From positions 54,808,001-54,872,000 of the forward strand of contig OZ024745.1 of assembly GCA_964016885.1 (NCBI GenBank): a DNA stretch of 64,000 bases. The letters run 5' to 3'. The position numbers and the translations under genes are program-made. Shown here piece after piece: positions 1 through 64,000 of the stretch; the first letter of the stretch is position 1; every line of letters starts with the position of its first letter. The DNA is from Eledone cirrhosa (lineage: Eukaryota). A model generated the notes under the pieces. It was given only the letters and a program-made list of their open reading frames with translations. It had not been told where the DNA came from and did no database searches.

Positions 1-267
1 TATAAACAAAATTCACAAGCCTCACACCTAAACCAACCTGCAAGAACAACTCTTTGATTTCCTCAATTCTTTTAAATTCTTTTGAATTCTGTTAGTCAAA
101 TGTTTGTATCGGCAACGTAGTCTGTATTCATAACGAAACGCACACACAACCTCCACCTCCCCTTTTGTTTCATTCATCTACCAGTCACCACCAGCTACCA
201 AATAGCTTTTAGAACTAATGATGATTATATCAAAAATGTTTACATCACTGGAATACACATTTTCCCC

Positions 268-540
268 ATTACCATCTTTCCATTCGAGGGAGGTAAATCC
301 CTAATCTGAGACGTGACGTGGTGCATGACGTTATCCGCCCCAAGCCTTGTCACTATGGCTACAAACCCGAGCACCACCATCCGAGATGCCGAGAAGGGGT
401 ACATAATTAAATACCAGGGTTTGACCTACCACTTAATTATCGGACCCACACTGCTGGTTTCCTTCGTAGAATCGGAAAGACATTGGAACACCTGGTGAAA
501 GAACGCTACAAGACAGATTGACTGTGGCAATATGTGTCAC
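268..540 (+). mobile_element. Decayed C-terminal restriction-like endonuclease (RLE) fragment of a CRE-clade-like non-LTR retrotransposon
   Basis: Frame from 268 reads ITIFPFEGGKSLI*DVTWCMTLSAPSLVTMATNPSTTIRDAEKGYIIKYQGL, then ...LQDRLTVAI. This matches the GK.LIWDVT..DT.A.S...AE..K..KY..L...QRLS.AI pattern of CRE-type RLE domains; in-frame stop present. Confidence 0.6.
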
Positions 541-644
541 TTTCTCCGTAGCAATACATTTGCCGTTATATCCTCGGAGCGCAGCTAAAACACTGCTCAG
601 ACTGGAGTGCTTCGTTTCCCCTTTTGTTATTTCTTTGATAGGGC

Positions 645-815
645 GGTGGATTGGCAGTATCGGTAGAGGGTCGGACGCCATGCTTTCCAGCATAGTTACG
701 TCACTTTACGATCCGAGGTTCACTTTGCCTTTCATCCTTACGGGGTCGATAAAATAAAGTACCAGTAATGCACTGGGTATTTGCTGGCCTTGTGCCTAAA
801 GTAGAAACAGTTATT
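645..815 (+). mobile_element. tRNA-derived SINE with MetaSINE-like core (internally deleted copy)
   Basis: TGGCAGTATCGG A-box-like head, core CTTTGCCTTTCATCCTTACGGGGTCGATAAAATAAAGTACCAGT, tail TTGCTGGCCTTGTGCCTAAAGTAGAAAC; the same sequence recurs at 7.4, 7.6, 22.4, 31.9 and 57.5 kb. Confidence 0.85.
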
Positions 816-1785
816 TCCTTGATTAATTGTTCTTTGTCATTCTTTTTCGAATTTTCCATTCTTGTTTCCTTATTACCGTTCGTTGTAGTTATCACATTTT
901 TTGTGATTATCACACATTCTGAATTATATAATCAACGTCTGAAATTTTGATAATATATACGATCATCACTTCACACACTCGCAAAAACAAATATGCTTCG
1001 AACTTATATATCACCACACATGTAAATGTATCTTTATATGTATGTTTGTATGTATGTTTGTATGCAGGTATATATACGTATATATACGTACCTATCCATG
1101 TTTATGTACTCAAACACACATATGTATTATGCACTGAATGACATAAACAATAACGGCTAATATAACAGATCCATTAATCAACAATTGAAGTTTATATGGG
1201 TGTTAACATACATATCGTAGAATTTTGTTTATTTCTTTTGGTAAATGCTGTATCTTTGCAATAGTCTTCCTTTGTTAATGAATGCATGTAGATATTTACT
1301 TTTTCTTTTCGGTGTATTTTAATATAAGAAAGAAGTTGTTTTGAAGCATTTAATATTAAAACACATGATTGATAAAAAATAATGCGCCATGCAAGATGCA
1401 ACAAAAATAATATTTGGTGTACTAGTTTTTTGAAAGAGATAATTATCTATATGTAAGCGTAATCAATAATATGGTAATAAAACTTTCACGAGGAGATTAT
1501 CACAGGGAAAAATAAAATACCTCAGGTAAATCTGTAGCAGATTTAAAGCCATTGAGTTTCAATAGTGTCCTACTGGAAGACAATGTAGTTCATGCTGTTC
1601 CATTCTATTCAGCTGGTAACAATGATTTGGAACAGTAATTCAAATGACCTGCCTTGTCATACATTGTGTCTCAATGATTCCCTCTGAGGATAGAATGTTC
1701 AACCACTTACAGGTTAACTTTATATGCAGGCCGTACTTTTAATCAAATATCTTCAAAATTCGTCGTCGGAACTGCCGAAAGTCAA

Positions 1786-1880
<95 letters not shown>

Positions 1881-1908
1881 CTTCTCGCTACAATACTTTC
1901 TATAATTT

Positions 1909-1939
<31 letters not shown>

Positions 1940-2635
1940 GGGAGAGAGAGAGGGGTGGGGGGAGAAGTATGTGTGTGCGTGAACGTATCTGGTTCTATTC
2001 AATATAATTATTCAATCGATATAGAGAGGAGCTCATTGTTTTGCAAACATACCATATCGCTCGTACATTTTCCAATCACTGTTGCTGCTAAAATAATTAC
2101 ATTTTTCATTATATTTACTCGATTTGACACGCTATCTCATTTCAGAATTTCTAATCCTGACGTGTGACTCTACAAATTACCAGCGTTGTTCTGACATTTT
2201 TTGTAACCATAGCTGGAGAGTTTGGGATAAAAAAAATATGTTTGATATGGGACGAAGTGGGATGTACATGACCAAAAAACATCTCTCCCAACTGTGTTGC
2301 TATGTACTTGATTGAGCCACTAGAAAAGAACGTCAAATTTATTTAAAATGAAGAAAAAAAAAATATATATATATATGGCTGCGTCATAAATACGATGGTT
2401 TCAAATTTTAAATACATTTGGCGTTCTTTTCTCACTATATATATGTATATATATATATATATTATCGTGGGTGTAGTAATTTTGATGGTATATTTTTCCC
2501 CACTGCTACTGTTAGGTTCAACAACAATTACAAAATAGCACTATAATCAATGGAGCAAATTGAACCAACCAATGACCGGGTTTCAACACTATAAGAAAAC
2601 AAAATAGTAACATATCTCTTTCATATCTTATCTTC

Positions 2636-2719
<84 letters not shown>

Positions 2720-2760
2720 CAAAATGTTAATAAATGAAAAATATTCTCATAATCAAAATA

Positions 2761-2827
2761 TATACTTTATTATACATATTTCAAAGGTACAATGGTGTTG
2801 AAGTGCGTTTTCATTAGACAAAATATA
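2761..2827 (-). ncRNA. Decayed hammerhead ribozyme motif (G5A core), paralog of the 3476-3542 motif
   Basis: Minus strand: TATATTTTGT-CTAATGA-...-GAAA-TATGTA-TA-ATAAAGTATA; 10-bp stem I with two G-U pairs; 2716-2830 aligns with 3433-3545. Confidence 0.45.
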
Positions 2828-3121
2828 AGATTTGATATGTGGCATATCAAACCACTACGGTTTTGATTATTCAATTCCAGTGTTGGCAGGGATTTATTTC
2901 ACCAAATCTTAACGTTTTTATACCACAAATAATATGATAAACTTAAAGAAGAAAAGGACGTAGAGCAAGGTAAAAATATTGAAGGGGGATGCAAAGAAGA
3001 GGGATGCAAAGAAGGGAGTGCTTCTAATCTATTGTGAAATTGTATTCGTTGATTAATCAACGAACCATATTAATATTTGGTATATATACATAAGTTTGCT
3101 TGAAGCATTGTGGAATAATAA

Positions 3122-3415
3122 GATTTATTATCTTTTGGTCGTTTTGGAAGACTCAACAATGCAGATGGGTAATTCTCCAGGTAACAGCACCTGGTGGTGA
3201 AGAGAGAGATGTGAGGGAATATTGAATTTGATGTATAATGTGTAGAGGAACGTAGGAAAGAGCGTACAAATAAAAATAAATAAAAAAAATTAAAAATAAA
3301 AATAAAAACATTCAACATTCCCTTACATCTCTCTCTTCACTACCGGATCCTGTTACCCGGAGAATTACCCATCTGCATTGTTGAGGCTGCCAAAACGACC
3401 AAAAGATAATAAATC
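3122..3415. repeat. Inverted repeat, ~107-bp arms (3122-3228 / 3309-3415) with ~80-bp spacer
   Basis: GATTTATTATCTTTTGGTCGTTTTGG...GGGTAATTCTCC is the reverse complement of GGAGAATTACCC...CCAAAACGACCAAAAGATAATAAATC; right arm abuts (TA)n. Confidence 0.9.
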
Positions 3416-3475
3416 ATATATATATATATATTAATTCAAAATATTAACAAATATAGACATTCGTGTGATCAAGTA

Positions 3476-3542
3476 TATTTTATTATAGATATTTCAGAGG
3501 TACTGAGCTATCTTCAACAGTAAGTCATCATCAGATAAAATA
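3476..3542 (-). ncRNA. Type I hammerhead ribozyme motif (canonical CUGAUGA core)
   Basis: Minus strand: stem I TATTTTAT/ATAAAATA (8 bp), CTGATGA, stem II containing TACTG/CAGTA, GAAA, short stem III TATCTA, cleavage triplet AUA. Confidence 0.65.
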
Positions 3543-3785
3543 AGATGATGATTGACATACCTTGACTATGTAGATGGTTAAAATTCAGTCATGGCAAATT
3601 CAGTCATGTAAAACTTTATTCATTGAATTATTCATTGAAACTTGTTTAACCTTTAAATATATATATATATATATGTAGATAGATAGATATGTATATATAT
3701 ATATACATATATATATAAGGTGTCACAGCATTGAACATTTCTTATTAGCGCATATTATAGAAGTACATTGTCTAAGTTATATTTT

Positions 3786-3904
<119 letters not shown>

Positions 3905-4469
3905 TGCATGTGTCTGTATGTGTGTGTATTTATATATATTCCTATATAATATATGTCAACGGAGAGAGCAATGAGAACAGCCTGTGGTCCATGATTTGTG
4001 GAGGCTATTAATTATAAAGGAAATCGATGGAAGAACCCAGCATTACTTTATGCACATACACTTCTAATGTATTACGATAATTATTTTATTTATTTCCAGT
4101 TATGCTCGAGGATTGAGTGAAAGTTAATGATGAGTTATTAGCCCAATATTAGATCTACATTTTGACACCTTAATCTGTTGTTTATCTTAACAGTTTTTTA
4201 ATATTATGGCGAAAAGAATGGGGAAAGGGGGGAAGTAGCATATACTCATTACTACATCGGAAATTGAGCAATGTCTTTCTCTAAACGTTTCTAACTAATC
4301 TCCCGAATCAACTAAATGGATAGTTGAATGAATACCAATACATATTTCTTTCAACACAACGTATGATCAGGAAAAAAACATTATCATACGTCATTCCAAC
4401 GTAATTTATTTAAACTGCAATTTTTTTCAATCGTCTGTTGACTGATGTTTGGAAGGTGATTGGATCTTT

Positions 4470-4745
4470 GGAAAGGTGCCTAAACAATGGCAACCGTGAA
4501 TGAAAATCAACATTTTTAAAGTTGTGGATTTGGGGGTGAGAATGTTCCAATTATAGAGCGATCTGTTTGTTAAAACTTCCCGGTAAAGTCAAAGTCAAAT
4601 GTCTGCCAAAGAGATGTAGGGAGATTGTCGTGTCCAAGCTCGTTGAGGAGCAGTGTGGATTCAGCACAGCCAAGTAAATATTCACACTACGACAGGTCTT
4701 TGAGAAATTGAAGGAGTACAGCTGTGGAAGCCTCTGCATGAGTGT
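4470..4745 (+). mobile_element. RTE-clade LINE reverse-transcriptase N-terminal fragment
   Basis: Translates to GKVPKQWQ...CSNYRAICLLKLPGKV..KCL..RCREIV..KL.EEQCGF...IFTLRQVFEK, with stops and indels. Confidence 0.75.
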
Positions 4746-4819
4746 TGTAATCGATAGACAGCCTCTTGTTACTTGATGTATCTATATGAATCGTATTTGA
4801 GTTCGGATTAGAGGGTATG

Positions 4820-5200
4820 ACTGCTAATTGACATGACCGAAAAATTTAGCATGTATAAAGACCTGGAAATAGAGATTGGAAAAATGTGGAAGTTGAGAAC
4901 TAAAACAATAGCAGTGGTTGTAGGCACTCTGGGAATGATACCTAAAGGGTCTAATGATTTCTTATCCCAAATCCCAGTAAACCCGCGTATAGGAGAAATA
5001 CTTCCTTAGTATATGGGAACCGCCCTTATACTAAGGAAGATTCTGTCAATATAAGTACATCACAAGTGTAAACACCGAAACATATATGTGTGTGTATGCG
5101 TTTTTTTCTAGAACATGGCGGCCCTTGTTGTCACTTGAGGTCATTGGTTGTGACCTGGCGATAACTTGCATGAACATAAAGCAAGATAAATGGAAAAAAA
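4820..5200 (+). mobile_element. R4/Dong-like (RLE-bearing) non-LTR retrotransposon 3' end
   Basis: EKFSMYKDLEIEIGKMWKLRTKTIAVVVGTLGMIPKG...MGTALILRKILSI* (KY.DL..E..RMW...V.VGALG motif), followed by a short 3' UTR and an A-rich end. Confidence 0.75.
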
Positions 5201-7015
5201 AAAGAAATAAGAAGAAGAGTGTTTCTCAATCAGGTAGTAGGTACGTATTGCTACATGTATGTCTTGAGTGATAATAAAATCATATATTTCCATAAAGATG
5301 GTTTCAGGTTCAGTTGTGTATTGCAAATGCCTATGATGTTTTTCTATTGAAAGTTAATGTTTGACATGTCTGTACTTTTCTGGTATATTATAATCCATAT
5401 TAGTTTGATCGTTGCATTAGCTGTATATATATATTTGAGGACAGTGTAGTTGCTTCCTCACTACCACGAATTCTGTAGTATTATTAACATCCCTTTTTTA
5501 TATTAGTGTTAGATGTGAACATTAGAACCACACCTTTGATTCATTTATGTTTTGAATCGGATATGAATACCGTTAGAAGAATTATCAAAAATAATCATCT
5601 CACACATGAATGAGATCATGAAGTGACATTTCTTGCAAATGCATGAAAAATGTATGATGCAAGCTTTTGCTTCATGTCATTCATCAGATTTACTGCGTAA
5701 ACTGTAATGCTTTATTTTTTTTCTATATCAATAGATGTTGAAAGATAGCGTAGGACACGCCTATCATCTATCCAAAACAATCAACAAATGTGTTGATTTC
5801 ATCAGGCATTTTGACAGAATTGTTATGAAAGGTATGAATCGGAGAGGAATGTCGAAAACAAATTTATTTTATTTTTCTCTGCTTACTAATTCATATGTCC
5901 ACAAAAGGCGCTTTGCCTTTCATTTATGATTTAGAACATATAGCCTAAGCTTCTGTAAAACATTCGTGATTATTACAGGAGATCACCAAAATGTGTCACC
6001 AGCATCTAATTCATATCATGTGGTGCCTGCCAGAACAAAATCGAACTTATCAGTATGGTGGTCGCAATTTAACAATCCACAAGCTATCTACCCTGTAGCA
6101 TCTGAAGTATAGGTTTTTATATTGATAGTGGCAAAAATAGACTCTTTTATTTGCTGCATAATATTATTTAATCAGATTATCAATTGAAAAAACAATTATA
6201 ATATTTAAAGAAACAACACAATCTCGAAAGAAAACCGAGACTTTGGCTTGACCAACCAAACAAATTTCCAAAAGGGATGTGGCTGATGTTAGTTACTTTG
6301 AACTGGTCTACGCAAGTTTTTGTTTTGGACAGAGTAATTCATTTCTTCGCATGAGAAAGCATGGTAAAATTTCCAAGATTCATTTCATCACATGTTCACA
6401 CCAATAATGACAACAGTAATAACAACAACACGAAAATCATCATAGTGAAACTAGCAGACACATTATCCACTTTGACGACAATTTGTCTGATTAATATTAG
6501 GTGAATGCTTGTCTGCGTGTGAGTGGGCAAAAATAAACTATAAATCAATAGTGTCCAGAATATTTAGGACACAAAGTACGGAACATATCGTTAATCCATT
6601 AAGGTCGATTGCAGATGAAAATTCTGTTCTGAAACAGAAGAGGTAACTTGGAAAGCCAACATAAAGGCATGTAATTGCCATTAATTAGTTACTGAACCAT
6701 GATTGTCAAGAGATTCATCAGCAAATGAAATCTGTTCTCTACTCTTTCGTGTTGATGTTATTATGTTTGTTTTTACCAAAAAGAAAACTCGATTTTCAAT
6801 GTTTAAATGAGGAGACCAAAGACGCCAAAAAGATTCATCACCTGATAAGACATGACAGAGAAATTGTTTTTCTATTGCAGGAGGAATAAAAAACGGGTGT
6901 GTGTCTGGGGAGGGAGTTAAGTTAACTAATTATTTCAATTACTGACACCTGGTATCTTCATGATATTTCTTTCTTTTAATGTTTAAATTCCATTCACCAA
7001 ACACTCGCTACAGTC

Positions 7016-7232
<217 letters not shown>

Positions 7233-7397
7233 TTCACGAACTCTTTCACGCACAAACAAATTTCGATATAATGTATTTGTTTTTCTTTTACCAGGATTTG
7301 TAGATGGTGTGATAAAAAGTATTGAAAATAAAGAAAATTCAAAAACACGTGCATACACGTAACATTAGAGAGACGCGTAATTATCTGATATTGCACG

Positions 7398-7775
7398 CGG
7401 TGGTTTGGCAGTATTTGTAGAGCGTCAGACACAATGCTTTGCAACATAGAGTTATGGCCCTTTACGCCGAAGTTAACTTTGCCTTTCATCCATATGGGGT
7501 AGATAAAATAAAGCACCAGTAACACACTTGCGTAATTGCTGGCCTTGTCCCAAAAGTAGAAATATTATTATTATTAGGATTGGCATCATGCTTTGCAGCA
7601 AAGAGATACGGCCCTTTACAGTCTGAGTTCAAACCCACTGAGGTTAGCTTTGAATTTCAACCTTACGGGGTCGGTAAAATAACATACCATTAATGCACTG
7701 GGGTCGATATAATAGACTTTCCCTTCCCCAAAATTGCTGGCCTTGTGCCTATAGTAGAAATTATCATTATTATTA
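7398..7775 (+). mobile_element. Two tandem copies of the tRNA-derived MetaSINE-core SINE
   Basis: Core TTTGCCTTTCATCC...GGGGT.GATAAAATAAAG at about 7478-7515 and again at about 7648-7685; each ends TTGCTGGCCTTGT...AGTAGAAA + (TTA)n; B-box GAGTTCAAACC at 7625. Confidence 0.85.
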
Positions 7776-8533
7776 TTGTCCTTTGATCTGTCAAGACGTA
7801 TGTGAATATCTCTCCGTAAGTTTTGTTAAATTTGCAGTGTTTACATTGTATTCATTGTTATATATTTTGTCACCAACTGTTGATAAGGACCCACACCTCG
7901 CCCTGTAATATTCTGGACTTGAGCCCAAATATTGGAACTTCAAAAAACATTTATATTTCAAAAGAAATTAGAAGGGACCACTTCCTTAAAGTTCAGCCAG
8001 CTATCACGTTACAGTGGATCGAATGTATTATTATTATTATTATTATTGAATGCCATGGTTGACGGAGGCTTGGCTCTGTAAGGTATAGTAATTTTACACC
8101 GCTATAACAATTGTAAATTGTTTAAAAGTTTAACCAAATTGTAGATAAAAACACCCTCCTCCTCGTGAGAGGGGTCTTTCTGCCCGTTATTTAGCGCTTC
8201 GGGGTTAAATAAACGCTTATTGGGGTTTTGTACCCAATATTCATTTTAAACCCCAAAAAAACATGGCTACAAAAAAAGAATTTTCACAAATCACTCCCAC
8301 TCATTCCGTCTTCTTCTTCCTCAATCGTCACTACATCAGAGAGAAGATTGTCTCTCTCCCTCCCTTCTCTAAATGTGTCTCTCTCCCTCCCTTCTCTTTC
8401 GCAAGCGACGCCAGTAAAGAAAAAATAGTTTCCAAAATCACGTGCAAAACGTGGAACATTTCTCCACGACGAAGACAACGACGAAAAAGGTGTGTGCGTT
8501 AAATACGAAAACCCATTTCATTCGTCTGACGTC

Positions 8534-10290
8534 ATGAATAATAGCAGTAGCAGCCGTAATAACAACAGCAGCAGCAGCAACATGACAAGGAAAACAACAG
8601 TAGCAGCCGCAACAGCATCAGCAGCATAAAGAACAACAGCATTAGCAGCAACAGCAACAACAACAGCAGCAGCAGCAACAACAACAACATCCACAGCAAC
8701 AGCGGCGGCGGCAGTCGTAGTACCAGCAGCAACAACAAAAGTAACAGCAGCTCTGTCGACGACAACAACAACAACAACCACAAAGAAAAACCAATCTCGT
8801 TTGCAGGTATCGCAAAGAACCTGGAAACCATCCTTATAACAAATGAGGAATTACAGGAAACAAGGAAGATGGACACGAAAACCGGACACCGAGCAATCTG
8901 CAAGGCAGCCGAAACATTTTTTGAAACCCAACAGCACTGTACGGTCACGTACCGTACAGTAAGCACACAATCCTGTAGGGTTGAAAGGGCCACAGAGGCT
9001 CAAATACAAAAAACCTTAGGGTCTGTGTGGAAGCGGAAAACGCATATCACCCGAGGCAAGAAATATGCCGCCGTAGATGTGCTTTTTGCCACACCCCAGG
9101 AGGCAAAGTTTCAATCCTTAGTGACCCTAAGGAGCGAGGAAATGGTGTTGGTGCCTTCCTATTGCGGACAAAACATTGTGAGGGTCAAACTGACCCACGT
9201 GCCCCCCAGAGGGATGGCCCCTTCGTGGCTGGCCGTGTCTGTCCTCGTCGGAATCGAGAACAAAACAACTGTACTGCAAGTACAGAAAAAAGTACGAGAA
9301 GATTGGGTCGGCACCTCCATTGAGATGTTAATCGAAACCAACCAGGAGTGCATCGAAGCTATCCCGGATGTGATAACGGCACTCAACTGCCCATAAGTGT
9401 TGAGGGCAAACGCCCGAAATGCTTTCGCTGTGGATCGAAGACTCACCTCAAGGCCTTCTGCAATGAGGACACCCTGAGAAAGGAGAAAACCCCCCTACTT
9501 CCGAAACTGGCTCCACTGCTACCAGCAATAGGACAAGCGGCAACCAGGAAGAATAGGTCCGTGGCACCCATACCCACGCCACGGAAAACAAGAACAGCAG
9601 CAGTGGAAGTATTGACAACAACAACAGCAATACCAACTGCAGCTACAGCAGAGACTCCACTGCAAACATCACCAACAACAACAAGTGAAAGAGTGGAGCT
9701 GGTACCCCTCCCCGACCTCACAGAATCGATCATGGAGTGTGAGGTGGGAGAGGGATGGCAAAAGGTCGCAAGAAGGCACAACGCAGAAGCAGCGCATCGT
9801 CGCCTTCGAAAAGGGAGGAAAGAAACGAAAAAAGGGTAAAGGCTACTGCAAAAAGACTTACAGCAGCAACAACACCAACACCATCACCACCCACACTAGC
9901 ACAAACATCACCATCGGCGGCAACCCCACCGCCAACAACAACAACACCTTCAACACCACTACCACAAGCACCAACATCGCAAACACAACAAAACATACAC
10001 ACCCAGCAACAACGACAAGAAAATAGCAGAACCACACCCACCCCCAGAAAAACAAATGCACAGCAATAAATACACACAACAAGAAATTAATGACTTACAT
10101 AATTGAACACACAGACATTTCACAGCACGACTACATAATACCAGCACAAATCAAAACACCAACGAACATAAGACTGGTAAAAATAGCACAGAAACAATAC
10201 ACAAACATTAAAACAAAATTCCCCAACGATAAGCCGAAGGGCCGATTCAACGGTCCTTTCACCAGACGATCAAGTGAAAAGGGATGGTGA
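8534..10290 (+). pseudogene. Tx1-like ORF1 (gag-like nucleic-acid-binding protein), frameshifted
   Basis: ORF pieces 8869-9396 and 9348-9839; zinc knuckle CFRCGSKTHLKAFC preceded by VEGKRP; low-complexity T/Q/A-rich ends; start position tentative. Confidence 0.75.
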
Positions 10291-10355
10291 AACCATCCTT
10301 CCTCTGCGAGAAGTAAGGTAAGTGGTCTTTCCCATCTTTTCCACTCCATTTCAAC

Positions 10356-13300
10356 ATGACCTCACTCAGAATAGGCAGCATAAATGCGCGTGGCTTGGGG
10401 TCGTCATGGAAGCAGGGCCACCTGCTCAACGACCTCAGGTCACTAAACATAGACGTAGTGGCCATCAGCGAGACCAGAATCTCCGAAGCACGGGCCTTGG
10501 CACCGATCTTCGGCGGCTACGATGTGTACGCATCTCCAAGCCGTCCTTGATCGGGGGGGGGGGGGAGTTGCTGTGCTTTTTCGGAGAGGTTTGGATCTCG
10601 CCATACGGGCCATCGTCCTGGACCCAGAAGGTAAGTTGGTGGTGCTGGACGTGACCAGCGGAGAAGGGCAAGCTTTCAGGCTAGTGGCCGTCTATGCCCC
10701 GACAGGAACAGGGCGGCCTGATTTCTTCCGGCGTCTGGAGACCTCTCTTGGAACGTCCCGCTCTTTAGTGTTAGTGGGCGACTGGAACGGGATCTTAGAT
10801 GCACGCTGGGACTGTGTGGGATTAGCGGATAGGGGAGGAGGGGCAAGAGCCTCACCAACCTGCTCAGGCGTTTTGAACTGTCTGACATGTACCGATTGGA
10901 TTTCCCGAATGTGCCAATGTGGACTTGGACAAATCGCATAGGGTCATCCAGATCATATCTAGATAGAGTATTTTGTAGGGAAATAGATAGGTCTAGCATA
11001 AGCTGTCCACAATTGAAGATAGTCAGCTACACGGACCACAAATTCGTGATCTGTGTGCTTGACTGAGATAGGCTTCATAGACGAGGACCCGGCTACTGGA
11101 AGCTAAACACGTCCTTACCAGCGCCGCAAGGCCTACAGAGACCGGATTAGCGAACTAGTTAAGCGAGCGTTGACGAGGGCCATCGTCAACAACAATTAGT
11201 GGTTTGCTCTGCAAAGAGCGATTTGAATAGAGTCCATTAGGTTTAGTAAGGCTTTAGTTATAGAGAAAAATAGAGCAGAGGGAGAACTAGTTACAAAATT
11301 AGACGAGGCGCTTAGCAAAGGCATCGCGGCCGACGTACTTGCGGCGAAATTGGCCCTCAACGAATTCTTCAATGCAAAGCACGAAGGCGGCGTTGTCAGA
11401 GCTAGGGTGCGTGCTCTCAGAAACGAGGGGACGAAAGCCGATCAATGGGCCCGAGTGGCGGAGGCACGTCGTGGCAACAAAGGCACGATCCGGTCTTTGG
11501 TGGACCACGACGGGCGCATGCTACTCGATCCCGGGAAAATGTATGAAGCTTTTCAGCGACACTTCGCTCAATTGTTCGGGGGCAGCGGCGGGCCGGATCG
11601 AGGGATGGACTTTAGTGTCTACCTCGACGGACTGCCGCGGCTCTCAGCCACTGAGGCGGAGTGTTGCGAAAAGCCGATAACAACCGCTGAAGTACGGGAG
11701 GCAATGACTGGCTGCACAAGGGGTAAATCGCCTGGTTTGGATGGTCTGCCATATGAACTTTACGTACAAATGCCAGACCTGTTCGGAGGCCTCTTGGCGG
11801 ACGTCTACTGAAACTGGCAACAGAACGCGAGAATTCCCAGCACTGTGAGCCGAGGAGCGGTGGCGCTGCTGAGAAAGGATCTGAACAAGGGGGATAACAT
11901 AGATAATATTAGGCCCATAACTCTGCTAAATACAGAGTTCAAGATTTTGGCCAAGGTGCTAGCAAAGAGGTTGGCGCTTGTCGTTGGTGGTCTGGTGGGA
12001 GAGGCGAAGACATGCGCCATTCCCGACAGATCCATCCACGATAACCTCCACCTCATACGATACATCGTAGAGAGGGTAGCTAGGGAACCTGGCACGGGTG
12101 GGTCCTTGATCAATTTAGATCAGTCGAAATCTTTCGATAGGGTCGACCATCGTTACCTAGCGGCAGTCCTCAGTGCGGCTGGCTTTGGGCCCGTCTTCAG
12201 AGGCTGGATCGCTGCCATGCACAGCGACATCTGCTCTGTGGTGAGAGTGAACGGTCACCTTTCGGAACCGTTCAACATCATGCGCTCGGTCCGCCAAGGA
12301 TGTCCCCTCTCGTCACTCTTGTACGTATTGACTCTCGAGCCATTACTGCACAAACTGGAGACGTTGAGGTGGGTCCCGCGCGAACTAGGATACGGAAGAT
12401 CCGTGTCAGCTATGCGGACGATGTCACCGTAGTGGTGTCGAACGCCAAACAATCGAGGCGATCGGCACTACACTAAGAGAATACGAAGCGGTGACAGGAG
12501 CAATGATCAACCAGGAAAAGTCAGTGGGCCTGCAGCTCGGCACCTGGAGAGGCATGTCCATGCCGTCCAATAGCGTCGTCGGGCGCTGGACGGACGGACC
12601 GGTTAAATTGCTAGGGGTCTGGTTCGGTCCGGACCTCCAGACAGACAAAAACTGGGACGAGGTGACGAGCAGGGTGGCTTCTATCACCCAGAAATGGGCG
12701 GAGTGGAAGCTATCCCTGAAAGGTCGAGCGGAGGTGGCGAACGCGTACATCGCGTCCGTCTTCTACTACCGCCTGACCGTTGTACCTTGTCCTAAGCCCC
12801 GCCTGACGGCGCTGGAGCGTTTGCTCTTTCGCTTTTTGTGGAATAGACGCGCCCCGATGATCAGGCTGTCCATCTGCTGTCAACACCCTCTATGTGGAGG
12901 GCTGGACATGCCGTGGCTGAAGATGCGCAGACACGCACTCTGGCTACGACATCTTCACCTCTTCATCGACGGTGATCAGGTGTGGTCGCCGTTTGCTAGA
13001 CACGTCTTTACCCAGCTCGTCTCCTTGACGGAGCCTGAGTCCTGGGCCAAGCGAAGACCAAGAGGGAGCGCTTGGAGACTGGAATGTCTTCAGACGCTCA
13101 CAGCCCTCGACCAATCGGGCAATGTGATCGGTGGAAACTCCACCTTGGCGTTCTATAAAGGATTAGTGAAGTGGAAGAGCGACGACGTACTTGGAGAAAC
13201 TCTAGGTATCGACGAAAATCAGCCAATCACTTCGGAAGGACTTTCCGGCCGGGTCCTACGGTCAACTTCCAGAAATCCCTGGCCTGGCAGTGCTACCGAG

Positions 13301-13759
13301 GAGCTTTGCCAGTTCGGGATAAACTCTACAGGCATGGAGGTGCTGTCAGTCGGGCATGTCCGAGATGCGCGCAGGGCGACGAAACCGTCCTGCACGCACT
13401 CGTCCAGTGTCCGAGCATTGCTGACCTGTGGGTTTATGTCGAACACCTGCTGTCACGTGTAGGACGGATCCAGCTATCAGCTGAGTGCATTGTGAGGAAT
13501 GCCTCGCCCTCTTCCTTTAGCCGGGAAGGGCAGGCAGTTTTATCTGGCGAAAGAGATAGTATGGAGGACACGTTTGAAAGGGCTGAAGACGAGGACTTAC
13601 CTCTTCAGTGATGCCCTGATTAACTTTTTCAAATTTCATTTGAAAAGGAAAATCAGGGTAGAGAGGGAAGTGCTCGCTTACCAGCATTTTGTTGAAAGAT
13701 GGGTGAGAGAAGCAAGAATGGCCCGAGTGAATGGGCCTACTCTGACTATGTATCTGTAA
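10356..13759 (+). pseudogene. Tx1-like ORF2 (APE endonuclease + reverse transcriptase), several frameshifts and stops
   Basis: MTSLRIGSINARGL...ISETR; VYAP; GDWN; SYLDR; TDHK; KSPGLDGLPYE; RPITLLN; LDQSKSFDRVDH; RQGCPLS; YADD; split over at least 7 ORF pieces. Confidence 0.93.
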
Positions 13760-14008
13760 ATTAAAGGTGGAAAACTGGGAGAGGGCACTTGCCTTGGTGG
13801 TCAGGGTCACTGTGGCCTTTTACTGGGCTTTCCCCACAAATGTCCCTCCGAACTCTCCCCCCAATTGGGGAATTATTCATTGATATTTTTTGTTACATCC
13901 TCTGTTTTTGTTTTTTACACGCAGAAATGCCCATTTGTACCGTCCTGTATTGTCCAGAACTGTCCTTAATGTCTACTTTATGTAAACCCTTGTGGTTAAT
14001 AAAGAAAT

Positions 14009-14026
14009 CATTATTATTATTATTAT

Positions 14027-14091
<65 letters not shown>

Positions 14092-14130
14092 GTAGTAGTA
14101 GTAGTAGTAGCAGCAATAGCAGCAGCAGAG
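14009..14130. repeat. (TTA)n-(GTA)n-(GCA)n compound trinucleotide microsatellite at the LINE 3' end
   Basis: Direct reading. Confidence 0.95.
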
Positions 14131-15326
14131 CAGCATCATCAGTAATAGTTGTTGTATTAGTATTAGTAGTGGAGGTGGTGGAGACGAGACTTAAGGTAGG
14201 AATAGTAGTATATCAACTTCATCAATAGAAATATACGATCGACACTGCCTGAATTTCACTATAAATTGAGCGTGGGTTTTTAAGTGTGAATACATTTAAT
14301 AATGTAATATGGTGTTCACAAAATTATTCCACAAGATTATAATGTATATAATTCATGTCTCAAAGATTATATGATAAATTTCGTGTTCAATTATACTACA
14401 AGTCACTCTAACATAAAATATCTCATGGGTGATATGTGCGTAATTCTAAATTTGATTGCTATATTATAATGGCTTAGATCAGCAAACAATAATTTAATGA
14501 TAGCGTCACGATAGTAAATTACTTTTGCCGTTTCCGTCCTTAAGAATACACGTGAACTCAACACTCTGACCGAACCAATACGTATGACCTCATTGTGCAT
14601 AATGCTGAATATTTATGCAATTTATTAGGAACCAAAATACGTAAAACCATCAACAAAAATTTTGTAGGCAACGATTTTAAGCAGACATTGATACATAAGT
14701 GATTCAGTTAAAAGATACTGTAATATGACACCCAATCAAGAAGGCAACGATGTTTTACGTAGGCAAATACTTTGAATTCCTTTTAATATTCTAATAAACT
14801 CCAGATAATCAAGATTTAAATACATTTCTGATGTCACAATATATTTCTGATTCGAATAGTTCTAAACATCGGCTCCATATGAAATATCGTATTAACGAAA
14901 CCATCTGCAAAGAATAATTTATTCGAATATCAAAAATAAAAAAAAGAAATGATGAAATAAGTTTCTGGTATCACGAGGATAAAACCGTAGATTCTGTTCC
15001 ACATACGAAAGAAAAAGAAATAAATCTGCCAAATTAATAGATAACCATATGTGTCCGGGCTGTTAGGTAATAGGATGTCACTGATGGGTTGTATTTGAGA
15101 AGATTTCTTACACTTTCAGTTTATCAAGAGAACCAAAATGATATGACCTTATTATCAATAGCTGTATAAAACACTCGTCAAATTAACCCTATGAGTTTAA
15201 TGGGAAAACAACAAAGTCATTACTTCAAGATAAAAAAGTATTGCATTAGTACCTTTAAATCAATTGCCGACTATAATACAAAAGTAGAAGAATATATGTC
15301 TAACTCAATCTCTCTTTTCTTTTCAG

Positions 15327-15523
15327 CTTCTTCTATACGGAATAGACTCATTAAAGATGGCGCCCAAGCCTGAGAAGAAAAAGAAAGTCATTCTGAAAAA
15401 TACATTAAAAAATCTCACAAAGACATTCAATAATCAGACAATGATACAAAACAACCGTCTCTTTCAACAGATGCTGAACAACGACAGTTGGTCGATCATT
15501 CAAACTAATCAATACACAGACGA
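15327..15523 (+). CDS. Candidate host-gene exon (unknown protein)
   Basis: Polypyrimidine acceptor TCTCTTTTCTTTTCAG, open frame [65 protein letters not shown], donor GA|GTAATT; no recognisable family. Confidence 0.35.
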
Positions 15524-15558
15524 GTAATTTCCTTTTTTGTCTCGTTTCGAAATGCTAA

Positions 15559-15596
<38 letters not shown>

Positions 15597-15599
15597 GTG

Positions 15600-15685
<86 letters not shown>

Positions 15686-15937
15686 GTATACATACATACA
15701 CACACACACAGACACACACACATATATATATACAAGTCAAAATAAATACATATAAAAGAGTAAATGATACTATTCAAGGTCTACTTGTCTAATTTTATTA
15801 TTGTGATAAAATCTATTCTTGTGTAAGCTTGTTTTAAATGTTTAACGTGGTTATAAACAGAAAATTAGCGCCATCTGTGAATTATTGAACAGAAAATAAA
15901 GTAATTCAAAATATTTATTTTCTTTATTCAATTTCAG

Positions 15938-15974
15938 AGAGAAACTGTGGATTATAACTTTGCAATTTCAAACG
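15938..15974 (+). CDS. Candidate 37-nt host exon in phase with the preceding exon
   Basis: Acceptor TTTTCTTTATTCAATTTCAG, donor ACG|GTTAGT; phase-2 splice continues the frame as (E)EKLWIITLQFQT. Confidence 0.3.
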
Positions 15975-16799
15975 GTTAGTTATTAGCCTTCGGTTTTAAT
16001 AGATGTGATTCCAAGTATGAGCACACATACAAAAGCAGCCATTAGCAAGATCAATATAGGAAATACTTAATTAGCGTGTAACTTCTAAAAATTTCCGAAA
16101 AATCTCAGTCAATTAAAACTTTGTGAATGGAGTCTTCTAGAAATGATGATTAAAATGAAGTTTTAACACGGAACAGAACAGTAAAATAATGAGATATTTA
16201 TCATTTAAGATGGCTGCGGGAACTGGTGGAAATGTTGGCCCGCCTAACTATATTTGCAGCTGAATTTTGGACGGAGACTGATTGATAGCATTGAAGAAAA
16301 GTTGTAAGGAATAATCATTTTGTTTTATTAAATAGAAAAGTAAATAAAAAACGCAGTTCCAATGTACTCTAAAAACTCTAAATATAGGTAAATAGCAAAT
16401 GTCACAGTTTGTCAATCTGGTCTTGTTTTAACGTAGCAAAGAAGGGATTATTTGTAAAAAAACAGTCATGGAACTACACTATGTATATTTCCAATGAATA
16501 AAGGAATATTTTCTGAATTATTCTAAGAACAGTTATCATTCGGTGTATGAGTGTAGGTATGATATATGTGTGCGTATGTGAGAGTGAATGTATGTATGTG
16601 TAGAGTTGTCTTCAGAAATCGAACCTTACAACAAGCATATCACTTACAAAACCTACGCAGATCTTATCGTAACATATTTGGTCTTCTGAACTGACCCGCT
16701 ACAAGAATTTAGCGACAAGGATATGAGTGGTCGAGCATTTAAAGTAATTCACAAGGAGATTGTATGCAACACGGTATATGGCATGTCTATTCCTTCTGC

Positions 16800-16940
16800 T
16801 TACACGTACAGTCCATGAGATTGGCTTTCAAATAATTTCCATCTAACCATTTTCACTCACAATACATGGGTTGACCCGAAATTATGCTAAACAAAACATT
16901 ACCAGGATGTCCTCTGGTGTGATCGAACCCGGGACCTAAT
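16800..16940 (-). mobile_element. Decayed second tRNA-derived SINE family fragment
   Basis: Minus-strand B-box-like GGTTCGATC followed by a body resembling octopus SINEs; highly diverged. Confidence 0.4.
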
Positions 16941-17135
16941 GATTTTAATTTCTTTTTTGTTTTGTGATTTCAATAAATCTGGTCTCCAATTATAAAATAA
17001 CTCACATACACACGCACACAACACATACACACATACACGCATACACACATACACACATACACACACATACACATACATACACACACATACACACAGACAC
17101 ACACATACACATACAGACACACACACAGACACACA

Positions 17136-17251
<116 letters not shown>

Positions 17252-19310
17252 CTTTGACGATAAACTCCGTCAGTTGCAGACTGTGCATCAACATGAGTTA
17301 TGTTTCTCCACAGAGTTCGATCACCAACAGCAGAGTTTAAAAAGCAATTGAAGTCCATAAGTTGATATTATCAAGCCATTGTTTTGGCTACCCGCTTCTG
17401 CTTCTCTTACCAGCCAACCTTCCTTCCAGGCATAACCTACTCACATCACCACAAGTTGATCTTTTTATATGACCTTATAGTTACTGTAGTCTTGAGCCGA
17501 AAATTGATGTAATTGGTAAAAGTCTGGTAATGTTGAGCAGCTCACTGATACAGATATGGTCGCTGAGCCGCTTGCCAGTCATGAGTCTCATGGAGTATTT
17601 CTGGAATGTAGAGAACTTCTAAAGTGACCTTGTCCAGAGTCAAGACCATATAACACAACTGGTAGGATGTAAGTATTAAGATCTTAGCCTTCAAATAATA
17701 GAAAACTCGTTTTGATGTTAGTACTTCCTTGTTCTTGTTGAAACCTGCCCAACCTAGAGTGATACGATACTGCGCAGCAACCATTCCATTGTTGTTTGAT
17801 GATAGTTTGTGATCGAGATTTACAAACTCTGTAACTAGAGTAATTTGCTGGTTGTAGATTGTGAGTTGGAGATTGACATTGTTGTTTTCAGTTGTCACAC
17901 ACTTTGTTTTGGTGATGTTAATGCGCATGCCAACCACCAGCGATTGTTTGGCCAGTACATTCAGAAAGTTTTGTAGATCAGTTCTAGAGTAACTCATGAT
18001 GGCCAGATCGTCTGCATAGCTAAGATTTAATAGGATTTTACCTCCTATTTGAAATCCAGAGGAGCATTGTTCTTCTGTTTGGTATATAAATGCAGCTATA
18101 ACTATACAGAAAAGTAGTGCTGATAGTACACCCATCCTGATTAACTCCTTTCAAAATGTCTATACAGCCTGTAGTTTCCCAGTCTGTTTTGTTATATGCT
18201 GTTGAGTTGGTGTAAGTTTCTTCCAGTAGGTTGATGTATTTTTAGTTAATTGAGGTCTGGTTTAAGATTTGCCACAAGGTAGGTAGTTTCACGTTACCAA
18301 AATCTCTTGTGAACTCAATGAAAATGATTGCACAGGGTTGTTGAATTCTATTGATTTCTCAATGATTTGTTCAAAAGCTAGGATCTGCTCAATGGCGCCC
18401 CTTCCAGATTGATACGCAACTTGTATTTCAGGAAATGAGGCGTAAAGGTCTGACTTCACTCGTGCTTCAATGATACTCATGAAAAGCTTGTAAACGTGAC
18501 TCAATAGGCTGATAGGACGATAGTTCCCACAATCAAGTCTGCTCTCTTTTTTGTAGAGTGCAACTATTAATGCTTGCTTGAACATGGCTGGGCCTTCCCT
18601 GTAGTGATAATATAGATAAAAAGATGTTGAAGTGCTTTTCGCAATTGGTTCACCCCCAGCTTTGATGAATTCTGAGTACATATTGTCCATTCCATGGCTT
18701 TTTCCTCACATTTTTTGATGGCATGAGATATCTCGCTAGCTAAGATATATGGAATGGCATCTGATGTCGAATCATGAATAGTTGTTGGTTCTGAGTTGCT
18801 GAAATATAGTTCTTCATAGAACTTAGCCCAGCGTTCTAGGATATTATCTATCCTTAATGTTGTTGTACATTTGCTTAAGTTTGTCTGATTTAAAGTGTTT
18901 TGTTTATTCAGCCTTTGCTACTCTATATTGGGCTGATGTGTGGCCACATTCTCTTCTGATTCTATGTTTTTCAGATATTGCTTTCTTTGTTGATGTGGCA
19001 TCCATTGTGGGATGGAAATATTTTCCTTAGGTAAAATCTCTTTAAATACCTCTTTTATGTTTCTGCAGATAGTTTCATAAATCTTACCGAAGCCTTCAAA
19101 GCTGAAAAGCGGTTTTGCAACTCGAGTTTGTATCGGGATGCTGTTTCGTTACATGAGAGTTTGACTAAGTTAACTTTCGCTGGTATTTTATTTTTTTGTG
19201 GCCAAACAAAGTTGATGTGATGTTCAGATATATCAAGAGCTTTAAGAGCAGTGCTGTCTAATATGCTTAGGCTTGCTGAAGGTTTTATTGCTATTATGAA
19301 GTCAATTTCT
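17252..19310 (-). mobile_element. 5'-truncated, decayed RTE-clade LINE
   Basis: CGNYRPISLLSHVYKLF...QIIEKSIEFN (18289-18690); LSYADDLA...GMRINITKTK (17542-18135); both ends flanked by (TA)n/(CA)n. Confidence 0.88.
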
Positions 19311-19799
19311 TCATATATATATATATATATATATATATACAAAATTAACATAATTTAATTAAATTAAATTAAGGGAATCATGTCCGAGACATACGCCATA
19401 ACCACCGTAGAATAAGCTCAAAGATTCCAATGAATAGATCCGAGCATTTTATATCAACTAGAAATTGATTGACATATATATATATATATATATTTAAAAT
19501 AAACACATCAGAGGTGAGAGTTTAAGAAGTGAATGATGTAGGCAGAGTCAGATATATCGGGAGGCAGATAAAGCGATCATATAGTGGAATTCCATGTATC
19601 TATCACAGTATGGCAACAAGTGTTATGGGTGGCGTTCAAATGCAATTTATCTGTGTGGTTCACAGAACATATAGGTCGCTAAAGCAAAGCGTAGTAGAAG
19701 CAGGTGAAAGCAATCATCATGGATATCAGTAGAATATAACGTTTGCGTGTGTGTGTGTTTGCGTGTAAGTCTACATAGACCCACGTACATACGCACACA

Positions 19800-19891
<92 letters not shown>

Positions 19892-19997
19892 ATAATAATA
19901 AAATTGAAGACTAAAATCCAAAGAGGGCTCGATAAGGAAAATATATATCAAATATATAAGAACCGTAGAGCAAATATTTATTAAAATAACAGATTAA

Positions 19998-20048
19998 AGT
20001 TTAAGCAAAGAATCGCTGCTTTCACCCTTAACGGGATCTTCTGAAACT
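19998..20048 (-). ncRNA. Hammerhead-like motif with U4A core variant, within a ~250-bp (TA)n-flanked element (about 19955-20205)
   Basis: Minus strand: AGTTT-CAGAAGA-T-CCC-GTTAA-GGG-T-GAAA-GCA-gcgattctt-TGC-TT-AAACT; all three stems pair; identical copy at 46872-46922. Confidence 0.6.
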
Positions 20049-20201
20049 AACAAAGTCAATCTATAAACGCAGAACTGGATATTTCAAAAAACGTTGCAAC
20101 CGGAGGAAGACCGGAAGACGATACTTTGGTTCGTGGAAACGTTCGCTGGCAAAGAACGGGAAAAAACGAATAATACGTCATTAATAGGAGCGGAGAAAAA
20201 C

Positions 20202-20280
<79 letters not shown>

Positions 20281-20787
20281 CATGTATCTACGTGTTCCAT
20301 TCGTCCGTGTTACCCCTTACGATTACAATACCATCCACTCCAGTCCCATGTTGGGATCAATACTTCCGCATCATTGCTGCGGGGTTGTGAATCAATGCAA
20401 TCCTAAGTTTCCAAGCATACCACGTGGTGTAACGAATGACTTAAATTATCCGAGTCATACAAGTATAGATGTAACTATACATATCAAGCACCAAGGTACA
20501 CTCGGCGCATCCACTGTATCGCTTACTATATTCCAACCTGGTACAATGATACTCCAACATATATATATATATATATATGTAAGTATGTATGTATGTACAC
20601 GTACATACATATATGTATACATACGTACAGTAGTATGTATATATATACATACGTGCATATATATATGTGTGCATGTATGTATATATATACATACTACTGT
20701 ACGTCTGTATACATATATGTATGTACGTATACATACATACATACATACTTACATTTATATATATATATATATACATATATACATATA

Positions 20788-20833
<46 letters not shown>

Positions 20834-21272
20834 ATTTAGGTTTGTTGCTACACCACTGGATAGAATAGAATTGGTCATTCCCTATGGTCAATCTTGATGT
20901 AAATTATGGAGAGTACTCGACGTAATGCATCTCACTCGCCTTCATTTGTGTAGTTGGTGGTGCGAATACGGAGCCTGACTGTAGTGTGACCCTTATGCTG
21001 AGCTTTCTTCTTTCTTTCTTCTTTCTTTCTCTTTCTTTCTTCTTTCTTTCTTTCTTTCTTTCTTCTTTTTCTTCTTTCTTTTTTCTCTTTGACGGAGAAT
21101 GGTTGTACATTATAAGCCTTCGCCCCCTCAACAGTTGGTCTTTAGTAGACCGAGTAGCCATCATTTGAGGGCGACTGACTGAGGTGAAAGAAGCTAGTTG
21201 GTCAGCCGTCCTCTTTGTCTTTGATTTTCGGACCCATGGATTTATCTGTTATGTTCCTTTGTTATATTTCGA

Positions 21273-21330
21273 ATACCCGATGATATCACCGGATTCATAC
21301 GTAACCCGGTCATTGAAATGATCATAGTAT
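21273..21330 (+). ncRNA. Minimal Penelope-type hammerhead motif with U4C core variant
   Basis: ATAC-CCGATGA-T-ATCACCGG-loop-CCGGTCAT-T-GAAA-TGATCA-TA-GTAT then AATAAA; palindromic stem III, AUA cleavage triplet. Confidence 0.6.
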
Positions 21331-21409
21331 AATAAACCTTTCAAGGATTTACACCAGTCCAGCCTCCTGTTATTTTATTTATAATTATATATATATATAT
21401 ATCTCTATC

Positions 21410-21570
21410 TCTAAGGCGGGTAAAATTCCCGAGATCCATGGACGAGTCCTCTCCAGCGGTCTCTGTCCCTCATTATCGCTGCCATGTCCTGCGTCTCCAA
21501 CAGACCAGTGTCTGTCCTTAGAGCATCAACATACGTTAACCTTGGTCTTCCTCTTCTAGTGTGTCCATAT
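21410..21570 (-). mobile_element. RTE-clade LINE extreme 3' fragment
   Basis: GHTRRGRPRLTYVDALRTDTGL...MRDRDRWRGLV on the minus strand, flanked by (TA)n. Confidence 0.7.
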
Positions 21571-21731
21571 AATTATATATATATATATATATAAAGTATA
21601 AGGAAAAGAAATCGAAAATGCAACTGAACTCTTTTTATAAAAAGATTCCAGTTGCCTTTACGATTGCTTTTCCTTATACTTTCACTCGTGTAGGACTTCT
21701 CTTTTTTTTCATTAACCCCACCCCAATTTCT

Positions 21732-21788
<57 letters not shown>

Positions 21789-21983
21789 TTTGAGTATATG
21801 TTGGTTGTATACCAACACCTCAGTATGCAGATTGGAGCACTCGACGAAGATCGCAGGTTGGTTTGGTTACTCCGGAGTAATGTAAACTAAAATAAAATAA
21901 ATAAGTCAAATGTTTAAAATTTGGCTTCGTTTATTATATATATATATACGCGCACCCCCCCCCCCTACATATATATGTATATA

Positions 21984-22041
<58 letters not shown>

Positions 22042-22384
22042 GTGTGTGTGTGTATCATATGCAACGATTGATTTACGTGGAATATTTTACAAATATTACA
22101 TATTATATTTTGCGTTATGATAATATTTGGTTAATTTTGATTAGATAAACTCTTCTTTTTGAAGTTAACTAGATATTTATCATTCTTTCTATAATTTTAT
22201 TAGTATAGAGCAGGCTTAATCAATGGTGATTTTGAAAGCGATTGTATCATGCTGAACCTGCTTACTTTCGATTACACTAAGTTATTATATTGTCAGAAAT
22301 TTTAACCCATATTACATTCAAACTGTTCCTTTTATGTCTTCATACAGAGTAAGTGAACCATGAACAACAGGGGCGCTCTCGTGT

Positions 22385-22578
22385 ACGGTGAATTGGCATT
22401 ATCGGTAGAGGGTCGGATGCCATGCTTCGCAGCATAGAGTTATGACCCATATACGGACTAAGGTCAAACCCCGCCGAAGTTAACTTTGCTTTTCATCCTT
22501 ACGGGGGTCGATAAAATAAAGCATCAGTAAAGCACTAAGATAATTGCTGGCCTTGTGCAAAAAGTAGAAACAATTACT
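22385..22578 (+). mobile_element. Full-length copy of the tRNA-derived MetaSINE-core SINE
   Basis: A-box TGGCATTATCGG, B-box-like GGTCAAACC, core TTTCATCCTTACGGGGGTCGATAAAATAAAG, tail TTGCTGGCCTTGTGC.AAAAGTAGAAAC. Confidence 0.88.
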
Positions 22579-22924
22579 ACGTTCATCTGTTGTTTTAACG
22601 CAAAACTTTGTAGATCCAAAGATTTTAATCTGAGTCGCCTTTTGAACTTCTTGCTGAATTTTACATCATGGATTTCTGAGAAATTTCCCGACATGTTGAT
22701 TCTTACGGCGTTGAATCAGTCGGGAGATAATGGGGCATTGTTTCATAGCAATACAATTATCTATTGTTTGAAGTGGGTTATTTTCATTGTGTCTAATTCT
22801 TATTTTCGTTTGATGTTGATAAGACGTCGGTTTTAGTGTATATCAATATGATATATGGCAGCCGTCTCGTTCAGAATTCTAGCTGAATTTTGTATTTACA
22901 AATGACATATGTATATATTTATGT

Positions 22925-23424
22925 ATGTATGTGTATATGTCTTCGCGGCTCCATCTTCAAAAGTTTTATACAAGTGGCGACACCAGATCTTAGCATCTCT
23001 TAGTCGGCAGTGAATGGGAGATGGTGATGTTTAGTGCTGTGTGGTACTGTTGTTCAGGAACGGCTTAGTCGAGGTAAAGGCGATATTCCTAGACCCGGAT
23101 GGTAAGTTGTTTGTCCTGGACGTGAGTGGCAGCGAAGCTGGTGCCTTTAGACTGTGCCCGTCTAAGCCCCGACTAGGGCTGGACGGCCAGATTTCTTTAC
23201 GAGCCTGGAAGCCTTTCTGAGAACGTTTCGCGTTTTCCTATTAGCAGGGGGATGGAACGCTATGTTAAACGCACGCTGAGATAGTGTGGGAGTAGCTGAT
23301 AGAGTCAGGATGTGTAAAAGCCTCAAGTGCCTAAACAGACAGTTCCAACTGTCTGACAGGTACCGACTAGATTTCCCTACTGCGCCAGTTTGGACCTGGA
23401 CTAACCGCATAGCATCATCTAGAT
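22925..23424 (+). mobile_element. Tx1-like LINE, 5' part of the APE domain (decayed)
   Basis: Homologous to 10500-10955: LDPDGKLFVLDV..., GGWN, LSDRYRLDFPTAPVWTWTNRIASSRS. Confidence 0.85.
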
Positions 23425-24232
23425 CAAATTTTCTCAACATTTCAGAGCTCCAGGGGTGGCGGTTTGGAGCAATGGGGTCGTTTGAAGCTTTGGGAGCACT
23501 GGAGTCCCCTTTAGTTTGGTAAGTTTTATAAGTCATATGTGTACGTCTCTTAGACAGCCAGTGTGAATGCATTTGAATGAAAAAAAACGAAGAAAATAAA
23601 TAAAAGAATCTTGTCAACGAATTCCCTAGGGAGGTAAAAGAAAAACAAAAGAAATCAAAGAAAAGGAACATAAGGACGTCAACATTTACAACAGTTACAA
23701 GAAAAACAGAAATGACAACAACAAGAAGCAATGGTGATGAAAGGTGTGGGTGTATACATATACATACATACGAACATACACACACATGCATACCTACATA
23801 CATACATACACACACACACATACACACACACACACATATATATATACACACACACAGGCCTGCGCTAGTGTTTGATGAGGTTGAGAATCTGGTCAGCTTT
23901 CAGCCAGAGCTGTGGTATTTAATCTCCCTAGGTAATAAAATCTGGAGACAGAATTTCCTCCATGCCCCCCCCCCCCCAAAAAAAAACCCATAAATCATGT
24001 CAACATCCTTACACACTTAAATATAAATGCATGAATATATACAAATCTATAAATACTTAGCTATATACATACTGAAATGTAATTATGTATGTATACATGT
24101 ATGTATGTAGATTCATATATATATATATATAAATCTACATACATTCATACATATATACATACATTTACGTATATATATACCTATGGATTTATACATTTGT
24201 ATTTATACATGCATTTATATTTAATTGTGTAA

Positions 24233-24325
<93 letters not shown>

Positions 24326-24431
24326 ATATATATATATAGGTGTGGGTGTATACATATACATACATACGAACATACACACACATGCATACGTACATACATA
24401 TAAACACACACATACACACACACATATATAT

Positions 24432-24463
<32 letters not shown>

Positions 24464-25263
24464 TTTCTTTTTTCAGTCTGGTCTACCATGTTTGAGCCTC
24501 CTGTTGGAGATAGATAGATATGTTTCTTTATTAGCCACAGATAGACGTGTACCAAACACACACACATTTCTTACTCTCTCTGTACCCCCTCTTTCTCTCT
24601 TCATTTATATATATATATATATATGGCGTTGTTATTTGGCGTTGTTGAAAAGAGCAGTGGCCTTTGACATGGCAATAAAAACTGGAGGCAAAATTCTTTC
24701 TGTACCAAAACCACGGCACACACACACGTTTGTGTGTGTATGTATGTATGTGTGTATGTGTGTGTGTGCGTGCCCATTTATGTGTGTATGTGTGTGTGCG
24801 TATCTATCTATGTATATATATATAAGGGATTTCTCACTGTCACCAAGCTTCTCAATTCATTCATTGCTACCATTTTGCTACGAGGTATTTTATTTTGCGA
24901 AGTCCTATTTTCCTCCTGAGTTTGTGATTTCAGAAAAGGGTAAGAAATTCTTCATATTTTGCATCTTTTGTATTTTGACTTTACAGTTTCAATTGTAGAA
25001 TTGTCTATTCACTCAAAATATTACAACAGCTAACAGTGAAATATAGAATTTAGAAAAAGAAAAGCTTTTTCGACTGACATCAAATCTTTTTTTTTTTTCA
25101 AAAATATATAATTTGAAATAGCTTGCTTTTGTTTTGGACTGAAACTTTTTTGTATTTAATTCGTACGAGTACTTTTTAAGATTCTAACATAACTTGATTT
25201 TGCCCAGTAATCAAAATCAGTAGTATATTGAAAAATAGAAAAATAGAGTGGGGGCGTTTGGCG
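23425..25263. mobile_element. ~1.84-kb insertion interrupting the Tx1 copy; possible hAT/Charlie-type non-autonomous element
   Basis: ATCTAGAT at both junctions (23417-23424, 25264-25271) fits the NTCTAGAN 8-bp Charlie target; left end CAAATTTTCTCAAC resembles a Charlie TIR; no matching right TIR is visible. Confidence 0.45.
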
Positions 25264-28155
25264 ATCTAGATCGTATGTAGATAGGTTCTTTATTAAGCCA
25301 GTAGGTAAGGATAGGTTGTCCACATATTCAAATGTTCGCCTATTCATATCACAAGTCTGTGATCTGCGTCGTTGACCTAGATAGGACACGCAAGTTAGGA
25401 CCTGGATACTGGAAGCTGAACATGTCATTCCCGGTACGTAAAGTTTACATAGACCGAGTCATCAATTTAATTAAGCAAAATTTGACAAGGGACGTCGTCA
25501 ATAACATGTGGTGGGGACTCTCAAAAGAGAGATAAGAGCAATGCCGAGGGTGAAATGGTAGCTAAATTAGACTAGCTTATTAGTAGTGGCATTACAACTG
25601 ACGTACTAGTGGTGAGAATGTCATTAGACCGTTTCTTTAATGCAAAACACGAAGGTTGCATTGTCAGAGATAAGAAACGAGAGAACTGAAGCTGTTCGAA
25701 GGACCCGCATATCGGATGCTTCAGCGTTGTAACAAAAACAACAATTCGGTCTTTGACGGACCAAGACGAAGGTGAGCTGAACATATTCCATGCAGGTTTG
25801 TGAGGCCTCTCGCAGTCATTTTGCTCAGCTGTTCGGGGAGAGCTGGGGATCGGAGACGGTGACTGATTTCAATACCTACCTCGATTGCCTACCGTGCCTT
25901 TTACCAGTCAATACTGGGCGCTGCGAAAGGCCGATAACATCAGTCGAGATTGGTGATGCCCTATTCAACTGCACATGGCGCAAGTCACGCGGTTTGGATG
26001 GTCTGCCCCAAGACGTTTACATAGACATGCTAAACTTGTTCTCCGATCTCCCCGAAGCGCTCTACTGCAACTAGCAACAGAGCTGGAATATTCCCAGTTC
26101 TGTGAGCCGGTGCGTAGTGACGCTCATAAAGTAAAACGAGAAAAAGAGAGATACATTAGACAAGTTCAGGCCAATAACTCTGCAAAACACCGAGTCTAAG
26201 ATTTTGGCCAAGTTGTTAACGAAGATGTTGGCGAACGTAGTCGAGGATATGGTTGGGGAGGCACAAACTTTGGCAATCCCGATCAGGTCCATACATGACA
26301 ATGTCGACCTCATACGATATATCATAGAGAGTGCATGGTGTAAATCTGGCTTCGGTGGGGCTCAGATCAATTTAGATCAATCGAAAGCTTTCGATAGCGT
26401 TGACCATCGATACATGGAGAATATCCCCAAGGCAGCTGGCTTCGGTCTCGTCTTCAGAGGTTGCGTCTACTGGGTGGTCAAAGTTAATGGCCATCTTTCA
26501 GAACCGATTCAGATCCGATCGGTCCGTCAATGATGCCCTCTCTCCTCCCTTCTGTAAGTATTGACTATCGAGCCTTTACTGTGAAAGCTAGAGCTGTTGC
26601 AGGGCATCACACTCAAACCAGGACGTGGAAGAGCGGTGTGGGATTATGCGGACGATATCAACGTAATTGTGTCGAGCACCTCGGAAATAGATGTTTCCGA
26701 CACTTGTTGTGAGGAATATGATGGGTTGAGGGGTGCAAAACTAAAAACCGGAAAAGCCGGTGGGCTTGCAGCTCGGCACCTAAAGAGGCAAGTCCCCACT
26801 GTTCAACAGCAGTGTAGGTCACTTGACGGAAGGACCGGTAAAGTTGATCGGGGTCTGGTTCGAACCAGGTATCCAGGTGGATAAGAATTGGGACGATATT
26901 ACAATCAGGGTGGCCGCTCTCACTCGGAAATTGCCCGAAAGAAAGCTGGCTCTAAAAGAGCGAGCGGAGGTCGTGGATGCGTACATCGCGTACGTCGTCT
27001 ATTACCGCCTGACCGTCGTACTTTGCCCACGTTCGCACCTCATCAAATTGGAATGGCTTTTTTTCAACTTCTTATGGAAGGGACTAGTTCCGTTAGTGAG
27101 AAGGTCCACCTGCTGCCAGCACCCTCTACGTGGAGGGCTGGCCATGCCGTGGCTAATGATGCGTAAACATGCGCTGGGCTTGCGGCATCTTCAGATACAC
27201 AAAATGGTGAACAGGTGTGTTGTCAGGCGCTCACTGCCCTCTGATTAGCGGGCAATGTGGGCAGTGGAACTTCCACTTTTGAGTTTTATAGAGGATTGGA
27301 GATGGGCAAGTGCGATAGAGGGGCTCTGGGCGTATACGAAGTCGAACTGACGAGTCTGTTCCGGAGTACGTTTGAAACGGAGACTACGGATAACTTCCAA
27401 AAATCTCTCACTTGACACTGCTACCGGGGAGCATTACCGGTTCGAGATAGACTACATGCGTGGACGTACTGCCAGCCGGACCTGCGCCAGATGCGCGCCG
27501 GACGACGAAATCATTCTGCACCAACTCTTTCAGTGCATTACTGACCTGTGGAGGTATGTCGAACAGCTGTTCTATCGTTTGAGGCGGATGTGGTCATCGA
27601 TCCTTTCCACAGTGAGGATCGCCCCATCACCTTCATTTGACTGGTGGTTGTAGAGAAAGAGGTTGTGTAGTGGACCACGTTGGAAGGACTGAAGACGGAA
27701 ACCTTTCTTTTTGGCAAACATTTCAGGGTTTTCATGTTTCACTTGGAAAGGAAGATGAGAGTGGGGAGAGAAGCTGCTGCAGCCCTGTACCTTTGCTAAA
27801 TAGTGGGTGAATGTGGCAAGAATAGCCCACGTGAATGGGCCTGCTCTAAGCTTGCGCGTGTGGGCTGGTTAACTTGAGCAGGAGAGGGGTGTTTTTCTAG
27901 AGTGCCCTTGAAGCGCCAGCTGGTTCAGAATTGGTGGGGTACGTGAGTTTCTCTAGGTACTTCACCTCCTATTGGGAAATTTGTTTTGGCATATTTTTAT
28001 ATATCTCATATTTGTTTACAATTTTGTCATTGTTAATTGATTTTGTTATTGTATATCTTTACACGAATTTAATTGTAAAATCCCACTGTCCCTGACTTTG
28101 TAGTGTCCTTTATATGTTAGCCCTTGTGACCAATAAAAGTAATCATTATTATTAT
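25264..28155 (+). mobile_element. Tx1-like LINE, rest of ORF2 and 3' UTR (heavily decayed)
   Basis: SRSYVDRF, GPGYWKLN, LDQSKAFD, YADDI (26645), EGPVKLIGVWF; ends AATAAAAGTAATC(ATT)n like the 8.4-14 kb copy. Confidence 0.9.
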
Positions 28156-29603
28156 AGCTGCAATTTAGTCAAACATAATCAATCTCATTGATCACATCTC
28201 ATTGAAAGACCTTGATATTGTTTCGTTATACGAAATTTTATAATTGATCTCTCGTAAAAAACAGGCTATGGATAGATCTCATTAGAAACACCGATATTAT
28301 ATGGTGGAAAATTTAATATAACATTTATTAGCGTTTTTTGTGGGATAGGATTGCAATAGTTATTTGTTTTTAACCATGCCCCATTTATTTCTCTGTGAAG
28401 AGAATATGTTTGCCACTGCTTCAACACCTCGGTTTTCCATTACCATAATTACAGCAGTAATTCCGAAATACTAACATCACACATAACAGCGTATATAGAC
28501 GAACCAGAAGTAATATTAGCTAAACTTCATACATATCAACAGAAATGTGATTTATCTTTCTGCTCAGCTATTCCTCCGACAATGCTTTCATCTCGTCTCA
28601 TATCGATTTCTCATATTTTACAATAATGTTTGTTTACCTTTCATCTGTAATATATTTATTTATACAACAATCCCTCTTTGTTCTGTCTCTGTTTGCCTAT
28701 CATTTATAAATTCTATATTTATGCAACACTTCCATTATTTCATATCAACATTTTATAAATAATAAAGAATAGTTATAAAAGAAATATTATGCATATAAAA
28801 TCCCATTTTCCCTGCGCGACACTAGATGCAGCATATTAATATTTCGACTATTCAATACAAACAGAAGATCATTTCGTCAACAATCGTTACTTCGGAATCA
28901 TTAGCTGGTGAGAATTTCTTATTCAAATTACTCTAAAATTCAAATATTACGTATGTATTTAAGGAGTTATTAACTGATAAGTCTAGAGAGATTTATTCAA
29001 AGTATTGTTATATTCTTTCTATTACACCCAAAAATAATTTTCTTACGGGAGCACTAAAAGCAATTGATTTGATGACAGGAGTATCAGTAATGTAAATTAA
29101 AAAGCGAAGTAATTCATTTACTGAAAGTTTTGGTGCTGATGCCCATGATGAAATATTCAGTTTTCTCAAAGAAAATGCCATTCAAATATTACATGGATGC
29201 AACTAGGCGCTTTTACTAATTCCTAACTCAATGAGGCCTCCTTCAATCACGCAATCTATCAACTCTCACGCTCAATATATGTCAAGCTGAGTATATGTTC
29301 GAGTAAACATGCATTATCTTTTATTATGATGTTATAATATAATTGAAACTCAATTTTAACATAGTCACATGCCTACAAAAGTAGACGTGAGAATTTATTT
29401 GATCCAAAAATTAAATTTCAACAATTATATCGGCCAAGAATGAAAGAATATCAAAGACCATCTTAAAGCGACTTGAGGTAATACGGTAATATAAATATAT
29501 GGTAATGTCAGCGACAATCGTTAACATATGCTGAAGTTGACTAATTTGAAGAAAAAGTTTAAGGTGTCTATAATGTACAGACATCGCGTCCCTCAACGTT
29601 GTG

Positions 29604-30504
29604 CGAGGGTAAGTCAAAACGTATCTCCACTTTTGCCATAACATATCTTTAGGTTTGTCATGCTGCATTTGGATCAAACGTGCTTATAGTTGGTACTATT
29701 GTGGTCATGTGATCGAAGATTGAGCTTGATCAAGCTAGTTTTCTTGCTGCTATTACAGTGTAAATATGGCTGCTCCGCTAGCAGTGTCCACATAGGAAGA
29801 ACAAACAGCAGTGATCCGGTTTATCTGGTCGGGATGTGTGTCAGGGGCTGAAGCTTATCGGAGACTTTTAACACAATACGGCGACAATGCACTACAACGT
29901 AGAAGTGTGTATGAGTGGATTGAATTTAATAGTGACCGGACAAGCAAGATACACGAAGAAGGAGCAGGACGCCCGTCAAACTCCACCACTCCACTAATGA
30001 GAAGATTCAGCAAGCTTGAGAGATGGTAGTGGTGAACCGGTGAGTTATCATCCAATAGGTAGCATGTTCTCGGCTGATTAGTCACGGTGCTGCCAACCAA
30101 ATCATCCACGACGAGCTCGGCTTTCATAAAGTCTGGGCGAGAAGGATGCCATGCGAGCATAATGAAGACAACAAGTGCAAACGTGTTAAGTTCGGCCAAA
30201 GTTTACTTGACCGCTACAGCAATAAAGGCGAATAATATTTGAGCAGAATAGTCACAGGAGATGTATCGTGGGTCCATCACTATGAGTCAGAATCCAGAAA
30301 ACAAAGTATGAAAAGGAATCATATTGGTGTACATTGCTAGCAGAGTGGCCATGTTTACACTGCAATAGCTACAAGAAACTGCGTGATCAAGCTCAAAACT
30401 TAGGTTACGTGTTACAAAGCTACCATCTATAAGTACGCATAAGCAGAAGATAGTGTGACAAAGTTAAATATATGAAAGTACGAATAAGATTTGACTTATC
30501 CTCA
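29604..30504 (+). mobile_element. Mariner-derived ~900-bp non-autonomous element with ~185-bp inverted ends
   Basis: TIR CGAGGGTAAGTCAAAA / TTTGACTTATCCTCA|TA; transposase N-terminus MAAPL...VIRF.W...EAYRRL..QYG...VYEW...GAGRPS and SRIVTGDVSWVHHY; no C-terminal catalytic region. Confidence 0.85.
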
Positions 30505-30523
30505 TAATTGTGTGTGTTAGAAA

Positions 30524-30566
30524 ACTACTACTACTACTACTACTACTACTATTACTACTACTACTG

Positions 30567-30598
<32 letters not shown>

Positions 30599-30633
30599 AC
30601 TACTGCTGCTGTTGCTGCTGCTGCTGCTGCTGC
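30524..30633. repeat. (CTA)n-(CTG)n trinucleotide microsatellite
   Basis: Direct reading. Confidence 0.95.
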
Positions 30634-31892
30634 CGTTGCTTTTGTTCTTCCTCATTTTTCTTTCCTATTTCAGTCGTTTCATTTTTAGTATGTACCTTCG
30701 CTACTCCATTACGCATGGCTCTGTGCATTCCTGATGACTGCTGTTTTGTTTAGGAATGTAATATATATTGTATTGAATTACATGGCATAACATTTTCGCA
30801 GTGACATGTGTTGTTTTTTTTTGCTGCATATATTTGTAATTTCTGAGTATTTCATTATGTAGCTATCTCTATGTTTTTATATCTTTCTATAAACATTTAT
30901 TATTTTTCAATGGGCACATTCCGCTTATCTGTGTTTCTAGATATTTTCTATATTTCATTTAGAGATACATTACCGTTTGTTTGTGACAACTCTGCTTGTA
31001 TGCACTTCCTTCTCAGTTGGTCTTTGACAACAATATATGACCGATTAGACTAGTTCACTATTTCCGTAAGAATTGTCATATATCTGTGTATGTTCGATTT
31101 ATCATTCTCTGTGACATTTGGTAGTGTAGGTTTGTATTATTTCGTTTCGGTTGGAATTACATATTACTGACATCATGATTTGTGTACAAAGATATACACT
31201 TGGTGGCTTTCTTGTCTGGACGTGTATTCCTTCTTAGCTTATTCCAGACAGCCAAGCATTCTCCTCTAGATTTAGTTATGCTACAGTTATTTTCACTATT
31301 CTGCTATTTTACATGTTTGCCGACTGCCGGTGAGCTTTGATACTGTGCACCAAACCATACATCTTCAGTCATAGCTTTGATACATGTGCCACACTGCAAT
31401 TTCCTGATATTTCCATATTTCATCTCAAATTGCATGTCGCATCTTTTAAAAGCACTCATTAATTTTGGTTTATTTTAATCTGTCTAGACTTGATAATTGA
31501 TTAAGTGACCTATTGGTAATAGTAAAACTATAATTTATTATGAGATGTAATAAATAAAATACATAATATTAAACGTTGAATATATTGTAATTAAAATATA
31601 TTACAATTCTTTTTTTTTATGCCTAATTAATATCACAAAACAATACAGCACCGCGATCCAGACATCATAATTATTGCTAATTTCTATCAAATCCTTGTGA
31701 CATTAAGTTTTTTTTTTCTGTGGAGCATGGGGAGTTCTGGTCAAGTAAATGGACGTCGGGCATATCATTTCCTTCACCCGACTGCTACATCGATAAACCT
31801 TATGATTTAATGTTAAATTGTCGATAAGGCTGGGCTATCTGGCAGTACAAATATATATTCAACACAGCCTCCACATTATTAGATTGTGGTAC

Positions 31893-32060
31893 TTTATTTT
31901 ATCGATCCTGCAAGGATGAAATGCAAACTTAACCTCGGCGGGATCTGAGTTCAAATCCCGCCGAGGTTAACTTTGCTTTCATCCTTACGGCGTCGATAAA
32001 ATAAATGTACTGGGTAATTTCTGGCCTTGTGCCTTGTGCCAAAAATAGAAACAATTATTA
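31893..32060. mobile_element. SINE core in a head-to-head (foldback) arrangement
   Basis: 31893-31945 is the reverse complement of 31954-32005; centre at B-box GAGTTCAAATC; SINE tail continues to about 32058. Confidence 0.85.
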
Positions 32061-32465
32061 GATTTTGGTATTGACCAGATTTCAGACATTCAGTCTCTCA
32101 CTCTTCTTCTAACTGACAATGTTACGTGCTTCTGTCACGTGGGGTATTTGTGTTATTATTTAGAAAAAGCCTATATCTCGGGGGTCACAGCTCACAAAAA
32201 TAAGATGGTGTAAAGCAGATAGTAACAACAAAAGTAGTCACTGAGGAGTTCACAGAATATCTGATGAACGAAGTTTAAGAATAATCATCTAAACAGCTAT
32301 TTGGCTATTAAACTAACGGACTGGGAAATTATGTGTAATATCTCGACCTCTTGTCGCCACGGTCGGAAGTTTACATATCTCTAGACCCAGTCTGCATTTC
32401 ACCATGCATTGAGTACATCCATGATTAGTGGTCTCCCCGGTCTCAGTAGCGCACAATCCCCCCCC

Positions 32466-32879
<414 letters not shown>

Positions 32880-35800
32880 TAATCTGAAAATGTTTATTTA
32901 ATAGATAGTTTTTACAAAGAGGGTGGATTGTTAGTGAGGGAATAAATGCCAATGTGATTTGATATGTCCTACCACGGACGGAAATTTATTTGTATTAGTT
33001 TTTCATTAATATTTACTAGAGATTTTGGCTGTTTTTCAGTGAGTTTTCATAATATACTTCTAGTCGTTTAATATCGCTACTTCCTTGTATTCATGATAAA
33101 TGTAACCAGTTTACGCCGTGTAATGTATTCTAAAAGCAGTCAGTGCTTTTCCTGTTTTCCTGTCTTGTCTTGTTATTTTATTTAGTGTCTACTTAATAAT
33201 ATTATATCTATCGCTTACAACAAGAACGTCTAGATTATGGACGTCAATTTCCTTAATTTTTCCATTTATTTCTCTTCTAAATATTAATGTAATCTGAATA
33301 TAATTCTTGCTTTTGGTGTGTGTGTGTGTGTTTGTGTATGAGTCTATGTTTGTTTGTGTATGAGTCTGTTTGTGTGTCTGTGTTTGTATGTGATTGTGTG
33401 TGTGTGTGTGATTGTATTTTTATGTGTGTGTGTGTGATTGTATGTGATTGTGTGTGTGTGTGTGTTAGAGAGAGAGAGAGAGAGAGAGAGTGTGTGTGCG
33501 TTTGTGTGTATGCGTTAATATATTTATTTATTTCTTTTAGTCATCACGGCTAATTAATTTCTATCTCTTAATAAGCCTGAATTTGGTATAATCTGTTACG
33601 TTTGTTTCTTTTTCCATCACTGTATTAACGGTGTTACCTAATGTTCACACTTTATGTTTAACCCTGAACAGAGCATGAATTTCTTGACTAAAACTATGCA
33701 CTCTCTTTCTTATTTAATCATCTGTAGCATATATCCCATGGATATTGATATAAATACGATGTTTAAATGTCCATCCGTAGCATTAGTACTTGAATAAAGT
33801 CTAGGAGCTTAAATCGGATAACTTCAAGCAGAAAAGTATTGGAGAGATGCAGGCTTCTGGAAATATTTCTTTTATTTTATTTCCTCTTATTTTTCATCAA
33901 CATAATGAGTTACTAATTATATGTTTAACGTACCAGCATATAATTAGTGGCACATGTCTCATAGCTAATATTTATAGGATTCACGTATAAGGAACAATTT
34001 CTAGTGGTCTGTTAATGCCAGGCCATGACACATTCTTTTTATAGTATTTGAGTATAGATTAGTAGTCAGTCGTTTTGAGCATATCATATTTAACTACGCT
34101 TTTTACTTGTGATATTTTCTCCGAGCAATGATATTTTTTCCGAGCAATTATTTGCTTTTTGCGATACCATTACATTTTCGTAGGCAGACAGGCTATGAGA
34201 CATTCTTGTACATTCCATTATCTTTTAATAGCTTATTAAATATTTTGTCAGCATGTTAAATATTTTAATAGAATCTATTCAAATTGATAATTTTCTAATA
34301 CATGTGATACTTCCATGTTCAAATGATGTATTTGTTTTTATCATTGTACTCTGCTGTAATGGTGGACATACACGTCTCCTACCTTTTCCTTTCTTTCCTG
34401 CTGTCGCCGTAGATTTGATTTCTATGTAATGTTTAACTTAATCCTAATCAATCGCTTTAGGTAGGAGGCGAAGTGTATGATTTATTCCTCGAACCAGTAC
34501 CTCTTTCATAAGACAGGACTCATTGAAATTTAGTGATGATTTCTTGTTTGGAACGATTCTGATATTAAATACTATTTAACTTTGTAATTATGTTACACTT
34601 CAAATTTGCAATTCCCCGTTCTTATTTCAACAAAGGATGAGACATTGCCAATGAATTATTATTATCATGAGAGGCGTGATAATATTTGTGGAAGAGTGAT
34701 ATCTTCAAGCTAGGGACTTTATCAGTATACTTCCTACAAACAGAAACCCCCCAAAACGCATGCGAAGGAATTAAAAAACAGCTTTTTCTCTCCGCTATCT
34801 TAGCTGTCGTTTAATAGATAATCCATAACTTTGTGTTATTTTAGTTCTTCGATTCAGAAAGGATGAACGTTATAGGTTACCTCACTATGATTCTAGATCT
34901 CAATAAAGAAATCAAGAACAAATAGTTCAAGGTATCATATTCTACACCGTAATAACTTTAAATAATCACAGGCTGGAAAACAGCGGCTTCCCTCTCAACA
35001 GAAATGAAAGTATTTGTTTTGTTTTGTATCTGTGATCATCTTATTGGAAAATTTTATATGGAGCGATGTATGTAGCGGACTGAATTATAATGTTCTTTTC
35101 TTGGCGATCGTGGTTTGCCTTTTCTTAGGAAAATCTGTTGATACTTCTTTCGGATTCGCCAAGGGTCTGTTGAACGTTCACATTATCTGATAATACGTCA
35201 AACAGCAACCAGTGAAATGTTGAATATTTTGAACAACTGAGTTTTTCCAGTTTGCGTAGCTGCTCCAAGCACGTTCCAAATCAAGCTTATTATTGCATGG
35301 GTGGGGGTGGATTTCTAATTTGTTTTGTTGCCGTATATTTTTCGTTTAAAAAATACATCAGGTATATGTGTGTGTTGTTTTTATTTTGTTGTATTTTAGG
35401 AGTTATTAATTTTACTATCAATGTTGTTTAATTGGCGCTTGTTTCGAATATGATTTGGCAGATTTGTATGAATCATTTTTCTCTTTTAATGTATCTCTTT
35501 TGAATACATTATTTAAAGGATTAAAATATGTGTCGGCATGTTTGTTTATTTTTCATGTTCTTAATTATATGGCTTGCATTTAAAAGGTTATCTTGGATTA
35601 TTATATCTTGCTGTTATAAAATGTATATTTCATACATAATTTTCTTTTCCAAATCGTCCATCCTTTGCTGGTGGCTACAGGCATATGCAGAATGTCATTA
35701 TCTATTTAACGTCACATTTTCAATTGATGTGAATACCAAAAACTAGGAAATTGTTTACTTTATATCAATGAGAGTTAATACGCTATCATATCGAATTTCC

Positions 35801-37614
35801 CTATGGAAATTGCCTGTGAGGTCCTCAATCCTCCGCTTGTAACTAAAAGTGACTTTTCTGAAAGTGTATGTTTTCTTCATAAAAGTTGACGTGGCAACTC
35901 CAAGTATGTTCGTAAACGATTGACGGTTAACTTTATTGTCAAATCTCTGTTGAATACAAAATTAATGTGGCTGGTTTCTTCTAGTAGCAGAGGACTAATT
36001 TATTACTACTGATAAAATATCATTTTTGTTTCTAGTTACGCGTTATTATCATTGTTAACATGAATGTTTTCCTAAATATTAATATTATTAACATTATCAT
36101 TATCAGCAAGCATAATGAACCATCATATCTACAATTTACAACAACACTACAAAAAAGTTTATACCGCCTCGATTTCTTACTTTGTGAATTAATGTCTTTC
36201 GCTATTGCCTAGGGCGATACTTTGCACGTGGCTGAAATTTCAGCTACATTCTAGCTCAACTTCGAGATTCCGAACTGGGCAAGTAATTTAGTCATGTTTA
36301 CATCGTAATCGTTTGTTTCAATATGGTTATGTGTCTAATACAAAAAGGCCAAGTTAGGTAAAGGTGTAAGACGGCGAAGAGAGATAAATAAACATGATAT
36401 TGTTTGTGCAACGTCGAATAAATTGCCATATTTGTTCTGTTTCTGTACATTTTCTGGTCAAATCCGTCAAGGTTGACCTCATATTTTATTCTTCCAGGCT
36501 CGGCAAAATACCATACTTATCAATTACTTGGGCTTGCCCCAAATTTACAGGTCTTGTACATATATTAAAATCATATTATTAATATTGCTACGTATTTTAC
36601 GTGCTTACGCTGAAATAAATTATGCGTTTTGAAAATAATAATTGTGTTGTGTTTTAGATCCGTTACGCAGAAAGCGAACCTTACATTGTTAGGATTATGA
36701 GTAATATTCTATATTTTGTGTGCCTGTTTAATTATTTTGACACAAAGTGTCACATATGATGTAACAACTAATTTCATGCTACCGACTAAAGTTTGCATCT
36801 TTAGATTCTACTTCAATTTTCTCTATTTATTTCCTTTCTTCCTTTTGTAATTGGCCTCCAAGAAATTATTTCGATCACCTGAAACTGAAATGTTAAAGAA
36901 TAGATAGAAATGTTTGTCTGATTTCTATCCAGATAATTTGAATTTTATATAACAATCAGCTATCTTCCGTCTACAGCAAGAAAACTAACCAAAATCATCT
37001 CATTATGATTCTCAAAATCTTTTTTCTAATAGAAATTGTATTCAGACTCAACAAATAACTGCCTTCCTTGAAATATACTTTGCTTTTCTTGTGTGTATCT
37101 GTAGGTCATTATAATTTTCACCTTCATGTTATAAGAATCTGGCATTGCTGTTTATATCTAGGAACACCATAATTTCTTTCATTACATTTTATTTCTAATT
37201 GTCATTAATTTTGGCAAATCGCCATTTTACTATAAGATCAGGTGAAATGTTTTCTATTGAAAACTAATAGGCAACATTGTGATATTGTTTACTAAGAGTT
37301 GGCTACAGACCACGAGCAAACTTAACTTGATATAGCTTATGTTTTGTATTTGTCTTTTCCTCTGCAAATATACAGAATGTCTGGACTTAAGTCTGTAGTT
37401 TCTATGTATTTTGGCGGAGTCAATGATTTAATTCTTTTTTAAAAGTTTGAGAGTAGTAGTAACTTTAGTTGCCATTAGTAACATAATAATAGTGAGAATG
37501 AAACTTTCTCATAAGAATATCTCTTGTATAGTATTCATGACCTTAAAGATATTGATTACCATTTTATATTATATTCAATATAATGAAAAAAACACGTATA
37601 CTAGATCACATACT

Positions 37615-37775
37615 ATGGCGGCATTGTTGTTTAGCCCTAGATCAAATTTGATCTAGTAAAACAGTTAAAGATATTCCCGCCGTGACTATTCTGTCTTTTA
37701 AGAATAATATGATTTTACAATTTCAAGAGGCAAGATGTGATTTTAAGGTAATTTGGCAGTTAATTCTGGGAGTAT
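37615..37775 (+). repeat. Dispersed repeat, related copy at about 49845-50015
   Basis: Shared pattern TGTTT..CCC.AG.TCA...TGATC.AG...GATATT.C.G.C.T.AC...GTGTGATTT...ATTTG.C.GTT in both locations. Confidence 0.45.
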
Positions 37776-38270
37776 GATATTATAAATAGAACTTCACTAA
37801 CTCGGTCAGATCTAATTTAATGGAAATCATATAGTCATATGCAAAATGAAAGATTATACTTCTTTGAAATACCGAACTACCTAATAATTATTATCATATT
37901 AAGCAATAAAAATACTTATTATATCAAGATCTTTTGTAGGCTGAACACTTTACCCACTGTATGACGTATTGGAGTTTTAAATCTCTGAAAATATAGGGCA
38001 TATTAGAATGGAAACATTATATACACAGATTGGTACTTTTACTGGAAAACTGAAATCAGTGGATTGTTGGTTCATGGAGGTGCATATTCTGTGGTTTTCA
38101 GTTTGTAATTTCAGAGTAGATGAAGATTTAAAAAATAATTTTCACTATCACTAATCTCTAGAGGTGACTGAAAAATGATAGTGAATATATATACATACAC
38201 AGCAAACAGGTGCACATATATTTATGTATCTCTCTCCATCACTCGTACTCCCTCTCTGCCACTTCTCTCA

Positions 38271-38345
<75 letters not shown>

Positions 38346-39983
38346 CTATCTATACATATAGCTTAAAGTAGTTTTTATAAAACATGTTAAACCTGAATGC
38401 AAGCATTATCTGATATAGACTTTAATTTGAAAACTAGACCGAGATTTTAGATTGATAATTGACCGATAATTACAATACAATTTGCACCAAGTGGTTGAAC
38501 ATATCTGAAATTGAGATGGAATTGGAAAATATTTTTATACATAATGTTTGATTTCAGTGAATGTCATCTTGAAAGGAATTTGTGAATATATATGAGTAAC
38601 CCAAGAGGGGGTCATTGACGTCGTATCCGTCTCTCATGCTCCCCATCATCAGGAAATTATGTGCCTAGTCTTTGCTTTTACACTTCGGAGTTTTGGCGGT
38701 GCCCGCTTGCGAGTTCTGTATAGAAGACTACTAACATCCTACAATCACGGCAACCTTTCCTTGAGGTCATCTGTCTTTCTAGATTTACCGAACCTCCTCG
38801 GTTGTCATCCACATTTTCCTGGAAGTCACTGGCTGTCAAAAGAATTGTAGGCATAATTGCATCTTCAAAAAGATGCCTTAACCAATTTCATTTAACTTCA
38901 GTGAACATAGCCATGACCAGGTCGAGTTGATATCACGACACTGTATACAATGTTATTTGGTTGTTTTGAACGCCATCTGAAGCACAGTTTCACTAGTGGG
39001 TCAGTCTTGGTGTCCAAATTACTGCCCATCCTAGCTTCCAGTTTCCTCCTATTTCCTACTCCAAAATCAGCAAGAGATGGTCTATGCTGCCTCCGACATC
39101 ATGCAAACTGCAAGATATATAAATACGCGAGGTTGTGTCTGTATATAAGTACATATATGTATATTAATTTCTGATTCGGAAGATCTCTAATATTTTCTTG
39201 GTTTTTCTTTTCCATATGACTGATTTTACTTGAAATTGTTATTGAACATTATAAAGCTAATTAATTGAAAGTATATCGTATATATGAATGCAACTGACAG
39301 CTGCTTTCGAAAAGTAAATCTATATCGGATCTCTGATCTTTTACAGATATTTCATTTAGTTTATAGATACATACGATTGATATATTTTTTAGCGATATCT
39401 ACCACAGATTTCAAAGTTAGTTTAGTTAGGTTGCATTAACGAAAACACTGAATTTACATCAAATATCTGAATTAAATTGAGTAATTTTCTGTCATCTCTA
39501 TTCACTCATTCCATGACGTTTAATTTATGTCGCTGTCAAATACACTCGTTCTAAATATGCCTCTTACATTCCAAATTAGTTAGAGAGGGCAACATAGAGA
39601 TTAGTTGTAACTTCGAATCTTTGAGTGTGTAGGGCCTTTTTTCCTTTAGCAGACATTCTATTTCACGTTTCTCCATATGAAAAAAAGTGGGGAGACGTAT
39701 CTTGTGCCCAGCTGTATCGGACTTTAGTTTCTTTAAGACATCAGTGAAGACACTGATATGCATGTGCGATTGTTGGTCAACCACAAATATACCTTGCCCA
39801 GTCTTGTGCCTTAGAGTGGAACATATTTGGTGTATGTATGTCGGAATGGTTGGATGTGTACATATAGGTACTTATATATTTCTATAATGCTTAAATGCTT
39901 GACAATTAAGGATTTTTGTATAAATGGAGTTCAATAAAATAAATGATAAGAGTTTCAGATGGTCCTGTTCATCTATCTACTTC

Positions 39984-40145
<162 letters not shown>

Positions 40146-40659
40146 GATTTAACTTGGAAATAAGTTTAAATAATTGAGAGCCCGGCAATGCGTGTGAGAT
40201 TATATGTGCCAACGTAATAAAAATTAGAGAGAAAATTGGACAAAATAATTGAGAAAAGAGTGAGAATGGAAGAATTTTACCTTAGAAAACTTTGATAATC
40301 CCAAGTACTTTTTGATTTGAAATCCATTATCAAATGAAGCCATACACGTGCTCAGAGTGCAATCTGAGAAGAATTGTTGATGGTTGGTCGGTTTAAATTG
40401 AATAAATGAAAAAAAAAAATAAATAAACGTTTTGTGCATGTGTGTAGGGAAAAATGTGCGTAAATATGCTCGTATACAATGCGAAATTTGGCGGGGAACT
40501 GTGTCGTCAGCGGAAGTTCACCTCCCTGTAATGGAAAGGTCCATGTGGCTGGCTGGTTCATCCCATTGCAAGTGAATGTAGTACTTTTAAAATTCAAGCT
40601 ACGTGTATGTAGATAAGCTAAGTCTGACCCTTTACAGGGAACACACGTTGGCAACTGAT

Positions 40660-41935
40660 TCATTTATATGTTGATGATGGCTGTTCGAGCATTGCCATTG
40701 CCCGATAAAATGCTAAACAATGTGAGGGACGAATCTGGCTCTTTAAACCAGCCAAAGAGCTGCACCCTGTGGCATATACATGGCAACTGTAGGCTCCTTC
40801 GGTACTTACCATTGCTTTGTTATGGCTGTGTATTCTCATGTGTCTTTTAAGACCTCTCATGCTAGAACATTCCTTGCAACATTCCTTAAACCTGTTCAGA
40901 TCATAATCTATATGAGGTCTACTGATTTGATTTTGTCCGTGTCTAGTCAAACCAGCTTTACTCAGGCAGACTCGACCCAGTGCTGGCAAACTAGATGATG
41001 TTCAACAACAGGCAGTTCAGAACAGTCTCTTTTCCTTACCTTTCTTTACAGTGTTAGGTGTTCTCTCCAATGAGTTTGATCAAACGTCTCCACTTCACAG
41101 GCTCCTCAGCCATTTTCTCCCATTCGTCAGATGAAATTCCAGCACAAGCCAAGGTGTCCCTGACACAGTCCCGGTACCGCATTTTTGGTCTGTGTGGTGG
41201 TCGTCTTCCTTCATACAGTTCTCCGTAGAGAAGTTGATTTGGAATACGATCATCAGACATCCGAACCACGTGAGCGCACCACCTCAACCAATGTCAAAAA
41301 TTCATGCTCTTTATAGTCACGCACCTGCTCCGTTCGTGAACTTCCAAATAACTGACGAACATTTTCTATCGCACCCTAAATAACTTACGAAGAGATTGTT
41401 GATGTAATCTCTCCAGTTACTTGGGGTGCTTTCTGTTTCACAAGCATAAAGCAAAGAGAGGACGACACAAGTCAGATACACTTTCACCTTAGTTTTGATA
41501 GTGATACCTCGTCTGGACTATAATCGTCCATGCAACCGTTCAAAAGCATCACTGGCTTTATTGATTCTTAAGGATATTTCATCATTAAGTGTGCATGAAT
41601 TGTTCAACGCACTACCAAGGTAAACAAACTTGGTAGCAACGTTTAGCCTCTTTCCGTACACTTGGTTTAGTGTACCGTTTTCCAACATTCTTTTCGAAGC
41701 TTATTGTGAGACCCAAAGCGCTGCAAGCTTCAGAAAAAAGAGTTCATAATATGCTGTATGTCACTTTGTGAGTGTGCAAAAAGATCGCAGTCATCTGCAT
41801 ACAAAAACTCTCAGATTATAGATGTTAATACCTTCGTGCTTGCACCAATGTGCCTGATGTTGAACAACCTTCCCGAAGTGTGATGCCTGATGTAAACTCC
41901 ATGCGAACAATCTTTCCTGAATGCCATGAGAAACA
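40660..41935 (-). mobile_element. RTE (BovB-like) LINE 3' portion with C2H2-type fingers
   Basis: EFLYADDCDLFAHS; KFVYLGS; RWCAHVVRMSDDRIPNQLLYGELYEGRRP..RPKMRYRD; downstream CKECSSMRGLKRHMRIH. Confidence 0.85.
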
Positions 41936-42726
41936 TTATCGTAAAATATATACATACATTCGAGAGTACACTTCTGTACATACAAGTATATTCAAATCTT
42001 AATATGCAACATTAAGCACGCACATTTTTGTAGGTGTGACAAAATAGAGTGCAACAAAACGTCACATATTGTCACATATTTAACTTGAGAGATACGATTG
42101 AAACAAAACCAAAATATCATGGCCCCTGTGACGATCAATAGCTTCCATCGCATTAAACAGAAAACTTGAAAGTGTGTAAAGCACGAAGAGAACAATGGGA
42201 ATGTTGTGCTAATGTAAAACTTTCATAGATTATCGTGATGAATTTACTTTTTGTTCATTTATATTTTCATTTTCATTTTTTAGTCGAAATCCACTTTTTG
42301 CTTGTACGAATTGAATGATGAGTCAAAAAGTATATCGGTGCGGATTTTTCGATAAACATGCATGAGTTTAAATATTTTCTATGTATGCACCGCCATTTAT
42401 ATTTGTGTATGTGTGCACTCCTTTGGCTTTTCTTTCAGGAAATGTTGCTTTCGGTGTGTAGACCCAAATTGACTTAACACACGAATTTGTTCTGAATTTT
42501 GTTCCGTTTCTTTCTCTTCTGAATATATTTCTATTTCGATATTAATTTCTCATTCTATCTACTGATAAAAGAATAGTGTCCGAAACGAAAGAAAACTTTC
42601 CCTACTATATCAAGCGTTAAACCAACATATTTCTTCATTGTACTCTGTTGTTTAATTTCCTTTAGTTTGCTTCTTGCATGCACGCGCACATACCCCCCCC
42701 CCCACATACACACACCCCCACACCCC

Positions 42727-42787
<61 letters not shown>

Positions 42788-43267
42788 CTGTGTGTGTGGG
42801 GGTGGGGTGGGGGGTTGGGGGGGGGGGGGGGGGGGGGGTTGTAGCAGCTTATCCTTGCGTATTTATGCTATCCTCCTGTGGACCTGTTTTATTGAAAACC
42901 AATCGAAATTATATTCATGTTCTACACCATATATGTAAATATTTCTGGGTAAACGCATATTAATTATCATTCATAAAGATCCGTATAAGTTTTTTTTTTC
43001 CCTTTCAAGATACACATGCAATATTCCTCCCATAAAGTTTCATAATTACACACGCAAACGCACACGCACACACAAACATACACGCAAAAACACACAAACA
43101 CACAAATTCACACAGACACACACACACACACATATATATATATATTTATTTTCTCTCGCCACCAACATATATTTACCATATATATATAATACAACTTTGT
43201 ATGTATGTGTGAATAGGCTTATAAATATATATGTATATATATTTATAAGCCTATATATAATTATAAG

Positions 43268-43320
<53 letters not shown>

Positions 43321-43340
43321 ATATATATATATATATATAT

Positions 43341-43915
43341 AGAATTCACATAAATCAAAGTTCTGTTCAAACCATTTATTAGCTTACAATTGTTTCATCC
43401 AAACCGAGGTTTGGGGTCTTCGGAGCAATTTTTCAATGTTTGTTTACATACATGACCTCCTTTCCAACACAAGAGACATACAGATACATATGTATATATT
43501 GATGCACAGTGGGGTGACATCCATTATATTATTTTTGCATGGCAATTTAAATTCAAAAATTAAAATCATATTAAAGCACAATCAAAGCAAAATTTAAATT
43601 AAAATACAATATCGGCAGTTTACATTAGCTTCGTAAACTGCCGATGTTGTATTTTAATTTTAATTTTGCTTTGATTCTGTTTTAATATGATTTTAATTTT
43701 TGAATTTAAATTGCCATGCAAAAATAATATAATGGATGTCACCCCACTGTGCATCAATATATACATATGTATCTGTATGTCTCTTGTGTTGGAAAGGAGG
43801 TCATGTATGTAAACAAACATTGAAAAATTGCTCCGAAGACTCCAAACCTCGGTTTGGATGAAGCAATTGTAAGCTAATAAATGGTTTGAACTGAACTTTG
43901 ATTCATGTGAATTCT
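43341..43915. mobile_element. 575-bp palindrome (283-bp arms, 9-nt loop) of a Penelope-like pseudo-LTR, one hammerhead motif per arm
   Basis: Arms 43341-43623 and 43633-43915 are near-perfect reverse complements; each ends HHR-AATAAA-...GAATTC-(TA). Confidence 0.8.
43382..43426 (-). ncRNA. Minimal hammerhead motif (U4C core, GUA site); mirror copy at 43830-43874 (+) has GAAA changed to GAAG
   Basis: GCT-CCGAAGA-C-CCCAAACC-TC-GGTTTGGA-T-GAAA-CAATTG-TA-AGC; palindromic stem III CAATTG. Confidence 0.65.
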
Positions 43916-44102
43916 ATATAACTGCTCTGTAGAACAACTGATGTTATTACATTGAGCTATTTATCTTACTGATAATAAGGTAGTAATATATTACTGTCTT
44001 TCACTGTTTAGGGTTTAATATATATATAACTATAAAAAGTTTTAGTATATACATAACCATAAATAGTATACTTAATACTATATATATATATATATATATA
44101 TA

Positions 44103-44702
44103 TCCGAATTTCCAATCTTTTATGAAGAGAAACCGTTGGTAATACCATTTTGGACATGTGAATATTTAAATCGTATTTTAATTTATTTAAAAGATTGTAT
44201 AATGTTTGCTTGTTCTGCTCATGTCATTTTTATAGTTCTGGTATCTCAAATTAGTACCATTGAACAACAATTGTATTATAGACACCCTATATATTTCCGT
44301 AGGTTCTTAGTACCTGTAGGAATATTAATCTCATTTTATGTATATTCTCCCTCTGTGTAGAGAAGAAAATGTTGTATGTTGCTGGTATTCGTTTTAGTGG
44401 CGTGACAGACAACAAGTCTATAATATTTCCGCTTTTACTGACAGTCTGTTTATGTGTGGGTCACTTTAACGGCCTGACCTCATACTTCATGCAATAAGCG
44501 ATATATTTATAACTTTAGGCTTTACGCCCTATAGAATGGAAATAGTTATCTGAAGAGCTGATCTTTGCATTGGAAATTCTCCGAATTTCCAATCATTTGT
44601 GAAGCGAAACCGTCGGTAATAGCATTCTGGACAGGTGAATATTTAAATCGTATTTTAATTCATATAAAAGATTGTTTAATGTTTGCTTGTTCCGCTTATC
44701 TC

Positions 44703-44705
<3 letters not shown>
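44103..44705 (+). mobile_element. Retrozyme/Penelope-like non-coding element: 477-nt unit with 126-bp direct terminal repeats, inserted in (TA)n
   Basis: 44103-44228 matches 44580-44705 at an exact 477-nt offset; the repeat spans the 3' half and cleavage site of a hammerhead; (TA)n on both sides. Confidence 0.75.
44533..44628 (+). ncRNA. Type I hammerhead ribozyme, canonical core
   Basis: AGAAT-ggaaata-GTTAT-CTGAAGA-GCT...ATTGGAAATT-ctccg-AATTTCCAAT...AGC-GAAA-CCGTCGG-TA-ATAGC-ATTCT; GUA cleavage after 44618. Confidence 0.8.
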
Positions 44706-44801
<96 letters not shown>

Positions 44802-44889
44802 AATAAGGAACTGATTATGCAGAGCGGTTGCGGGTCAAGCAGAAATTGAAAATTAGAATTGGTGCTCTGAAATACCGATATATATATGA

Positions 44890-44927
<38 letters not shown>

Positions 44928-45004
44928 TCATATATATATCGCAACCGCTCTGCATAATCAGTTCCTGATTATTACTAGAATTCTATAAGAATCAAACATT
45001 CATG

Positions 45005-45099
45005 ATTTTCAGCAAACAGGTGGAGTAGTTAGCTTTGATAAGCACCAAAAAGTGCGAAACAGAGCTCTGTCAGCTTTATCTCCCCTGTTTGCTGAAAAT
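45005..45099 (+). ncRNA. Extended type I hammerhead ribozyme with compensatory U3-A8 core
   Basis: 16-bp perfect outer stem (45005-45020/45084-45099), GGAG/CTCC, internal loop, AGCT-TTGATAA-GCAC-caaaaa-GTGC-GAAA-CAGAGCTCTG-TC-AGCT; GUC cleavage after 45071. Confidence 0.85.
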
Positions 45100-45245
45100 T
45101 AAAGTAAGTGAGATTGTCACTACTCTAAAATAATAGCGTAAGGTCTTCGAAATGCTTTTAATTAAGCATACAGTGTATTGCAAAATACACTATATATACA
45201 TTCATATATATATATGAATGTATGTATAGTATATTTGGCAATATA

Positions 45246-45303
<58 letters not shown>

Positions 45304-46506
45304 ATTGCTCATAATTGAATGAAGGTTTGCATATTTTTATCTTTTTGATATCCTACAGGATCATAAACTCATTTTGTAGCATAACATAGCTACTTTGCTG
45401 GTCAGGATTATTTTCAAGCTACCTCTGTGTGAAATATATCGATCGAAATCAATAGAACTTAATACACTATAATAAATATATCAGAGTTGATTAAATTGTG
45501 GCAGTGGTTCTTCTTTTTCGGAATAGTATTTGAATATTTATCAAGACTTGATATTGCTGGAAGTCGAATCCCACGTTGAAAGATGCTAAAAAAAAAAAAA
45601 GGGAATAAAAAATAATGAAGATTGATTCGCCCAATCTTCTCTCAAGTTGTGAAATGCACGAACTATTAAAAACTAAATAAATCTTCTTTTATTTATTTTT
45701 TCACTTTGGCTTTCCCTATTTGTGCAGTTGATGGATTTTCATCTTGCCTTTTTAATTATATCATTGTATATTTTACGATATTTTTGTGTTTCAATTTATC
45801 TTGCATCTTCTACTTTGTGCTCGATTTTCCTATCGGAGAATGTGATAAAGAAGAAATCATTCGCTCCATCATCTCAATAAATTTTGAAAAAAAAAAATAA
45901 AAAAAAATCAAAGTAAAGGAATGAAATACAAAAAGAAAAAAGCAAGTGCAGTTTCAAACACTTACTGTTGAAATGGCTTCAATGTGAAAAAGTAAGTTAT
46001 AGATTTCTGTTTTATCATTTGTTTATAAACCACGAGAGAGCATGATAAACATATAAGTATAAAATGGAAAGACTTTGAGATGCATATTTTCTATCTGTTT
46101 TATTTTTTTAAGAAACAGAATTTAAAAAATGGAAGAACGGAACATATTAACGATAAAACTAGGAATTAATGTTTTGTATTATTATAATTTTCGTCCTTTG
46201 AAGTCAACAAAATAAAATGGAACTGAAGTTATATAAGAAGATACCTTATATAATCCAAAGAAAAAGCCGTTGGAAATCTGAAGGAAATAGTTCAGTTGAA
46301 AGACTTATGTGACTCTCGAAAATGTCAACATCAGAGGAAAATGAAAACATCAGAGGAAAATTCTGCGCCGCCATCATGATATGGCACATATCTTCGAAAA
46401 CAGATTTCGTCATTGAAAATATTACCATGTTATGGGACGGACCATTAGAAATGGGTGGGGAAATAAACGCAAACATGGCATGTACAATAATTAATATATC
46501 TGAAAA

Positions 46507-46972
46507 CTAGCTGAATAGCCGGCCGTTGCTCGGGATTTGCTCTAGGGTTCTTATATATTTGATATATATTTATCCTTCTCGAGCCTCGTGAAGTAAATAC
46601 GTTTGTTTATATTGTGTTATTGTGTATGCAAAAATATCTGTACACGAATATATAAATAACAGTACAGAGAAGTACGGAATACCTCGGCCTCGGGTTGGTG
46701 TCTAGATTTTGTGCTTATAAAAAAAGTTCGTCGTACATTACCAGGGTTTTTTTCCGTTCGTAGAAAATGAATACTTTATCGCCAATTAAATACTTGTGTT
46801 TATATGTGTATGCAAACATATCTGTACGCGAATATATAATTATATATATATATATTAAAATAACAGATTAAAGTTTAAGCAAAGAATCGCTGCTTTCACC
46901 CTTAACGGGATCTTCTGAAACTAAAATAATAAATCTGTGAACGCAGAAGTAAATGTTTCGAAAAACGTTACA

Positions 46973-47012
<40 letters not shown>

Positions 47013-47336
47013 TATATACACACACACACACACACCGCGTCATAATGACGTAGTGCAGACAGCCAGGCATACAGACAGATATTATAAGGGCGCAACGTAA
47101 TATCTATGAATCTATCTAAAAAGAGAAAGACTAAGAGAGAGAGAAAGAGATCGCTAAATCGCCTAATGCGGTCCCTAGGTCATTGAAAATTTGAAATTGT
47201 TTTGGATCAGAACACTCAATAGGACCATAAGTATTGCATGTGTAAGGTTTGAAAACAATCGGTTGGGTGGTTCTCGAGTTTTAGTGAGTGTATATACAGA
47301 CAGACAAACATACATTCTCTGTTTTAGTAATATAGA
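46507..47336 (-). mobile_element. Non-autonomous Helitron-like element with nested insertions
   Basis: Minus strand begins A|TCTATATTACTAAAA...GTTTGTCTGTCTGT and ends with a GC-rich hairpin-like CCCGAGCAACGGCCGGC then CTAG|T; A/T insertion site, no TSD. Confidence 0.75.
46872..46922 (-). ncRNA. Second copy of the U4A hammerhead-like motif, nested in (TA)n inside the Helitron
   Basis: 46854-46968 matches 19980-20095; the 51-nt motif is identical. Confidence 0.6.
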
Positions 47337-47469
47337 TAAACCTGAAGGCTAAATTCATATGACAATACAATCAGCCATAACATCAGATGCAAACAAAATG
47401 CTCAGATGCAAACAAAAAGCCCTTCCTACAAATTCGGTGAAATATAACGTTTTCAAAACATCTGACTCA

Positions 47470-47950
47470 AAGAACTGCAGGCTCTGTGGAAAGAAGGTTT
47501 AAAATGTAGCCCACTTGTTAAGTTGATGTAAGAGCCTTTCGTAAAAAGAAAACAAGCGCTGCCATGATAAAGTGTGTATATATATACCTTCATTCGTTTT
47601 TGAGTCGTAAATACCAATATGAGGTCACACAGAAGCATGAGAATGTGCCTTGTAAAGAAATACAGGAGGATGGGAAAACAAAGATATTCTGGGATTAGGA
47701 TGTTCAAACTTATACAGATATTGAACATCGCTGATCGGACATTGTCCTTTTGAACATGAAAGACAAATACGATGAAAAACAAAGACGATGAATGCACAGA
47801 AAAAAATCCAATTTTGTTGTAATCGAGAAAAAGGATAGAAAACGTATTCTGATAGAAGGAACTTGTCCCTTTGACACCAGAAGTGAATGGAAAGAGCAGG
47901 GGAAAGGAATGGTGTATAACGACTTAAAATACGAGATCTTGAAATATTTT
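47470..47950 (+). mobile_element. R4/Dong-like non-LTR retrotransposon CCHC + RLE fragment
   Basis: CRLCGK..NVAHLLS.CK...HDKV; KIFWD.DVQT...IEHR.SDIV; FVVIEKKDRKRILIEGTCPFDTR...YNDLKYEI. Confidence 0.75.
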
Positions 47951-48390
47951 ATTAATGAGTTGACGACATTTGCCTTTATCCATCGGTTATTGGGGCTCAC
48001 AGCAAGGTGAAAAAAAACCCTGAAGACTACCTGTCGAAAATAGATTTTTGCACAATATATTGGACCACTCCAAAAGATATGCCTATTGGGTACAGTTCGA
48101 ATATTGAGAAATGTTCTGAAATAGAGGAGTAGCGAACGTTGGAATGGTCTATTGATTAACTGCAATTATACGATAGCAAATACAAGCAGTTGAAATGGGC
48201 TTAGAGTCGTTGGAATGTTCATTGGAAGGGTCTGTTTCTTAATGCCAAATCACAGGCATATTTTGTTTTTCTTGAAAGAAAAGAAAACCCAGAATTTTGG
48301 AGAAATGTCACTCAATAGAGAGTATGGCTCGTAAGAGTGTTTGAGGACTCTGTCGCAAGACCCTATCAGAAATAAGTGGGTGAAGAAGTA

Positions 48391-48447
48391 GAAGAAGAAG
48401 AAGAAGAAGAAGAAGAAGAAGAAGAAGAAGAAGAAGAAGAAGAAGAA
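48391..48447. repeat. (GAA)n microsatellite
   Basis: Direct reading. Confidence 0.95.
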
Positions 48448-51400
48448 ATACACCAAACTTACACAATGAGTATTCCTATAAGTATCACATTGACTGGGAT
48501 GGAGTCAGTCATGTTTTCCTAAGGTTGTGCTTATATAAAGAAAATGTGAGCCTCAACAAAAACAATAAAGAGGAAGTAACTTACTGTCAACATGAAAAAA
48601 GAAAAAAAGGCTGAACTTGATGAGCAATTGTCATGCTATTATTAAGTGGCTTGCATGATTTTGGTTCGTTACTAGAAACATAACATATGCCTGTGATTCG
48701 AAGGACAGTAGTGTTTGAAAAATACATTAGAGTCTGTTTACCAGCGGCAATATTAACTGGATAACCGATATTTATTTACTAGAGCACCTGTATGAAAAAC
48801 GAATATTTAAGCATTTTATAATTGATGACTGGGGTATTCTTTTCATATTTTAAACTTTCCTTTCACATTAGATTTCAGTTTTTCAAAACCACAGTGAAAA
48901 TGCCTATAGCCTATTTGAACACACAACATTTGTTCGTCATGTATTACCTTATCCAACAGTAGATTATTGTCAATGCTCGTATGCATTGTAAACTTGAAAT
49001 ATTGGTTTCTTTTGATTAAACACGTTTCTTCATTTTTAAAGGAGAAAAATAAAAGAGAGGAAGATTTTACTAAGTTTATGAATTACTGATACAAGCAACG
49101 TAAAATGACTTCAACCGGAAATCTGAAATGTATTGTAAAATGAAAATTCCTATAAATAAGGAATGAGCGTTCTCATCGTTCTCATAAAAAATAGCTATAA
49201 AACGTTTTCTATGAATTGATATAATTTTCGCAATAACTCTAACAATTTTATAATGGTAAAACGTCAAACATCAACTACATTTATATTCCTACTGACGTAA
49301 ACATTTAAAATTGTTTGGCAAAGCTTAACCTTATAAAAGCAACTACAATTATTACATAATTCTATTAACGTTAAATATTACTACATCTCTTAAAGAAATG
49401 TGCAATACTCACCCTTCCTCATATTTGATATCGGTATTATTATAAACAAATGTATAATATTTAATTAGTATTACAATGTTTTACTACGTGATATAAATTT
49501 TGGAATATTAAATTACGTGAGGTTAAGTAACCACTTGAATTCTAGTTTTCATAGATGCTGTGATGTACAATCTAATTACGAGTTTGCTATAATCATCTAA
49601 AACGTTTAAAAAATCTAGTTTATTTGTCTGTTAATGTGTTGTGAAAAGTTATGGGTTAAAAATATATATTTCATTGTGTATTTGTTTTTAGATACATTTT
49701 TTTTCCCGAAAGTAGACAGTAATAAAATATAGTGAAATATCTTTCAAAATTGACTTTATATTTAGGATATTAGTAATATTACTACCAAACAATTTAGTAG
49801 TGAAAACGAAAAGATGCATCTACACAACTGATTCCTACTACTATTGATGCTGTTTCGTTCCAGGTCAGCCTTCATCAAGCTGACCTATGAATTTCCAGGA
49901 TATTTCAGTCATAACATATCCCAACCTACTTTATTAAACCTCCTATTTGTTCCAAGATGGTAGGGTGTGATTTCAATATTTGACTGTTATATCAGGTCGA
50001 GTAAGCACGTAGGAAATCACACATTAGATCAATTTGTTTATCGTTTGCAATGTAAATCTCGCAAGTAGAATGGGAACATAGAATGAGAAATATTCTCATA
50101 TTCTCTCACCAAAATATTATTATACTCATATAAAATGGATTTACGCTTGTAAAACTTTTCTCATAAATGTACTCCCATATATGCTATTCATATATTGAAT
50201 TTATAGATTATATTACATAGGGTAGTTCCTTTACGTTAAGGCGTTGCTTTGTGTCCATTACAAGTATTCATTCTGAGAACGTACACCATTTACTTCTTGC
50301 TGCGTCGGGCAATAATGTACCATTACAGGTTTGTGTATTGGTGAAGTTTTGAGAACTTAAGGCGAGATGACTATCATTACATTGTATTCAAAGTTCTAAT
50401 TTCAACCATGAATAAATATTGGTCCCCATGAGAATAGCATACAATGCACAATTGGTGGATCAACATTGGGGGTTTAGCGCAATGGAATTATTTATTAGAA
50501 CAAGTGTATTTGACCGGTAATTAATTTTATCAACCTTGGATAGATGTAATATAATGTAAGCGTTTGTTGATTTTTAACAGAATGCATAGATCAATAAGTA
50601 AATACTGCAAACATGTTATTCTACATTCCATTAATCGGCAACAAGGACATTACTAATGTCTTATATACGCAACATGCGTCACATCGTGACTGCCGCATCG
50701 TATAATATATTGGCTGGAGAATGAGGAACGTTAAAGACAACTGATTGCATTTGAATTGCAAATTACAGCAGGAATAATAATTATTTCTAAGGCAGAGGGC
50801 AACAATTTTTAAGGGAAGTGGATTTTACTGATCCCTGTTTTTTATACATACTTCATTTTATAGCAGACAGAGTATAAACATTAGGAAAAGGAAGAGAGAC
50901 GGTATCACATATTCAACGTTAGTTTATTTTAAACATTTGGTGGCTGAACGAAGAGTAGATCCCTATGAATGGATGGTCTGCTCCGTGAGTTTCCCTGGGC
51001 ATATCATAATTGTTCACAAATGTCCTCGCAGGTGTCTATCGCAATTGACAAGATGAACATCGTTAAGAATTCTCTGGCACCGGTAGAGAAGTATTTTCTA
51101 TGAAAGTACTTATAGATCTTCTGTACTAGTTCCTGAATGATCAACTAAAGTGTATGACTTTATAACATCTAAATACAAGGCATGATAATTTCCATGATGT
51201 CCATTCAGAATAAAGACGAATGACTTTAAACCCATCAAGAAACATTGAGACGGTTGTATATTTGGCCACATTCAGTGTTGGTTTTTAAGCAGTATAGCTG
51301 GAGCAAGTTTGTATTTACTGAAGCAATTGTATATATATATATTAGCCAATAATTCACTGCTGCCCACCTGTAATACTGATGTTTGAGATTGATTCCGAAT

Positions 51401-52424
51401 TTTGTATGAATTAATTCCAGATAGGTGCTATAGATTCATATATATATCGGTTACGTAATTTAATCAGAAATAGGAGATATTATCAATTCAATTAACCTAA
51501 CGATTGCAACAGATCTTGATAATGTGAGAAAATTTCCATTTTATTTAGAGTTTTTCGTGATTTTTTTCTATATTGCGTTTGCTTCCTTATCCATTTTGTA
51601 TCTATATAGAATCACATATTTTACGATTGAATTCCTGATATCGTTAGTGTATCACGCTCTATGTAGCATTATTAATGAATATTGTGATTACGTGCTTTTC
51701 TTTTCTCATAAAATTTTTAAAACGTCGAAATTTTAGAATATTGCAATAAATATCTATAAAAGTTTTGTAGTCATACATACTCACTTTGCATCTATTTGTC
51801 AATGGCTTAGTAAAAAAAAAAGAAACAGTTTCCATGACCGTTGTTTGTGGATGGGATATGAGAAAGGTGAAAGAAGCAAATGAATATCCATGACACTTGG
51901 CGTATAAATAGACATGGTACTCGTTCCGAATATTTGAAAAAGAGTGGCCTCAGATAGAAGGCATGATAATCAGGGGTAAATGCTAAGCGTGGCAAATTTT
52001 CAGGTCTAAAACATAAATGTAGGTGTATTCAATTGAAATTATTTCCACGCATTTTCTGACTGGCCAATTTCAATCAAAATGATGTGATTGATCAAAAGTT
52101 ACAGGAAAAGTTATCTGCAGAAGGAAGCACACGGTGAGATAAAATCACGTAACATGCGATTGTGGATAAACGGCTATAATGCTAAGTTGAATAATTATTT
52201 TAATATCATTAATATATTTACTGATGTATATATGGACTTAAAAGTAAGTTATAATATGTATATATATATTACTTTCAATGAAACACTATCGACGTATTTC
52301 ATTTTAAAGATACTTTCAAGATCTTTGACCTCTCCACGTTGTCGTAACCCACTTTCTCAAATTAATTATAACACATACTGTGCATATATACAAACATACG
52401 ATACGTAAAAAAAATATATATATG

Positions 52425-52492
<68 letters not shown>

Positions 52493-52500
52493 TGTGTGTG

Positions 52501-52541
<41 letters not shown>

Positions 52542-52785
52542 TTTTATGTATCGTATGTTTATATATATGCACAGTTGTCTAACCTGATTGGTTTTTTTCG
52601 TTGATTTGGTATTATGTGGCTAAGTTTACATGTCGCAATTTTCAATTTGTTAAGCTGTCTAAACGTATGTTATTACTCTAAGGCCTACAACCTTATCGAG
52701 TGATTTTATGCACATTCATAATTGTGTATCGTTAGCTAAGCCACAGCCAAAACATCGATTTTACTAAACTTCCACTCATATATAA

Positions 52786-52868
<83 letters not shown>

Positions 52869-52894
52869 GAGGGAAAGAGAGAAAGAGAGAGATA

Positions 52895-52925
<31 letters not shown>

Positions 52926-53022
52926 TGTGAGAAACAGAGAGAAAGGGATAGACAGAAAGAGAGTAATGATTGCTCCCTCCCTCTCTCTTTCTCTCTCTCT
53001 CACTCTCTATATATACATATAG

Positions 53023-53197
<175 letters not shown>

Positions 53198-53771
53198 TAA
53201 AGCGAGAGAGAGAGAGAGATGAGGGAGTAAGAGACAAAATGGAAAAAGCGGGCAATCTCTTCTCTTGTGTCAACGTTTAGAAAACATTATAGTTTAGGTA
53301 AATTAAAGGTTAAACAATTCATTCCAGAGTGCGTTAAAAGAACAAAACAGAGAGACGTAGTATAAATTGTGCTATTTGACATATTACACAAATAAAGTAA
53401 AAACCTTGCACCAAACACTGTGATTCAACTGAGAACGAAGAGATAAATATGAGGCCCGCAATAGGTTAATCAAAATGAGGGGACACAGAACACATTATGA
53501 TACTACCAGCCGTTGCGGGAAATGGGGATGTGTGTAAACGGCTTAGGAAATGGAGAGAAGAACTAAAGACAGAAGGAAGCGATATTAAGAGGGAGGGAAA
53601 GAGAAAGAGAGAAAATATAGATGAATCTAATAAGAGAAGATAAAATACGATCTTCATTAAACTGACCCCTTCGATAGGGAGGTTTCAAAGGAATTAAAAA
53701 CAGGCATAACAGGATTGTTGAAGGACAGCAGCTAGTGTCACCTGGACACAGTGCGAAGAAAAATGATACAG

Positions 53772-53876
<105 letters not shown>

Positions 53877-54606
53877 GCATATGCACGTGTTGAAAAACTT
53901 GCCTGTATTTAGGATGACGCCTTCTATTACATTTTATTTGTGCAGAAAAAATCTTTCTTGAACCCTGCTTCGTTACATTTTTATTTTAAAATCATTTTTT
54001 GCTTCTAAACTGATTAATTCGTTTAGTTTCATGCTTTGTTTTATTTCTCAAGATTATATTATATTTTATTCTTAATCAAATAAGACATTATCAGATATCT
54101 TATCACCATATCCAATAGTGAAAGCAAAATAGAACAATATACTTAAATTGCTTTATATATCATATATTAAAATCTAAAATATTACATAAAAGAATCTCCA
54201 AAATATTACCGTAGAAAATTATATATATGTTCACTGACCGAATGAATGTCATCTTGAAATTTCAAACTTAACTTTTGTAATGTAAAATAGTAACAATAGT
54301 ATGAATAAATCAATGTGCTTTGTATTAAATGACCTAGAAATATTGATTATTCTTGGGTCATATGAGATAACATCTGCCTAAAATTGAAATGAATACTACT
54401 TCCAAAATTCTATAAATTTTGTTATTTCATATCCCCGAGTTAGTAAAATAAACGTATATATATATATATCCTGACTCTTTTCATAAATATATATGTATAT
54501 ATATACACTCTCATACGCATGTAATGAAATAAATATATATGCAGACATGTGTACTGTTTAGAATATATTATAATATGGAAATATGCTATATCATGCCAAA
54601 AGGGTA

Positions 54607-54644
<38 letters not shown>

Positions 54645-55456
54645 GTGTGTGTGTGTTTGTGTGTGTGGTTGTGCATGTATACATATATGTATACAAAAAT
54701 AGAGTAAGCGAGAGGGAAAGAAAGGAGTATGATAATTATTCGCATACATATTTTGTGAATGCTTATGTATCATAGACATATAATAGACATGAGATCACAC
54801 ACGCACACACACACACACACAACACACACACACACACACATATATGTATATATATATATGTATATGTATGTATGTATGTATTTGTATGTGTGCATGCGTG
54901 TGTGTATTTGCGCGTGTGTGTGTGTGTGCATTTCAAATGGTGGTTGGTTGAATGAGTATGTTACTTATATTCCATTTAGTCACACAAAGACCTACTTTTT
55001 TTTCTATTCCCCCCCACCTATCCCTATCCTCAACGAAGTTTAAAAAAGCATGGTATCCCATCCTTGCATTAACATTCTCTTACATGCAGGGTTTTGTAAA
55101 CTAGATATTCATTCAGGAATGGAACCAAAATCTTGGTCACGATTTTCTAAAATCTCTATATGTGTTACATTCTTTTATCGCTATTTTCATATTTCGTAAC
55201 TCTTTTGGTTTGTGTTCATTTTACATTACGACTTTTACATTATTTATTCATTTCAATCACCATAACATAACTTTTCCCCTTTTTACAGATTTATATTCTG
55301 ATACAATTCATAAACAATTTTTTTGCGTCCATTTTTACTTAAGAATTTAAAGCGGCATTATATGAATATCAGATAGTAATATAAACGATACCTACAGGTA
55401 TTCGTGTTCATGTAAAATTTAAAAGATATATATTTATTCATTTATATGATTGTCGT

Positions 55457-55563
<107 letters not shown>

Positions 55564-56199
55564 ATATAGATGTCCATGCGTACGCACTTACACAAAAAAA
55601 AAAAATATATATATATATATATATTTATATATACATCTATGGCGTCGTGTGTTTGATTGTGTGCGTGTGTCTTGTTCTATGTGAGAATGTCTATGTCTTC
55701 CCGCTACTTATAATACATCCCTGAATCTACATGGTAGATATTATTTCTATGACCTTAAGAACTATGGAGTATATACGGATAAAAAAAAAGGAGATTTAAT
55801 CTTTTCAGGTATGTAAGTCATGCAAATTTAATGTTAACGATAGTAGTCGATCTTCTACTTATTCTCGGCACCGTCATCATATTTTTCACTTTCTTATTCT
55901 TATTGTTATTTATAATATTATCATTATTTTTTGAAAAAGACTTATCCGTGTTTTTTTTTTCTTCTATTGGCGAATTTTATAATACTGTCATCATTTGCTT
56001 CTCGTAATATGAATATTGCATAATAGGTTATACTAAAAATACTGGTTAACATATATAGGTATACATAATATTCCATGAAAAAGTGTAATACACTCACATA
56101 CACAAACATATACGGGTACCTGCATATATATACATTATATAAATATATACATACATATGCATACATATATAACTATATATAAAGACACGCATGAATATG

Positions 56200-56592
<393 letters not shown>

Positions 56593-57489
56593 AATCGATT
56601 TAGAAATATAGAGATTAAAAAAAGAATCTGATTCGTTTCTAATAACTATATAATACATAATGTTCTGGACTAAAACTTCACGAAGTCCATAGATTCATAT
56701 CATCGGCCAGTTATCTTTATAGTCTAAATAACACTAATGGCGTAAAGTTATCTTAGACTACCAGGGTTCAACTCACACGTGTACTGTCGAGTTTATACAT
56801 TCTTTTGTTTATATATATACTTAGATATATTGGCTTTGTATTGTTGATTTTAATTTTTGTAGTTGTGTATTCTCCGACAAGGCACCTGCGAAGGCAGCAG
56901 GCATCTTCTTCGATGCTCTGTCTGAGGTGCTGTTTCATCGACCTCTACCCCTTCGGAAACCTGATCTCTTGATACACTTTCTCAGACAATTTTTCGTTTT
57001 GTCTCCTTGGTATGGCAAATCAATATATACCCAGATATTGTATATTTATCTTTTCGTGTCTTTATCTACTTTTCTTTCTTTTTGTTGGTGTTGTTGTGTC
57101 TTTTGTCGTTGTTGTTGATCTGCGAGTGGTTGCAGTTGCTATTAGGACTAAGGGTGGTGTTTCATGTCGGCGTGTCAAGCATGTGACTGTGTTTCAGTTC
57201 AACTCGTATACTTTCGACAACGTTTTTAACAAAGCGTCGTTCATAGTATAACTTTAGCAGCAACTTCCAAAACTTGTTTATCACGGATATGTTTTGGGTC
57301 ACCTCGACGCATTTGCCCCTGGGGCGTACAATGTCTTTCCTGGTCACGTGGTGTCTTAGGCTTTATAGATATGTTGGGTAGATATAACATTAATAAATAC
57401 AATATTGAATTATTAACTAAATAAATTATTGAACGCGGTATTACCTAACAAAAAATCTAAATGAATAAATATAACATAAATTATAATAT

Positions 57490-57670
57490 AATTGTTTCTA
57501 ATTTTGGCACAAGGCCAGCAATTATATCAGTGCATTACTGGAACATTATTTCATCGACCCCATAAGGATGAAAGGCAAAGTTAATCTCGGCGGGATTTGA
57601 AATCACAGTGTAAAGGGACATAACTCTATGTTGGAAAGCATGGTGTCCAATCATCTACCGATACTGCCTT
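57490..57670 (-). mobile_element. tRNA-derived MetaSINE-core SINE
   Basis: Reverse complement of the 22.4-kb copy: GGCACAAGGCCAGCAATT...TCGACCCCATAAGGATGAAAGGCAAAG...GGCGGGATTTGAA...CTACCGATACTGCC. Confidence 0.88.
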
Positions 57671-58078
57671 TAAAACAGACTCTTATAAAAATCGTCGTGA
57701 ATCGACGAATCTGCTTAACAAATACACGTGCACCATGCAGAAGCAGTCGAATAGCCTTAACTTACACTGCTTCCACCAAACAGTCAGTCGCCTATACTTA
57801 ACAGACTTAATAAGCAAGCCGGCTGGCATAACTTACAAGATTCCAGCGCAACCTCATTGTGTTCAGAGAGTAGCCGCAAAACAACTATTCTAGACATATT
57901 ATATATACAGTTGTCCACCGGTATACGCGGGGGTCAGGTTCCTAGAGCACCCACGAAGAGTGAAAAACAGCGCATATTGAACGTGATCAATAAAAATAAC
58001 TATAAACGTCACATGCCGGGGGTACACTGTATACACACACACACAACCACACACACACACAACCACACACAAACACAA

Positions 58079-58162
<84 letters not shown>

Positions 58163-58397
58163 ATAAGGAAAATATGGTTTGAAAAATGCAATAGCTGACC
58201 TTTTAGTTATTTAGAATATTTCTTCTAGACCGTTCATTTTTGTTTATTGTAAATCGTTGGGTATCTTCTCTAATCCAATTAAATCCCATAAACATTATTC
58301 AAATATCTAATGAATTTTATATTGCGTATATTATTGACCAACATTTACTAAAGCACGAAATTATGAACGGTGTTTTAATATATATATTAAATATATA

Positions 58398-58433
<36 letters not shown>

Positions 58434-58469
58434 TATATATATATTTATATATACACTACCTACTACACA

Positions 58470-58539
<70 letters not shown>

Positions 58540-58679
58540 AAGTGGTGTAACTGGGAGGGGAGTTCGAAGAGAGCCATTGCCCTCCCCCCAATAATTATAA
58601 TTTTCTCCCCACACAACCAAAATACACCTCTTATTTGTATATGCGCTCTAATTTATGTAATTGTTATGTAGAGACAAAT

Positions 58680-59155
58680 GGGAGAGATGCACATTAATAA
58701 AAAGAGGGGAAGTATTTGGTGGTAATGAATAGAGTGAGGGAACTGATAGAGAGAGGTATTAATAGATATAGAGAGGGGGAGATTTTGTTAGTGATGAATA
58801 GAGTGTGAGGGAATGAGAGAGAGAGTGTTGTGTGGTATATATAGAGAGGGTTACTGAAAGAGAGTTTCCTGTAGTAGATATAGAGGTGGGGGGGCATATT
58901 TTTGGGTTAATTGATATAGAGAGAGTGTTGGGAGAGAGTTCCGTGTAATAGGTTAAGGGAGGGTGAGAGTTTTGCAGTTTTGGATACTGTGAGAGTTCAT
59001 GAGAAAGTGTATTGTATGGTAGATGTAGAGAGGTGGAGAGAATTGATATAGAGACAGGACTGGGAAAGAGTGTTGTATGGTAGATATAGAGAGAGGGAGA
59101 ATTGGCTAATGATGGATAGAGTGAGAGGGCATGAGAGAATGTTGTATGTTAGATA
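58680..59155. repeat. Degenerate G/A-rich tandem repeat next to the Tx1 3' end
   Basis: Recurrent units ATGAATAGAGTGAGGG and GAGAGTGTTGTATGGTAGATATAGAGAG. Confidence 0.6.
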
Positions 59156-59397
59156 TATATTTCTATTTATTTGCTACCAGGGCATCAAAGATTGGGACAA
59201 ATACAAAGGGGGAGTTTACATACATTTAAAAAGACGTGTAAAAAACATATAACAAATTAAATTTAACAATCGATGTCCTCAATAGGGAGGGGCGTTGACA
59301 TGGGTCGCACACACCCCCGAAAAAATGTGCAACCCTCCTCTTCAGGAGCACAAAGAACGGGTGCTTCCTTCCTCTTCTCATTCTTCTCCTCTCTCAC

Positions 59398-62300
59398 CTA
59401 CAGGCTGATATAGAGAGAAGGCCCATTCACTCGGGCCATTCTCGCTACTTTCACCCATCTTTCATAAAACTTTCTGGGGTAGAGCACCTCTCTCTCCATT
59501 CTGATCCTTCTTCTAAAGTGGTACTTGAAAAAAAAGACCAGTTGTTGGCCGGAGAGATAGGTGTCTGACCTCAGCCTTTTCAACCTTGTCCACCATACAA
59601 CTTCTTTCGCCATGGCTATCACACAGAGGAAAACCGCCTCTCCTTCGTTTTTGAAAGGGGGAGGCGGTTTGATTGTGACAATGTTCTCGGTGGTCAACCG
59701 GATTGGTCCCACCCGCAACAGTAGTCGTTCTAAATAGCCCCACAGGTCAGCAACGCCCGGGCAGTGTACGAATGCGTGTGCGACGGTTTCTTCGTCCCGC
59801 ACGCATCTTGGACAGATCTTCTTCGAGGGGTCCCTACCCGGGCGCCCGTGTCTGTAGAGCTTGTCCCGAACGGGTAGAGCTCCTCGGTAACATTGCCAAG
59901 CCAGGGACTTTTGGAAGTTGTCCATCGGTCCCGGGCCAAACGTCCTACCGAACAGACTGGCCAGCTCGTATTCCTCCATGCCCAGAGCCTCTCCGAGAGC
60001 GTCGTCGCACTTACTGCGCACCAACCCTCTATAGTATGTTGAGGTTGAGTCTCCACTGATTGCCGGATCCGCTTGCCAGAGGGCCGTGAGCGCTTGGGCA
60101 CATTCAATGTGCCAGTCGCCCACTTTTCTCGGTCTTTGCTTGACCCAGGATTGCAGCTCGGTGAGTGAGACGAGTCTCGGAAAGGTTCGCCTCACAGACA
60201 GGGCCCACACCGGCTGACCGGTGAGGAATACCTGGAGGTGCCGTAGCCTTAATGCGTGTCTACGCATCGTCCGCCACGGCATCCCCAGCCCTCCGTTGGA
60301 AGGGTGTTGACAGCAGATGGATCTTCACACCAAAGGAGCCCGCTTCTTCCAAAGAAATCGGAAGAGCGCGCGCTCCATTTTGGCGAGTGTTTTCTCTGGG
60401 CAAGGCACGACGGTCAAGCGGTAGTAGATGACGGACGCTATATAAGCGTTCGCCACCTCCGCTCGACCTTTCAGGGATAGTTTGCACTCGGCCCACTTCT
60501 GGGCGAGTGCAAACACCTTGCCCGTTACCTCGTCCCAGTTTTTCTCCACCTGGAGGTCCGGTCCGAACCAGACCCCGAGCAGCTTCACCGGTCCCTCCGT
60601 CCAGCGTCCGACGATGCCGTCGGAGGGCATCGTTTTGCCCCTCCACGTCCCGAGTTGCAAACCGACGGACTTGTCCCGGTTCAGCTTGGCTCCTGTGAAC
60701 CTTTCATATTCCTCCAGTAAGGTGCCGATCTGCCCGATTTCCGAGGCGCACGACACCATTACTGTCACGTCATCGGCGTAGGCCGACACCGCTTTCCGCA
60801 ATCCCGGTTCCAAGGGGATGCCCTGCAACAGCCCCAGCTTCCTCAGTAGTGGCTCGAGAGCCAGCACATACAGGAGGGAGGAGAGAGGGCATCCCTGTCG
60901 AATGGATCGCGTGATTTGGAACGGCTCCGAGAGGTAGCCGTTCACCTTGACCCTCGAGCAGGTGTTGCTGCTGTGCATTGCAGCAATCCAGCCCCTGAAA
61001 ACGGCTCCGAAGCCTGCCGCCACGAGCACCGCATCCAAGTACCGATGGTCAACCCTATCGAACGCTTTAGATTGATCCAAGTTGATCAGGGCCCCACCAA
61101 TGCCGGGTTCGTTCCCTACCCTCTCTATGATGTATCGCATGAGATGGAGGTTGTCGTGAATGGACCTGGATGGGATGGCGTATGTCTGCGCATCTCCCAC
61201 CAGGTTCCCGACGACATGCGCCAACCTCTTCGCTAACACCTTGGCCAAAATCTTTAACTCTGTGTTTAGCAGAGTTATGGGCCTGAAGTTATCTATGTCA
61301 TCCCCCTTGTTCTCGTCCTTCCTCACCAGCGTGACTACGCCCTTGGTCACAGAACTGTGAATTCTCCCGTTCTGTTGCCAGTTGCAGTAGACCGCCTCGA
61401 GGACACCGGAGAACAAACCCGGCATCGCTACATAAAGTTCGTATGGTAGACCATCGAGACCCGTAGATTTGCGTTTGCCGCATTGGCTCAGCGCTTCCCC
61501 TATTTCAGCGGCTGAAATCGGCCTCTCGCAGGACTTGGCCTCCCCGTCCGAGAGCCGCGCCAGACCGTCGAGGTATGGACCGAAATCCATGGCCCCACCC
61601 GGCCCGCCGCCCCTCCCGAACAGTCGTGCAAAGCGCCGTTGAAAGGCCGCGCTCATCCGCTCAGGTTCAAGGACCACGCGTCCATCCTGGTCCTTCAAAG
61701 ACCGAATCGTGGACTTGTTTCAACTTTTTGCCTCTGTCACTCGGGCCCAGCTAACAGCTTTGGCTCCCTCGTTACCCAGAGCACGTATTTTACTCCTGAC
61801 AACGCAGCCCTCGTGCTTCGCATCAAAGAACTGGTCTCGGGCCGTTCTTGACGCCAGCACGCCGGCCACGTTGCCACTCCTAATCGCCTCTTCTACTCTA
61901 TTTGTTAATTCCCTTTCAGTTCTATTCCTATCTGATGCTAATTCCCGACTAAAACCTATCGATTCTATTCTAATTTCTCTCTTGAGAGAGCCCCACCACC
62001 TGTTGTTGACAATTGCCCTCGTCAGACGCTGCTTAACTAGTGTGCTAATCCGCTTACTGTAAGCTTTGTTTGTCGGTAAAGACAAGTTCAGCTTCCAGTA
62101 ACCGGGTCCCTGTCTATGAGTTCTATCAAGGTTGACCACTCCGGTCAACAACTTGTGATCCGAATAGTCAACCATGAACATTCGTGGACAGCTTAATATG
62201 TCCCTATCCTTATTTTTAACTAGGAACCTATCTAGGTACGACCTGGATGTTCCACTGCGATTACTCCACGTCCACCGTGGCACAGTCGGAAAATCCAGTC

Positions 62301-62835
62301 GATATCTATCGGCCAGATCAAATCGGCCGATTAATCGTTTGAGGCTGTTACACCCCCCTCTATCGGGACATGCCCCTACATAGTCCCAACGTGCATCCAG
62401 GATACCATTCCAGTCCCCCACTAAAAGCAAGGAGCGAGACGTTCCCAGGAAATTCTCCAGGCGTCGGAAGAAGTCTGGTCGTGGTGTCCCCGATGGGGCA
62501 TACGCTGCCACAAGCCTGAAAGCTCCACCTTCACCTCTGCCGACGTCTAAAACCACCAGTCGACCCTCCGGGTCCAGGTGTACCTTCTGTGTGGCAAGAC
62601 CCAGGTATTTTCGCAGCAGAACGACAACCCCACCCCCACCCCTCGGCTGACAGAGAGATGCGTAGATCTCAAAGTCGTCGAAGATGGGGGCCAGTTGGCG
62701 CTCGCTGCTGATCCTGGACTCGCAAATAACCATTACATCCACTCTGTGCGACCTGAGGTCATTTAAGAGTTTGCCCTGTTTCCAGGACATCCCCAAGCCG
62801 CGTGCATTCACACATCCAACTCTTATATTGGCCAT
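59398..62835 (-). pseudogene. Tx1-like ORF2 (APE + RT + C-terminal Cys motif), two frameshifts
   Basis: Three consecutive ORFs: 62835-61720 (APE: NARGL, GDWN, SYLDR, SDHK), 61698-60325 (RT: QGCPLS, YADD), 60282-59398 (CPRC..EETVAHAFVHC). Confidence 0.93.
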
Positions 62836-62873
62836 GTTGGTGCTGAAGAGGTAAAAAGGAAGAGGAAAGGAAA

Positions 62874-64000
62874 TTACTTACCTCTTCTTCTCCTGGGGGC
62901 CAGGCTGCACAATTTCCATGGGGTGTTGGAAGGGTTGTTTGGTGGGGTGGTGGTTTGTAGTGGGGTGAGGACATCAGTGTGTGGTGGGATTAGGGTGTTT
63001 GGTGGGGTGTGGGTGTCTGTTGTGGGGGTGGGGAAACATCTCAATAGGACGCTGTTATGTGGTTTGGTGCAGTTGGTCCCCACATGCATTGGATGGTTCT
63101 TTTTCAAGGTTACATAGGTTTCCGTTGGGACCCTAATCATTATTAGGTGCGGTTTCTTCGCTGCGTAGGTGAAAGTGATCCCTTCGGTTTCCACCGAAGG
63201 GTTATTTTCTATCGCTTTCATCAGCGTTTTATTGTTCTTGTTAATGTATGTATAGAGTTTTTGTTGTGTTGTGTTTGTTTTTGTTTGTTGTTCTTGTGCG
63301 TGTTTGCGTTTTGTAGTACGTGTTATGTTTTGAGGAGGGTTGGGTTTTTTATTTATGATGTTTGTTCTGTTTGTGCTGGTGGCTGTGTGTTTGTGGCATT
63401 TTTGTTAATGTGGTGCCTTTTTTTTTTCCTTTTCACCTGTTGAAAGGGTTCTCCCTCGTCGTCACTGGGTGACGTTGATACGGAGTCCTCTTCCGTGTTG
63501 TTGGGCAGGGGTATATTTCGGGGTTTTGTTGTGGTTGCTTTTGTATTTGTTTTAGGTGGGGAGGGGTTGGGTGGAACAGTGTTTTGTGTTGTTATTTTTC
63601 CTTGTTGTTGTTGTTGTTGTTGTGGTGGTGGTGGTGGTGGTGGTTGTGTTGTGTTCGGGGTTGGCAGAAGAGCCTTTTTTTTTACTCGTTAATTGAGGAC
63701 AGGCATCCCTCAGGTGACCCCTGCTTAAGCAGTGTTAACATGATGGCCGCCTTCCCTCCACTGAATTGTTTATATAAGTTAGCCCGTCCAGAGGCACGCG
63801 TTGTGGGATATTCGCTATTCGTTCTGGGCTCATTTGCACCAGAACTTCTACGCTGGTCCCACCAAATACACCCCCGGAGGACTTTCCTATTGAAATTATC
63901 TTGTCTTCGTCAAAGTTAATTATTCCACATAGTATCCACCAAATATTTAGATTTGGTGTGATACTCATTATTTTTATTCTGTGTCCTTTTCCCCCTGTAT
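62874..64000 (-). pseudogene. Tx1-like ORF1 (partial, disrupted)
   Basis: GTSVEVLVQM...NSVEGRRPSC*HCLSRGHLRDACP aligns with GTSIEMLIE...SVEGKRPKCFRCGSKTHLKAFC of the 8.4-kb element; stop codon inside the knuckle. Confidence 0.75.

Follow-up and report, generated by a model that had tools for sequence, protein, structure and literature searches.

Penelope-like elements (PLEs) of the Hydra clade carry RW[KR], DKT in place of DKG, a CxCx5C linker and, at the C terminus, a GIY-YIG domain with CxxC and CxH around the catalytic E and N, insert in (TA)n nearly always, and include the Octopus bimaculoides family Hydra-1_Obim (accessible parts of PMC8557442, whose Fig. 2 legend also describes PLEs as having a tail at one end only). 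PLE hammerhead ribozymes (HHRs) are known with U3-A8 cores and with palindromic, dimer-type stem III (PMC4209133, in part). For PAc, the Poseidon element of Anolis, the genomic tail is delimited by two internal start sites of reverse transcription, and nicking and extension of both target strands occur in vitro, the start sites being non-homologous to the target and HHR cleavage dispensable in vitro (Frangieh et al. 2024, PMC11167929, portions consulted). Animal retrozymes, in turn, were suggested (PMC7229834) and then argued (Li et al. 2026, bioRxiv 10.64898/2026.07.22.740005) to be non-autonomous PLE derivatives, as far as the accessible text of both goes; the latter reports that 8 of 9 Xenopus retrozyme dimers were without cleavage in vitro. 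The enzyme that moves animal retrozymes has so far been inferred from co-occurrence and from similarity to PLE pseudo-LTRs (pLTRs). In a literature search with most subscription papers outside its reach, PMC8557442 alone was relevant to octopus or cephalopod hammerheads or retrozymes, and the accessible part of a 2026 Octopus vulgaris repeat annotation (PMC13282606) has 0 occurrences of 'hammerhead' or 'ribozyme'.

The stretch analysed here (the window) comprises 64,000 nucleotides of Eledone cirrhosa DNA. We read the interval 43220-45301, with a probability of about 0.8, as a stack of three separate insertions of retroelements within a single (TA)n tract: E1, a Hydra-clade PLE's 3' end that is truncated and inverted, and E2 and E3, two ORF-free tandem HHR retrozymes likely copied in trans by a Penelope-type RT/GIY-YIG enzyme. 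A short fragment to the right of E3 is probably a fourth insertion (Table 1). The first-pass annotation had reported three elements separated mainly by (TA)n tracts and without obvious shared sequence beyond the ribozyme core, and on both points we agree: the tracts are present, and pairwise blastn among E1, E2 and E3 gave best E values of 0.025-0.063, from AT-rich 14-21-mers at chance level. Divergence indicates that E2 is probably the oldest insertion and E3 the youngest, and the (TA)n left on the flanks of each would likely draw the next one in. The kinds of element are already known, but the E1 parent appears to be a new Hydra-clade family and E2 and E3 two new retrozyme families; the supplements of bioRxiv 10.64898/2026.07.22.740005 may list related elements. 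No tRNA was found in the window.

Table 1. Components of the stacked insertions, in window coordinates.
Positions	Strand	Feature	Details
43220..43341		Imperfect (TA)n tract	Left edge of stack
43342..43623	-	E1 inverted arm: pLTR of a Hydra-clade PLE, its 3' end cut short on the 5' side	Outer end is site a; 8 mismatches in 282 nt to the other arm
43382..43426	-	E1 left-arm type I HHR	Core CCGAAGA at 43423
43633..44078	+	E1 sense arm, 3' UTR/pLTR end plus 164-nt tail (43915-44078)	Ends at site b; 96-97% identical to ORF-linked copies
43830..43874	+	E1 right-arm HHR	Core CCGAAGA at 43833; invariant A15.1 replaced by G at 43863
44079..44103		(TA)12	Between E1 and E2
44104..44704	+	E2, ORF-free 477-nt monomer present 1.26 times	Begins (5') within HHR stem II, stops (3') at site a
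44545..44623	+	E2 type I HHR	Canonical C3-G8 core CUGAAGA at 44550
44705..44802		(TA)49 tract	Between E2 and E3
44803..44892	-	E3 inverted arm, matching part of the 319-nt monomer in reverse complement	Outer end at neither usual site
44893..44924		(TA)16	At E3 inversion junction
44925..45204	+	E3 sense arm, monomer lacking a short internal piece close to its 5' terminus	3' end at site a
45004..45100	+	E3 extended type I HHR	U3-A8 core UUGAUAA at 45035-45041; z -8.3
45215..45247	-	3' fragment (33 nt) left by an older sister family of E3	5 differences from young E3
45248..45301		(TA)26	Right edge of stack

E1 had been described as a palindromic, non-autonomous element with an HHR in each arm. 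The inverted repeat is there (288 nt, 97% identical, 43336-43623 / 43633-43920) but the element runs on beyond it to the end of the sense arm, and, with the CCGAAGA core in both arms, the substitution of A15.1 leaves an intact core in the left arm only, the right-arm HHR being predicted to be inactive. The left-arm HHR has U4 changed to C, a 6-bp stem II with a closing C.U mismatch, a palindromic stem III and a 3-bp stem I; its cut is predicted between 43385 and 43384, its constrained fold lies 1.7 kcal/mol above the minimum, and it is probably dimer-dependent. Besides U4C, the E1 HHR has a variable mismatch at 10.1-11.1, and both count against our reading. As for autonomy, the ORF-linked copies 96-97% identical to E1 contradict the earlier description: at 20 further E1 loci read upstream, the family runs through a 3' UTR of ~1.5 kb into an ORF. 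Identity of the 446-nt sense arm is 96.9% to L061 and 95.7% to both L068 and L069 (each ORF-bearing but broken), and 78-81% to L098 and L100, which belong to a sister subfamily with open frames (L098-L101, L103) and carry uninterrupted frames of 830 aa. Judged from these sequences, E1 belongs to an autonomous Hydra-clade PLE family, of which it is the 3' end.

The 830-aa frame has YRDD at 357 and, at its C terminus, a GIY-YIG domain with IIYSC/YIG at 709/723, frames L098-L101 and L103 have RWR at 41 and DKT at 126, and that of L098 shows CxCx5C at 689, CxxC at 787 and CQH near its end. The E1 parent thereby resembles Hydra-clade PLEs in RW[KR], DKT, CxCx5C, C-terminal GIY-YIG, CxxC and CxH, and likewise in a 3' type I HHR with palindromic stem III located in the pLTR (here with the U4C core variant), in (TA)n targets and in tandem and inverted insertions; a pyrimidine mismatch at 10.1-11.1 is likewise seen in published Hydra HHRs (PMC8557442, part of supplement S2). 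It differs in its unit of ~4.7 kb (tandem spacing 4697 bp) versus lengths of <3 kb, which in the accessible text of PMC8557442 are a tendency and not a diagnostic motif, in its 818-aa ORF and ~1.5-kb 3' UTR, in the HHR core CCGAAGA, in a tail of about 163 nt versus the usual 30-40, and in its very high copy number. Since the HHR and the ORF start differ by eye from those of Hydra-1_Obim, the E1 parent is taken to be another family; the clade assignment itself is one by motifs, with likeness to the Hydra proteins in the consulted part of the PMC8557442 supplement judged by eye. Pfam gave 0 matches on the parent protein, a homologue search returned 50 proteins at 29-41% identity, none informatively named, and its atlas neighbours (score 0.95-0.98) have GIY-YIG in 26-50% of members. 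As the Hydra ORFs of this genome escape Pfam, this repeat class is probably under-annotated. A Naiad PLE was considered as the E1 parent and dropped, Naiad having an N-terminal GIY-YIG, CxC and DKA versus the C-terminal endonuclease and DKT found here. The U3-A8 HHRs beside E1-type ORFs in L094/L096 belong to a separate repeat and not to E1.

For E2, which had been presented as a 477-nt direct-repeat element with a canonical HHR, the repeat (126 nt, 90%), its 477-nt spacing and the core were all recovered, with the amendment that only one HHR is complete because the first repeat begins inside stem II. This HHR has a long interrupted stem II, a palindromic stem III and a 5-bp stem I with three-way covariation, and is predicted to cut at GUA, after 44618. 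In an alignment of 37 of the 54 distinct segments, taken from the more diverged end and leaving out deleted, chimeric and most similar ones, 94.6% of cells are paired, the stem I pair types include A-U (14), G-C (11) and U-A (5), and 0 of 500 shuffles reach the covariation score. E2 copies were seen as 1.1-1.6-mers; no long E2 array was present among the copies read, and a relative of E2 forms an array with a 483-nt period.

The extended U3-A8 HHR earlier assigned to E3 was likewise found, with its UUGAUAA core and a predicted cut at GUC, after C45071; it has a 4-bp stem II, a palindromic stem III and a long stem I with an internal loop. Beyond the earlier description, E3 also has an inverted arm. 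The family has arrays 13.0 and 11.0 units long, the units measuring 318-319 nt, and a 2231-bp spacing of E3 HHRs at two loci, considered as a full-length partner, proved to be 7 x 319 nt inside such arrays. Among 22 sequences, hand-picked to represent 74 distinct segments, both partners have changed in 12 of 23 pairs, and the covariation score is reached by 0 of 500 shuffles. The catalytic 3-8 pair is U-A in 11, C-G in 9 and U-G in 2 of these, and U-A in 53, C-G in 11 and U-G in 2 of the 66 segments with a readable core. E3 resembles the HHRs of Schistosoma Cercyon PLEs, in which U3-A8 replaces C3-G8, and is unlike them in its full stem III, extended stem I, ORF-free repeat and C3-G8/U3-A8 switch among homologous subfamilies (PMC4209133, in part).

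E2 and E3 are probably non-autonomous type I HHR retrozymes, as the first-pass annotation proposed. Both are non-coding (longest ATG ORF 44-56 aa, none above 56 aa), low in GC (0.33-0.35) and without LTR/PBS/PPT organisation; they consist of short head-to-tail monomers, each with a type I HHR whose fold is kept by covariation, and what precedes a monomer, in the copies read, is either another monomer's end or an inverted piece. In these respects, as in their 33-35% GC, single type I HHR per monomer, dispersal as monomers to multimers and PLEs in the same genome, they match metazoan non-LTR retrozymes as described in the accessible parts of PMC7229834 and bioRxiv 10.64898/2026.07.22.740005, E2 at 477 nt being slightly above the 150-450 nt range given in the former. 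They differ in that no link to PLE pLTR sequence was seen in the families sampled, whereas 21 of the 57 families in Xenopus have one (Li et al. 2026, bioRxiv 10.64898/2026.07.22.740005), and in their (TA)n targeting, fold-back arms and paired start sites, which are absent from the retrozyme descriptions in the consulted text of these two sources.

A search with Rfam Hammerhead models, advised in the first-pass annotation, gave little: at gathering score 0 families were detected in the window, and E3 alone had a weak Hammerhead_HH9 match (24.3 bits, E 0.0037, cut-off 52). The first strict descriptor found E2 and E3 and neither E1 arm, its 3-4 matches against shuffle maxima of 1-5 being no evidence on their own. 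Genome-wide, exact HHR patterns matched 1445 times for E1 with its sister subfamily (99 of 100 matches listed having the sister-subfamily form), 52 times for E2 and 174 times for E3, with 0 for the reversed controls, and a 29-nt end motif of E3 relatives matched 2027 times versus 0 for its reversed control. DNA searches gave 2242 (E3), 3057 (E2) and 2143 (E1) first-look candidates; among the 40 scored of each, full-length matches were 97-99%, 85-91% and 94-97% identical, respectively. All three elements are therefore present in many genome copies, as opposed to the single copies that would have counted against the earlier reading. The predicted HHR folds of the window copies each lie 1.7-3.5 kcal/mol above the minimum-energy fold. 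Stem covariation, another point on which that reading turned, was evident for E2 and E3 and weak for E1, in which 2 of 12 pairs covary and 13 of 500 shuffles reach the score (40 of 61 segments); in the E2 and E3 comparisons, related sequences can exceed shuffles without structure, but slid controls were far lower (0.42 versus <=0.14). The main descriptor missed HHR-like remnants at about 3480-3545 (-) and 32241 (+) of the window, one of which belongs to a family also present in loci L286/L292, the other resembling a minimal HHR of a Neptune-like PLE.

The three families have in common two fixed end sites (a and b) past the predicted cut, at 43 and 206 nt in E1, 85 and 199 nt in E2, and 133 and 167 nt in E3. 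Where an inverted insertion is (TA)-capped at both ends, one end lies at site a and the other at site b in 14/14 cases for E1, 6/6 for E2 and 20/22 for E3, so that 40 of 42 overall use one site per arm, where about 48% would be expected; this set consists of inverted insertions with both ends at known sites, the end anchors having been chosen after viewing copies. Without the (TA)-cap filter, mixed-site pairs number 22/25, 7/10 and 30/44. E1 in the window is itself an inverted insertion with one site per arm. The (TA)n targeting ascribed to the elements at first pass was borne out in all three families: 3' ends lie at or next to (TA)4+ in 58/72 (E3), 46/54 (E2) and 47/77 (E1) merged blocks versus 10% of random 42-mers, counts that are rough, given a TA run within E3 and internal repeats among the E1 blocks.

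Given that this two-site end pattern is common to all three families, we infer that one kind of enzyme inserts them all, and a PLE enzyme likely mobilises E2 and E3. The HHR, acting as a dimer in E1 and E2 and possibly as a monomer in E3, would cut multimeric transcripts, and the cut RNA would be circularised, or the multimer left uncut. The enzyme would then nick both strands of a (TA)n tract, and reverse transcription would start inside the RNA at sites a and b, one per strand, which would give more-than-unit and fold-back copies. The three families resemble PAc in having two internal start sites downstream of the HHR that become insertion ends, and in their AT-rich targets; they are unlike it in that the sites are 34-163 nt apart, lie at TA-like element sequence, are used one per arm in inverted insertions and occur in ORF-free elements too (PMC11167929, consulted portions). 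As PAc start sites are not homologous to the target and HHR cleavage is not needed, priming by TA microhomology and a circular template remain proposals here. We lean slightly towards a more specific version, in which the two-start-site signal of PLEs is also present in the retrozymes and both (TA)n strands are primed asymmetrically by a dimer of the PLE enzyme, one subunit per RNA site. If so, asymmetric dimer priming would explain fold-back insertions with a tail at one end, and PLEs would be tied to retrozymes as their mobiliser by mechanism, without common sequence.

The proposal of trans-mobilisation by a PLE enzyme, made at first pass, thus gains the shared end pattern, while no partner was found: the four PLE families whose ends were readable, from single copies or many, include no autonomous element with sequence in common with E2 or E3. 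The E2 and E3 profiles matched loci of a Neptune-like family, the E1-type Hydra and a second Hydra in isolated cases, in none of the three family-wide, and their tail regions compared with those of E1, two other Hydra and two Neptune-like families were no better than shuffles (P 0.07-0.92). The search covered a few of many PLE families. E2 and E3 might accordingly be the terminal repeats of unsampled autonomous PLE families, their short copies being passive truncation products, exactly as E1 proved to be, and PLE ORF pieces do lie within 1.5 kb of several E3 loci. We nevertheless consider this unlikely, since in the copies read a monomer end, not an ORF, lies upstream of monomers, E3 forms pure arrays of 11-13 units and the E2 relative an array of its own, and coordinates and reading place the ORF pieces near E2 and E3 copies in reverse, cut mid-frame or split off by (TA)n or unrelated sequence.

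The missing partner could also point to a LINE of the RTE, Tx1 or R4 type as the mobiliser, with inversions arising through L1-style twin priming; LINE-like ORFs occur in the window, and LINEs are named as an alternative driver in the accessible text of PMC7229834. We hold this to be very unlikely: E2 and E3 lack poly(A) or a LINE-like 3' tail, and their ends fall at two sites inside a circularly permuted monomer, one per arm of inverted copies, as in the autonomous PLE E1. Most improbable, in our estimate, is that the HHR motifs are non-functional relics in repeats spread as DNA, satellite-like, and clustered by AT-rich instability. Tandem arrays do exist, HHR cleavage is a prediction, and the E1 HHR is atypical with one window copy mutated, but compensatory changes across subfamilies include the catalytic 3-8 pair, and dispersed copies are 5'-truncated with fixed 3' ends, the pattern of retrotransposition. 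Mobilisation of E2 and E3 by a PLE enzyme, which we prefer, has a source at hand in the several young, intact PLE ORF families of this genome. One of these, a Neptune-like PLE (L260, L264, L265, L276 and others), has 150/150 scored copies identical over 120 aa and open frames of up to about 1217 aa, and must have been active very recently; its HHR is minimal, without a clear stem III.

The stack had been presented as a hotspot, yet it is ordinary in this genome. A sample of 60 stretches of ten kb each, placed at round-number positions (599,800 bases in all), gave 58 HHRs in 24 stretches with the relaxed descriptor, versus 0-2 in five shuffles; 26 of the 58 came from three arrays and the remainder represent about 32 insertions. 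PLE ORF pieces occurred in 14 of the 60. Extrapolation from this sample to 3.0 Gb suggests roughly 1.5 x 10^5 HHR insertions or 3 x 10^5 motifs, and simple arithmetic gives a few hundred 2-kb stretches with three HHRs even in the absence of targeting. Other dense loci have four HHR families in 3.5 kb (L040) and four in 6 kb (L296), and the diverse set of HHR retroelements proposed for this genome at first pass is supported. The axolotl has up to 120,000 HHR copies (PMC7229834) in a genome of 28 Gb (bioRxiv 10.64898/2026.07.22.740005; both sources in part), so the HHR density here would be about ten times the axolotl's or more, an approximate ratio because the HHR descriptors differ.

Besides this HHR load, what is new here is the paired-start-site signature in two ORF-free families, matching that of an autonomous PLE of the same genome. 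With start sites mapped to a few nt and young intact Hydra and Neptune-like ORFs available, the in vitro assay used for PAc could test trans-mobilisation, and the genome offers dozens of natural HHR variants with covariation.

Several other repeats were noted in the window and the loci read. At (TA)n at window positions 19890-20205 and about 46880-46975 lie 3' ends, on the minus strand, of a second Hydra-type family that is very abundant (L233/L235 type). Its ribozyme-like motif, with A in core position 4 and a stem III that is poor, is apparently fixed in a young family. Degraded Tx1/L1-like LINEs with endonuclease and RT frames occupy 8563-13611, 25200-27899 and 59398-62877. A very high-copy SINE-like repeat (600-899, 7300-7799, 22300-22599, 31800-32099 and 57400-57699), which matches 72-85 fetched loci, presumably resembles cephalopod SINEs. 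Elsewhere, a third Hydra family with 60% protein identity to L098 has a U3-A8 HHR in its 5' repeat (L112:7083 and L315). Further ORF-free HHR arrays with periods of about 422, 483, 310, 311 and 595 nt occur at L298 (G000:C28:110000001-110010000), L078, L137, L283, L310 and L094, the units at L137 looking near-identical, and a frequent repeat near (TA)n contains a GAAAC-palindrome-GUC half hammerhead (L006, L016, L022, L058, L191, L202).

Follow-up and report, generated by a model that had tools for sequence, protein, structure and literature searches.

At positions 45005-45099 of a 64,000-nt stretch of the Eledone cirrhosa genome (contig OZ024745.1; in the following, the window), a hammerhead-like sequence is found with U and A at core positions 3 and 8, instead of the C and G that strict CUGANGA descriptors call for. 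The locus raises the question of whether this core is rare and compensated, as the original prediction had it, and whether the motif stands alone or is part of a larger element in which this base pair has a history of its own. Comparison with its many relatives in the same genome makes it quite probable, in our judgement, that the motif is the hammerhead carried by one young copy of a multi-copy, non-coding repeat of about 320 nt which is likely mobilised in trans by Penelope-like elements (PLEs), that the ribozyme has likely been kept active by selection on source copies, and that U3-A8 is one of two interchangeable pairs.

Structure of the hammerhead motif

All features that had originally been described could be read directly from the sequence, on the forward strand (Table 1). 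Positions 3-9, 12-14, 15.1-16.1 and H17 have the sequence of a hammerhead core with a Watson-Crick 3-8 pair, and cleavage is predicted directly 3' of C17 (45071). All three helices can form, with stem I open. The latter starts distally with a helix of 16 bp (45005-45020 with 45084-45099), followed by a bulged T45021, a GGAG/CTCC helix (45022-45025 with 45080-45083) and an internal loop (TAGTT, 45026-45030, and TTAT, 45076-45079); its proximal part has only four Watson-Crick pairs, followed by U-U oppositions. Stem III can form 4 bp with a tetraloop as a monomer, or 12 bp as a dimer. In the alignment, the window ribozyme shows no difference from the majority sequence of the youngest subfamily, A1.

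Table 1. Positions in the window of the hammerhead motif, the insertion that carries it and the adjoining sequences
Feature	Position	Strand	Basis
Type I hammerhead motif with extended stem I	45005..45099	+	Sequence, sub-threshold HH9 match, subfamily alignment
Proximal stem I, AGCT/AGCT (45031-45034 with 45072-45075)	45031..45075	+	4/4 pairs changed on both sides across subfamilies
Core TTGATAA = U3-U4-G5-A6-U7-A8-A9 (U3 = 45035, A8 = 45040)	45035..45041	+	Sequence
Stem II, GCAC (45042-45045), loop CAAAAA, GTGC (45052-45055)	45042..45055	+	Pairing probability ~1.0; 4/4 pairs changed on both sides
G12-A13-A14 and palindromic stem III (45059-45070); GAA-A at 45056-45059	45056..45071	+	Sequence
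Forward arm, 275 of ~320 nt, one hammerhead	44941..45215	+	BLAST to real monomer
Inverted arm belonging to this insertion, with the upstream portion of the unit and its tail region	44800..44900	-	BLAST and subfamily alignment
Fragment of an older C3-G8 (C-type) copy	45204..45251	-	38/39 nt match the C1 majority, versus 31/34 for A1
(TA)n array at left end of insertion	44705..44802	.	Sequence
Further (TA)n arrays	44878-44939, 45191-45301		
GTAAGT, splice-donor-like hexamer, 33 nt past the cut site	45104..45109	+	Sequence

At the Rfam gathering score, no match was found in the whole 64-kb window. Below threshold, the motif matched Hammerhead_HH9 (RF02275), a conserved intronic ribozyme of amniotes, at 24.3 bits, where the gathering score is 52 (E=0.0002 for a sequence of 116 nt). 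The two share the type I topology and an identical loop II, but HH9 has a C3-G8 pair and a proximal stem I of 6 bp, whereas the window motif has U3-A8 and 4 bp. The bulge in stem I reads UAG in the window copy and UAC, as in HH9, in sister copies. The motif is indeed missed by strict CUGANGA searches, as had been anticipated, and equally by Rfam at its gathering score. The miRNA-like Rfam matches near the motif were discarded as artefacts of TA palindromes.

The motif is part of a multi-copy repeat

A search of the 3.0-Gb genome of the same species with a 141-nt query gave 1,742 first-look candidates, of which the best 40 by score are 97-100% identical. A 22-mer lying 3' of the ribozyme has 4,569 matches genome-wide, a number of matches and not of insertions, many of which are two-armed. 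A single-copy or domesticated ribozyme like HH9 could be rejected in view of these thousands of young copies. The repeat unit is non-coding, and in real tandem copies the head-to-tail period is 313-321 nt. The motif of the original prediction is one part of a mobile, Penelope-type repeat, a context that had been missed.

The window copy consists of a forward and an inverted arm, which share a private T>C change. Its forward arm is identical to the A1 majority at 263 of 266 nt, and ends at the first of the two 3' end sites described below, where it runs into a TA tract. This young copy has likely inserted into the TA end of an older C-type copy, judging from the reverse-strand fragment adjoining it. 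Since it carries a single hammerhead only, the window copy could not excise a monomer on its own and is probably a dead-end insertion.

Downstream of the ribozyme, the hexamer GTAAGT is present in 106 of 115 trimmed copies, although this count is biased since the hexamer was part of the search anchor. An acceptor-like TTTCAG, about 120 nt further on, was found in 71 of the 115; it belongs to the tail region, of which an inverted copy lies near 44861-44877 of the window. Both motifs are kept across subfamilies, and could delimit a retained intron as in other PLEs.

No host gene is evident from the open reading frame lists of 43.0-52.5 kb, which are not a gene prediction. Just upstream of the insertion, the window contains an inverted repeat with arms of 124 nt (97%; 43500-43756) and a direct repeat of 126 nt (90%; 44103-44228 and 44580-44705), both ending at TA tracts; these are probably other Penelope-type insertions. 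LINE-type fragments were identified at 59398-62877 (-), 10459-13611 (+), 26135-27248 (+) and 17542-18705 (-), and in the copy at 59-63 kb the endonuclease and RT domains are in separate frames.

Elsewhere in the genome, three copies with the same flanks lie 3.3-3.5 kb apart (L002-L004, G000:C12:11.678-11.686 Mb), host DNA having been duplicated in tandem together with the element. They were considered as full-length PLE tandems and rejected, as the flanks are duplicated host DNA and no ORF was found in a scan of L031-L032. A decayed copy of the old type with a deletion in the core (L242, G000:C27:17.514 Mb) lies in antisense orientation immediately downstream of an extended C2H2 zinc-finger array, and was rejected as a parent element, being one decayed copy beside that array. 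Contigs from sequencing runs X1 and X4, for which the library type is not on record, cover the unit, but neither ends nor spliced forms are seen in them, which speaks neither for nor against expression. In X4 a single contig accounts for ~398 of the ~430 depth over the hammerhead (L024:1525-1639), which would fit one dominant locus if run X4 were RNA, while X1 is mixed; an X4 contig also covers the decayed copy at L242.

Insertions have the anatomy of Penelope-like elements

The ends of the repeat were mapped on a set of 293 unique arms of at least 46 nt and at least 88% identity to a reference, taken from loci that were mostly picked for an intact core. The 5' starts are spread over the whole unit. 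The 3' ends are concentrated at two sites, with 109 arms ending at unit positions 135-144 (counted from the cut site) and 116 at 160-179, together 225 of 293. These two sites are about 26 nt apart, at ~144 and ~170 nt past the cut site, and in the loci read by eye (uncounted) the 3' ends run into (TA)n. The inverted arms form 110 pairs. Both ends lie at the two sites in 66 of these, and at least one end lies elsewhere in the other 44; 59 of the 66 classifiable pairs have one end of each site, leaving a one-sided tail of ~26 nt, or up to ~35 nt.

Partial tandems and 5' inversions are both present, which is the organisation of a PLE derivative. For PLEs, Craig et al. 2021 (PMC8557442) report copies in partial tandem, a 5'-truncated copy in inverse orientation, insertion at (TA)n and derivatives that are non-autonomous, together with a tail of 30-40 bp at one end only; the tail found here is at or below that length. 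According to Frangieh et al. 2024 (PMC11167929), the RT of a PLE starts internally at two sites, and the sequence between them makes up the tail. The resemblance to the insertions described in these two papers is close, as we find partial tandems, an inverted 5'-truncated arm, a tail at one end, (TA)n or AT-rich targets, two putative internal starts 3' of the hammerhead, and a non-autonomous derivative. The present unit differs in having no RT or GIY-YIG ORF, in its shorter tail, and in the position of the start sites, which for PAc lie ~85-92 nt past the cut site by subtraction from the coordinates given in PMC11167929.

Fragments of PLE ORFs (GIY-YIG and RT) from several PLE-like families are present in the genome and in the flanks of the repeat, in ten cases within 1.5 kb of it (L008, L009, L010, L028, L043, L047, L076, L100, L108 and L110). 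No autonomous partner sharing the unit sequence could be identified among the PLE ORF fragments at 10 loci and in 4 neighbouring stretches. It is improbable, in our opinion, that the copies are solo pseudo-LTRs, i.e. the 5'-truncated ends of an autonomous PLE, instead of an independent non-coding element. Most PLE hammerheads are indeed single and derive from truncated copies, as reported by Cervera and De la Pena 2014 (PMC4209133), but in none of the ten PLE-ORF flanks read by eye is the unit joined to the ORF as a terminal repeat, and long arms run upstream into a next unit in 70 core-independent and 106 other mapped loci.

The arms also bear on the template. Arms longer than one unit (88 of 293) and arms crossing at least two cut sites (14 of 293) imply that the template was a multimer or a circle. 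None is longer than about three units; copies are mostly dispersed 0.2-1.5-mers, and most of them read through the cut site. The same element could be a classical non-LTR retrozyme, in which double self-cleavage of tandem arrays would release monomers, and a circle would be the obligatory template; we regard this as possible but hold it only tentatively. Animal retrozymes (Cervera and De la Pena 2020, PMC7229834; Li et al., bioRxiv 10.64898/2026.07.22.740005) likewise are described with a non-coding unit of ~300-400 nt, one type I hammerhead, a head-to-tail period, low GC and a proposed dependence on PLEs, and Li et al. argue that retrozymes are PLE derivatives. The monomer length and low GC seen here fit this description (PMC7229834), and the period of 313-321 nt with one type I hammerhead and no ORF falls within the 170-400 nt of retrozyme monomers. 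The long arms, from a sample mostly picked for intact cores, fit as well, as does a predicted circular monomer fold of -81.7 kcal/mol, versus a mean of -49.4 (sd 4.1) for 60 shuffles. That fold, however, is a row of local hairpins and not a rod, and uncut multimeric transcripts would explain the read-through equally well. Furthermore, retrozymes form tandem arrays, whereas the present copies are mostly dispersed, with 5' inversions and a PLE tail; tandem copies with at least two hammerheads are a minority (the 14 arms above), to which the window copy does not belong. Mobilisation by PLEs, from a multimeric or circular template, remains the reading that we pursue below.

Other hammerhead-like families were observed in passing. 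One, unrelated, also has a U3-A8 core (UUGAAAA), with a 4-bp stem II, a very short stem III and a GUA site. It has 9 + 1 matches in the loci examined, including L095 (reverse strand, near 2807), L223 and L245 (G000:C3:220.80 Mb), and one of its matches lies ~1.5 kb downstream of a GIY-YIG PLE ORF. The flanks of L021, L113, L134, L061, L056, L080 and L210 contain five or more additional families that resemble type I hammerheads and have C3-G8 cores. Penelope-type repeats are seen to pile up in the same TA tracts.

Two states of the 3-8 pair

A sister subfamily of the window repeat, 89% identical over 375 nt, has C3-G8. Genome-wide, U3-A8 cores have 1,332 exact matches to the young-type pattern, and 394 further matches to a pattern for other stem II bases, some of which are decayed young copies; C3-G8 cores have 1,405 exact matches. 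The mismatched states are C3-A8, with 48 matches genome-wide, and 7 when searched with the young-type pattern, and U3-G8, with 9 matches to the young-type pattern only. As these numbers come from differing patterns, they are only roughly comparable. The mismatched cores are scattered over many subfamily backgrounds, and no mismatched subfamily has been amplified. Their occurrence on many backgrounds, at a level that fits a post-insertion divergence of 2-6%, is as expected from decay after insertion. In 28 rows that were hand-picked to represent the subfamilies, the pair is C-G in 14 and U-A in 14.

The original prediction of a type I hammerhead with a compensatory U3-A8 pair is supported by the paralogs, in which positions 3 and 8 have changed together and not independently. 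Its description of the U3-A8 core as rare did not survive, given ~1,700 matches in the same genome and a published record since 2011: Perreault et al. 2011 (PMC3088659) report U3-A8 covariation in several natural hammerheads, and Cervera and De la Pena 2014 (PMC4209133) found ~1,300 U3-A8 motifs, mostly single, in the Cercyon PLE of Schistosoma mansoni. The claim that C3U together with G8A preserves the pair has to be divided. Activity of U3-A8 in vitro is cited by Perreault et al. (from Przybilski and Hammann 2007), but as a general rule the claim is overstated, because in one hammerhead that was subjected to a complete pairwise scan the 3-8 pair was rescued by the G-C swap alone and not by U-A (PMC9901934); rescue depends on context.

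The Cercyon hammerheads resemble those described here in being type I, in the U3-A8 pair, in their location in a PLE-type repeat, in a palindromic helix III and in a high turnover of the ribozyme (PMC4209133). They differ in being minimal motifs with a long helix II and almost no helix III, whereas here helices II and III are both of 4 bp and helix I is long; and the present hammerhead lies in a non-coding 320-nt unit in which no ORF was found. The U3-A8 examples of Perreault et al. are scattered, whereas here both states coexist and switch within a single family. With U3-A8 itself already known in nature, it is these two C-G/U-A switches in one family that are added here. A literature search, with most subscription journals outside its coverage, returned no paper that deals with this repeat family, or with a 3-8 pair that switched repeatedly within a lineage.

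Family tree analysis

From 199 unique hammerhead-bearing stretches, 115 cover most of the unit, and 103 were retained at one row per locus. Removal of four mismatched rows, and of 25 out of 51 rows from the larger U-A set, left 74 rows, and the tree was based on 216 columns outside the ribozyme. This tree requires two changes of the 3-8 state, which are forced by the starred branches. In none of 200 bootstrap trees would a single change suffice, and the AU test rejects a single group of the 33 U-A rows (p=0.00012; a quick tree had been seen before the test). One U-A group consists of 11 rows of subfamilies D and E, located beyond the C-type C-G copies. The other, with 22 rows including the subfamily of the window copy, is nested within the C-G copies of B type and shows the lowest divergence. 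The median is 1.9% for A1, 3.5% for B1, 5.7% for C1 and 10% for a mixed D set. The tree is unrooted, so that the first switch may have gone in either direction, but by these data the pair has switched between C-G and U-A at least twice. At least two switches in register mean that the ribozyme has likely been kept working.

Alternatively, the second U3-A8 origin could be no new double mutation but a core tract of 7-11 nt, transferred at once between related RNAs from the older U-A lineage by a template switch or by gene conversion; we think this rather unlikely. Such copying would explain why an intermediate subfamily is missing, the seven core bases are the same in young and old U-A copies (some sharing 3-4 more upstream), and template switches are frequent in these insertions. 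Nevertheless, in the earliest-branching young copies (L081, L094) the flanks of the core resemble the C-G subfamily B1 on both sides, so any copied tract must have been very short, and position 7 is a U in C-G subfamilies too.

Conservation and turnover within the ribozyme

Among the 28 hand-picked representatives, both partners have changed in nine of 12 pairs, and pairing is kept in 91.6% of the cells, compared to 10-42% for slid controls. The rows of this set are related, two D rows are misaligned at stem III, and the structure was taken from the window copy; few events, along a common lineage, stand behind the counts. Covariation is found in stems I and II. The pairs of stem III hardly vary, and provide no such evidence. 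While the stems turn over, with divergence up to 28%, U4, G5, A6, A9, G12, A13, A14 and A15.1 are invariant in all 28 rows, although the invariance of G5-A6, A9 and GAAA was partly fixed by the search patterns. The 10.1-11.1 pair is unpaired in 11 of the 28 rows, mostly in older subfamilies. In older subfamilies (e.g. L130, L180, L202) this position at the base of stem II is A-U, U-U, A-A or C-A and not G-C. Some of them have a GUU site, and yet these subfamilies were amplified to hundreds of matches.

Between the majority sequences of neighbouring subfamilies, the ribozyme has changed faster than the rest of the unit, i.e. 15/93 versus 10/215 differences for A2-B1, 7/96 versus 1/212 for B1-B2, and 21/92 versus 4/205 for C1-D. 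The difference is significant (p<0.05) in six of seven neighbour comparisons, with p=0.07 for C1-C2, and not significant for A1-C1 and A1-D, whose members are distant from each other. Copies of A1 have equal rates in the two parts (0.022 in the ribozyme and 0.021 in the rest), and within A2, B1 and C1 the ribozyme rate is 1.4-1.9 times higher than that of the rest. High sequence variability of PLE hammerheads has been noted before (Cervera and De la Pena 2014, PMC4209133).

Predicted folding

The motif region is predicted to be far more stable than its shuffled versions (z=-8.26; 0 of 200 shuffles as stable), showing that the structure is not due to chance. The original description as a textbook structure is correct for the layout of the motif, but overlooked that proximal stem I is so short and that the minimum-energy fold is an inactive one, in which the 5' half of stem III is taken up by pairing with the 5' strand of stem I and with U3-U4-G5. 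In the window copy the active hammerhead fold lies 3.5 kcal/mol above this minimum, from which proximal stem I is absent. An inactive minimum is also predicted for seven of eight subfamily representatives, with the active fold 0.7-14 kcal/mol higher, the value for D being 0.0. Since the energy model ignores tertiary contacts and Mg2+, these predictions call for caution and do not amount to a refutation. For stem III, a dimer duplex is predicted at -20.1 kcal/mol versus -1.8 for the monomer hairpin, and cleavage as a dimer through this palindromic stem is possible; animal type I motifs are known to cleave in this form (Cervera and De la Pena 2014, PMC4209133). The function at low Mg2+ that was originally put forward stands as a prediction, set against an inactive predicted ground state.

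The inactive predicted ground state speaks for a hammerhead that is dead or irrelevant, its structure serving only to bind a protein or persisting through common descent. The weak base pair in stem II of older subfamilies points the same way, as does the report that cleavage is dispensable for PLE insertion in vitro: in the experiments of Frangieh et al. 2024 (PMC11167929), hammerhead mutants were without effect on insertion, and RNA-seq gave no read ends at the cut site. We nevertheless consider a dead hammerhead very unlikely, as the catalytic core columns are invariant while the stems turn over (in part an effect of the search patterns), and the tertiary 3-8 pair, which has a role in the active fold alone, has switched in register twice. 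The inactive minimum, the failed U-A rescue (PMC9901934) and the dispensability in vitro do count against an active hammerhead. Further points against our explanation are the unpaired 10.1-11.1 position in older subfamilies, the tail of ~26 nt, the lack of an identified partner at the loci searched, and the finding of Li et al. (bioRxiv 10.64898/2026.07.22.740005) that only one of nine tested retrozyme dimers cleaved. Taken with these reservations, an active ribozyme is the interpretation that we follow.

Junctions at the cut site

A pattern for copies starting exactly at the base after C17 gave 20 matches, compared to 4 for a control site 41 nt downstream. The junctions were judged by eye: two substitutions, two microhomology deletions and one small insertion were dropped, and two twin-arm pairs were counted once each. 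This left 13 independent 5' junctions at the cut site and 3 at the control (one-sided binomial p=0.011). Two of these events involve both inverted arms, each beginning with the base 3' of C17. Inverted insertions with both arms starting right after the cut site were seen at L265/L266 (G000:C10:13.52 Mb), L267/L268 and L120/L121, and one such insertion has an A/T run of ~30 nt between its arms. Among the 293 arms, 5' starts within ~4 nt of the cut (a 9-nt window) are not enriched, with 9 seen versus ~8 expected. The sequence following the cut site begins with the palindrome AGCT, which favours microhomology joins. The excess of exact starts is a weak hint of cleavage in vivo, weak because there is one control site, a palindromic start and no excess in the 9-nt window.

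Proposed mode of propagation

We propose that tandem source loci would be transcribed, and that the hammerhead would cut these transcripts after C17, probably in part only or with help from a protein or from dimer pairing via the palindromic stem III; partial or assisted cutting is assumed because the predicted stability of the inactive fold is higher. The template could then be uncut multimers, or circles formed by re-ligation. The GIY-YIG nuclease of a PLE would nick (TA)n DNA, and its RT would start internally at the two sites past the cut. Joining of two cDNAs 5'-to-5' would produce the inverted insertion, with the tail on one arm.

Hammerheads in PLEs are conserved and yet, according to PMC11167929, not needed for insertion in vitro. 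The present family may record selection on the ribozyme within one lineage, in the form of at least two flips of the 3-8 pair without an amplified intermediate, a 2-12 times faster turnover that keeps the fold, and a minority of insertions starting at the cut site as a footprint of cleavage in vivo. On this proposal as a whole we are evenly divided; the in-register double switch and the cut-site starts would argue for in vivo selection on cleavage. If it is true, hammerhead activity would matter for Penelope-type mobilisation in the cell, even though it is dispensable in vitro. About half of the hammerheads in this repeat family are invisible to CUGANGA descriptors. Its near-isogenic natural C3-G8 and U3-A8 ribozymes, in units that are ~89% identical, bear on the context-dependent tolerance of the core, and if selection has acted as proposed, such matched pairs would offer natural material for testing how an RNA crosses a compensatory fitness valley.
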